Assembly (NCBI GenBank): GCA_951804945.1
Contig: OX638151.1
Location: forward strand, 66,464,001 to 66,528,000
Origin: Podarcis cretensis
Taxonomy: Eukaryota
Direction: 5' to 3'
Length of the DNA stretch: 64,000 nt
Shown: positions 1 through 64,000 of the stretch, piece after piece
Layout of the letters: every line of letters begins with the position of its first letter
Position numbering within the stretch: the stretch's first letter is position 1
Translations under genes and position numbers: made by a program
Notes under the pieces: model-generated
The model's input: only the letters and a program-made list of their open reading frames with translations
Databases searched by the model: none
Told to the model about the DNA's origin: nothing

Positions 1-371
1 AACTGGCTTGGAGGGTGAATTTAGTATGGATTCCCTAAGTGTACTGCAATGCATGGCAGTTGACCGCTAAGTGGTTTTTACTGCTTCTGTCTCTGAACCA
101 GTGTGGAACTCACTTAGAATTCAGGATCTGATCTACTGAGATCACTGTGTGATTAGGTGTTATGGTTTGCTTCAGTTATTAACTCAATCAGAGTTGTGGT
201 TTTGTTTTATCTCTTGGTTGGTCTTCATTTCCTCTATTTCCATAATCCGATGCATGTTGACACAGAAACAACTTCCACTAAGCTCAGTAGGACTTATTCC
301 TCTTTGAATACAGTCTTAATCATTTTCAAAATAATCTGTAGTTTTACATAATATATGTGTTTTCCTAACAG

Positions 372-463
372 GTGAACGCTGCCTGGATGATGATACCTAC
401 ATGAAGGATTTGCATCAGCTAAACCCAAATGCTGAGTGGGTTATAAAATCTAAAAACTGCTGA
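372..463 (+). CDS. ARHGAP18: Last coding exon of Rho GTPase-activating protein 18
   Basis: Acceptor ttttcctaacag (AG 370-371), phase 1; translates (G)ERCLDDDTYMKDLHQLNPNAEWVIKSKNC* with TGA at 461-463. Matches the recalled ARHGAP18 C-terminus (GERCLDDDTYMKDLYQLNPNAEWVIKSK), and ARHGAP18 is the known convergent neighbour of LAMA2. Confidence 0.92.
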
Positions 464-533
464 CTTTTTTTTTAATTTACAAAGAGATAACTGTGACTGA
501 TTTTTGCAAAAAACTAATGTTCATGTGCACCAA

Positions 534-539
534 AATAAA
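534..539 (+). promoter_or_regulatory. Candidate proximal polyadenylation signal for ARHGAP18
   Basis: AATAAA about 70 nt after the stop codon. The real 3'UTR may extend further. Confidence 0.4.
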
Positions 540-3500
540 AGCGTGATGTATTCATTTGATACTTCACAAATATTGCACTGTTAAGGGGCATTGTCAGTGC
601 TGCAGTTGGCTTACAGAAAGCCTTCTCCCTTTCTCCCAAGTCAATGCAAACTACTGAAGCAAAACTGGTAGGGCAGGTAGCTTTGTGATCTTAACTGATT
701 TTGTTGCACAGGAACAGTATGTACAGAACTTTTTTCTTATGGGAACCATTGTGCCTTTGGTATGGTCCCATCTAATTCCCATTACTTTCAGATTGCTTGT
801 TATGGCTTCATTTCTCCAATGAAGGGTCAATTTTTTATAATGAAGACATCTGTAAAAATTAGATGTTCCTTCATTGGGCCATCCAAATTATAAATGGTGC
901 TTGTAGTCCCTATGTAATCAGGACAATAGTGGCACAAAGAGTACCACACAAACTTACTACATGTATTTGTTTAAGTCACACAAAACAATGTACCTACCCT
1001 TTCTGTCTCCAGAAACACATTCATATGGGAAAGCTAACTTGCTATGAAGCCAGTAAACCAAAGAAAATCTCTGTATTACCACCCTAGATTCCACAGTCTT
1101 CTCAATTCTTAATGAGCTGCTACAAATATAAGCATTCTAGGGAAAGGAAATATATGTGGAACTTAAGTTCCATAACATATTAGGCATTTCCTTCATAATT
1201 CCATGTTGACAATAGTGTGAAAATTTGAATATAGATGCTTCTGTGTGATGAGTGCAATACTCACACTGGGCAATCTATGCAGGTTGGGAAAAGAATAATA
1301 TGTATAGTGTCTCCATGTGTGGTATTAATGTGAGTAGTCATATCAATGATCATTCAAGGGTCCAATATCCCCCAATGTCTTAGACATATGCACAGATAAT
1401 GTTTTCAATTCAGTATTGTCTAAAGTCAGTGAAGTCCAAAGATAATATTCATGACCTTTTAATTTCAGCATACTCACGTTGAAGCTTACAGTGTAGTCGT
1501 TGAGCACACTGTTGTGCATTCTGTGCAGATTAACATGGCTGAAAGTCTCATAATGAAAGGTATGGCCCTGGGCTTTGCTTAAGCATTCTCTTAACAACAA
1601 AGTTGTCATCAAAAGCGATTCACTTGTGGTTGAACATAAAGATGTGTTTTTCTCCCTACAGTGGAAGGGGTAGGCAAATTGTATGCAGATGAGCATTTAC
1701 CCTTATGTAGGTGGGGCTCACAGCAGATGTCTGTAAGGACATGTTGACCTTTGTATTTTGTTCTTCTGAAACAAAATCAACAGAAATTAAGCTTGTATAA
1801 ATAATGACAAAAAGAGGATGAAATGTATTACTGCTAGGATACAAGTCTTAAGATCCCTTCCTATTTTCAACAAGGAAGTATTACTGACATTCATTTTTGG
1901 CGGTAGCTATGAGCTCTTGCACCACCGACAAACCACGTGTTCCTGTGTCACTGAAATTATTCTAGCTTCTCTTGCTCCACAATTAATAGGCTATCAGAAG
2001 AGTCAGAAGTTCAGAGGCACAAACCTCAGTGGTATCTGCACTTGCAACATTCCCAGGGAATTGTGACCTAATCTCCTGCCATAAAATGACTGTATTGGTT
2101 TTTGAAGCCTCACCTTTCATGATCTGGTACTTTGGTGGGATTTGACTGTTTCAGGTCAGTAAAGTAGGGAGAAGAAAGCTTGTCTAAGCAGGAACTAGCT
2201 AGCACAGGGAATCTCTGGCCCTCCTGGTGTCTTTGGACTCCCATCATCCCTGGCCATTTGTCATGCTGGCAGGGGCTGATGGGAGTTGTAGTCTGACAGC
2301 ATCTGGAGGGCTGTGAATCCTGCATCCTTAAGGTGGAAACTCCTGGAACTCTTATCTCTCCTGCCACAGTCCACATGGCTACCAGGATGGTTTTCCCTTC
2401 TCTCCTTGATTGGCATGCAGCCATAACTGGGGATTCCCACTAGCCATCTCTGGTAAAGAGGAAATTTTAAAGGCAGAATAGTTTATGAATCTGGAACCTA
2501 GTTTAACAGGTAACATGAGATGCATTATGCAACCTTTGTAATACTTTACAGTCTGTAGTTGCTGCAAATCAGACTCAATTGCAAGGGAAATTTTAGGTAT
2601 TTGAATCAGAAACAATTACTGCTGCTGGGAACAGCTGTAGCGGTCATTAAACTACAAATGGCCTGTAGATTAGATTTTTTTAAAAAATAACTTTTGTTGC
2701 AGGGTTAGTGCCATTTTTATTACTATTTGAACAGCTCTTTTATATATGTAAATGAATTTTCATAATCTAATTTGATTTATGAGGTGTATACGTGGAGTAT
2801 ACACAACAGATACACTGACTAGTTAATGGGGAAGGGTGGGGAGTTACCACACTTTGTGTAGATTTGTACATAAAATGTTTCAGATGAAAAATGGTGAGTC
2901 TGTGTTTTCCTTTTCTGTGTATGTGTGTTGTTGCATAGGGCACATCACCAGGTCTTTGAAAACAGAAGTCTCGGGGGGGGGGGGAGCAGTCCAAAGATTT
3001 GTCTCTGCACTGAATCTAATGACACACATATGCAGTCAGATCCTTGTATGCCATTTAATTTAATACAATGTGACATTTGCCTAGTTCTGTATTTACAGTT
3101 GATGATACATATTTAAACCTGGGCCCCAGTGGTCACCATTGCATCCTCAGACATCTCCCTTGAAGCCAGCCAGAGCTGCTTGCCCCTTCCAATGTTACAA
3201 TTTAAATTTAAATTGCTTCTTTTTTGTTTGCATGAGGGGTGTTGTTTGGTTTTTTTGTCTGTATTTTATTCGTTTTGGGGCTGTGTGGGAGTGTTTTGCC
3301 TAGTGAATACAACAGGAGTGAGGAACTTCTGGTTTGTAGACTAGTCTTTGCTCACCAGTAGCTCTAATTTGGCCCACGAGGACATTTACCCCGAGCCACA
3401 TCCACCTGTCAGTCAGCTGAGGTGACTGGGGTTCAATCCTGCTGGCAAAACAGACCCCTGCAGAGAGCAGAATTGAACTGCACATTCATCAGTTGCTGAG

Positions 3501-5339
3501 CAAAAAGTTCAATCATTGCCCCAGATGATTGAAAGGTGGGTGGCCCTATGAGATGGGGGGAGGGGAGGAGAACTGTCCCTCAGGCAAAAATGATTTCCCA
3601 CACACTATATGCAAGCTATTAATTTACAGCACTTGGTTTCCATGTTTTTGCTATGCCTGTGGTATTTGAGTCTCACGTTGACATGTTCCTTCCCCTTCCT
3701 TGGTTCATTTGGGAAAGTAGCCACAGTGAATAGCAGAAGTCTATGCCCAGGTCTAAATGATGACACGTCTGTTTGATTGTTTTTAAATCCAGCTACCAAA
3801 ATGCTCAGTTTCTGATTTGTTTTTGGTATACTTCATCTTCTCATTTGCTTCTGGTCCGAACAATTGTCTTGCACTTTCTCCATTTTTATTTGTGGGACTT
3901 TTCTTTACAGCCTCCATAGGTGGCAGCATTGCTCCACAGCTGAACTCAAAGGTGAAAAAGCAAACACCCAGAAAAGTGAAATAGTTGAAATATTCTTTGA
4001 GTTTGTATGGAAACCCTGGCATTTATTGATAAAGTGGCTCTCCTTCAATAATGCCTGGACGCAGGAGGCAAATGTATTAAAGATACAAGATCTTAACATG
4101 TGGTCGCTGGATATCCCTTAAGTAGAAAATGTAAGAGGTATGCATCAAAATACAAATTGGCATGGCTTGAAAAGTGATGGAAATTGTAATCTTGCTTCAG
4201 CATTGCTGACACTTGCATCTCATTTTTGCAAGGTCCACCTAACTGTGGCAGACTTCGCCTTTTAAACCTGTCAGTAACAGTGAGAAGCATCATTCATTTT
4301 GTACGGTTTATTTAATCCTGTTACCTGCAGCATCTGTTTGTGCTGTTCAGTTAGCCATTAGTCTGCTTTATCTGACAATGTAAGTATTTTTTTAAAAGTA
4401 GCCTTGGAGAGCAGTAGTAATTTAATATTGCACAATCATTGGGAAACCTAACAATTTGGTGGTACCATTTTAAACAAGACCATTATTGCCTTGTTCTCAA
4501 TTATAGACCCAAAAAAGGTTTAATGGAATTTAGTACCTGCCTTCTACAAACTACATATTGTATTTTATTTAGAATTTTATATGTGTATAAATTGGTTAAA
4601 GAATTCCTAAGCAGTGTACAGAAAAACAGTTGTGTTACTCAATAGAAAGGGGTTTGAGTGGGAAAAGATAACAAGGGTCTTTTCTCTCTTCCTTAGAGGG
4701 TTGATGATGAGATGATAGTAGCCTTGTTACTGGGGTGTAAGCATTAATACAAATATCACTCACTCAGTGTTTCTGAAACACACTGCAAAACCCATACACC
4801 AGAGACATTAGTGGTGTCAAAATGTTAACAGCATAGCAGTGGGCGACATCCAGTTATGTCTGCCTGATTGCACAATGGAAATTTGATCCTGCAACAATTC
4901 CCATTTCTCTTCTCTCTGCCTCCTAGAACCTTCTACATGCCCTCAAAAAGTGCTGTGGGTGTATTCCAACCACCCTGGGCAGATTTGGGGACAGGGAGAG
5001 AGAAGAGGAAGGGGAATCCCCATTGCACAAGCAGACACCCACTTGCAGTAGTTTGTGTCTTACCCAGTGCCTCATGTCACACTCCTGAACTATCTTAAAA
5101 GAGTTTTGTGCTTAATTCGATTTCTTTTTTTAACCCACATTTAGTTTACACAAATAAGGAAGGTACCTTAGGAGCTTGTAGGTTATCCAAATGTATTGCT
5201 GTGTACATGCAATAGATTTTTCAATGGTTTGTACCACCTCACAGTGGGCACACGGGGATTGTGCATTTGCAACTTTAGACCACAAAGAGAGATTAACAGG
5301 GGATGGACTGTCAGTCTGCAATGTGCACTGTGGAATTAT

Positions 5340-5593
5340 GGTGACACTCAAACCATACATTTCAAACACTCTGATACCAGTCAGGACTTCCGCCAAAGAA
5401 TTCTGGGAGCTGTAGTTTGTTAAAAGTGCTGAGAGTTGTTAAAAGACCCCTGACTTCATAGAGCTACAATTTCAAGAGCGGTTGAACAACCAAAACATTT
5501 CTCAGGGAACTCTACAGCTCCCAGAATTCTTTGGGAGAAGTCATGACTATTGAAAAGCGGTATAGAGCTTTAAATACAGGATGTGAATGCAAC
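5340..5593. mobile_element. Degenerate palindromic MITE-like repeat
   Basis: Internal inverted segments aagaattctgggagctgtag and ctacagctcccagaattctt; its right end abuts the solo LTR at 5594. Confidence 0.5.
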
Positions 5594-6740
5594 TGTAACA
5601 GACCCACCACTTAATACCACCAAATAATAAGGTGGCAGATCTGCTAACTGCCCCCTATGAAATATAGCCACCCACCTCAGGGTACACCAGTTACACAAAC
5701 TTCTACAATTTACCACAGATTGTCTAGTGGGGGACTTGTGTGAGGGAAAACTTAATGATTTAGAGTCTCAGGCAGGAGTTCAACAAACAAACACAAGAAA
5801 AGCTTATTGAACTAAAGTCAGAAAATGTGTTCCTTCAGGTAGAAGTTAACTTGTTTGCTTTAACTTAAAGATGTCTCAGGCTTAAACAAAACACTGTATG
5901 CACAGCTCCTCTTAAACTTCAGTTACTAAAAATCAGGTGTTACACTTCAGGTGATAACATATTCAGGTTTCCGAAACAGATGGTAAAATGCTCAGCTCGG
6001 TTTCTGTCACTTGGATTATTACAGTTAAAGACTTTCAACACCGTACAGCTTCCTTCACAGCTTAATACTTTGGTTCATGAGCAAGGGGCACTTTTCTTCA
6101 GTTACCCACTCTCTTAAGCACCCCACGCCTGAGGTCTTCTAAATGGTGTAACAGACCCAGGGGATCACCTCACCCCTTGTCACTGGTTTGGGAATCTTCA
6201 GTACCTAGAAGAACTCTCCCCTCCTGGCTATACGGAAACCCAGGTAGCCTGAATTCCCACAGGATCTACTTCTCCCGGCTCAGACTCAGTCCTCCCAGGT
6301 CACTCCTGTCTGTATACCTTTCCCAGACCCTCATCCCAGTCTCCCTATCCAAGCTGCAAGGCTCTGTCCTCTTGCTATTGATAGTGTGTATGTTTCACTT
6401 CACTCAGAACCAGTTCTCCTTTTCTCACTCCCTAACTCCCAATTCCAGTCAAACTGAAGTATTTCAGTTTAAAGTGTAAATTTAAACGGGGGAAACAGAG
6501 AAAAATGGGACTGTACATTGCCATCTGGTAGCACGTTATATTGCACATAGCCATCTAAATCACTTTTTCTTTACTAGTCTAGCTGAGTCCCCTAACTCTC
6601 CCTCGGAAACTCCTCCTTTTATTCTCCCCGGCAAAGTGCTAGCTGACTCCATAGCCAATGGGCGAGGGCTTCCCACACTCTGGTGGAGTTTCAGTGGAAC
6701 TGCAGCACCAGACTCTGGTCTGACTCTGTTGTCCGTCACT
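5594..6740 (-). mobile_element. Solo-LTR-like element (~1.15 kb)
   Basis: Flanked by 5-bp direct repeat GCAAC (5589-5593 and 6741-6745). Termini are TGTAACA...GTCACT (degenerate TG..CA). CCAAT (6655-6659) and an AT-rich TATA-like box (6617-6623) suggest - orientation. Confidence 0.6.
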
Positions 6741-9700
6741 GCAACCTAAGATATGTCTGCCATCATGGAAAAGAGAGAAACTCTAGGCAGCACAAGGTTT
6801 TCAGGGGACTGATTTCATAAGCTGTTGAGCTGGGCTTTCCCTTGCATGTATATCTTTGTAACAGCAGGCAGAGCATTTTGCTAATGTCATAACAATAATA
6901 GTGTCTCTGGGTGCCAACTTGCACTGTAAAAAGCCATTCCATACACAGTTGATATTGGGGAAAAGGAACAATAGGTCTGATGCAATAGCTTCCATGAAGC
7001 TAGCAGCATCTATGTTGGTTTTTAAAAATACATTCAGTTTTTAGGTTTCACCCTGTTAATGCAAACAATTGAACAGAACAATACAGTTTCCATAATGCAC
7101 AAAAGACGTACTTTATAAAGAGTTAGATTAGTGTCAAGGAACTAAGTTTAATTGGAATGGTTTTTGATCAGTTGTTTAAAGGGAAAGTAAGTCTGAGGAG
7201 TCCAGCTCTGGCATTATTAGAGGAGGAGTGACGGAAATCTATGTGGGCCTTTTTGCATTTTCACTCTGTGGAGTCTGGTTTGGATAAGAAAGGAAACTCA
7301 AGTGAGCCTTGGCTGCTTTATGTACCAGAAATGGGCCCTGGTGCTGTGCAGGAGGTGAGGAGCATTAATGCATCGATAAGCAAAATGGCCAGGTTTCTAA
7401 TAGAAATGTACCGATGGGGAGCATGTTTAGTTTTCGGTGAAAATCATTAGTCCACTTTGTGAATCTTGGCAGCATGTATTCCCTATTGTAGTGGAGAGCT
7501 GACTGCAGCGGGTGAAAGATCAGATACTGCTTGTTAAACCTTCTTGTTGAAGCTGTAGCTAATTAAAAGTTTCTGCCGGCAGCCAATTAGTTTGACTTGT
7601 TGGAAAAAGTACTTCGGTTGGATTTCATGCCACTTGAAGAGCATTAGCTGCTTGGGATTAGGTAGTAGCGATTCAATTGACATGGGCTGTTACCCTCCGC
7701 TCCCACTCCAAATTCAGAGCAGCCTTTTGAGGCTAATCAGCATGCATCATGTGTTTTTATCAAGGGCAGGAGCCACTTCACAGTTGCGCTACCCAACACG
7801 GCTGAGCAGAATTCTGCCTTCCTCCTTCACTCTGCCTACCCTGACAGGACGCCATGTAGACTAGCATGCCCGCACACAGGTCTATCCATAGCCAGACCCC
7901 CCTCTCTGCCCAAGGCAAGCTGTGTTAGAAGATGGTCTAGACAAGGGTACCTCATCCTGTCTGCACTACCTGGGTGTATGCTCATGCAGATTTCTCACAG
8001 GTGGGTTCTCCATTTTGGCTTTATTTCTGTTAATAAATCATGACATGGTGTGTAATATGTCATGTGGTGTTGTTCATCTGAGGCTGTATATACCTAATTT
8101 TAAAACCAGCTAAGGAACAAATGGTTGTTGTTATGTCCTGGTATGTAAAACCATAGAATTCATAGAGAGTGTACTTTCTTTTCCACATGACTTTAAGTAT
8201 CTGTGATTTATTTTAGCCCAAGTATTTTTGTGTGGGGAATGTTTGTTTAAAGGTGACTGATGGCCGATGTAAAATCTAACCAAGTTTTAATATGCCTGGA
8301 GCAATCACCGTTGTGCTTAACTCTGCTACTGGATAGTAGAAATCTCTCTTCCAAACCTCTCTCACACCAACAGTATTTCCTTAGGTCTACAGAAGCAGCT
8401 GCTAGCCCAGACCTGATGTTTTTACTTGCTGAAAGGCATATATTGATGGAATCTGAGTGAAAACCCACCTCCATTACTAGGAGATGAAAAGCATCTTACA
8501 AAACATTTAGAATCCACCAATTTCCTGGCTTACCAAATCCATTCTGCAGTAATGCAATTTCCACTGACTTTTTAGCAAGAAGATGCATTTTACAATTAAC
8601 AAAATGTGCAGTTATCTTTCAATGCATAGCTAGCCATGCACTGAGAGCCCAGCCATTCATGGCTTTGAGCACTGTACATTACATTTAATTGAAAAACATG
8701 ATGGTACATAAAGCTCTATAACCTTCCCTGTGCTGTCTATAAACTGTAAGCAAATACATCTGGTGATATTATGTATACCATAAAAAACTTTTTCATGCTT
8801 GTGTAGCATGTTCTGGCGGGGGAAGCAGGTGGAGGCTAGAGAGCATCTGGGTTGGGACTGGGACAACTAACCACCTTTTAGAGATGATGGGGAACATGGT
8901 TTAGGTCATCGGGGAGTGGGGGTAAGGTAGAAGCTAGCAAGAAGCATATAGATTGACATTATAGATATTTAAAGACCCCAAAGAATCATAGGAGAAATTG
9001 CCTCAGAAAATTTCTCCATAGTTTACTTACTGAATGAATGAATGTATATCCCACCTGTCTTCCCAAAGGAGGCTAGGGTCAGGGTGGCAGTTTATCCATT
9101 GCATTCCTCTCAAAATGCCCTGTGCTGGTATGCAGTGGTCTCTTTAGAATGGTTTGTATAAATAATATTTCCCTTAATAAAGTGTGGTTATGTTGCTTTA
9201 TGAAGGCAATCAATTATACACCTTTTATACTATGGAGGCTCCCCCAACTCACCAAAGTAGACATTGAAGGGAGCACAGTGGAGAAGGAGAGGATGAGGAA
9301 GTCCCATTGAATGCGCCAATGTCTGTTCCACTTTTGCAACAGGAGGGTTGGGTACAACCTATGGCACCACCACCACAAAACCGGCCATATCTTTGTAACC
9401 ATATGCGCTTAATACTTTCTGATAGCCATTTGTAATAGGGCTAAAGCGGACAATCAGCACAGTCATGGTAAAACCAAATTTCCACCATGCGCTATATATC
9501 TCACCTGTCATTACAGGAACACAAATTTAGGAACCAAGAAAGCTGCCATCTATTGTTATTTCAGACTACTTGTCCATCTTGCTCAGTTTTGTCTATCATG
9601 ACTGGCGTTAAGATCTCAGGCACGGGTCTAATGTCTCTTACTACCTGGGACCTTCTGCATTCTTAGCATGTGCTCCACATAGCTAGGCCTTTCCGTTCAT

Positions 9701-10928
9701 CAGAGCTAGAGAAAAGTTGATTTTAAACATGCAGCAATATGTGCTGACATACCAAATATAATTTACTCTCCAGGTAAAGTGAAAAGTAGCCGCTCTTCCT
9801 CCTCCTCTTAACAGTTCACCACTACTCTAGATTTTCAATTCCCATAATAAAGATCGTGACAACCGTAACACACACTATATAAAATAATTACTTTTCCCTG
9901 TCAGCTGGTATTACGTCAGACATGTTCTTAAAACAATACAAGTGAGCTTCAATGGAGCCTCTGAAAGGGAACTGCAATGAAGCAATTTAGAAATGCAGCA
10001 ATAAAATGGATGGTAGTTGCTGAAGTCTATTCACTGTGAATTACCTTCAATATATTTACCATTTCTGGGTTTCTAGAGTGCTTTCCAGTAATTACATAGT
10101 TGCCTTGAAGGGACAGTACTTCCTCTATCAGCTCTTTTAAATTAAATCTACAGAGGACGTGACAAATGGTCATTTAGGCAAGCTAAGAATCCAGGCAACA
10201 ATGATGGGGAAGGGAAACGATGAATAAAGTCCTTGAATAAGGCTGAGGTAGCATCTTTCCCAATGAATGGAGGAAACTAGCCTCTAGAATAACTTCTGAC
10301 TCTTTAAATCACAGGTGGGCGACATGTAGCCCTCCAAATATTATGGCATTGTTAACTTGCACCACCCCTGACCGGAGGCCGTGCTGGTTTGACTGATGGG
10401 ACTTAGCGTCCAGCAACATTTAGAGGGTCACCCACCCCTGCCATAAAGGCCTATTCACTAATGCATGGTGGATATAAATGTGGTCACCAATAAAACTAGC
10501 AGATGCTCCATTTTGTTGCTGTTTTCCAGCTAAGGTCACAGAGCAATAGGCAGAAGTGTACTGAAGTGAGCAGGGGCAGGCAATGTGTTGCCCTTCAGAT
10601 GTTGTTAGTTTACAGCCTTTATCATCAAAGCAGCTCACAAGAATCACAATGGCATTAACAAACAACAACAAAAATTGCAATCACTGTAATACCAAACATA
10701 GTAGAATATAAATAAACAACTTGTCACCTACCCAGCAAAACCAGGAATACAATTCAATAAAGTAATAGTAACTCATAGTATTGCCAGGATACTTCCTAAG
10801 CACATGGAGAGTAAGCACAACTAAGCACAACTCCAGAGTAACAAAAAATGGATTGGCTAAGTCCTGTTGGTTATCAAATGCATTGTTTTGCAACAATGGT
10901 TAGAAAGCTTCCTCCTAGTCCACTGAGA

Positions 10929-11306
10929 GGGACGCAGGTGGCGCTGTGGGTTAAAGCCTCAGCGCCTAGGACTTGCCGATCGAAAGGTCGGCGGTTCGAA
11001 TCCCTGCGGCGGGGTGCGCTCCCGCTGCTCGGTCCCAGCGCCTGCCAACCTAGCAGTTTGAAAGCACCTCCGGGTGCAAGTAGATAAATAGGGACCGCTT
11101 ACCAGCGGGAAGGTAAACGGCGTTTCCGTGTGCGGCTCTGGCTCTGGCTCTGGCTCTGGCCAGAGCAGCAATGTCACGCTGGCCACGTGACCCGGAAGTG
11201 TCTCCGGACAGCGCTGGCCCCTGGCCTCTTAAGTGAGATGGGCGCACAACCCCAGAGTCTGTCAAGACTGGCCCGTACGGGCAGGGGTACCTTTACCTTT
11301 ACCTTT
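10929..11306 (+). mobile_element. Sauria/Squam1-type tRNA-derived SINE, young full-length copy
   Basis: Pol III A-box (tggcgctgtgg) and B-box (ggttcgaatcc), (ACCTTT)3 tail, ~13-14-bp TSD tagtc(c/t)actgaga at 10916-10928 and 11306-11318; CpG-rich. Confidence 0.92.
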
Positions 11307-12061
11307 AGTCTACTGAGAGTGATCAGTGTATGGGATCATGTCACAAATAGCTCTTTGGGGATGTAGTTTGTGGACAAAAGGGCAATATTACGTGTGTGTA
11401 CTTGAAGTCAGCTTTATTGAGTTCAATAGAATTTTGGCCCAGGAAAGTGTGTTTAGGATTCAGACTCCATTTCCTTTCCAAACAGGATCAGTGTCAGCAG
11501 AAATGTTGAAAGCCAAATATAGCCGAAGCAAAATTGTCCAGATAAGCCTAAGTGAAATTATTGGACTTAAAACGGTGTCTCTCTGTGTGTCTACGTTGGT
11601 ACTTGGAGTGAATTAATTAGTATGGAAGAAGTGCTTTGAAGATGAAAAGCATTTTGTAAAGACTAAGCATTAATTTTGTCACTGCATTGTAATCGTTCCC
11701 AGTTGTTCCACAAATTAGTTGCCTAATAAGGCTTTAATAGTGCTCATTTATCTTTTCTGTATCAGGTGTGAGCCACAGTTGTTATAATAGCTTTACAGCT
11801 TCTTTTCTCTTTACATAAAAGAGCATTTTCATAAGTGAGGTTTAAATCACTTTTGAGCCTTGTGTGTGCTATTTATGTCAATGTTTGCGTGTTGTTCATT
11901 TAGAAAAGGAGCATTTAGTAAACGTGAGTAAATATCCCAGCCAAGGTGGGTTTTTTACATTTACATTACAAACCACTTGAGCCAAAAGCACGTAAACAGC
12001 CACAGGCAGGAAAATGTCTTAAGTATTTAAATGACAGGTGGAAAAACAAACAAAATAATAA

Positions 12062-13206
12062 TGTTGCCAACTGTAGTCTGAGTCTTTCAACATCTGAGTG
12101 GAAGACAGTTAGCTGGAACATTCAGATGCTCTTGGATTAAGTTAACTTTATGGATCTGAATCCAGATAACTTCCAGCTGGGTTCCAGAACAGGAACATCC
12201 TAGGATTTGCTGGCTAGCTTGCTTGCATCAGGAGAAGATGGGGGTGGGTAGGTTGTGGGTTTGCACCATTACTTATTTTCTTAAAGACTTCTCAACAGCT
12301 TTCAGTATTGTTGACTAGTTCCTATGGTATTACTTGGGACCATCTCTGTTGTTTGGGAGCTGGTGGTTCTGTTTTCTCCCAAAGAGTATGCACCAGGAGG
12401 TGGTTGTAACAGGAGAATGATTGACTGCCAGGTGTGTGGAGTCAGAGAGTGACAGGTGCAGAGAATCAGTTGAGAAAGACAAGAGTGAGAGAGGGTGTGT
12501 GAGGGAGACCATAGGTAAAAGGCTGGGAGTTAGAGGAAAGTCAGGTTTGTTAGGTTAGTAAAACTACTCTTGTTCTTTATTAAGTGACTTCTTATTGTTT
12601 GGTATCTCCCATGAATAAGCTGTAGGGTAATCAGCCTAGCATGCTTGAGTCTAATTAGTGCATGAAAGGATTAAATCCATAGAGAAAGCTGTCCTGTCTG
12701 TGTCACTTCCTCTCACCACAAGAGGAAATGGGTAGTAACCAAGCCTTTGTCCATGTGAAATTCAGTATGTAAGGAGCTCTGAGCTGATTGCTCCAACCAG
12801 CAAAGGGCTTTAACTAGCCTTTCTTGTTTCAGTCCTGAATGGAGTCTGAAACTAGCATTTTTTTCTGTACCAAAAGTTTGTTTTGTAACTAAGCAACATT
12901 TTTAATTGTTTGGGCATCTTTTGTGACTACTGCATGGAAAAAGCACAGAAATCTGACCTTTGAAGAGTTATGTAGGTAAACAATTTTGTTACTTTCTTAA
13001 TGTGTGCTATGCTAGGGAAGTGGGATAGCTTGGAGAGATTTTTTAAAAGGGGACACTTTGGGGCTCACTGGAAGGGCACATTTCAAAGGTTTCACAACCT
13101 ATATTTCAATGCTTTTCTTTGCTGCATATTTTGTGATGTTAAATCTCCGCTGGGGTTCTTTCACAAGAGAGTACTTGCCCCAAACTTAGCTCCCAAGATT
13201 TCAACA
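12062..13206 (+). mobile_element. Possible solo LTR (~1.15 kb)
   Basis: TGTTG...CAACA inverted termini and a purine-rich LTR-like interior; no clean TSD seen. Confidence 0.35.
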
Positions 13207-13374
13207 TAAAAAACAAGCTGAGTTTAAAATTTTATGAATGTGATTGTGTCTGGGGAGTGATGGGTCAGCAGTTTTCTGGCTCACCTCTCATGCTGGCTTA
13301 GTATTACAATAAAAGCTGAGCCTCTGTAAATTTTGGGGAACATTACAGGAAGTGGACCAAGTAAAGTTAATATA

Positions 13375-13624
13375 CAGTTGTACCTTGGAAGTTGAACGGA
13401 ATCTGTTTGGGGAGACCGTTTGACTTCCAAAACATTTGGAAACCAAAGCACAACTTCTGATGGGCTTCAGGAAGCTCCTGCAGCCAATCGGAAACTGCGG
13501 AAGCCCCGTTGGACGTTCGACTTCCAAAAACAGTTTGCAAACCAGAACAGTCACTACTAGGTTTGCAACATTCGGGAGCCAAAACGTTCGGGAACTAAGC
13601 TGTTTGACTTCCAAGGTACGACTG
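13375..13624. mobile_element. Tc1/mariner (pogo/Tigger-like) MITE
   Basis: TIRs cagttgtaccttggaagttgaac and gtttgacttccaaggtacgactg; TA on the left, decayed TG on the right. Confidence 0.8.
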
Positions 13625-15841
13625 TGCTTTGAGCATTTGTCCTGGTTTGTTTGCAGCAAGATTAGATGATGTTGGCTGTTAATGAGCATCCACTCTAATT
13701 TGTTTGTGGAGATGCTAGGTGCCCTTGTATCAAAGCAAATGTTACCACATGCTTTTCAGTGCATTTCCCCCTCACTTTTCATTCTAGCGAAAGGTTAAAT
13801 CTTTTGGGGATGCAGGTTTGTTGTGCATTTGGCTTTACTTGCCTGAATTTGCTGGTATGCGACTGAATCCCACTCAGAAACAGCGACAGTGTGGAAATAC
13901 CCTCTGAGTCTACTTCAGGTCATGTTCATCACCAGTAATTCCACTATATTGTTGGAGGATACCTTTATTAATAATTCCACTACAGTGTAAAGAGACTACC
14001 TTTATATTTTTTATTAGTCCTTAGTTCTGTTTTATAACACATTAAAGGCTTTTAATATTCTGCCAACAGGCCTGAGACACTTGAACGCTCTTAAATGCCA
14101 CGCACCCTCATTGAGAGGAAGCACTAATTCCCACAGTGAATGTTTCTCGGTGTCATTATCCTTACAGCTGAAAATAAGATGCTTAAGCGAAATTATATGA
14201 ATCGTACAATTAAGCTGTTCAGAGTTAAATCTGAATTCTTGTTAAAATCTATAGCAAATCTGCTGCTTTCAATGGGACTAGGCATTACGGAGCTCGCTTA
14301 TCAAAGCCGGTTTAATATTTCCTTGTCAGGTGAATAGGTATTTGTTTTAAAAGCAATCATTCCAGCATGGCGAATCAATGAGCCTCTGCAAGCAATAAGC
14401 CAGGCAGCGAACAGAGCTGTCATAAAGCATGTGCTGGTACAAGTGTTTCAGATGTTTTATGGCCTCCTACATAAGCAGGAAGTGACAGTGAGGCAGAGCG
14501 CTTTAAGACTGGCCATGGCTCAGTTAGCCTAAGTACTAACAAGGATATTTAAATGTATAATTCTGCTCTAGTTCCATTCCATTAGAGTAGAAAATGAGAT
14601 TTGGTTGCTCTGCTTGACAAAGCTACTTGATCCCACTGTGCTGCCCTCAGATGAGCTCCGGCTAGGCCTCAGGCCAGCAACTGATTTTGAGTGGGCTCCA
14701 CAGATGAGTACCTGGAAAGGCATGTAGCTTCTGCCTGATGGTCCTTGGATAATGGTTCTGTGCACAAATGTATTTCATTTCTCTGCAGCTAGGTAAGTTA
14801 CTGAATTGGAACTCAGTTGAATCAGAATGAAGCATATTAGTATAAATGACATTGCTCAGATGTAAATGGCAGAGAAGATATTGCTTGGTTCAGGCAGTGG
14901 CAAGATCAGCACAGAAAGGAGATTTTGCATATTGATCAGAATCCGGAACTGGTCTGTGAACAAATTGCAGACAGCTGGGGATATGTCTTATGGAGATTGT
15001 ACTTGAAAGACCCAATTTTATACATAAAAATGGAGACTATAGGCTGTTTTGCCGCTGCTACTATGGGTCTAGCAACTGACTTGTTCTTGCTGCACAATAG
15101 GACTGCCAGGAGGTTATCTGTTATTCAGGTTATCTCTTAGCTATACTAGATAAACCTAGAGCTCTTGAGAGAAAGTACCAATGATGTTCAATTCACCTTC
15201 TCCGTATTGGAATCTTGGCTCATAGGAAAAACAATTTTTAAGCAAAGTGTTGACGTTGCTATCAAGGAAATTGATCTGTTATTCAGATGGGTGTATAACT
15301 TGGTGGTAGAGTAGAAACAGCACATGTGGAAGACTTAATGTTCAGCCCCTGGCACCTTCACTGAGAAAAGTAGTGAGCAGGTTTGATGCCAATAAGAGGA
15401 GTGGACTTCTAGATGGAGCAAAAAGCTGAGTACAGAGTGCAGTGCTTAGCACTTTGTGTGTGTGTGTGTGTGGCATTATGGAGATGCTTGTGGTGGAGGA
15501 GATCCCTTTTTTGCCTGAAGGTCACACTCCCTTGTGGGCATCCTTCTGAGAGCTGCTTGCCAGTGGCAGGCAGGACCAAAGGTAACAGCAGTGAATGTGA
15601 CTCTTAGAGTAGATGCATTCCAGCCATGCAAAAGTCTGAGGGCTCTACACTCCCTCCCTCACAGTTCAGGGGTACATGCCAGTCAGGCAAATGTACTTGA
15701 GAAGGCATGGGGTCCTGCTGGGGAGGGATGTGGCATGGGGAAGGGGGTGCCCCAGGGAGAGACTCAGGGGCCTCAGGGTTAGAAAGGCCTGAGGCATGCA
15801 ATTGGACCTGGACCCCGAAGTTGCTTCCAGAGCCATCCTGT

Positions 15842-15970
15842 GATGCAGTGGGTCAGTGCGTTAGCCGGAAGGTTAGTGGTTCAAGCCCACCCAGGGACGG
15901 CTGTGGGCAGAATCGCCGCATGGCACGGGGTTAGACTAGATGAACCCTAGGGTCTCTTCCAATTCTGAAT
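15842..15970 (+). mobile_element. Short tRNA-derived SINE with CR1-like 3' tail
   Basis: B-box-like ggttcaagccc followed by ggggttagactagatgaaccctagggtctcttccaattct, which resembles the CR1 3' end. Confidence 0.5.
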
Positions 15971-16814
15971 TGTGCTTATTAGAACAGGCTGGTGCTAAAT
16001 GTTAACAGCTGTACAAAGCAACTGAAACAGCAGCAATTGCTGCTTCCGAAGCTAAGCCGATAGTTTCTGCAGCTCAATTTCCAGTAGTGTTTAAGTAAAT
16101 AGTCCTTAAAGTTGCAATTCCCTTTGCTCATTATCTCAACTAGCTCAGAAGTGCTACAATACACAAAGTTTCAGAGGTAATGGGAAGTTCTGTGGGTTTT
16201 CTGTTGTTGTTCCAAGGAAAGAATACTAAGCTAAGTAAGTGTAACAGGGAGAGCTTCCATGAAATGACAAGCTGCCTTGCAGGTCATTGTGGGGGAAAGT
16301 TAACACGGCCAATGTGCAAGATGGTCTGGAGTACTTCCTGTTTGTTCATATGTCATTAAAACAAGGAGTGACAGATTTTATACATTTGAGAAATCTGAGG
16401 AAAGCTGAACTGGATGTGATGGCAGCCTTGGGTTAAAATTAGGTCTGTTGCTGAGTAGCAGCAAGGAAAGTTGCTGCAATTTAAAACATGGCATTGGGGG
16501 GGGGCGCACCTTTCAATAGCCTTCCCTCTTTCGCTCTTTCCTTCCCTCTTTCGCTCCACTAACCGTGCCCAAGCTGGACTGCTCCCCCCCTTCTAATTGT
16601 GTGTGCCCCACCTCTGAAACCCTCCAGCTGCCAGCAATTGCCAGAACTCTCCCACAAAACTCTGTCTATCGCTCTTTTACCTTACATGGTGATGTTGCTT
16701 TGAACTAGGTTAGGGGATTCCCCTCCGCCTATGGCATCATGTCTTTAATGTAAATGGAAGTACGTACTTAACTGGCCAGCTAAGGCCATAATCTTAACCG
16801 ATTTAGATGGGTGT

Positions 16815-16853
<39 letters not shown>
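16815..16853. repeat. (ATC)13 microsatellite
   Basis: Read directly. Confidence 0.95.
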
Positions 16854-16855
<2 letters not shown>

Positions 16856-17364
16856 TATTGGAACTGATTGGTTTGGTTTCCTCTTAGAGAGTCTACCTTC
16901 ATCTATAGTGAGTCACAGTTTCGGAAAACACCCTGACTAACCCCCTCCCTCCAAGAAACCCTCTATACCAGGGTGGTCCAACTTTTCATACCAAGTGTGC
17001 CGCAAGACAACATTGACAAGGAAGCCATGGTCCTCACACTGCCTTGTTGTCTGCACGCTGGGGGTGTGGGTGGAGCAAGGCCAAAATTTGATGTTAAGTG
17101 AGGTGCTGGGCTTTGGGAAGGCTGCAAGGCTCTGGCAGGGTCCTAGAGCCCTCCTACTTCCTTTCCAAAGCTGAGAAAGCGCCAACTAGGCCTTGGGAAG
17201 GAGGAATGATGACCTTAGGACCCTGTCAGAGCCCTCCTGCCTCCTTCCCAAAGCCCAGCAGCTTGCTTACACAGCTGTGAGAAGGCAGTACAAGGGCTGC
17301 AAGGGAGGGGTGTCAAATGTTGCTGAGGGCCACCAAAAAAGATCTCGGGGGCTGTGCCCCATAA

Positions 17365-17441
17365 CTATCTTATCTATCTGTCATCTATCTATCTATCTAT
17401 CATCTATCTATCTATATCTATCATTTATCACCTATCTATCA
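17365..17441. repeat. Imperfect (TATC)n microsatellite
   Basis: Read directly. Confidence 0.85.
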
Positions 17442-20400
17442 TAGCAGTTTCATGAAATGTAAAATCCAGTGTAAATTTTTGACCACCTGGTTAATTAGTC
17501 TGATGTGAGAATGGCCTAACAGCAAGTTATAGAAACACCATTTATGACTCTATGCAGGTTTGAGTTTGATTGGGAGCCATCCTAGGTTGCAGCATGAAAA
17601 CAGCACCTCTCTGCTCTGTTGGTCGATATCAGCAAACTCAATTAACAATTGCTGGAATGCAAAAGCCATTGTTGGGGTGTGTGGTGACACAAAGATCAAA
17701 TTGAGACTGAGAATTTCATCTAAATTTAACTCAAAAACAAGATTTGAAAAGCCCAGGGCATGCTCGCCTCGGCTGCACTTATTAGCAATGACAGCCAGAA
17801 GCAAAGAAACTCGCTATATTAAATTAAGAAGAAAAGGAAGACAGCATGTTATTCAGTATAATTAATTTGCAACACTGAGAAAGTGAGACCGCTTGAGACC
17901 CAGTATTTGCTTTCATTATTAGAGAGATGCTCTTAATTAAGACAAGACAAACTGAAATGATCAATTTAATTTGTGTTCAAACTAACTTTGATGAGAAAGA
18001 AAGAGATGGTGGGGGGGGGATTCTAATACTAAAAAAAATGCTGTGAAGTTCACACAAGAAAAAGAATTCTATAGAAATAATGTAAAAAAAATGGCACTGC
18101 ACAATTTCTTTGTACTTCTGAATCCAGTCTCAGAAGGATGACCCAATCTAACTGTGTGTGCTTGGATTCCATTTGGGAGCAGATGAATCTGCTCTAGAGT
18201 GAGTCAGACTATTGATCCATCTAGCTCAATATTGGCTGTGGTATTGACTATGACTTTCTGGGGCTTCTGACAAGAAGATGCTGGCTGTTAAACTTGGCCT
18301 GGTGCCTTCTGTATGTATGTCCATAGATCCTTCTATCACTGAGCTACTGTGGTCCTCTGAACAGAGCGCATGCTTGCCCAGATTTGTTCACAGGCATTTC
18401 CAGATTGGGCTGGGGAAAGGGCTTCAGTGTTTTTAAAAAGGTTAAGATTCCGTGAACCAGTTGCTTGGTGGAGGAGGAAAAAGCTGAATCCAGCCCCTGG
18501 TGCATTTTAAACTTCTGCATGTTCTGCTCTTGGATCAGATGTGGAAACCATGCGGGGAGAAATTGTTGGCATACATAGTTCCTTATTGAGCTGGGCTACA
18601 CACGTGTGAATGATTGGACTTTTCTGTCCTAGACTGAGTCTATGGTCCTTATTTGTACAGACTCTTGCATATTTTACTGGCAGGGGAATGTATATCATAC
18701 TTGTATGAGGATGCACAATTTTATTTCTGTTTGTTTGTGGGATTATAGGGACAACTTGGAAACTTAGCTGAGCCCCAGGCTATTTGCTGTCAGGGTAGTG
18801 AAACCTTCATTGCAGATAAGCAGTTTGGCACATTTCTTGTTTGGAGAGGCTTCATGTGGCCCACTGGGCAGAGCCAGTGATTGGCAAGGAAAATCTGTAT
18901 CTGCAGGTAGCCAACCTGGAAGGTTTTAAGTTTAAGGTGAAACTCCGCATAAGGAAAAGCATTATAAGCCTGGAAGGCAGGCAATGTGTTGCTACCCAAG
19001 AGTAGGATACTTCTGGAAGCCTGGTGGGTTGAGGGGCTGGTTAGTACAAAGAAAATGGGTGGCATTTTAATCTACTTTATTTTGCTGTTCTGCTCCAAAG
19101 GGAATATACTAGTTTTCTGTAACTTTTGCATTGCATCTTTTCCCACTGTCCATTTAAAATATGCACATATGGAATACAATGTTTGATGTGTTTAATGACT
19201 TATGCAAAGGTCACTCATTATTGGTTCACCTGCTGATTTTTCTAATGCTATAAAGTAATCTGGCAAAGGAAAATGAGTATGCCATGTGTGGAATGTGGAA
19301 TGTGTTAATGTCTTACAGCACCATGAGTACCAAAGAGCAGCTATATATTTTTAAAAAAGCACAGAACATTATAAAGCTGTTCAAATGATATATTAGGATT
19401 TCAATCCAACATGTTCTTTGTAGCAACATTGCACAAATTCCTTAGGCAGTGAACCGTGTCATCCCCATAACTCCCTCCCTACCGGACACACAAAAGAAAA
19501 CCTTGAGTCCTGCATATCATGGAAAGAGTGCGTTACACAGAGTATAGAAAACACTAGCAGAGTGCATGGAAAACATTCAGAAGCAGGGAAACAATACTGT
19601 TTTCTTAAAATGTCCTGATAGCTTTACTGTTGAGTTTTTTCATTAATCTGACACAGTGATGGTGGACTTAGTTTTGACAACCCTAGATCCAGACAAACAA
19701 GTCTAACACATTGGGCTTCTCCATATGTAATTGTAGAAGATGCCCAAACCCTCTTCACAATACACTTTCTCCACTTCCTGTGAACTTTATTAAACTTCTT
19801 AGTTGCTTTATCTTGCCCAGGGCAACACAAAGTGACTTACAACCAAATACAGAAAGGGAGCACACTTTCCCCTGCAGAGACATGCGTGAGCGCCAGATGC
19901 TGGCGTGGTGTGTGCATCTCACTATAGGGGCATACTGACCATGAGACTACAGGTTTCAGACCAGAAGCACCTATACTGTTTGTTATTACACAGTACAAAA
20001 AGTAATGACAGCACAAGGAATATTAAGGTGGTTTCTCTATTCCAATTAAACCTTTATCAGGCCTGTGAATCTCACTGCCCTTCAATGAAGTCTTTGTTTC
20101 TCCCACCAGAACCTGATGTGGATGACAAATGCCTTGAAGGAAGCCAGTGATCCCGTTATTTGCTCATCTGTTTTACCACTTTACCATAACAGCCCAAACC
20201 ATCCTAAGCTAAAACATGAAATTGCTCTGCTGGGCCTGTTCCAGCCACAGAGTGGAAAGGAAAAGTGGAAGTGAGGCCAAAGGTCCCAGAGATAGTCATC
20301 CCCAGAGAAAAGACCCCCAGGGGAAATTACATTACCCATTACCACTGGCAACCAACCCTAGAAGGGGGGGGGGTACATAAAACTGGCTATCTTTATCTCA

Positions 20401-20552
20401 ACATGCCCATACAAATTGAACCATATCTCTATTTTGTACTTGAAGACTCTGGGTCTGTGTTAATACAATTCCATTCCTCAAAATGATACTAAAAAGATTT
20501 CACTTCAAACTCAGGGAAAAGACTGACACATCACACATGAATAGCTTGCAAC

Positions 20553-20558
20553 TTTATT
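20553..20558 (-). promoter_or_regulatory. Probable LAMA2 polyadenylation signal
   Basis: AATAAA on the - strand (tttatt on +) about 220 nt after the stop, followed by a GU-rich element (tcatgtgtgatgtgtcagtc on -). A second AATAAA lies at 20673-20678. Confidence 0.7.
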
Positions 20559-20775
20559 CATTCCAAGGGGAAAATGTTCTTCATCTAACGTTTTGTTTTA
20601 GAAGCACACCCTGAAATAGCACCATTTTGACTATGTAACAGGCTGAAGTCAAAATATTTGCAAAAGGACCTTTTTATTATGAAGGTAATGTGTAGATATA
20701 GGATTCTTTAAAAATCTGAGGCACTTTTTTTGGTTTTAAGTGGTCAGGCTCATATCAGAGTCGGATGATGTCCTG

Positions 20776-20933
20776 TTAATTTGTAGGGCAAGATAGAGGC
20801 TGAACTCCCTTTATCTCCAAGGCTTTGCTGAAGTTAATCTCAAGAGGCTTAGCAGTTCCTTTGGTGAGCTTCATGGATCTAATGCATCCTTTGAAACGGA
20901 TGTTAGTGGTCAGGCCAAACTGGTTCAGTCCAT
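20776..20933 (-). CDS. LAMA2: LAMA2 terminal coding exon (~exon 65; end of LG5)
   Basis: Acceptor ctcacag; (D)GLNQFGLTTNIRFKGCIRSMKLTKGTAKPLEINFSKALEIKGVQPLSCPTN*, TAA at 20778-20776. Confidence 0.96.
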
Positions 20934-21479
20934 CTGTGAGGAAAGAAAGAAAAAAACGAAGGTAATTATTCAGACCTCTCTCTCTCTCCTAAAAATAAAC
21001 ATTTCCTTCATATTTCATTTTCTGTGCAGCATTTATGAGTAGAAAGCAATGTTAGCTGCAGGTGGAATCCAATTGAGCCCTTATGCTCATGGAAGTATTT
21101 CTGATCCAGCAGGTACTTCTGCTAAGGGACCAGGATGGGAAATGGCTTAGGCTACATGCCAGATATTTAATTTATAATGCATACCTTACAAAAGACAAAC
21201 TTTGTCAAGTCACACTACAGTTGTTCTTGTGGTACTGAAGGTGTCCTAACTTTTTTTTTTTTAAAAAAATAAAAACTAACAGATAAACAGGGAAAGGCAC
21301 ATCTTTTGTCTCCACTTTAAATTCATGGTCTTTTTCAGTTTACATTTAGTGGGACTGGGAGACACTTGTCATAGACATCTTGTGGTTGGGGAAAAGTGAT
21401 GGTGGTGTGGTGTTCTTTCGTTCTATTGCCTAGTGTTAGTGTAGGGATTTGTGTCAGCATCACGTGGGTAGGTCCTTTG

Positions 21480-22007
21480 TTTATGTATTTATACTGATAA
21501 TGCGAGAGATTAGAGGGTTCTGAGATTGATTGATTGATTGATTGAATGGGGGGGTAGGTTGTTGGGTCCGGCTAGCCATATTGATTTGAATATTGTGCTG
21601 TGTATGTGATAAAGGGGAACCATACTAGGGTGAAGGCGTCCTCCTTTGCTTGTCCCTGTGCCTAGTTTAAGTTTGTTGGTAAACTTCTCTAGTAAGGTGG
21701 TTTGCCATACATTTTGGTACCAGTGGTCTATGTTCATTCCTGATAGGTCCCTTCCAAAGTCTAGGTTTGTACTTTGGATTTCTAGCTGCTGTGAGTACGT
21801 GACTTATGAGTTCCTTGTCATGTGTGTATGGTTTTCCTGGAAGATATTAAATAAGACTGCTTCTAGAGTAGTGTCTATTACCCGTTTTGTTATTTTGGAA
21901 ATTTCCTGCAGCACTGATACTCAGAAGGATTGAACTTTAGGGCATTCCCACCACATGTGCAGGTATGTGCTGACTTGCCAGCATTTAGATGAGATTCCTG
22001 GGTACAT
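21480..22007 (-). mobile_element. L1-clade LINE 3' fragment (ORF2 C-terminus, decayed)
   Basis: The - strand gives MYPGISSKCWQ..TYLHMWWECPKVQSF* (L1 ORF2 CCHC-type C-terminal motif), then ELISHVLTAARN and HWYQNVW..LEK, with stops and frameshifts. Confidence 0.75.
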
Positions 22008-22216
22008 TCCGGAGCCCCGTTCGCATCCAGAGCAGAACGCAACCCGTGTGTGCGGGTCGCGATTCGCCACTTCTGCGCGTGATGTCATTTTGAGCGTCTG
22101 CGCATGTGCAAGCGGCGAAACCCGGAAGTAACACATTCCATTACTTCCAGGTCGCCGTGGAACACAACCTGAAAACGCTCAACCTGAAGCTACTTTAACC
22201 CGAGGTATGACTGTAT
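22008..22216. mobile_element. Truncated Tc1/mariner-type MITE (right TIR only)
   Basis: Ends in taacccgaggtatgactgTA, similar to the TIRs at 13375, 45583 and 53898. CpG-rich; the left end is replaced by the L1 fragment. Confidence 0.65.
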
Positions 22217-23599
22217 AGAAACACTAGCTTCTGTGGTGTTAGGTATAGGCCTGGGTGATGTTTTAATACATCTCCCAGGACTGGTATGCGGGCCAGAACG
22301 CAATGGCTGCTTTACCCAGTGGGGTATTGCAGATGAAACTGCCACTGCTCCTGAATCCCTTTGCCACCAGCGCGCAGTGTGCCAAAGAAGAAACAAGCTG
22401 CAGCTGGGCACTGGTGGCAGAGGGACTTAGGAGTGGTTATGGTTTCACTTGCAATATACCCTGGGTGAAACCACCATCCCACTCTGGCCATCATACAATG
22501 GAGGGAGGAACAAGCATCACGTTCAAACTTCTCCATTGAGGGGTGCGCAGCTTCCTGCCCCTCAGTGGAGAAGTCTAGCAGAAACCGTACCGCCACCTTA
22601 TGCAAGTTGGGGGCTCTGTTACACTTCTCCATTGAGGAGCAGGCAGCTGTGTTGAGGGAGGGAGCCCCCCCCCATGTGAGCCAAAGGACAGGGCAGGTGG
22701 ATTGCTGCCCTCCCCTGCCCATGTGAATGAAGCTTAACAGGCTCCATGTGCTTGGCTGCTTTTGCCTGAGATGGTGGGCTGCGTATTTCCTCTGGGGTGG
22801 TCAGATGCAGGGTGTCTGCTCAGGCAGGCTGGACTTTGAGGGAACCACTCTCCCTAACTTGTTCCCTCCAGGGGTGGAGAGACGCTCTTGCACCTGGCGG
22901 GAGGACAAAGCTGCATTGACCCCAGCCCCACGAGGCACTGGGGTGAAACCAGTTCAGCTCCTCCAGCAGGAATGGCAGTGATTTCAGCCCAGCACCTCGT
23001 GGGACCAGGGCCAATGTAGTTTTGTCCTCCCTCCGTTTCAACATCGCAATGCCAGATCATCATGATTGGCTGGTGATACACTGTGATGTCGAAAAGCTGA
23101 CATTGCCCAACCCGTGTGTCTGCCCCCACAACTTTTCAAGTCCCTTTCTCTGGAATATCACCCAAGCCTGAGCCTAGATATATGGCTATTGATGACAAAA
23201 AATATAAAATAATAGAGATAAAGAAGGGTAATTGGAGCTTTATGATTGATTAATTTATTTCATTTATAACCTATGATATAGGTGGGGAACTTGTAGCCCT
23301 CCAGATGTTGGTCCTGATTTCTGACTGTTGCCACTGCTGGCTTGGGCTGCTAGGTATCTTAGTCCAACAACATCAGTAAGATCACAAGTTTCCTATCCCA
23401 ACTGGTCTTGTTACACAAACGGTGTACCTGCTAAATATTTGGTCGTTTAGGATAGTTTTGATTCACTACAAACTAGCTGGACTACGCCTTTCACCATCAG
23501 GTGTTGTTTTTCAGATTGGTTTTCCCCCTCTCATGAAGCATGGAATCCAGACAAAATAGTTCCACTGATTTTGTTATTTATTTTTCTTAATATGCATAG

Positions 23600-24440
23600 A
23601 CTGCTTGATTGTTTAAAACAACACCACCCTCAATGGGTTTCCAAAAACGTAAAACAATAAAATCAACAGATATTTACAAACTTACTTTAAAATATACAAA
23701 AAGTTAAAACACTAAAACAGATTAAAATGACCTCAGATTCCTAAGCATCTGGGTAAGCTTGCCTAAACAGGAATGTTTTTAGCAGGCACCCAAAAAAGAT
23801 CAAGTGCCACGGAAGCCCTCCATAGAGCGCATTGCAGTAGCAGTGGATGAACCGCTGTGGGAAGGCTTTCCTGACCCTCAAATGGCTGTAGCTGTTGAGC
23901 CGGTCACAATGCATAAAAGGTACTTGCAGTAGCTGAGTCTCCAGTGACACAGCTGGACCCAGAAGCACCTCCAAACTACAAACCTGCTCAGTTGGGGGGG
24001 GGGGAATGCTACTCCATCTGGAGTAGGCAACTGAGCTACTCAAGATTCAAGCTCAGCTTCCTTTTCACCATCCATTTCACCTCTGCATCCCAGAATGGCC
24101 CAGGGACTGCACAATCTCTCCACGCTCAGTTGTCTTGGAGAAATAGAGCTGAGTGTCATCAGCATACTGATATCATCTCACCCTGAAACTCCTAATGACT
24201 GCTTCCAGCGGCTTCCTATAGATATTACATAGCGCTGGAAATAGTGTAGGGGGCTGAAAGGCACTCTCCCAAGGCTATGTCCTGGACTCTGCCTTGAAGG
24301 TAGGATTGGAACCACTGTGATAGTTGTCCCATTTCCCATTCCATAGAGGCAGTTCAGGAGGATACCGTGGCGAATGCAGTATCAAAAGCTGATGAGAGAT
24401 CAGAAGCCAGGTCACTCTCTCCCTGTCCTGCTCTTTGCAG
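23600..24440 (-). mobile_element. L2-like LINE 3' fragment, decayed
   Basis: The - strand contains YCNALYGGLP and LLKTFLFRQAY, typical of the L2-clade ORF2 C-terminus. Confidence 0.65.
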
Positions 24441-24520
24441 AGGTCATCCATCAGGGATGAAACACATTGAAAAAACAAACCCTATTTGACGATCACTGGA
24501 TGTTGAGTTTGTGTACTCAC

Positions 24521-24743
24521 CAGGATATCCTCCAACGAAGACAGGATCATTAGTCTCTGCTGAACTGGAAGCTGCATTTGGACTGATCCCTTCTACGTTG
24601 TGGCCATCTACTGTCAGAATTAAATGGTGCTTCATCTTGTGTGCTATAATCCTGTGCCACTTTCCATTACACAAGCTACCTGGAACAGCAGGTTCATAGA
24701 TGGCAGAGAATCGACCTGCGCCATTATCGACATGGAACATCAC
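24521..24743 (-). CDS. LAMA2: LAMA2 exon ~64 (LG5)
   Basis: 223 nt; acceptor ttgccag, donor gtgagt; VMFHVDNGAGRFSAIYEPAVPGSLCNGKWHRIIAHKMKHHLILTVDGHNVEGISPNAASSSAETNDPVFVGGYP. Confidence 0.96.
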
Positions 24744-26119
24744 CTGGCAAGCAAATTACAGAAACAATTAGGAAAATCAATTAGCTCTAGAAACAAAGCA
24801 AAACAAAATGTAATCTGCTAATTGCAAGGCTGGCTGCTATGCTGTCAGAAGGGATCTGCCTTAAAGCTATGAGTTGATATACAAGGTATAAAAGCAGAGA
24901 CTGTTATATGTCATGTTTATGGTGCAGATCCTAACCCATTAAAGGCAGTAGTGGCTTGGTTATCCTCTCCAGCTAAAACAGTGTTTAAATACTTAATCAA
25001 CATAAATGGATGAATTTGTGCTGTACTCAAAGATCCACTTGAAATTAATTTGCAGCTTTAGAACCCATCTTGGCAGGAAAGCTCAAAATTATGGGCATAA
25101 TGTTTGTCAATTTACTGCTGCCAAACTAAAATGGGTAATAGATGCAAAATACTGTTTCAGCAGCAGATTTGATGATCCAAGCGTTTGTGAGAACTTGACC
25201 AACTTGCAAAGGGTTTCTCCGTTAACTGTACTGCAATGTGTGGCACATAGTAGTTTCTATGCAGAATTTCCTTTAGAAGAACCGTGATAAGGTTTGGAAA
25301 GGCAAACAGAAATTTCATCACGAGGGATCTAGTTATCCTATTCCTACAAACCTGGTAAGGTGCTAAAGTGATATTCTAAATGTGAAAGTGGGACAGAGCA
25401 GCCAGGCTCTGCCCTGCAAGTCAGAGAGACACCCATATGTAAATACCCTGTTGGGCTTCTTCAGTTGACCTGCAAAGACCACAAAATGCCAAATGAAACC
25501 CTTTTTATACTTAACAAGAAGTACAGAGTGCCTTGGTGATACCTGGTTTTCAGCTAAACACCGTGATTTTTTTGCATAGCCAGGTCAAAAATGATGAAAC
25601 TTATCATGATACGTACTTCAAACCGGTTTCGGATGGTATACTGATTGTGTCGCCTAGCTCTAGTACTGGTATAAAGACAAAAATCTTGTTGTCGAGCTCC
25701 AGGTGCTTTAGACTACAACTCCTCTCATATCCTTGACCAGGAGCAGCAAAGGAGGAGGTGTGGTGCTGTGCACCTGGCCTTCCAGCAGCACAGGGGCTGC
25801 TGTTTACTGGGCAGAGCAGGATGTGATGGAGGGGAGATTGGCTCGACTGATGAGCCACATAACACCAATCTGGTGCTCCCACCCTCCCGCTGCCTCACCC
25901 CTCCCAGTAAGCAGCAGCACTCCACTGCAGTGAAGCCAGGTACACAGCACCAGCTCACCTCAGTCACTCCTCCCCATGCCTATTTGCCATGCTGGCTAGG
26001 GCTGACAGGAGTTGGAGTCCAGAAAATCTAGAAGTCAGCAGGTTAGGTAAAGCTGGTTTACATGAAGTGGTTGATAAACAGAAGATTGTCTGAAACAATT
26101 CTCATAGCTCCATACTCAC

Positions 26120-26250
26120 ATTTTCATCTACCAACTCAATGCCAAGCCCATCCATTTTTTGGCTGCTGATCCCCAAGAGGACGCCATTTGTCCGAGTTGT
26201 GCGGAACTCAAACTCCACTCGCAAATCCAATCCTACTTTATATGCTCCAA
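26120..26250 (-). CDS. LAMA2: LAMA2 exon ~63 (LG5 start)
   Basis: 131 nt; acceptor ttctcag, donor gtgagt; (V)GAYKVGLDLRVEFEFRTTRTNGVLLGISSQKMDGLGIELVDEN. Confidence 0.96.
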
Positions 26251-27116
26251 CTGAGAAGTGAGGAAGAAATGCTGTGTCAAGTTCAGAGGCTTGGAAATAA
26301 CACCAGTAATAATGTTGTTGCCACAGTAACAGAAAATACATGGGGCACAGGTACACTGAACTCCTAAGCCCTTTCCTTCAACAAATGGTTAATTTGCCAG
26401 CAATGGAAGACTGGCTTTCAGCCTGGGCTTGAGGGCCTCAGTGGGCTCTACTATCCGAGCAAGGTAGAAGATAAAGGATGAGGACATAAAATGTTGGTAT
26501 CCATCTGTCTTGAGAGAGAATCTGTTGGTATCAGTCTGTCTTGAATGCCTCTGGGGGCTGAATAAGCCTGTCACCATAGGAACATTTCTGTTCATATAAG
26601 AGTTCAATGCGATTTTGGGAGTGCAGAAGCTGAAGGGGAGGGCAGGGGGAAGCCTTGTTCCATGAATGGGAATTCTGCTGCACTCAAGGGAGGAAAGTTA
26701 GAATCCAAGTCATGTTCTTTAATAAAATAAGATTATTTAAACAGATATATCAATGTTTTAGAATTGTTGTGGGGTTTATAGTTATAACTGCACAAGTTCT
26801 TTTAAATGACACTCTTGTTATTCTTTCATTCATTAAAAGAACTTTTGTAAATTAAATCATAGCCACAATCCTGATATTACTGCTGTTGAACAAAGTACAT
26901 TTCAACAAACCTTGCACAGGTAGCAATCCCTGTGGGCCATCATAAAAATCTATATTTCTTTCATTTTGCTTCTTCACTTCTCAGCCTTTATGCTCCGATA
27001 TATTCATACCTCCCTAGGCAACTGTCTTCTTAGGAGGGCCCAACCATGATTTCTGAAGAACAATTGTAACAATCCCCTGGTGCTCCATTTTGGAATAAAA
27101 CCTCACATAACGTTAC

Positions 27117-27270
27117 CTGTTTTGGCAAACCCTGTTCCTGAAAAGTACGTTCCTTTCTGTGGACTGGCAAAGCACTTTCCAACATTGTAGCTGGAGGTAG
27201 GATTATCCAGGTCAACAGGAGACTCTGTCATTTGGAAATTTCGCATGCATCCATCAATGCTATAGACAAC
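27117..27270 (-). CDS. LAMA2: LAMA2 exon ~62 (LG4-LG5 junction)
   Basis: 154 nt; acceptor tactcag, donor gtaacg; VVYSIDGCMRNFQMTESPVDLDNPTSSYNVGKCFASPQKGTYFSGTGFAKT. Confidence 0.96.
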
Positions 27271-28678
27271 CTGAGTAAGGGTGAGAAAGGTGTTAGTATA
27301 TGCACAGCTATCTAAAATCCTTTCATCCCACAACTGAAAAAGTCAGAGATATGGCATTGGCGAGTAGCTAGCATTTTTAATTCATTGTTCTTGGCTTTCT
27401 GAAATGAACAAGACTGATTACATGACTCCTATACAAAAAAACCAGGCATTAATGGGGCAATATCCTTTAATTTTCTGCAGAATCACGTTGCTTAGGATAT
27501 TCTAAGGTTTAGATTACACAGAATGTGGGTCACAGTTTTCTAAGCTTAAGCAAAGGTGACAGAAAATGTGTGGTATAATAGCTTGCCAAATTACATTAGG
27601 AATATAGGAATATAAAATGTATTATTTTTCCTGGGTAGAACATATTTTCCACATCACAAAAGTGTGCTTTGAGATTACTATTGCTAGCATTTGTACATCT
27701 CTTGGACAAGAATGCAGCCATGTAACCTCTACTGTTCAATGATAAATCTGTTCTGTCAACTGATTTATTCTTTTTCCTATGCAAATAGATTCTTTTGTCT
27801 TCAACAATCAGGTAAACAGACACCTCTCCAAGACAGGCAAAGATTACACTTCTAATTTTTATTTTGTGTTTTAGATTTTTAGGAGATTTTTTTGTATTAT
27901 ATATAAATACAGTATACAGTTGCTGATTTTTTTTTTAAATAAAAAAGATGCATGTGGAATATTGGTGTGAAGGCTAGGTTGTAACATAAGGAGTTCACTC
28001 ACTGGGCCAGCATACAACCCACTGTGAAATGTGTCTTGATAGTGTGAGGAGAGGTTAGCACAGCCACATTACTACCAAGTTCTCTATGACACAAAGGCCT
28101 TGAACTGGCAGTGTAGAGATTCTTTTCTCAGAAACTCTTGTTCATGTTTCCTGGGTAGATGCCAGCAGCGATTGGTGGGGCTGGAACACTCACCTGACCT
28201 TCTGCTGCTGCTGCTTCCTTGGAGATAGAAGGTGGGATGGGGCAATGGCAGAATCAATCTGGTGTTCCCACCTGTGCCACTGCCCCACCATGACATTAGC
28301 TACAGGACTCAGCTCAGGCATTACTGGACCACCTTGGGACCTGCTTCCTCATGGATGGATGCATACCACTCTGGTAACACCTTGGACCAGAGAAACAGCT
28401 TGGACCACCTGAATGATGCTCCCCATGCCAGCATTGCTAGCCTCTGCAGATGGGCATTGCTGGGAAAGGAATAAGTTACTCAGCCTCAAAGGGGAGGTTA
28501 AGGATGCAGTTTTTGAACCGAGTACCTCAAGTCTTTTAAAGGACACCAGAAGCAAAATGCTCATCCTTGCCTTTTGTTCAGCGTGGCTACACCATGTGCC
28601 TGACAGTGGTGTCACGGAACACATAACTAACAATCCATTAGGGTTTTTTAAAAAACACAAAAAGTCGTCTTTACTTAC

Positions 28679-28834
28679 GGGACCAATTCTTTTAGTTGTG
28701 TAATTAATTGGCAATCCTCCAACATACAGCATCCCCACTACATCCAAAATGTCAGCTTTCTTTGGGCTTCTGGTCCTGTTTGTAGCACCATCAACTAAAA
28801 GGACACCTTCTTGCTTGGTTCGGAATATTTTTAT
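28679..28834 (-). CDS. LAMA2: LAMA2 exon ~61 (LG4)
   Basis: 156 nt; acceptor tttccag, donor gtaagt; IKIFRTKQEGVLLVDGATNRTRSPKKADILDVVGMLYVGGLPINYTTKRIGP. Confidence 0.96.
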
Positions 28835-29018
28835 CTGGAAAAAAGATAGAAGTTTAGTACATCGCTGCTGCCGCCACCGACACCACCACTATATCTAGGT
28901 TGCAATCCTATTCATACTGCTTGAGAGCAATCCCATTGAACACAGTGGAATTTACTTTTGAGTTAACATGCATATGATTTGGTTTGTGATGCAACATCCC
29001 TCATTTTTAACGAATGCT

Positions 29019-29376
29019 GGGACGCAGGTGGCGCTGTGGGTTAAAGCCTCAGCGCCTAGGGCTTGTCGATCGAAAGGTCGGAGGTTCGAATCCCTGCGGC
29101 GGGGTGCGCTCCCGCTGCTCGGTCCCAGCGCCTGCCAACCTAGCAGTTCGAAAGCACCTCCGGGTGCAAGTAGATAAATAGGGACCGCTTACCAGCGGGA
29201 AGGTAAACGGCGTTTCCGTGTGCGGCTCTGGCTCGCCAGAGCAGCGATGTCACGCTGGCCACGTGACCCGGAAGTGTCTCCGGACAGCGCTGGCCCCTGG
29301 CCTCTTAAGTGAGATGGGCGCACAACCCCAGAGTCTGTCAAGACTGGCCCGTACGGGCAGGGGTACCTTTACCTTT
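29019..29376 (+). mobile_element. Sauria/Squam1-type SINE, young copy
   Basis: Nearly identical to 10929-11306; intact B-box and (ACCTTT)2 tail. Confidence 0.92.
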
Positions 29377-30477
29377 TTAAGTTACCTTCCTTTCACTTAA
29401 TAGGATCGCGTGCTGTCAGTAGCAGATGGCGTGGTGGCGATGTGCCACTTGACTGCTGGTTGGTCTTTTTGCCGCAGCTTACAGGAAGAGGCAGCAGGGA
29501 GGTTGACGTGGTGTGTTTGATCAAGGAATCTTGCCATTGCCACCTTGCCAGTCTCACTCTACACAACTTATGGGAGGTCGGATGAGTGGCAAGCCTCACC
29601 ACAGTGTCCTCTACTGTGTGCAGTGCAATCCTATGCATGTTTACTCAGAAATAAGTTCCACAATATTCCCTGGGATTTGCTTTGAGGTGACTATAGTTCT
29701 GCACCCTTAGACTGAAATCCTACACAGAAGTAAGGTCTATTGGTGTCTGCTTTTGACAAACACGCTCAGGATTGCACTGTTATATTCTGAGGACTGAGGT
29801 GCTTAGGAAAATGGCATGTATTAGTATAAAAACCACAGAGTTTTTATGACAACATTCTCCTGACTTGTGGTATTCCGAGGCACCCTCCCTCTAGCAGTGG
29901 CTAATAGCTATTGATAGTCTTATGTTCCATGAAATATTAGTAATGGTGTGGAATAGTACTGTTTGCTCTTTTAGAAAACACATTAATCCAAGTGAGCAAG
30001 CAAGCAGGCAGGGGCGAAACTGGCTGAGCATTCTGCTTTCAACAGAAGCCAATCAGAAGCTAATAACTAGGACTTCTGGTGAATAGCAACATTTGCAATA
30101 CACATGACATTTGTGTTTGAATAAACCCTATGAGAATATTCATGTGTCTCTTGTTTTGCTGCCTTCCTTGATTTGGATCAAGACTTTGCTCAAACTGGTG
30201 ACAGCTTCCTGCCAATCCCACCTTCCCCTATAGTTCCAGGCAATGTCCAGGAATCTGCTCTAGAGAGAGGGTTGGACTGGGGGGGGGATACTATCCACTT
30301 CTGCCAATGGGATCCATCCCTTCAATGGGTCAAAAATGTCAGAAGAAGTCATTCCATTTATGGACAGCTAAGATTCGATCCAATCTATTCCTTCTACAAT
30401 GCTCCCTCATTTGGGATTCCCTTCCCCGTTCCACATATAACCTAATTCTATAGGTGCTGACCATCATTGCTCCATAC

Positions 30478-30667
30478 CTTGTGCCACTGGCCATCATTGA
30501 TTTTCTCAGGAATCATTGTGCTGGTGTTCCCATGGCCCAGGTCATAACTGAAGTATGGAAAGCCATTCTTTATTTGAACGGTGGCAAAATCAGCATGATT
30601 GATCCGAGCCATATAGAAGAGCAACCCATTTTCAGCCTCAGTTCGGATTTCAAATTCAATGGTAAGT
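30478..30667 (-). CDS. LAMA2: LAMA2 exon ~60 (LG4)
   Basis: 190 nt; acceptor tgtatag, donor gtatgg; (K)LTIEFEIRTEAENGLLFYMARINHADFATVQIKNGFPYFSYDLGHGNTSTMIPEKINDGQWHK. Confidence 0.95.
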
Positions 30668-31114
30668 CTATACATTTGGAAAAAAGACCACAAAGTCGGG
30701 AAGCATTAATCTGCTTTATCTTTCACTCTTCGTCATAAAACTAACATCGCTAAAGGCAACATTATTTATAAGACAAATAAAACTAAGATACCCATTTCCT
30801 ATTTCTGAACTTGCCAAGGTGTATGGATACAGTATTCATGCACTTACTGCATAGACTTGATTTAGAGCTAGAACAATATCATCTTTATGTGGTGCAGAAA
30901 AATAAGGGATAAAAACTTGTCGCTATGCCCACAAAAGGCCAATAGATCATTTTAAGAGCAAACAGGTTTTCAGTTTACTGAACTGGATAGGTGTGAGTTC
31001 TGAGTAGAATGGGGTTAGCCATTCCATCATCCAAAAGCAAGTCTGGGTCCAGACCCTTAAATGAAAAACATAAAATAGATGAATTCAAACAATAATTAGC
31101 ATCCAAAGAACATT

Positions 31115-31940
31115 TGTCAGGGGCTCAGGAGCAGAGGCACAGGGAAGAGAGGAGATGGAGAGCGAAGGGGAAGAATCCGAGGGGAGCGTAGGAGAAGAGG
31201 ACAGTGGACCGAGGGATTCCATGAGCCTCTCCAGCGAATCGGAAGATTCACAGAAGGGGGCGCCAGTGGCCAGGGGTAGGGGGTTCCCAAGGGGAACGCC
31301 CCAGGAGCAAGGGGGCAGCAGGGACTCCCAGAGCAGTAGTTGGAAATCAGGACCAGCTTCACCACCAGAGCAGAGTGGGGGGGAAGAGTCCCAAGTATCG
31401 GGGCCAGTGCATTCCCCACCAGGGAGAGAAGACGAGGCAGGGCTGACCACGCCTCCATCAGAAAGTCAGACAACGGAGGGGAGGTCAGATCCGGCCAGTA
31501 TCCCGGAAGAGGGAAGCAGTGACTGAAGTAGTGTAACGGTTAGGAGAAAGGTCACTGGGTTGGTGCGAGAGGCAAGTTCAAATGTACAGGAGCGCGGGAC
31601 AGCAGAGAATGAGGTTTGGGAACCGGGTCCTAAAGCCCGCAGGAGGCAGGGGGAGGAGCTAAGCGACTCAGCGTCGGAAGAGTCCAGAAAGGGCAATGCC
31701 CCAGCGGGCAGGAGGACCCAGAGGAGGAGAGAGCAGCGGAAAAGGTGGAGCAGGGCTAGGATCTTAAACTGGTGTCAGAGGGGAGGAGACTCAGATGGGA
31801 CTTCGCCGATCTAGGGTTTAAGACGTAGAGCTGCGTGCTGCGGCTTTGAAATGGAAATTGAACTTCAATATAGACTTTTGTACATTACGACAGCCTAGCG
31901 TTGGTCCTCTGTGAGCTGGGACCTAGAGGCAGCTCTGACA
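31115..31940 (+). mobile_element. Solo LTR (826 bp) with an internal reading frame
   Basis: Termini TGTCAG...CTGACA; perfect 5-bp TSD ACATT (31110-31114 and 31941-31945); TATA-like TTTAAG at 31817-31822; polyA-like AATATA at 31867-31872; GC/purine-rich compared with the AT-rich intron. Confidence 0.85.
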
Positions 31941-32609
31941 ACATTAAAAAAAAAAACCATGGAAGACTCTGAGGCTGCCTTCTATATCCATAATTGAAAC
32001 TGAAACTGATGTTCTAAATATCAGTTTATATGTAAAAGTGTAAATTCATACTTCAAAATATTTACTGTAAAAAAGATTCTTAATAGTGTAATCCTATGTA
32101 TATCTCCCCAGAAACAATTCCTGTTGATGTTAATGATTCTTAGTCCCATAGGATTTAGTGTCTATAGGATTGCAGCTTTAAGTGCCCATAGATTGCAGTT
32201 TAAATAATTCTAGGAAATTAGTGACTTCCAGCAACACAGAAATGTTCTTGTCTGTGACTTGCTAAATATAGACCAATTAATTCTGTCTCCTTGGCACTTT
32301 TGCTTTATTATTATTTTTGCTCTGTTGGGCTTTTTCAGGAATGAGACACATATTAAAGAGCTACACTGATTTAGGAAAGGAGCTTCAAGTCTGGAATTCT
32401 TGCTAAGTGTAGCATCTAACGTTGTTGAGCTGAGTTTTAGAAGAACAAGAACATTTCAAACGGTCATTTTGTGCAGCATGAAATGAAGAGAAACTTGTAC
32501 AGCTCCTTCAATTGTGGCTGTCCTGCCTAAAAGCATGCCCAAGCATTACTCATCCCACACTACCACAATGAGTTTCACCACCATATCATCTCAAAAGTAT
32601 GGAACATAC

Positions 32610-32722
32610 TTATTCTTAACTTTTGTGTCATCAAATGCAACTGCAATATGACTGTTCCTTGAGAGGCCAAATTGCTTGCCGCCTTCCAAGGTAATTGGCT
32701 CCACATCAGCAGCGCAGTGTTC
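32610..32722 (-). CDS. LAMA2: LAMA2 exon ~59 (linker end, LG4 start)
   Basis: 113 nt; acceptor tttgcag, donor gtatgt; EHCAADVEPITLEGGKQFGLSRNSHIAVAFDDTKVKN. Not in the ORF track. Confidence 0.95.
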
Positions 32723-33137
32723 CTGCAAAACAAAACACCGCCATCATCTCTTATTCATCGTGCTCTATTAGTTTAGCATGGAGCCCTTCCCACACACTCT
32801 TAAGGAAAGCAGGTCACATTTTGTATGACGGGTGGATCATGCCAGTATCTCAGTTTTGTAAACAGCAGAATTCACTTTGAACAACACAGGAGATGCATCC
32901 TAAAACAATGTTTCTCTTTCTTCCTGTGCTTGCCTTTTTGCTTTAAAGCTGAAGTAAGTAGTGCTGCATCTATGCACCAGACCCAATTCTACATCTGCTT
33001 TTGGGGGCATACCAGCTAAAACATCATCATAGGTTAGGTGAGTGAAGCAAACTCAACTTTTTATGTCATAAGCACATAAGACAAGCCCTGCTGGATCAGC
33101 CCAATAGCCCATCTAGTCCATCATCCTGTTTTCACTA

Positions 33138-33521
33138 GGGGCGTGGGTGGCACTGTGGTCTAAACCACTGAGCCTCTTGGGCTTGCCGATCGGAAGGTCG
33201 GCGGTTTGAATCCCCACAACGGAGTGAGCTCCTGTTGATCTGTCCCAGGCTCCTGCCAACCTGGCAGTTCGAAAGCATGCCTGTGCAAGTGGATAAATAG
33301 GTACCACTGTGGCGGGAAGGTAAGTGGTGTTTCTGTGCGCTTTGGTTTCTGTCATGGTGTTTCATTGTGCCAGAAGCGGTTTAGTCATGCTGGCCACATA
33401 ACCTGGAAAGCTGTGGACAAACGCTGACTTCTTTGGCCTGAAAGTGAGATGAGCGCCGCAACCCCATAGTCGCCTTTGACTGAACTTAACCGTCCAGGGA
33501 CCCTTTACCTTTTTACCTTTA
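33138..33521 (+). mobile_element. Sauria/Squam1-type SINE, older subfamily, nested in an older repeat
   Basis: Perfect 13-bp TSD cctgttttcacta (33125-33137 and 33522-33534); (ACCTTT)-type tail. Confidence 0.9.
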
Positions 33522-35886
33522 CCTGTTTTCACTATGGCCAGCCAGATTCCCATGGAAAACCTGAGGTGAGGAGCAGGACCTGAGTTCCCCTGCGGGTTCT
33601 GGCAACTTATGCAGAAGCATCCTGAAGACTGTGGAATTCCCTCTTAAATTTTATGTGAAAACTCTTTACATTTGACACTCTAGCTACAGACGTAAGTAAA
33701 TCAGTGTCATGTACTAAAGAACCACATGAACATGAATGCCATATTATATGTTTTCTGCTTCTAGTGGATATGCTATGAAGAGGATAAATGAATAGGCTGA
33801 CACAAGCAATTCACAAGAGAAAAATGTTTCAGGGCAAAAATAGGTCCAAATATACATATTACAAAACATTTTGTTTAATAGCCCCGGGTAACCATTTTCG
33901 TCTGCTTTTATTCTAATTCAGTGGAGATTAGACTGCAATGTTTGGAGTTCTGTTCATAAAACATTTTCAAAACATCATCAATTATACATTAGGAAACAAG
34001 ACATTTACACTTTAAAGAGGAATCTCCTTTCTTTTATGCTTCAGCAACATGCAACCAATCACAATGATCTGGGTATCGGCTTTCAAATGGGTTTTTTTGG
34101 GGGGAATAAACATTCTCTTCAAAAGAGAAAGGGTACAAAGAGAAAGAGCACAAAGATGTTAAAGGCACTTCCAGACACAGTGCTTTCAGAGAAATTGATG
34201 TTCTGAATGAAAGTGTTGGTCACTGAAAATCTGCACGTTCAGAGTGCCAGTTATGGTTTCTGCAGCTGCTCCAGATGAACCAGCAATATCTATGCAGGCT
34301 GCTATTATGTCCTGAACAACCAGGTTCACCTAGACCCCCACAAAGGGAAGATTTTTTTCTTTTGAGGTACTTTTTGCTGCATGTCCTGCTATGAACCAGA
34401 AAGTCAAGTCAGGAGGACGTCTGGAAGAGCCCTGTTGCAAATGTGTGAGGCTAGTCCTTCAGCAACTGACCACTGGCAAAGGGAAATCTCACGCTCCTGC
34501 ACATTCAGGTCCACATCTATTTTAACAGAGTTGCGTATATTTTTTTCCTCTCAGTTGCTACTTGAAACTAGGTGTATAGATAACAGCATATACGGGCCCT
34601 CCACCATTTGATTGGCATGGACCAGGAAAGAATATAAAGATGCTTAGTGAAACCCAAATTATATTAAATACTACAATGGACCAAAAATGTCCAGAGGGAG
34701 AAAATGAAAGCATTCATGTTTATTAGAAATGTTACTGGAATGGGAACGTATAGCTTTTTGAAAAGACTGAAACTTTACAACCATGTACGCCGAAGAACAG
34801 CTTCAAGAATGAACCTTTTAATTAATTCTTTTAGCTGAAATCTTATTGATGTGACATTTCCTGTGAGACAGGAAATTGATACCTTCAGTAGAGCAGTTTG
34901 AGCAAATGGGAAGACTGCTGTCTGACTGTCTCACACATTCGTCTGCAAAGCTGCACTACGGCGGGTGGGTGGGTGGGAAGAGAAAAAGCCATTTAGTAGC
35001 AAAGCAAGAAGATAAAATCACTGTGAAACAGCACTGCAGCATCTAGCTGTGTTAAATAAAACCAGGGTGGGGGAAATTGGGAAAAACACTGGGAGATACC
35101 GTCACAGTGCCAAAGTCAGCTGAAATGTTGGCGCTCTTCACTTCAGCAGCAAGCAAGTCCTAAGAAGCAGTAAATAACATGAGGCAGAAGCAGCAATCAC
35201 TGAAGTTGTCTCGCTACACACACACTATAGTGTTTGCAGCAGAAAGAGAGCTACTGTAAGACTTTAATATCCAGAACGCCCAACCTCAAGTTATTAGTTT
35301 ATTATTTTTAAAATCTTCTTCCTCAGAAATGAAGACGATCCATATTCAAAATGCAAATTAAGCTTTGTTTATGCCTGCATTAAACCTGCAACATAAAATA
35401 CAGGACAAAGCAACAGCAAATAAACTCCAGCAGCTGAAATCCTTTCCAGGAGCAAACAAAATTGGCCAGTCCTCACTGGGGCCCAGAGTGGTGTGTTTTC
35501 TGTGGCATGTGCAGCCCTGCCTCCTGCTGCTGCCTGGAGCAGAAGGTTGGAGGATGGGAGATAATAATTTTCCACCATTTTGTGCTCCACATAGGGCCCT
35601 TCACCTCTCCTGTCAGAAGCACACCATGATCACTCCAGCATCATGGAATTAATTAGCTAGCTAGCTAGCTTTATCACCCACCCTTCACCATAAATACATT
35701 TAAAAACTGATAAAAGTCACATTTTTAAAAACAAACAAACATAAAAACATTCCAAAATGGAACAATGGAATATCAGGCCAGCAAAAGAGGTGGGTTGCAA
35801 TCCCCCACTCCCAAAAGCAGCTTAATTGTCAAAGGCCAAGGTAAAGAGCATATGGGGAAAACTATACAATAAAGATGCTAAACATG

Positions 35887-36068
35887 CCGTATTTACTCGC
35901 ATCTAATGCTCACCTTTTTTTTGGCCAAATTATGTTGTGAAAATTAAGGTGCACATTAGATTTGAGGGGACATTTACATTCAACAGTAAATACTTTTTTT
36001 GGTTTCAAGGTTCTGGAACCTGAGGTGCGCATTAGATTCGATGGTGCATTAGACTCGAGTAAATATGG
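35887..36068. mobile_element. Tc1/mariner-type MITE (CCGTATTTACTCG termini)
   Basis: TIRs ccgtatttactcgcatctaatgc and gcattagactcgagtaaatatgg, followed by TA; internal repeats of aggtgc(a/g)cattagatt. Confidence 0.7.
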
Positions 36069-36959
36069 TACCTCTGTGGAGAGAGAGAGTATCATAATTT
36101 AGGAGCAACCACAGAGAAAGCCCTCTCTCAGGATGCTGTTCCCAGTGGAACTGATCAGGGGTTACAGTTGCTCTGAAAGCCATCTATGTAGAATGAAGTG
36201 AAAAAGGCTAAGCTCATAACCAGTACATTGTGAAATATATCAGAAGTATCTAAGACATTCACTGCTCAGATGACTCAACACTAAAGATATAATCATCAGG
36301 CAGATGAATATAAAATGAAATTACATTGGTCTAATAAAGCATTAAGAAGTGTGAACATTCCCTCATGTTTAAAGTCACCTAATAACCATTTCAATAGTAA
36401 CACATTTTAAAATGGTATCTGTGCTTGTTGCAGCAAACACCAAGTGTCTCTTGTGCCACTTTCAAAACAAATACACATTTTGTTATTTCCATAGTAAAGG
36501 CCTTTTGGAATCTATGCACTACTTAAGAATATTAGGCATTCTGAATAAAGTAGGATCCATTATTTTTTACCTGAAAATGATACTTCAAGGGACAATTGAT
36601 ATCACCTCAACATAAAAGAAATCTTACTGAAGTATTCATCTTCCTTGCTTGGACATTGCGGCAGAAATTGTCAGAAATCTTAGCTATGTCAGCTTTTCAG
36701 CATATATAAAACCATTACCTTCTTAATGGCATCATTCCACTAAAATAGTAAACTGTTTAGAAGACAGACGAAAATACTATCATTTGGTTCATCAAGTAGA
36801 GTATTATCTACTCCAAAGGACAGCAGGAAATTTATTAGGAAATAAATCTGGGTCTGTATACAAAGCATGCACTCATATTCCAGTCTGACTGGTATATGAA
36901 CACAGAACTTCTCATATTGTAAAAAACAATTATGTCAGTGGACTAACAAAATCTATTAT

Positions 36960-37510
36960 TATTATTTATTAGTATACCACCCTTCATCTGAAGATGACAG
37001 GGCAGTTCACAACATAAAAATACAAAATGAAAGCACAATATATATATTAAAACAAAAACAAACCAAAAACCACCCTACCACATTTAAAAGGCCATAGAAT
37101 GTTATTCAGCTTGAAGCCTGGTTTTCACCTGGTGCCTAAAGATATGTAATGAGGGCACCAGGTGAGTCTCCTTGGGGAGAGCATACCACAAATGGGGATC
37201 CACCACCGAAAAAGCTCATTCTTGTGTTGCCACCCTCTGGACTCTTGTGGAGTAGGCACACAAAGAAGGGCCTCAGATGATGATTGCTGGGCCTGGATCG
37301 GCAGTCCTTGAGGCATTGTGTTCTTGAGCTGTTTAAAGGCTTTATAGCACTTTGAATTGGACCTGGAAACTAACTGGCAGCCCGTGTAGTTGGGCCAGGA
37401 TTGGAGTTATATGCTCAGACTGTCTTGCTTTAGTGAGCTGCCTATCTACCAAATTCTGCACCAGCTGAAGTTTCTGAACTGTCTTTGGAGGTGGCCCTAC
37501 ATATAATGTG
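36960..37510 (-). mobile_element. L2-like LINE 3' fragment, decayed
   Basis: Similar in layout to the fragment at 23600-24440, with an (AAT)-rich tail on the - strand. Confidence 0.5.
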
Positions 37511-39994
37511 TTATTACTTACTGTAGCCTCTTAGATTAAGATTAGAGCTTAATCTACCCAATTAAATCAGGAATGGAGAATCTGTGGTCCTCCAGATGTG
37601 TTGAATTCTTATCAGGCCCAGCCAGGATGGCCAATGGTTAAGGATGAAGGGAGTTGGAGTACAACAGCACCTTCACAGTTTCCTATCCCATTCCTGAGCT
37701 AAGCATGTACAGTGTTTTGAATATATTGAAGTTCAACAAGTGGTGGTTAATTTTATCATTTTACATTTTTGCTTTTTGGATAATAAAGTTATTACAAAAT
37801 ATGTTTTGCAACTCTTGATCTTACTTCTGCAGTAAGTGAAGGTTTTGCTTGCTTTTATTCTTGCTATAATATACCATTTGGATATATCACCTGTCATTTA
37901 CATTGAACAACTGACAAGTCTGTTCTACCTACTTATGGATTGGCTACATGGCTGCAAAGGAAAGTGAAATGGAAAATTCATTTTAGGTCTTGTTTCAAGC
38001 TGGAAAACTATGACAAACTAGCATAAACTGTAGCATGGCTTAAACTGAAACCACCAGCTTCTGGTTGGAAATCTGGCTCAACTTGTTTGCATTCCCAACA
38101 TATTATTGAACTATATGTTTTAAAAAGAACTGGAAAATGAAATATTGCATTAATAAATGCATGTTACCATTATGCCACCTTGTGGGATTGAAGGAAAAGT
38201 GTTCTATATCATATTTATGAATCAATAATGCACATCTACCATCCTCTATTATTATTAAGATTGATCTCAGCTAGAAAATCATCCTTTTAAATTCCTTCTT
38301 CTTTAGACAGACCATTTTAAAGCACACAGCAATAGTTACATAGAGTAGTTCAAAATGACTGATCCATATGTTAAAAGTCATGCACAAAACTAGTCCACCA
38401 GAAAACCACAAATGCACTGCTCTCAAAAATGGTCTCTGCTGGACTTTTGGCAATTCTATTCTTCTACTGCAGTCTGTAATGTTCAGAGGATCCCCTCGCT
38501 CTGCGGACATACATTTCATGGGTTCATGGGAGGGCACAGGACAGGAAAGATGTGTCCTTCTACTCTGTCTTAGGACCCAACCCTCTGTCTATAATGTGGT
38601 GATTGTAGTGGACAAGGAGAGATGTTGGCTTGATTTTCCACAGTGGCTTATATAGGACTATCTGATGAAACTAACAAACAGGTGTCAAGCAAAGTTTGAA
38701 ATGCTGACATTCTGACCTATAAGTTCTATCTTTTGAAAGTGGAAAAGAGAAGAGATTGAGTAATGAGAATCGAAGCCTTTCTCCCTTTAGATGACAGGTT
38801 CATATACAAGCAACTGAAAAAGCACAAGTATCAGATAGGTGACAACGGTAAAAATGAAGCGGTGAATTCTTTTTTGCAGTGGTATTCACCTCACAAACAC
38901 AACCTGGCTAAAGTTGCTGTCTGGGTGGAATTTCATCAGAAAAGCCATATTTTTTCTTCTGGAAGGTGATTCCTAATGTTGTCAAAGGCACAGGAACCCT
39001 CATATCTGCTGTGTGAAATTTGCATCTTAGACCAGGTTTCTGATGAGGGTGAACCAAGGGTGAAGGCAGGGATAAAGACCAGGTTTCCCAGTGATATTTT
39101 GAGTATAAAATTAACTTACAAAAATATTAAATATGTACTATATTCCTATGCTTTGCTCTAAAACAATAGTGATGAATGGAATTTATATCTTCAAGTTGCA
39201 GCTCACATTAGTCACCTCCTTGATTTGGTTGTTGTTAGGACTGTATTTGTTTGTTTATTTTTTAAAGTTCCCATGCTTTTCATCAGATATCCATGGATAC
39301 ATTGTGTTGGTTTAATTCAGAAAGCAGAGAACGGCCAAAGAGGAGACAGAAAGCACCCCAAAGGACCGAAAGTTGATCCAGATTTCCATGGAAATTGAGA
39401 AGCTGGTGATAAAAGTTAAATGTTTCCCACAGTAATGAAGCAACAAGTGCTAACTTATGCATGCCTCTGTACTGATCATTCAGCTGAAAACTGGCAGCAG
39501 ACTCACCATTTTGAGTTAAGCAGGAACTATGAACAACTAATAAATCTCACTGAGTGCATGCACAACAGGGCTTCTTTCCTCCTCCTGTGTGTCCTCAGCC
39601 CCCCACCCAAATTGGCTCGGGAGGGGGGATGTTGAGAACCCCCAGAACAGGGCACAGGGGGAATGCTTGCCCTGATGGAATGACTGCCTTAGTGCAATCT
39701 TGAATTCCTCCCACTGGGATGAACAGATTATATTAGAGATTCAGCTTGTTCAGAAACAGCAGGCTTTGTCTTCCTGTTGTATTGCCCAGAAGAGGGATAC
39801 CACTGAGATGCTGAACAAAGTCTCCATATGAAGCCCTACTTGCAAAGTGTTCAGTTAGCGAATCCAAGAAGTCGATTATGCACCATCGCCATAATCACTA
39901 TGCAGTTACGTGCCAGGTAAAAACCTGTGATTTTCTTTTTAAAAAAACCCCAACTCATCTACCCAATCACATCATAGAAACGAAGCACACTTAC

Positions 39995-40190
39995 ATGTGA
40001 AGGTGGGAAAGGGGGCGGCGGAGGAGATGTTGCACTCGCTATCTTTTCCGCAGTATCTGGTTCAGGACGGATCACAACTGTTGCACGGGAGATGTGATCC
40101 TCATCCTCTTTTTCATGCAGTGGGTCTTGATCAGGACACTGGCCAATATCTGCATTTTCGAAGGATAATGGCTGGGCAAAATCCATCGGA
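39995..40190 (-). CDS. LAMA2: LAMA2 exon ~58 (LG3 end, LG3-LG4 linker)
   Basis: 196 nt; acceptor tcttcag, donor gtaagt; PMDFAQPLSFENADIGQCPDQDPLHEKEDEDHISRATVVIRPEPDTAEKIASATSPPPPPFPPSH. Confidence 0.93.
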
Positions 40191-41924
40191 CTGAAGAAAG
40201 ACAATGAAGTCAGTGATGTCAAAAAACAGGAATTCTTCAATTGGAAACTTTCACCATGATTAATAATTTTTAAATGTGCAGTTTGCCTTTTTGGAGGCAG
40301 TCATTGAAGGGATTAGGAACTAATCTGATGAACTTGATGTAATACACAATTTCCCGAGATAATTCTGGATTCTCTTTATAAGGCTTTAATTTCATTTACC
40401 ACCACGGTGAACTGCCGGTGTGTAGTGTTGAAGAAGACTGGGAAAACTAGGTTCAAATCCCTATATAGCTATGAAGCTTCCTCCCTTTTCCTTTGAAAAT
40501 ACACAAAGTTACCCCCCACCTACCCACCCGGATTGGACAGTGCAGTGGGGCTGTGCTGCTTCCCCGACTGCCCTTCAGCTATGTTGCTCCTGGGACACAG
40601 AGGGGAAGATGCAAAGCAGAGGTGAGGTTGGCACGGTGGGGCAGTGCAAATGCACCGGGGAAGCCAAACAGCTGCCCTGGTGTGCCTTCCACTACTGCCC
40701 CTTGCCCCTAGTGAGCATACATTTCCAAGAGTTGATGTATTGTTGGAGCTCCATGTGCAGCCTATAATTCAGGTACATAGCAGGTTCTGCCCACTTTCAA
40801 TGTTGTCGACATTAGTACGTAGAGAAAGTGCCATGTAACACATATATGCTTCAGTGAATTGCTGATCATGCAGTTGAAAATCACCTGGTTCAGCTAATAT
40901 GTAAACCTGGAGCTAAGATGTCATGCTATGTGTGGCCCTTCTGTGGAACTGAATTGGACAGCTGCTAGTGCTTGAGACCTGGCACAACACTGGCGAGGCT
41001 ATTACTCTGTTCAACATGTGCCTCAGCTAGTACATGACATGTGCCGGAAGATATGAAAAAGCATAGACATCAAATAGAGATCTTGTTCCACAAATTATTT
41101 CTGCATATGTTTAATGAGTGTATAATTGTTCATTGCACACTACCCAGATAGCTTTACGTTATGGAGCAGCATACAAATATCATAAAATTTCAGCATCAGC
41201 TAACAGAGTTCTCATATATTCATTTTCAGTTCTTTTAAAATCACCATTAACTTGACTTTTTCCATCTGGTCTGACTAGCAGAACTTTCCTTTCACCAAGC
41301 CATCTGGTGTTTTACCGTGTCAGGAATAACATTAGTTATCATTGTGGTTTGTTTACTTTGTCAAAAATTAACATGGAAATTAAGAGTGTGGCATCTTTCT
41401 GATGCATATCACAAATGGTTGGGTTAGACCAGGCAAATATTGCTCAACTGGCAACCTTATGTCATATTATGGGCAAGCGCATATTGTCAGAATTTAAGAC
41501 CTTGTTATGTAGAATGGTACAGGGGTGGGGAGACTCAGGCTTGTTGGATCTCCTTTCTATTTATTTTTTTACTAGAACCTGGAGATCTACCTATCAGAGG
41601 CACAGTTAAAATTAAAGCACAGGGTGCCTCTGAGCAGATTCTGACCATAGAAATTTGTTTTCCATACCAGAGTCCTTTCACACAAAAAGCCACTCCTGGT
41701 TAGCTTTATTTATTTCAGCAGCCTAACATAGGTGGGAAAAGTATTGTTATTTTGGCTATTGTTAAATGATTGGGATGTACTGCAAAGACCTACTGAGAGA
41801 CCTACTAGTAGATCCCTATCTATCATATGCCTGCCAGTGGAATAACATCAGTTGGTTTCTATAAGCAACATAGCTTTATATCAATAGGTTGCTTTATATA
41901 ACCTGACAAAAAATAGATACTCAC

Positions 41925-42101
41925 ACAGCATTGATGACAAGGTTCCATATGCAGCCATCAAACGCAGGTATGTTCCTAATAGGAGCAATGTGGAATTCAG
42001 GTGGTGTCCCTCCCACAAAAAGCTTCTTAACGGAAACAGGTTGATCTGACGGGAGTCTTTGAGACTGGCTTCTGTCCTCATCTACTTGGATCACAAACAG
42101 C
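41925..42101 (-). CDS. LAMA2: LAMA2 exon ~57 (LG3)
   Basis: 177 nt; acceptor tttgcag, donor gtgagt; (G)LFVIQVDEDRSQSQRLPSDQPVSVKKLFVGGTPPEFHIAPIRNIPAFDGCIWNLVINA(V). Confidence 0.95.
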
Positions 42102-43810
42102 CTGCAAAATCAATGAAAATGACTTAATACACAAATACCCTGAGCCAAACTGATGCTCCTGCTGCTGTGCCTGCACCATAACACTGACGGATGCAGATTT
42201 TGCTTTGTTTAAAGAGCTACAGGATGAGAGTCCAAACTGCTCTGGCTGAATAAAACCTCCAAACCAATAGAATATCAGTGAAATTAGTATGTGGATGAAC
42301 TGAAAAGAAGAGCCTACAGACCGACAGCATTACTACTGATAGAAACAATCAAGGCTACTTTTAGTGCTAAAGTATAATTTCCCACGGCCCACCAGGATAA
42401 AAAAATGAAAGGGGTCACATTTTGTTTGGTTCTTTATTTTCCTGGTTTTTTCCACTAGTTATTATACTCTTGCTGAAGAACAGTGAAGCCTCCTGAGTAT
42501 GGTGACTGCTGGAATCCATGAAAGATGTATATTATATATTTTCAAAAGCCAAGTACACCTGTAGTGGCAATATAGCAACTAGCTTTAGCACCAGGGGGTC
42601 CTTTTGTACAAAGGGCCTATCCAGAATTATGGACTAATAATAATAATAATGATTCCCCTCTAAAGAAACATAATTTCTACTTTGGTCTTTGTGATGTCGT
42701 CTTAATTGCTGTGATTTCCACCGAAAGCTACACTCACACATGGCAATTTCCCCACCCCTTCCTTCCGACCGCAGCCTCTGTTTTCTCTGAAAAGTCTCAA
42801 ATTTGAGGAAAGGCCCAAGTATATGTGTGTCTGGGAGAGGCCTGACCGAAGACGGGACACCGTGTGGCTTGAGCACAGCGTGGCTTGGATGCAACCCGGT
42901 GTTGCAAATGTCATGCACTGCAGCCCTATACAGGTTTACTTGGAAGAAAGCCCTAATGAGTCCAATGGGACTTTATCCATAAGATGGCAGACAGTGTATT
43001 ATTATTATTGCATGGATAGCTTTATAAGCATCCTGAAAGCAATATGTGTGAAAGTGGGTGGGCATGTCCGAGAGCCCAACAGCAGCTCATTCACCTCAGC
43101 TTAATGATAATATTGGGTATTCCAAAATGTAATATTTGTGCTGAAGTGTACAACCAAAGATGAAAATGTATACTGGGGCCAGATGTGAGGCTACCTGAGG
43201 ACTGAAAGGAGTTGCTCAGTGCATTTGTGCAAAAACTTGCAGAAACCATTTTGGGTTTTCTTACATTCTGTCGAAGGTTTTGCAGCTGGGCTAAATGATC
43301 CTGAGTCCCCCCCCCCCCAGCTTCAGGTGTCTGTGCCAGCGAATGGAATAGCAATAACTCCAAATTAGATGTTCTCAATTTTTGGATACTTTCTTCCCAG
43401 TAAAGCTGGACATTCTTAGGCTTGCTTGATTCTCCTGTAGCTGATAATACCTGTTCCTGGTTAAATCCCTAATAATTTACGAAGCCCTCTTCTATTGTTC
43501 AAGATAAAATGTTTATGCACTCTGATGCGGAAGACCAGCACATGATGATATGCCTTAGTCCTCAATGCTGTCCTATAATTATCCTGGAATGGGAAGCAAT
43601 TAGTTTATAATCATATGGGTAATTAGCTTTCTGAAGAGTTTTCAAAAATGTCCTCTGCTTTTAATAAAATAAAGCTTGGGTAATGATTAGCAGATGAAGA
43701 GCTTTGTTCATTTCTACTCCAGCCCAGTTTATGGGAAAATGAAGTCTGTTGTGTATGTGTTTTGGACAGTTACGAAAATCACAAGCATGAGCCTATTTCT
43801 GTATTTCTGT

Positions 43811-43824
43811 CCAGTAGAGGGTGC
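43811..43824 (+). promoter_or_regulatory. Candidate CTCF-binding motif
   Basis: ccagtagagggtgc resembles the CTCF core CCASYAGRKGGCRS. Confidence 0.35.
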
Positions 43825-45193
43825 TGTAAAAGCAGTGATGAGCTGGCATTAGCAGTCCTTACAGGGTAGCAAATAACATAATCCTGTGTATTATGTACAG
43901 CATTATTATTTGGTTTGTTAAGTGAAAGGATTTCCTTTGCATTCTGCTAGATATTGTAGTATTATCAATACTTGTCAGCTTGCATTTTGTCATTTATGGT
44001 GACATTTAAAGAAAATTAAAAACCTGACTTTAGGAATTTGAAGTTTAAACAAGTACCAAGGAGGCTGACAAAACATGTTTTTGCTTGGGAATAAGGTCAT
44101 GGGTTAGAGAACGAGGAAGATTCTGAGGAAATGGAATGAATGGATTTACTTGTGAAGATATTTATTAGAGCTGCAGGGCCTCCAACAGAAAGTGCGCTTT
44201 GACATAATAAGGGATAAAAACTAATAACCAAAGTAATCCTTTCTGGCCTCCAAGCCAGCATAGCCCATGGTGGCTCCAGAAGCATTGTAGGGTGGGTGGA
44301 TGAGTGATTTATGCTATGTTATCAGTATTATCTTATGTTACATTATTTATATATGTTGTTATTTTATGTTTTCAGTGGATGCACATTAGGGCTGCACCAA
44401 ATACTTGCAGGCATAAGTACCTGGATTGATAGTGCTATTTTGGAGGGCATGTGTGTTGATGTGTTTAAAAAGCCCCTTCCCCCACCTCAGACAGATCTTT
44501 TTCATTTTTGTTCCTTGCCATCTGCAGGACTGCCCCTAAATGTTGATTATTACATTTGTATCCTATTCCATGACTTCTAGACATGATTTATCCCTAACAT
44601 CTAAGACAATGTTCAAACACTGCACCTGCACCACGGCATCTAGCAGCATGTGCTAGTGTGAACCAATGACGTTGCTATGTTGCTGCGAGCCACCAACACT
44701 TTAGCTCTTCCTTTTCCTTATTCCCTCTCTCCTCCCGATTGCCCTGACTCTTAAAGATATAGGGCCCTTTTCCAGTTCAGAAGGCATCAATCCCCAACCT
44801 TCCCATAGTTTCATGTGAGAAACTTATAAAGAAGTTTCAGGTGTTGTGAATTCGGCGTGGGCGTCGTTAGGTCTTGATGTTGCTATTCCTTCTCATTGGA
44901 AGCTGTTCCTTAATATTAGTTCAAGATCCAATTCCTCAGCCACACAAATTAGATTAATAAAGTGTATTTGCAAAAAGTATCAAAGGTTAACATAGCAATT
45001 TAGATTAATGAAAATCTTAAGCGGCAATGCCTACACTAAAGCGTGACCTATGCCATAATGAAATCATCACTGTCAGAAGATGACTTTTAAATGAAAGCTG
45101 CACAGAGATTTCATTCTCCTCTCCTCATAGTTTCAGTTACTGGGCTAGAACAAATGTTCAGGGTTACAGTACCCCTGTATTCTGAGTTATTAC

Positions 45194-45342
45194 CCTCCAA
45201 GTCTTTCTATTCGGATGCTGTGTTCTCTGCCATCATGAAACTCGCCAGATGCAGGTTTGATGGTGATCCTGCGAGGGTCCCTTATCCCGGTAGAGACGTG
45301 CACTTCTAGTCGACCACTGTTCAGGAACACAGCATAATAGGC
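45194..45342 (-). CDS. LAMA2: LAMA2 exon ~56 (LG3)
   Basis: 149 nt; acceptor attgcag, donor gtaata; AYYAVFLNSGRLEVHVSTGIRDPRRITIKPASGEFHDGREHSIRIERLG(G). Confidence 0.95.
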
Positions 45343-45397
45343 CTGCAATAGGAACCAGCATTTTAAAGGAAGCCCTTAACGCCTTTGTGTATTTACA

Positions 45398-45463
45398 AGA
45401 ACAACGTGCCACACCCTCCCTGTATGGCAGAACAACGTGCCACACCCTCCCTGTATGGCAGAA
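45398..45463. repeat. Perfect 31-bp tandem duplication
   Basis: agaacaacgtgccacaccctccctgtatggc x2 (45398-45428, 45429-45459) plus agaa. Confidence 0.95.
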
Positions 45464-45582
45464 AAGAACACTTTCATCCTTTCAGCTTCCATTTATTTTA
45501 TTACGGATGAACCATAAACATGTCAAATCTTAGCCATGACTGACAGCGGCCTGAAATTATCACAGATTTCTAAAATGTAGTA

Positions 45583-45810
45583 CAGTGGTACCTCGGTTCT
45601 CGAACGTAATCAGTTCCAGAAGACTGTTTGAGTTCCAAAATGTTCGAAAACCAAGGTGCAAAGGGCTGTCCGCAAATTCAGTTGAGAAAACTGAAAAACA
45701 TGCAGCGGAAACCATTCGACTTCCAAGGCATGCTTGAGAATGGAAGCATTTCACTGTTTGGGTTCCAAAATGTTTGTCAACAGAGTCGTTCAAGAACTGA
45801 GGTACCACTG
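45583..45810. mobile_element. Tc1/mariner (pogo/Tigger-like) MITE
   Basis: TIRs cagtggtacctcggttctcgaac and gttcaagaactgaggtaccactg, with TA TSD on both sides. Confidence 0.88.
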
Positions 45811-46173
45811 TACAGTGAGATGATGGTTGCTGCACTCTAAAACAGCTGGAGGACTACCCTTGCACTGCCTGATCAGTGGCAAGTGATTGTTAAGTAAATG
45901 GGAAAACAGTTTTCACAGAAACCGTGAAATGAACCAAAACATTGTCCTGTAGGTATTGTATAGTACATTAAGTGTTTCCTGCTATGTCTCTATTTAGTTC
46001 ACAGGGGCGGAAACCATAGAACAGCAGCATTATGGACATATCAAGAGGAATAACGATACATCTGTGGTAGGGTACATGACCCATGGTCTAGGTCATGGGT
46101 CACCTGTAGGTGCCATGGCACCCATGAAGGCTTACAGTGGTGGTCCTGGGTAGGTCCTAGAAATAATTTTATA

Positions 46174-46487
46174 GGGCGCTGTGGTCTAAACCACAGAGCC
46201 TAGGGCTTGCCAATCAGAAGGTCGGCAGTTCGAATCCCCGCGACGGGGTGAGCTCCTGTTGCTCAGTCCCAGCTCCTGCCAACCTAGCAGTTCAAAAGCA
46301 CGTCAAAGTGCAAGTAGATTAATAGGTACCACTCCAGTGGGAAGGTAAACGGCATTTCCATGTGCTGCTCTGGTCTGCATGACCCAGAAGCTGTACGCCG
46401 GCTCCCTTGGCCAGTAAAGCGAGATGAGCACCGCAACACGAGAGTCGTCCGTGACTGGACCTAATTGTCAGGGGTCCCTTTACCTTT
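46174..46487 (+). mobile_element. Sauria/Squam1-type SINE, slightly 5'-truncated with an internal deletion
   Basis: Begins gggcgctgtggtctaaaccacagagcc, has B-box gttcgaatcc and ends ccctttaccttt. Confidence 0.85.
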
Positions 46488-46995
46488 AAACTCTGCAGGT
46501 ACCTAATAAGTGATGTCTGAAATGAGAATGGCGTGGGCGGAATTTACCTAACCAGCAGAAACCCTGTGCAGGGTCTTCCACTTGCCCGACAGTTTTCATT
46601 TTTCTGCAAACCCTCAAAATTGGCTCAGGGTGGAGGTGATTATCGCTCATAATTTTGTGTTATGCCACACATTCCTCCATGACAGCTATTTTGTAATTGT
46701 CTCCTCCAACACTCTCTCAGCTTTCAAAATGTGCCCACTAGTCCAAAATGTTTGGGAGCCTCTTGTCTAGGTGTACCAAATGGACCAAATGTCTGATATG
46801 TCAGCTTAATGAGATCCCTTCCCCTTCAAACTTTGATAGGAACAACTTTCAAGGAAACGTTCTGAATCTCCAACTTATTTCCCTTCCCACACAACATAAA
46901 GACAAAATAGTCCCTGCAGTGCAGGAGCTGAACAATATCTTTGGCCAATGAAGATGCGGCAAACAAGCAACCCAGTTTCTGGTATCATCCTGTAC

Positions 46996-47172
46996 CTGCC
47001 CAGTCTGCCTGCGCTTTCTCCGTGGGGGTACAGGCGCCCCACTAGTACCAAAGAGTATGATGCCAGATTCATTTCTGGTGCTGAAGGACAAGTGGATTTC
47101 TGTTCCCACATTGAGCGAGACTGGTGGCAGCTCCACAAAGCCCGGTTTTGGGAAGCTGACTGTGTAGATATT
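46996..47172 (-). CDS. LAMA2: LAMA2 exon ~55 (LG3 start, furin loop)
   Basis: 177 nt; acceptor tctgcag, donor gtacag; NIYTVSFPKPGFVELPPVSLNVGTEIHLSFSTRNESGIILFGTSGAPVPPRRKRRQTGQ. Confidence 0.96.
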
Positions 47173-48649
47173 CTGCAGAAAAGAAGGGACTGGATGAGTT
47201 TGACCCAGAACAGGAAAACTTTCTTGCAATAATAAACAGCTCAGCAGTTTACATTCAAAGTGCTGTGCAAACATTTGTCCATCTGTTAAATCACCCAATA
47301 TCAGAAAACATTTGGAAAAGTAGATTCAGCTAAAAAGAGCTGCACAGTCCAGTCTTGTTCCAGCATTATTATTTTGAGGCTTTGTACACAACACAGACTA
47401 TTCTGAGATCTGCAAGTACTCCTAACCAAATACATTTCCTAATATTCTTTTTCTTTGGGAGGGAGGTTGGTTTTTAAGTATGATGTGTGTGCATCCTGAG
47501 TCATGGAAGTCAGTTTGACAGGGAGCCAAAATTTTGGGGTCACATGGTGATGAAGCTAGTCATGGCTAGGGTCGACAAGTTGCAAGTCAGAGAGCACAGT
47601 ACCTTCAAAACCCCCAGTGCAGAGAGATGTGTGGGTTCTGCAGCCTCTTCCCCACTTCCTCATCTTACCACTTGCCCTCTTTCCCAACTGGCTGCTGTGA
47701 GTATGATTCCAAAGGGCCACATGTGCTGGACCGAGGAAAGAACAAGGAGAAAAACCCCCAAGGCTGCCTTCAGGGAGGATTTCCAAGAGATACCACAGGT
47801 CTCTGGGTTGCAGCCTGTTCACCCCAGTCATGGAAGTTGAACTGCAAACAGCCTCTAGGTCTTGAAACTAAAACAAGTTGTTGTTTTTAATCACAACCAT
47901 TTTCAAGACAGTTCCCTGCTTGTTAAAACACTGGTGGGGACTTGTCAATATGCAGAGAACTTTCTTGGAATTAAGTCACGTGCACAAAACCTTCCTGATG
48001 GTTACTGGTGATGGGAGTTGCCCAGCAGAAGATCTTCCACAATTCCAAAATGTAATATTAATGTATTTATTTACTGAATTATTCACTTGCTGCCTTTTTG
48101 GACACAGCCTAAAAATTATCCATTTTAATTCATTAATATACTTTCCCAGCCCTTCCTTGCCTCACTGGTATGTGACGTACTTTATGGAAGATCCAAATCC
48201 TGACAAGTGAGCCTGAGTTGTGGTGTTAAATCTGAATAGGATTCTGCTTCACACACTTTATGGTTATCTTTACCTGCCTTGTCCCCACAGTGTGGTTGCT
48301 TGCACTTTAAAACGAATCCGCTCATACATTAGGCTCCACTGTTTGTCATTGCCTTCCTATCTGGGCTAAGCACTTCAGCTCGTCTCCTGAATTCAACTCA
48401 TAAATAAGGCATGTACTGCCCATGGCTCTACAGCTCTCACACTGGGAGATATTAAGGTTGAACTGAAGAGGGGCTGTATGTCACAGAATATTGAATCGTA
48501 TTTTTAAAAAACATGAGATTGCTTAAGGACCGCTTGTACATACAGCATTATGATGATATTCAGGATTAATTCTGACCACAGTCTGCTAAGGACTACTTTT
48601 GTACAACTCACTGAAATGAAATGGTCTCATCTTGAAGATCAAAGAATAA

Positions 48650-48940
48650 TAAATTCTAGACTTGGAAGGAACCCCAAGGGCCATCAACTTCAAGCCCCTG
48701 CAATGTAGGAATCACAGCTAAAGAATTCCTAACAGAAGTCTATTTAACCACTGTTTAAAAACCTCCAATTAAGGAGAGTCTGCCACCTTCCGAGATAGTT
48801 TGTTCCATCGCTGAACAGCTGTTACTATCAGAAAGTTCTTCCTAATGTTTACTCTGAATCTCCTTTCTGTAATTTGGTTTGAGTCCTACCCTTTGAAGCA
48901 GCAGAAAACAAGCTTGCTCCATGTTTCAGTGATAGCTGTT
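48650..48940 (-). mobile_element. CR1-like LINE 3' fragment
   Basis: ttggaaggaaccccaagggccatcaacttcaagcccctgcaatg...gaaagttcttcctaatg is the reverse complement of a CR1-type 3' end. Confidence 0.6.
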
Positions 48941-49169
48941 CAGAAAGATGGATAATGAAGAGGGCCACAAGTCAAATAGTGTTAGGCATTATGATAAACA
49001 TGCAGAAGCAATTTTCCATGGGAATTGAATGACATGTTGTAGGTCCTCATTGCAACTCTGTAAGTCCCATACAAATAGGAGTGGTGGGAGGGGGGAGGGG
49101 AAGCAGTCACTTCCTCCAAGCAAGATGGCAGTGGGGCAACTTTGTTAATGGAATTGTATGTCACAGAAT

Positions 49170-49232
49170 GAAGAAGAAGAAGAAGAAGAAGAAGAAGAAG
49201 AAGAAGAAGAAGAAGAAGAGGAGGAGGAGGAG
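49170..49232. repeat. (GAA)16(GAG)5 microsatellite (SINE tail)
   Basis: Read directly; it abuts the SINE at 49233. Confidence 0.95.
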
Positions 49233-49465
49233 TTTGGATTTGATATCCCGCTTTATCACTACCCTAAGGCGTCTAAAAGTGGCTAACAATCTCCTTTCCC
49301 TTCATCCCCTACAACAAACACTCTGTGAGGTGAGTGAGGCTGAGAGACTTCAGAGAGAAGTGTGACTAGCCCAAGGTCACCCAGCAGCTGCATGTGGAGG
49401 AGCGAGGAAGCAAACCCAGTTCCCCAGATTACGAGTCCACCGCTCTTAACCACTGCACCACGCCG
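49233..49465 (-). mobile_element. tRNA-derived SINE (Squam3-like) with (CTT)n tail
   Basis: The - strand begins cggcgtggtgcagtggttaagagc (A-box), contains gggtgaccttgggctagtcac (CORE-like) and ends in a (CTC)(TTC)n tail. Confidence 0.8.
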
Positions 49466-49567
49466 ACTTCCTTCATCCTCAGGAATTTCCTTGCCAGAGC
49501 TGCTTGTTGATAAAATATGGAGCAATCATTTTAAGATCATTGAAGGAAACATGGAAAGCAAACTAAC

Positions 49568-49688
49568 CTCCAGTGTACAGCCTTTGGTAATGCCCACAAA
49601 GTCAGGACTGCTCAGAAGATTGTATGGCGTCCGAGAAATTTCAATATCCTTGATGCAGCCTGAGTATTTCTTTGTGTTTACTTCAGGC
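49568..49688 (-). CDS. LAMA2: LAMA2 exon ~54 (LG2 end)
   Basis: 121 nt; acceptor tttgcag, donor gttagt; (R)PEVNTKKYSGCIKDIEISRTPYNLLSSPDFVGITKGCTLE. Confidence 0.95.
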
Positions 49689-50354
49689 CTGCAAAAATAA
49701 GGTCAAAGCAGGTTTAGTCATGAGTAAAAACAGTCACAAAAGGGCTAAAACAGTTTTCCATATTACTGTTTTAAACATTCTGACCACAATCCAGAGGATG
49801 TTAGTCACGTAGGTCACAAAACCTACAGATTTCAATGGGAATAATAATAATAATAATAATTAATGATAGCACAGTCCAGAATATTAAAATGCTAAACATT
49901 CTACCAGAAGAATAAAGTTATCAATGACTAACTTCCCCTGGATTTCAGCCTTTTACATAAATTCTGCTTCTCGTCATTTACCAAAGATACAGACCTTTTC
50001 CCTACTTCTGCATTTAATGTCACTGTTATCTCTGTGTAAAATGTAGCAGGATGACAAAATAATAGGTTATTCTCCAAGAAGTGTAGAAAGATAAAGGTTA
50101 GGAAACTTTTTGACAGTTTGCCTATTTACATGAAGTATTTTCTTTAGACATGTGGAAGAAGTAACATATGAGCCACGTGCCCAATTATTTAGTTGTGCTC
50201 ACATCACAAAAATGTTAGCAACCTACTGTGAATTCAAAGTTTCTCCTATGTTCAGGAATATAGCAGAGGCGAGGGACTTTTGTCCCAGAAAATGGTGCTG
50301 GAGCACAACTTATTTTCACCAGCACAGTCATGGTTGATGGGATGATTTCTGCTT

Positions 50355-50420
50355 TGCAGAGGGTTGGACTAGATGACCCTTTTGGGTCCCCCCTCCAACT
50401 CTACAATTCTATGATTCTAT
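50355..50420 (+). mobile_element. CR1 3' terminus
   Basis: gggttggactagatgaccct...ccaactctacaattctatgattctat (ATTCTRTG-type terminal repeat). Confidence 0.7.
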
Positions 50421-51527
50421 CACTTGAATACCCACAGCCTGAGTTTTGTGATCTGCCAGAAGGGTAGCAGAAGGATAGTGTTAGTATCTCTCAGAAGCCT
50501 TTATACTGAGCACCAAAACAGGAGCAGTTTTGTTTGAATGTTTATCATATTCACGCATCACTCCTCTGGCTTGGAAAAGCTGCTTCATAAATGTTGATTT
50601 TTCCTGAAACAGCAGCCTTCCTGAAGCAGCAGCAACTGCAGTTAACCCTCTGATCCATGTTAACGATCGATGGAAATAAAGACTGGGCCTCTTGAGATGT
50701 GGATACAATCTGGCCAATTGACCAGATCAGACAAGTAAAATACTCACATGAAAATAATACAAAACATTAGTATTAAATAAGGTAAAAAACAATTCACATT
50801 TCATAGAATTAGAAAGCCCAGTTCATATACCCATATATGTATGTGCATATATGCACATGCACAAAAATATATCTACAATCTTAATTTAAAAACAACATTA
50901 TAATATAGAATATCAACAACTTGGATGTCCCCCAATAGCTTTTTTCTGCTGTGGCATTTTTATTTTTTATTTTTGCATTTTGTAGTATCTTAGCAAAGCA
51001 TAGCATGTCTATTTCAAAAGCTGCAAGTTCATACCAAAAAAAGAAACAAAAGAAAATCTCAATTCTATGTTACTGCTAGTTGAAGGTTCTAAAGTCTCCC
51101 TGTGGGCACCAACAGAGCTTCAGAAAGTTCTGAGAAAGGCAAACACAATTTCTTTCCAACTTTGAAAATTTTTCTATGTTTCATCTCCTACATTTTCTTC
51201 ACGCACTGATCCACAGTAGCAGAGCTTTTCTGCAGCCTAACAACCTGTAATTCCATCTGTCTCACCAAGCAAATCTTGCCAGAGTTTCATAGCCACTGAG
51301 GCTCAAACTACATGTTAATCAAAGTTCTAAGACTCTCTCTCCCACCTCAGTTTTTCTTATGCTATAGCAGGCTGGGGAGGGTTGTGTCTGAGCACACAGA
51401 TGTGCTGAAAAAGGGTACTTAAACCTTTCAACGCTCCTGACATTTCCCAGCTAAAAATGACCCTCACCAAGATATTTGTTTCAAGAGAAAGTTACGGAAA
51501 ATATTTACCTGCATCTTCTTTCACATG

Positions 51528-51530
<3 letters not shown>

Positions 51531-51592
<62 letters not shown>
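51531..51592. repeat. (TC)22(AC)9 compound microsatellite
   Basis: Read directly. Confidence 0.95.
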
Positions 51593-53112
51593 TTTGAGCC
51601 TCAAGAACCATCTAATTTTCCCAACACCACTTGAATGCAGTTTTACATAACAACAGCAGTGTGAGACTCTACCTCACTGGGCAACCTTCAGGTACACAGA
51701 CTTTAATTCCGGGGCTGCCAAAAATATCTCCAAAAGGATATAATTTACTTCTGTATAAGAGCTATGATATGCTTTAACTTAAATTCAAATTTTAACATTG
51801 CATGAACCCATCTGTGGGATCCCTCTTTATTAGATGCACCTGAGGAAATAATTGTAGTTGTCTAGACAATGTGCAAAATATGGAGGCTGAGGTTTGCTTT
51901 TTATAATTCAGCGGAAGATAAGCAGGGTTTCCAGGCTCATCAAGAGAGACTAACCCAAAATGAATATATGTCCCAATCAAATTTTGGTGGTACTGGGAGA
52001 TGGTGCTAAATGTTTGGGGAATGGATGGTTAAAGTTTCAGTTGTGTTTTCTTTAAGGTTTTTTTCCTTTCTTTTTTTACTTGCATATATACAAGCTGGTA
52101 AACTTTCATTTTGCTTTCTTTTGTCCTTTTAAGAAGTAAGCCAAGCCAAGATTACATGGTCACAGAATACTGTTGCCATGAGTCAGTCTGGCCCATATTT
52201 GTATAGAAAAGGCAGCCTGTCTGCCAAGATTTTCTCACTAAAACATCACTTGCCTTGGGGTTTGGTGTGGGTTGGCTTTCTTCTTAAGAGGGAGATGAAG
52301 AGGAAAAAGCCCTTACCACCTTGTAAAATGTAAATAAAAATACCCCACATCTAAAATCGTGGAGACTGTTGCAGGCCCCTCAGAAAGTTACAGAAGTTCT
52401 GTCCCCCTTTCATCACCTTTGGGAAGACTTTGGGTTCAGGCTTTAGTTAGGATAGCTATGTGGGGGTATCCAAGTACAATGGCAGTGCACCTATGAATAT
52501 TAGTTTTCTGGGGCAAGCCAAAGGCTATCACCCTTGCACTCTGCTTATGGTAGAGATTATTTTGCTGGCAGATTGCTGGCCTACAGAGACTTGATCCAAT
52601 AAGACAATTCTTATGTTCCTGAACATATACAGAAAACATATATGCCAGAAAGAGCCTGCATTGCACGGAGAGGTTGGAGAGTCAAGTGTCTCTCCCTGCA
52701 ATTTGCTGAGAAAATAAACAATCTCTTGTGATTGACACTCCATTCTCACAGATTTCTGCACATGTTCCATCACTAATTTGCTCTGTGCTGAACAGAAACT
52801 CTTAACTGCTTTTTATTTTTTTAAAAAAATACAGCTTGTACTTCTGATATAATTAATTTTTAAAAGGAAAAAAAAAGGAAAAGAAAACCCAACACAGCAA
52901 GATATAAACAGCTGTGTGAAGATGCTAGGCTAAGTGTTTGTTGCTGCAAGTGTGTGCGCAGCATGCGGCAAGGCTGTGTTAAGCACTGAGGAGCAGCTTG
53001 ATTTGCTGCAGCAGGATCCATTGCCAAATGAACAGCCCCAGAGCAACAGCTGGAACAGATACAGACACAAATTGCTTTTTGCTTCGCCACCTGTTGCAAG
53101 CTGCGCTTAACC

Positions 53113-53134
53113 CATGCAGAGCGCGAGGCATGCA
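53113..53134 (-). promoter_or_regulatory. Two RBFOX (UGCAUG) motifs downstream of the LAMA2 microexon
   Basis: catgca on + at 53113-53118 and 53129-53134 reads TGCATG on the transcribed strand, about 40-60 nt after the donor. Confidence 0.65.
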
Positions 53135-53171
53135 AGTATTGCTTGAAATTTGACTTTTTTTTTTTTTTTAC

Positions 53172-53183
53172 CTGGATTTCATA
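53172..53183 (-). CDS. LAMA2: LAMA2 12-nt microexon (~exon 53; S-M-K-S-R)
   Basis: On the - strand: long polypyrimidine tract...tatcctag|TATGAAATCCAG|gtaaaa. It is phase 2-2 and inserts (S)MKS(R) where human has SMKAR. Confidence 0.88.
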
Positions 53184-53897
53184 CTAGGATAAAAATGAAC
53201 AGAGAAAGAGAGAGAGGAAGAAAAAAAAATACAATTGTGTTTATTATTTGCAATTATAACATTTATAACAAACCAAATTCTTATAATGATACAGACTGTT
53301 CAGTCTGCTTAAGATTCAGGCCACTTTCTTTAAAATATACACCCATGGCTTTTAACAAACCACCCACTGCCCTTCCGTAAGACTTGCATGCTGGGAAGCA
53401 ATTGACCCAGAAATCCTCAGAATGTTTCAAAAATTAGCCAACTGACCACCACCTTTCTCTGCAGCCCCACACAATGTCTGTAAATAGCAGACGTTCTAAC
53501 CAAGAAAGTCAAATATGTTAGGCTGGAGGAGCTTCCACCAACCTTAAGCCCACCCCCTAATTCCTGGACTACCTTCTCTATAGAGGGGGAAGACACCTAG
53601 ACCTGCTGGTGAAGGGAAGAGGACAGGGCACAGACAAGATCCCTCACTGAGGGTAAGGCATTAAGAACGGCTTGTTGCAAATCCAGCAGTAGCTGATGGG
53701 CTCTCCCACTTTCCAGGCCTGCAATATCAACTGGCAGTTTTGACCATCACTTGTGTGAGGCCACTGCACCCTAGGATCCTTTGGGAGAGAGCAAACATTG
53801 CCAGCAATCGCTGGGTTCTTCTGGATCGAAGGAGATAGCTAGTGGGGAGGTCCATGGAAAATCTTCCATCATCTTTAAGTTGCACCCTCCTTCAATA

Positions 53898-54128
53898 CAG
53901 TGGTACCTTGGGTTAAAAACACCTCAGGTTACAAACACTTCAGGTTACAGACTCCGCTAACCCGGAAGTAGGACCTCAGGTTAAGAACTTTACCTCAGGA
54001 TGAGAACAGAAATCACGCGCCAGCAGCGGGAGGCCCCATTAGCTAAAGTGGTATCTCAGGTTAAGAATGGTTTCAGGTTAAGAATGGACCCCTGGAACGA
54101 ATTTAGCTCGTAACCAGAGGTACCACTG
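53898..54128. mobile_element. Tc1/mariner (pogo/Tigger-like) MITE
   Basis: TIRs cagtggtaccttgggtta and taaccagaggtaccactg, TA TSD on both sides, internal tcaggtta repeats. Confidence 0.88.
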
Positions 54129-54144
54129 TATCATTCTCCTTGAT

Positions 54145-54480
54145 CAAAGGGCTGGATCACCTTTCCTATAAGGAAAAGTTGAAACATTTGGGAGTTTCGG
54201 AAAGAAGAGGAATAACTGGGACATAACACAGGTATGTAAAATGATGGAGAAAGAGTGGCTTGAGGGAAATTTTCTTCTCATAATACTAGAACTCAGGGCC
54301 ACCCAACAAAACCGATTGGTAGAGTGTTCAGGGCTGATAAAAGTTCTTCACACAATGCACAAGTAACTTATGGAATTCAGTTGCACATTATGTGGTGGAG
54401 GCTGGTAGCTTAGATAGCTTTTAAAAAAGCATTTGTGGAAAACGGGTCTCTCAAAGGACATTAACCACAATAGCCAAATG
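54145..54480 (+). mobile_element. CR1-like LINE 3' fragment, decayed
   Basis: aagggctggatcacctttcctataaggaaaagttgaaacatttggg...ttcttcacacaatgcac...ttatggaattc resembles the CR1 ORF2 3' end. Confidence 0.55.
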
Positions 54481-55567
54481 GAACTTCCTTGTCCTACTTG
54501 TGAGTTTCCAGACGTGTCTGGATGGCCACTGGATACTTTGGTGACACAGCTGTAATTTATGTGGCACAGCTCTTATGTTAGGGTTTCTACATGACACACA
54601 AAATAAGGTCATTTATGTTGAGCTGCAGCTCAATTCCTGATTTCTTAAAAATGACCTGTGACCTGAACAGCTAACAAGCAAATTTTAAAACAACAATAAC
54701 AGTGCAATAGTGGCTGTTTGGCTCTGTAGCAGCCCAGTAGCCTATCTAGATCTCTCTGCCTATGCAATGACTTCATCATTGTTATTCTTTCATGGAAACT
54801 GAACTGATATAGGTGAATGGGTTTACCTGTGTTGCACAGTATCGGCACATTGTACCAGAGATATTTTTTCCATTCCAAAAATGTTTCTGTAAACTTTGAT
54901 AAAGGTTCCAGAGTTTGTTTCAAAACAGAAAACACCGATTACACTCCAGCACCTCATCAACTCATTTAGCATTAACGAAGACAAGAAAGCATATGGAAAA
55001 TACTTTATGCATAATAAAATTTACAGGAAGATTTTAAGCTGAGCAAGAAATTCTGTCTTGAGTTAATATGCGATTAAACAGAAAATGAAAACAGATACTA
55101 GGGCAGTGGGGATGGAGCTACATGTCGTGCCTCAACCACATTTCTTTAAACTTGGCTACTGCTTCATCTGTGCAAATTGAGCCTGGAATGTTAGGGCCTG
55201 GAGCAGAGAAGTTACGGGCGGGAGCAGACACACTACAATTTTTTCCTACCAGCTGTTTCTCCACCAGTCCCCATATAATGCATTTTCGTATGTTATTTTC
55301 AGTAATATATGCACCTGTATGCACATTTTGTCCTAGGTATAAGCATTTTTGTATGCATTAGTTGGCTGGAGAAGCCCCCTGCAAAATTCAGGTAAGTGTG
55401 AATTTCAGTGGTTGGCTGTGTTTTGGTTCGTGTATTGTTTCAGAATAGGGTATGTGGCATAAGTATCCTTTTTGTGTGCAATCCTTTCATGAATCCTTAA
55501 GAAAAGGTTTAGAGAACAATTGCTGTTCCTGAATTCCTTTAGTTGACTATGCGCTAAGTGCCATTAC

Positions 55568-55709
55568 CTTAGGTTTCGTCTCAGTGTTGGCAATCCACCA
55601 AAATAGATGGGCTCGTCGGCTTTCAAGTTGAGGCCAAAGTGCTTCCCTGTAGCAATTGTTGTGATGATCTCTTCCTGGTTGGAGTCTATGTCTACAATTG
55701 ATACATTAG
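55568..55709 (-). CDS. LAMA2: LAMA2 exon ~52 (LG2)
   Basis: 142 nt; acceptor ttctcag, donor gtaatg; (A)NVSIVDIDSNQEEIITTIATGKHFGLNLKADEPIYFGGLPTLRRNL. Confidence 0.95.
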
Positions 55710-57127
55710 CTGAGAAAATATAAGAAGAAAAATTAAATAGGGATTTGAGCTACAGAAGAATTTTCAAATGTTTATAACTACTTCTTCCTTTCTTGAGCAA
55801 ACACACTTGTCCATACCCTCTTTTCAATTAAGAGAGGGAAAAGTATGACCAGGTACATTCTGATTATACCAGTGATTGGTTTTTGAATAGCCTTTTCTAG
55901 CTGAATGGCACATAACTGCTTGCTAGTAGGAGGAAGAAAAGAGAAACCACTAAGGGTGAAAAAGCGGAACACAGTTGCAGAAGAAGAACAAAAAAGCAAG
56001 CATGGAAATTAAAAATGCAAAGGGGGGGGGAATGGATGTGTCAGACCCCCCAAAAAGTTCAGAATTATTAAAACAGACAGTTCATTGGGAGAGATTCCCC
56101 CCTGTACCCTCAGCTATAGCCCCAAGCTTAATTATCCCTATTTTATCATGTTGACTGATTGGGAAAATATTTTTGAGAACGTACAAACTGGAATATCCAT
56201 CAAAACCAAAAGAGCAATAAAATATGTAATACCACCAATGTGATCAGGATTTTATTCTAGTCACTTTGCTTAAACGGGTTGTGACCCTTCCACGACTGCA
56301 GAGTATTTATTTTGGCAGGGACAAAACTGCAAAAGTTTACCTTGGTGAACATACACAGAGAAGTTTCTGGATTTCAGGGTTCAGCAAGACAGCATGAATC
56401 AACTGGAGCCAAAGATTTTTTCAGCTCAGCTTTCTTATTTCAAACAGAGATGTATGAAATTCTTATAGGCTTGATTAGACATCCTATAGATATTTTGCCT
56501 TTGGAAATATTCTCATTGCATTTTTATTTTAAGTTGAATTCGGCAGCAACGTTAGCAGTCATGTAAATTAAAGTTGCCTGTCATTTATGGGGAGTCTTTT
56601 TCTCCTTGCAGTACAAAGGGCTGTGACAATGTGCAAAAAGGGTCCATTGTGTATCGTAGACAGATATACTGTGCCATCAGTATTTTAACTCTACACATTT
56701 TGAAAGCAATTTGATAGATTTAAGTTATGAAAGGCACCATGAAGTACAAAACCCAATTTACATTCTAACAAAAATAGTGTAGGTTTGTTTTATGAACTCT
56801 GAACAACATCAGGGCACTGCATGAAAAAAACATTTTTCACTCAGATGCATTTTAGAGTGTAATTTAGGTAGCTGTAAGGCAGAATTATGCCTGAAAAATT
56901 AAGCTACCATTTTCAAAAGAAAATCATAAGAGACCTGTTTGACACTGCAATCAGTCACAGCTAACCTGAGCCATCTGTAATTTAAGCAAAAGAAGTTGCT
57001 AAATCACTTTCTTTTACAACTTTCTAAACCCAGCAATTTTGTACATCATCTTCACCATGATTAGATAGTTAGCTGTGCTGGATAAGATAATTAGGACGTT
57101 TATGATGTTATCACTGCAGGAACTCAC

Positions 57128-57272
57128 CTTGTTTTAGAATTCTTGACAAGGTGAATGATTTCCATTTCCCGTCATTGTGGTTCTGGTTGCCAACAACAGA
57201 AGCTGTTCCTGAACCGAGATCATAACTGACTTTAATACGCCCATCACTGAGCTCTATGCTCATGAAATCTTT
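57128..57272 (-). CDS. LAMA2: LAMA2 exon ~51 (LG2)
   Basis: 145 nt; acceptor ttaacag, donor gtgagt; KDFMSIELSDGRIKVSYDLGSGTASVVGNQNHNDGKWKSFTLSRILKQ. Confidence 0.95.
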
Positions 57273-58484
57273 CTGTTAATGAGAAGCATTAGAAACTTTA
57301 TTTAGGATGCAGTCCTATGCCCAGTTTTTTGAAAGTAAGCCCCACTGACCTCAATGAGACTTACTTCTGAGTAAACATGTAGTCTGATGATTGCACTGTG
57401 AGATTTTGAAAGACAGCTGATTTTCTGATGAAAGTAATCTCAAATAGTGACTAGCCCCCCTTCCCAACAATATCTAAGATTATTTTTCTGCCATTTCTTA
57501 ATAGAGGTTTAGTTCAAAGAAGGCATCATAGGTGAAGTTAATTTGTTGCCGCCTCAGTTCCTAAGAAGGTAAATGAATAAAGTGGAAATATGTTGCTCTT
57601 TAATTTCCAACCAGGCAGTAAATTATTGTGAACGGCAAGGTGGAGTCGCTTGCATTCATCACTGCAACACAGATCTTGATAACATTAAAAAATGATCTGA
57701 TAAATAATAAATAACCTCCGACTCAAGTCTCCAAATTAATATTCTTCTTACAGGATTTTGTGGCAGAAAGAAAGAAAAAAGCTGAAAAAGACCAGTGTGC
57801 CTTCATACATGCTTGGTTAACTTAGGTGTCTCTTTGGATCACTGCTACAGCATTCCATGGGCTGCTTGCCTGTTTTTGCAAACACTACCACCCTCTGCGT
57901 ATGTGTTGCTGGTAATGTCCACATTTGGTAAATATCAATATTCTGACAACCCCATAACAAGTAAATGCTAGTGATCACACTTTAAGTGACTGACTGCATT
58001 TGCCAGTGCATATTGGAGTTTCAGACATTCACAAATATCTCTAGAACTGTCAAAGTTCTCATTATATTTGCTAATAACTGACACATTTCAGACATGCAGT
58101 ATAATCTATACAGAACTTCTTGCCATCTGTTTATTACAGCTGGTTCCATTTCTAAGGGAAGAACTAGGATAATGGCAAGTTAGTTTGCAGTTAAAATCCC
58201 TATAATTAGATTATCACCTAATGGATAGATCCCTATGGGACTGTTTCCTTTATCACCTGAGAACATGTTACAGTTCTCTATGGGAACTGGGAGGTCTGTG
58301 TAGACTTCATATATCTAATATCTAGCCACCCCTCTCTGTACTAATGTCTGATCGGCAGTGATTCTGAAGGAGTTTCACAGTTCTGTTGACAGCAGCAATA
58401 TCAAGTGAAACTCTGTCGGAGTGCAGCTTGTAGTCTTGTTCCAGCAGTAAGTTCCAGTTGACTAGAACGGGCCTTTGTTTTGAG

Positions 58485-58620
58485 CAGGCATCCCCAAACT
58501 CGGCCCTCCAGCTGTTTTGGGACTACAATTCCCATCATCCCTGACCACTGGTCCTGCTAGCTAGGGATGTTGGGAGTTGTAGTCCCAAAATAGCTGGAGG
58601 GCTGAATTTGGGGATGCCTG
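58485..58620. mobile_element. hAT-type palindromic MITE (136 bp)
   Basis: TIRs caggcatccccaaa and tttggggatgcctg; perfect 8-bp TSD gttttgag (58477-58484 and 58621-58628). Decayed relatives lie near 2240, 10320, 23280, 37570, 58790 and 59120. Confidence 0.9.
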
Positions 58621-59784
58621 GTTTTGAGCTAATCCTACCACCCCAAAAACTTATATTGGTGCACAAAGCAACTCATGTGCAAGGGCTGATTATTTCAAAT
58701 GAGGATGCAGGTGCACTGGCTATGCATTTCTACGCATGATCTGTTCTATACAGACATATTAATTAGGCAGCCCAGGCATGGGTTTAAGTCAGAGGTGAGA
58801 AATCCATGTCTCCCCAGACATTGTTGGACTCCAGTTCTCATCAGTCCAGCCAGCACAGGCAATGAACAGGGTTGATGGTAAATTGAAGTCCAGCAACACC
58901 TGGAGGGTCACAGGTTCTCTAACTCTGATGTTAGATATGTCTACATACACCCAGAAGATGAGAACATTTATACCATTTACTTGAGACTGAGATCTCAAGT
59001 AGCTTCCACAGTGCAGAGAAGGAGAAGTAGTTGAGGCACTGGAAGTGTACACTGACCTCCCAATCTCCGTAATGTTCTTGTAATGTCTGTGCATGGTAAT
59101 AGGTAAGGAATAAGGATCTACCAAGCCTGGGAACCTGTGGCCCTCCAGATGTTGTTGAACTCTAACGTCCATCAACCACTGCCAGCATGTCCAATGGACA
59201 GGGTTGATTGGAGTTGTAGTCTAGCAACATCTGGAGGACCATGGGTTTCCCCATACAGCCCTATGCAAATCTATTAGTTTGCAGACATTGTACCCACACA
59301 TAGAGAAGGATGTCTACTTAAAAATGTATGTCCCACTTTCCTTTCCTTTACACCCAAGGAAGCTAACAAAAAACCAGATACAAAAGTAATTGTTAACAAA
59401 AGCAAAAGCATTCTGGTTAAATGTTTTTGATACCATGTTATGCCTAACTCTAACAGATAACAGGTAAAACCCAATAGCCATTATTCAGGAGTCTTTTGCC
59501 ATACAACTTATTTTTTATTTTTACAAATTATAAATTGTAAGAATAATCATTGTAATGATCTGCACAGAGCTCCGTGCAAAGCATTATACAAGCTGCTTGG
59601 TTATGTTCTTGCAAATCACACAGATTGACTATAAATGGCCTCACAGAAGTCATTAAACCCAGTGTCTTCACTTAAGTGACATTCATCACGAGTGTAAAAG
59701 CATGGCATGTTAATCTCTTTACAAGGAACTGTGTAATTCATAATGTTAATGAAAGAAGCCAAGAAACATTTAGGCAAGTTTTAC

Positions 59785-59947
59785 CAAGTCTATTGTAGCA
59801 AGGTACATCAGAAGAGCAGTGGAAGAAAATGTCTTGAACTTGAACATGACCATGGAGATATTTGGGTTCCATCTTATTGGACGGCTCACCAAAGCATAAC
59901 CTTCTCCATCAAACTGAACAGTTCCTTCACCATCTGCCACCTGTGGG
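59785..59947 (-). CDS. LAMA2: LAMA2 exon ~50 (LG2 start)
   Basis: 163 nt; acceptor tcctcag, donor gtaaaa; (S)PQVADGEGTVQFDGEGYALVSRPIRWNPNISMVMFKFKTFSSTALLMYLATIDL. Confidence 0.95.
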
Positions 59948-60872
59948 CTGAGGAGGAAAGGGAAATTTTCAAAATCTAAATCAGAACTTCCAGAACTGCT
60001 TTACATAGAAGCAACCATGAAAAAGCATTATCAGGGGCTGTCAACTATTTCACATAGACAAACCTTCTCAAAGCTGAAATGTTTTGTGCAGCTGCTGCAA
60101 GTAAAGAGCAGTGAAATCATTCCGGCATTCTGTAGAGATTAGCTGCACATTTAAGTTCCCTGTGTGGAACTCAGTTGCGCAGCTGATCAAACTGGGTCTC
60201 AGCCTGTTCCACAGCAGACATCACATATGTAGGGCAGGTGGGCATTGCTTGGGGGAAAGAATCCCACAGGCCAAATTGGACCTGTGCTGGGTCAAATCTG
60301 GCCCACACGCCGGAGGTTCCCAATCCCCACTATGTGTTTTCAAATCAATACTTTATGAAGAAGAAAAGAAGAGGAAGGAATTAGTCCTGTGTTGTATGCA
60401 AACTCTACAATTATCTTGTTTAGCATGTTGACCAGTCAATCAGACATGGATTGGATATGCATGAGCAGACTTTCACGAGCTTGGTTCCTATGCCAAAAAA
60501 TCAAATTAGGGTGGCTTCAAAATGTCATTTCCTATATGAAAATGGCCATATGAACCAGCTGTAATATATTTAGAGGTGATATTTAGAGAAACTTAATAGG
60601 TTTAACTTTTTAAAAGATATATCTTTAGCTTCCGACATCTATGCCTCATTTATAGTTGATAAGCACAGATTTGTATCTATGAAGCATATGTGGTTATTCA
60701 TTTCTGTCTAGTAATTGGCATTTGTTATACTGAAACTGTTGAAGAGAAGCATGAAAACACAGGGGAGAATTTATTTAGGCAACTTGGTATTTAACAGAAT
60801 TATGACTTTTTTTTGTTTAGGTAACCTGCACATCAATAGCAATAACATTGACAATATACAGCAAAATCTTAC

Positions 60873-60997
60873 CTGACAGCACACCCTTTACACTCTCCTT
60901 CAATGTCTCTGAAATTCCATAGTCCTATTGGTTTGCTGTCTAAATAAGTCTCTCCCATACAGCCGGTGAAAGTAGTAACTCGTACAGCTTCAGATTT
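60873..60997 (-). CDS. LAMA2: LAMA2 exon ~49 (LG1 end)
   Basis: 125 nt; acceptor tttccag, donor gtaaga; KSEAVRVTTFTGCMGETYLDSKPIGLWNFRDIEGECKGCAV(S). Confidence 0.95.
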
Positions 60998-63900
60998 CTG
61001 GAAACAGAAAGCATCCAGACTGAGTTCTGAGCTCTTGGTTAATGGACAATGGTATTGTGAATACATGGCCACTGGTTTATTAGGCAGATAGCATTTGCTT
61101 GTTTGAAAGTCCCCAAGTACTTTTTAGTCTTCAACTGATGTGGAAAAGTGGTTGAAATGGACCCAATCCTTTGTGTCCAGGAATGTACACTAATGCAAAA
61201 ACAAGAAGTTTGCTAGTTTGCTGAATGAGGTCAGCTGTGTGGCTTCACATACTAGGATGCTAAATGGTGATGAAAGGAGGCGAGAGCAGGCTGATCTGCA
61301 GTCTTCCCCCAAAGCCATTCTAAGTGGATCTCACTATGGAGGCTGCTCTCCTTGTTGGTAAACTGTGGACTGGCCTCCTTCATCGCTTCATGGTTTCCCG
61401 GTCATTATAAAGTGTGCTCACAGTTGAAGTTGGAATATCAAACAGTCTCCTTTTGAACTCATTTAATAGTTGATGAAAGTCTGATATTTTGCTATACATC
61501 TGGTGGTTGTGAAAAACTTCATTGTTATAAATGAAGTTTCCATGAGATGAATCCTGGAGAATAACTGCTCATTACACCCTTTCCTTCCTACTGATAGTTG
61601 TCTGACTCAAACAAGCAGCTATGTGTTACCTGCTTGATTCAAGCCATGTGAAAGTTTCTCCAAGGGGAAAGCCATTTAGACAAGGAGTAGGGAACCTTTT
61701 CAGTCAAGGACCACATTCTCTCACTGGCAACCTTGCAGGGGCCATATGCCAGTGATGTGCAGGGCCAGGGGGGAAAGTGGGTGGAACAAGTTTGATTCTT
61801 AACATTGTACAGTAGGCCACATTCCATCCATAAATAAAAATAGAGGTTTCTGCACACACCTCTCCATCCTCCATACAGGCAATCCAAAGGCATTATCATC
61901 ATTCAAGAACACATCCCTGCCAGGCCAAAACACATGAGAAGGGCATGGATCAGGGCTGTGAGGGGTGTGGCCTGGTGAGAATCCCAAGGGCCAGATAGAG
62001 GGGCCAGGGAGGTAGCACTCAGTCTCTGTGCCTGAGATTCTCTACTGCTTCTAAGCTCAGAGAATCCCAAAGCTCTTCCATACTATATGAGCAGATCCAT
62101 TAGGTGATTTCTGCAAAGATAATACTGCCAGTAGCAGATGATGTGGTTGGCTGGTGCTTCCCATTTCACTTCTGGCTGGTTCTGCTGCTGCTGCTTACCA
62201 GGAGGTAGATGGGGAGAGGGGGTGGCATGGTTAGCAAGGTGCAAATACTCTGGCAGAGCCAACCTAGAATTCCGACCAGTGCCTCTGCATTTTCCTTCTC
62301 CCTCTCCTTCCTGGTAAGCAGCAGCAACACAATTGACCAGCGGTCAGGTGAGTGGTGTGGTCCCATCACACCATCTGGTGAATGCTGCCTTAGAATGTCC
62401 GAAAGAGAAGCTGGGAACTTAACTAGGATTTACTGTTTAGCAGTCAAAGTAGACTCTTGACAAAGTTAAATTAATAAGTTGGGAGTGATTTATTACTATT
62501 ATTATAATTATTATTCACAAGCCAGAAATATTAACATTTAAATTCCCCCCAAAATACTTGGCTAAGGTCATATGGACTGCTTTTAGAGTATTTGTTCCAA
62601 GAGGAACTTGTCCTTTTCTAAAGTATCCAATCTTCTTTTATGTTTCACTTCATCAATGTGAGCTAGTTTCAATTCCAGATATTTAGCAATCTAAGACACA
62701 CAAGCACCTGCTACTTTTCATGAAGCAATTATGATTATTAAAAATATTAATGTGTGAGCATATGGAGAAGAGCAACTTGACTTTCAAAGTGAGGCATGAC
62801 TTGAAAGTGTAACAACATGGGCGATCTGTTCCAAGGTCATTGTGAATATTTTAATTGGCACATTTGAGAACTTCATGATGAGTAGGCACTGCATTCTACT
62901 GGAGTAAAACTGAAAAAGCACATTGGAAAGGGAGCGGACAAGTCGAAAGAGGGAAGAAAAATAGATTTCTTTTTTAAAAAAATCCTAAAACGGGGAAATG
63001 GCAAGTACCATCTTACTATGGTTGCCAGAACTGCACTGTATCTTTTGGGAGTTGGGCAGCTTCTTCTACCCATTTGTCTCATGGACTATTTTTCTTTTAG
63101 GTGTAATGAACATTAACTCCAGGTGTGCCACACAGCAGATGACAGGACAGGGGGGCAATGAGAGACAGAAGCCATGGCTGCCTCATCTCCTTTTGCATCA
63201 GGAAACTTAAAGGTACAGTGCAGATTTTTGTTTAAGAAGGTTTTTCCTTGAAGTAGAACCCCATAATTGTAGAAGTTCAATTTTATAACTGTTTTTGCTT
63301 CAATGGCTTTATTCTGTGAGACAGTTTATAAATTTATTTATTAAAATAAACAATAAAATAAAATGTTGCACACAAAAATTATACAATTTGCTAGATCAGG
63401 CACAGAAATAACTCTAACTTTGCTAGAATGTAGTTCAGACACAGAAATAAGTAATTCTTTAAAGTATTTTTTTTCAGACTGATTGACAGCATCTTGATCG
63501 CTCTACATTGTCATTGTTTTTCAGTCTGACTGACAGACTGGATGCAGAGCTGCTTGGGAGATACCTGTATAGCCTGTCAAACATCTTTCCAAACTTGTCA
63601 TTCCAGCCGAGTGTTTGTGCAAAGCATCCAACATCACCCACTTATAATCTTAGATTTCACTTCAGAGCTGACTGCCAGGATATAGGTGCGTGAGTGTGTG
63701 CAAGCTCTGACCTTATGCCATATGAACCCATAATGAATGAAAAATGTGCTTGCATTGCCTCTTCGTGCCATATCCCCCAATATAAAAGGAATCTGAAAGC
63801 TAATACTGAAATCCTTCACTCAGTTATAAGCACTTTAGTCCCAGATTTAATGGAATAGTGATTGTGACCCCTTTTAAAACACTGCAGGCCTTTTGTGTTC

Positions 63901-64000
63901 TATAAAACTATATCCAGTGTTCTTCAGTAATGCCGGAAAAGGATTTGATATTGATCTGGATTGCTAGAAAGCATTACATAGAGCAACATGCCCCATTAAT

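Follow-up and report, generated by a model that had tools for sequence, protein, structure and literature searches.

MMTV sag and lentiviral nef are separate genes that overlap the U3 region of the 3′ LTR; they have their own start and are expressed from spliced or internal mRNAs. In group A of the plant CRM retrotransposons, it is the pol frame that enters the 3′ LTR, and the LTR is described as encoding a CR motif that replaces the chromodomain (PMC3059260, PMC3605345). Among other retroelements, the integrase C-terminus of Ty1 is described as large and disordered, with a basic NLS and a short, host-binding segment for targeting at its end (PMC9673352, PMC10050235), and PEG10 is described as a Ty3/gypsy-derived gene that uses frameshifting (PMC5009743). 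A U3 with several hundred coding nucleotides is not described for the sushi clade in the accessible parts of PMC3601003 and PMC5009743. More generally, we found no vertebrate element described as having a pol that enters its 3′ LTR in the full-text literature searched, which covers subscription papers, Repbase, and supplements thinly and is thus weak evidence of absence.

The locus studied here is a solo LTR of 826 bp at positions 31115–31940 (+ strand) of the window, a stretch of 64,000 nucleotides of Podarcis cretensis DNA. It belongs to a young, high-copy Ty3/gypsy family, probably of chromoviruses (family 1, 826-bp subfamily A). Its termini are TGTCAG at 31115 and CTGACA ending at 31940, and ACATT is found on both sides as a target site duplication (TSD; + strand, 31110–31114 and 31941–31945), so the sharp bounds and perfect TSD claimed for it from the sequence alone agree with inspection. 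No family-1 internal sequence was found within the 64-kb window. The LTR lies in antisense orientation inside an intron of the laminin alpha-2 (LAMA2) gene, of which an exon for an LG domain is at 30475–30678 on the − strand (matching the laminin alpha-2 chains 5ik7 and 1dyk at E 3.5e-39). LAMA2-like laminin G-domain exons were predicted on the − strand at 28349–28888, 30448–30705, and 46849–47325; the match was computed for the exon near 30500. Searching the same genome with the LTR gave 2588 first-look candidates, and the 40 matches that were scored are 98–100% identical. Perfect 5-bp TSDs were read by eye in 22 out of 29 sister LTR copies. Two sisters (L003 and L021) are inserted at nearly the same site in near-identical copies of another young repeat, in opposite orientations, and L003 has a duplication of about 40 bp in place of the 5-bp TSD.

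A single + frame of 232 codons plus a stop spans the LTR from 31116 to the TAG at 31812–31814 and occupies 85% of it. The two + ORFs that were originally listed separately are indeed parts of this one frame, open from the 5′ edge of the LTR and parted by a single TGA at 31524–31526 (+), after which the frame continues with SSVTVRRKVTG. As had been reported, the frame ends just before a TATA-like motif (31817–31822, +), which lies immediately 3′ of the stop codon and probably marks the U3/R border. The poly(A) signal site of the family is at 31867–31872 (+); it reads AATAAA at LTR nt 753 in the copy L095 and is changed in the window copy, where 31871 is private. Eight positions of the window copy are private when compared with the 29 sisters, and the premature TGA, suspected to be a decayed sense codon, is among them. 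In 24 of the 29 sisters the frame stays open as far as codon 232 or 233; four are frameshifted in one G-run, and one has a different stop. The G-run at 31370–31382, inside the frame, is an indel hotspot whose length differs in 5 of the 29 sisters. The window copy is a lightly decayed solo LTR, and the long frame is a trait of the family.

Full-length family-1 copies were located by a PPT-anchored pattern and by a pol-protein search (150 matches listed). They are about 6.7 kb long and have paired LTRs, between which a gag frame of 377 codons overlaps with the pol frame; no env frame is present between the LTRs of these copies, which contain gag and pol only. Pfam matches in gag are Retrotrans_gag, Ty3_capsid, and DUF4939, while those in pol are, in order, RVP_2, RVT_1, RT_RNaseH, Integrase_H2C2, and rve, followed by a Tf2-type SH3 module. 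The closest solved relative is Ty3 Gag-Pol. A chromodomain-like segment lies upstream of the PPT; its Chromo match is degenerate in family 1 (E 0.011, 16.1 bits vs the 25.1 cut-off), and the chromodomains of sister families 2 and 3 are above the cut-off (E 1.5e-15 and 7.9e-11). The gag/pol overlap contains the heptamer G GGA AAC, which we take to be a PEG10-type −1 frameshift site. No tRNA-type TGG primer binding site was found after the 5′ LTR in families 1–3 (L095:1480-1530 and the equivalent segments of L164 and L217). Self-priming is known from the Tf1/sushi group and, given the lack of a TGG site, is possible by analogy for families 1–3. The elements resemble the sushi and PEG10/RTL1 lineage in having Retrotrans_gag, DUF4939, the PR-RT-RH-IN-SH3-chromo order, and a gag/pol overlap with this heptamer, and the LTR ends roughly fit the Sushi/rGmr1 consensus TGTYANR or TGTNANR ... 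CNTNACA (PMC3601003, Table 3). The LTR had been assigned to a lizard Gypsy/ERV-type family; the Gypsy half of this assignment is borne out by the Ty3/gypsy pol order and the paired LTRs, while the ERV half is contradicted by the missing env and TGG-type primer binding site.

Family 1 has two LTR subfamilies, 826 bp and 759 bp long and about 80–87% identical. Nine of the listed pol matches are on contig C1 with an equal score (5.5e-97) and an open frame of 1561–1563 codons. In three C1 copies (L091, L092, and L098; 1561–1563 codons) the two LTRs are 99.7–100% identical, which suggests that the 759-bp subfamily was active very recently. One full-length copy, on C18, is flanked on one side by an extended degenerate tandem array that is GC-rich and contains open frames rich in Pro, Ala, and Gly (L039:7029-9901), and on the other side by another internal fragment of family 1 in inverted orientation.

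In 11 of 12 full-length copies, which include both subfamilies and are a biased sample since they were chosen for long frames, pol is open into and through the LTR frame, so that the in-frame fusion is observed directly. The reading order in the open copies runs from protease to chromodomain, followed by an acidic linker of about 150 residues, the PPT (…EGGMD/VRGSG…), and the LTR frame up to its own stop. The fused pol frame is 1591 codons long in the 826-bp and 1563 codons long in the 759-bp subfamily. Among the top 30 copies by similarity, 26 had a detectable LTR start; full read-through was seen in 4 of these 26, and 4 more enter the frame and then stop early. None of the first three full-length copies examined is in frame, pol entering the LTR in another frame, and the net indel at the pol/LTR junction is in frame in only 12 of the 30 top-similarity copies. 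Because the junction is often out of frame, the element may not fully need the tail, or may obtain it in trans. At 35 loci, 34 of 50 frameshifting indels are within runs of at least 5 bases, which make up 9% of positions; 29 of them are in the last 40 nt or so before the LTR, and their place and sign vary. Judged by this distribution, the junction indels appear to fit slippage or assembly error better than a programmed shift. A programmed +1 frameshift at the PPT was considered and dropped, since neither the position nor the sign of the junction indels is constant and young copies keep the frame.

The fusion is also present in databases. Of four UniRef matches, two from Podarcis muralis (P0027 and P0028) have RT and integrase fused to the whole tail, with 55–57% identity, and the fused form occurs in the Logan protein P0011 as well. 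These fused proteins are already in UniRef as automatic predictions under automatic names, and the named database relatives are all Podarcis proteins. A loose PPT plus TGTCAG pattern gave 72 matches, mostly by chance; among the 20 loci fetched, a long LTR-type frame was seen only in L054, which is two nested LTRs. Four contig sets of uncertain type, guessed to be RNA, cover the element including the LTR; GT..AG joints are 0 among the 15 listed of 16, which says nothing either way. Our main reading, to which we assign a probability of about 85%, is that the LTR frame is the last 230 or so codons of pol, read in frame across the PPT and through some 700 nt of the 3′ LTR, and that it likely forms a long disordered acidic arm of the integrase with an Arg-rich end helix for nuclear import or chromatin tethering.

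For pairwise omega, real copies of one subfamily were compared with real copies of the other in three pairs, which are not mutually independent. The tail gave 0.35–0.40 (kappa 1, equal rates) or 0.47–0.54 (kappa 4), with bootstrap intervals below 1, and 0.36–0.48 after removal of CpG-touching codons. For comparison, omega was 0.32–0.49 for the pre-LTR linker, 0.08–0.22 for the enzymes, 0.22–0.31 for gag, and 0.8–1.8 for the other two + frames of the LTR. Each cluster of tails contributed a single sequence to a codon model (8 of the 93 open tails of family 1 and 10 of the 29 tails of family 3). Against omega = 1, 2dL was 40 for family 1 and 55 for family 3, with best overall omega values of 0.5 and 0.4, respectively; omega fell to 0.2 and 0.15 in the final 45 codons and was 0.6 in the rest of the tail. 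As a control for the bias from choosing open frames, seven old solo LTRs of family 4, likewise picked for open frames, gave omega 1.0 and 2dL 1.0. Between four subfamily representatives, net indel lengths within the frame are divisible by 3; indels of a single base are located at or past the stop. The tail is thus under purifying selection family-wide. The sequence-only reading had proposed dN/dS below 1 and frame-preserving indels between subfamilies as signs of a real coding region, and both were found (tail omega about 0.5, intervals below 1).

Several other explanations of the frame were weighed. The same reading had cautioned that the + strand is T-poor and that long frames might open by chance. 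The T content of the LTR is 14%, and 3000 mono-, di-, or trinucleotide shuffles of the natural sister LTR L002 gave a median frame of 91–123 codons; the first piece of 136 codons is unremarkable, being reached in 231–1030 of 3000 shuffles. However, a + frame of at least 219 codons was reached in 6–11 of 3000 shuffles of the whole LTR and in 2–24 of 3000 shuffles of the first 700 nt, at most 24 in any set. Since the frame is fused to pol in full-length copies, omega below 1 is confined to one + strand frame, and the codon model agrees, we regard a chance opening as refuted and its probability as negligible. An antisense frame that shares third codon positions might instead be the coding strand. 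In most 759-bp LTRs it stays open over some 210 codons, and its omega is 0.47–0.58, but one or two stops interrupt it in 57 of the 93 tails of family 1, stops also occur in 29/29 family-2 and 28/29 family-3 tails, and it is joined to no known gene. As 16% of codon shuffles of the sense frame also leave it with zero stops, its openness is explained by sense codon use and its omega echoes the sense signal, making a coding antisense strand very improbable. The proposal made from the sequence alone was an accessory gene, a sag- or nef-like protein that starts at the ATG at 31155–31157 (+) via splicing or internal initiation and replaces the Pol fusion or exists alongside it. This ATG has a strong Kozak context and is kept in 87 of 93 open tails in the genome, a further in-frame Met lies just 5′ of the LTR where the junction reads GMDVR, and many copies have an open LTR frame with a shifted pol junction. 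However, among nine database relatives that cover the site, the Met is replaced by Thr, Ile, or Leu in seven and retained in two (P0002 and P0030), and omega is equal on either side of the LTR edge. A candidate splice acceptor upstream of the LTR was rejected because, in all three copies that were read, the pyrimidine tract there has CAA instead of CAG at its end. In full-length copies the ORF starts upstream of the LTR, is continuous with pol, and ends at the same stop. The frame therefore resembles sag and nef in covering the U3 of a 3′ LTR and differs from them in its continuity with pol. Thus the ATG is an internal Met of the tail, and we consider a separate gene unlikely; the 219-codon ORF said to run from this ATG is real as a frame, counting 232 codons from the LTR edge, and its proposed start is not supported.

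The same layout is present in three families. Family 2 has a 646-bp LTR that starts TGTGATGG, and a canonical chromodomain. Its pol extends 117 codons into the LTR in two of three full-length copies and ends RRRELVAPRRSARLKAR; the P. muralis protein P0007 ends as this tail does. In family 3, 4 of the 6 copies fetched have some 100 codons of pol inside the LTR, as do 5 of 30 loci of a separate set. Family 4 was seen here as solo LTRs only, and 7 out of 20 keep a frame of 126–127 codons from the same LTR position. At one locus (L060:8606-9590, G000:C3:101830105), a family-2 LTR is nested in frame within a family-4 LTR, giving a chimeric open frame of 230 codons. The LTRs of the families do not align mutually, and Pol identity is 45–57%. 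In families 1–3, 54–85% of the LTR is coding and the most basic 20-mer of the tail is close to its C-terminus, and families 1 and 3 have R..RRxExRxR......LxW in common. Compared by layout, the entry of pol into the 3′ LTR in families 1–3 makes CRM the closest precedent. However, the CR motif of CRM replaces the chromodomain, while the lizard elements keep one upstream, degenerate in family 1 and canonical in family 2. They also have a linker and 100–232 LTR-encoded residues after the chromodomain, and their host is an animal and not a plant.

The N-terminal part of the tail is acidic and its C-terminal part basic. A structure model of the family-1 tail (P0001), built from 4 sequences and of low confidence (mean pLDDT 51), is disordered except for a predicted helix at residues 186–209 (pLDDT about 59–67). 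In the window, the Arg-rich C-terminal segment RRTQRRREQRKRWSRARILNW, encoded at 31710–31781 (+), is the sole predicted helix and the most constrained part of the tail. No Pfam match was found for the tail, the ESM Atlas gave no usable match for its last 70 residues, and CK2-type sites are not enriched over shuffles. A profile search with the C-terminal motif returned six proteins, four of which are related tails, and no match was placed outside lizards; P0012, also matched by this profile, is an unrelated Cys-rich repeat protein. In the mechanism we propose, a −1 shift at G GGA AAC would yield Gag-Pol, and the protease would free an integrase composed of the SH3 (GPY/F) module, the chromodomain, the acidic linker of about 150 aa, and the LTR-encoded tail. 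The tail would be translated only from the 3′ LTR of the full-length RNA. U3 is copied into each LTR, and solo LTRs would therefore bear a passive copy of the tail, like the one in the window, which lies 5′ of its presumed promoter, on the strand opposite to the host gene, and has decayed. Coding in U3 would be cheap for the element because the stop directly precedes the TATA-like motif and the full-length RNA has U3 at its 3′ end.

On its flexible arm, the helix might serve as a nuclear-import signal or a chromatin tether. By analogy of function, the nearest model is the integrase end of Ty1, although Ty1 is a copia element in which this end lies inside pol before RT and outside the LTR. Given the fusion, the chances are about even that the tail is an NLS or a general DNA or chromatin binder; an anchor for the nucleosome acidic patch and a tail with little specific function are each rather unlikely, and some other role would be less probable still. 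The acidic-patch idea comes from RRSARL, a nucleosome-binding motif described for HMGN and Dsup (PMC12487698). The family-2 tail end contains exactly RRSARL, a six-residue match that may be convergent or due to chance, whereas family 1 has RKRWSRARIL and no exact RRSARL. A more specific version is that the lizard LTR encodes a second chromatin tether, convergent with plant centromeric retrotransposons, in which an arginine-anchor helix on a disordered arm would bind the acidic patch, replace the degenerating chromodomain, and steer integration to chromosome ends; this we find doubtful. Among the 150 family-1 pol matches listed, 63 are within 1 Mb of contig ends vs 2.5% expected, and for family 3 the enrichment is weaker (18 of 150). 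Since near-identical LTR-only matches are not enriched there (1/40 and 0/37), this crowding is as well explained by retention as by targeting. The tail might also be a tolerated read-through that followed loss of the pol stop, with selection keeping only an innocuous, soluble, and stop-free extension that binds nothing in particular. The omega of about 0.6 outside the last 45 codons, the varying tail length (100–232 codons across families), the T-poor composition, and the frequent junction frameshifts are consistent with this. However, mere read-through would not select against stops, omega falls to 0.15–0.2 over the last 45 codons in two families, and R-R-x-E-x-R-x-R-x(6)-L-x-W is common to families whose LTRs cannot be aligned. 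We therefore consider tolerated read-through unlikely and prefer an integrase tail that ends in a constrained helix.

The layout is already known from plant CRM, and what is likely to be new is that lizard chromoviruses combine a chromodomain with a long integrase tail encoded in the LTR. Such repeats need to be interpreted differently when 85% of the LTR is protein-coding. Open frames of about 210–230 codons are present in thousands of solo LTRs and could mislead de novo gene searches, and LTR-borne frames account for the Podarcis 'hypothetical proteins' P0005, P0006, and P0010. The short constrained motif of the integrase tail, present in several young lizard families, is a candidate for a part in nuclear entry or site choice when the chromodomain decays.
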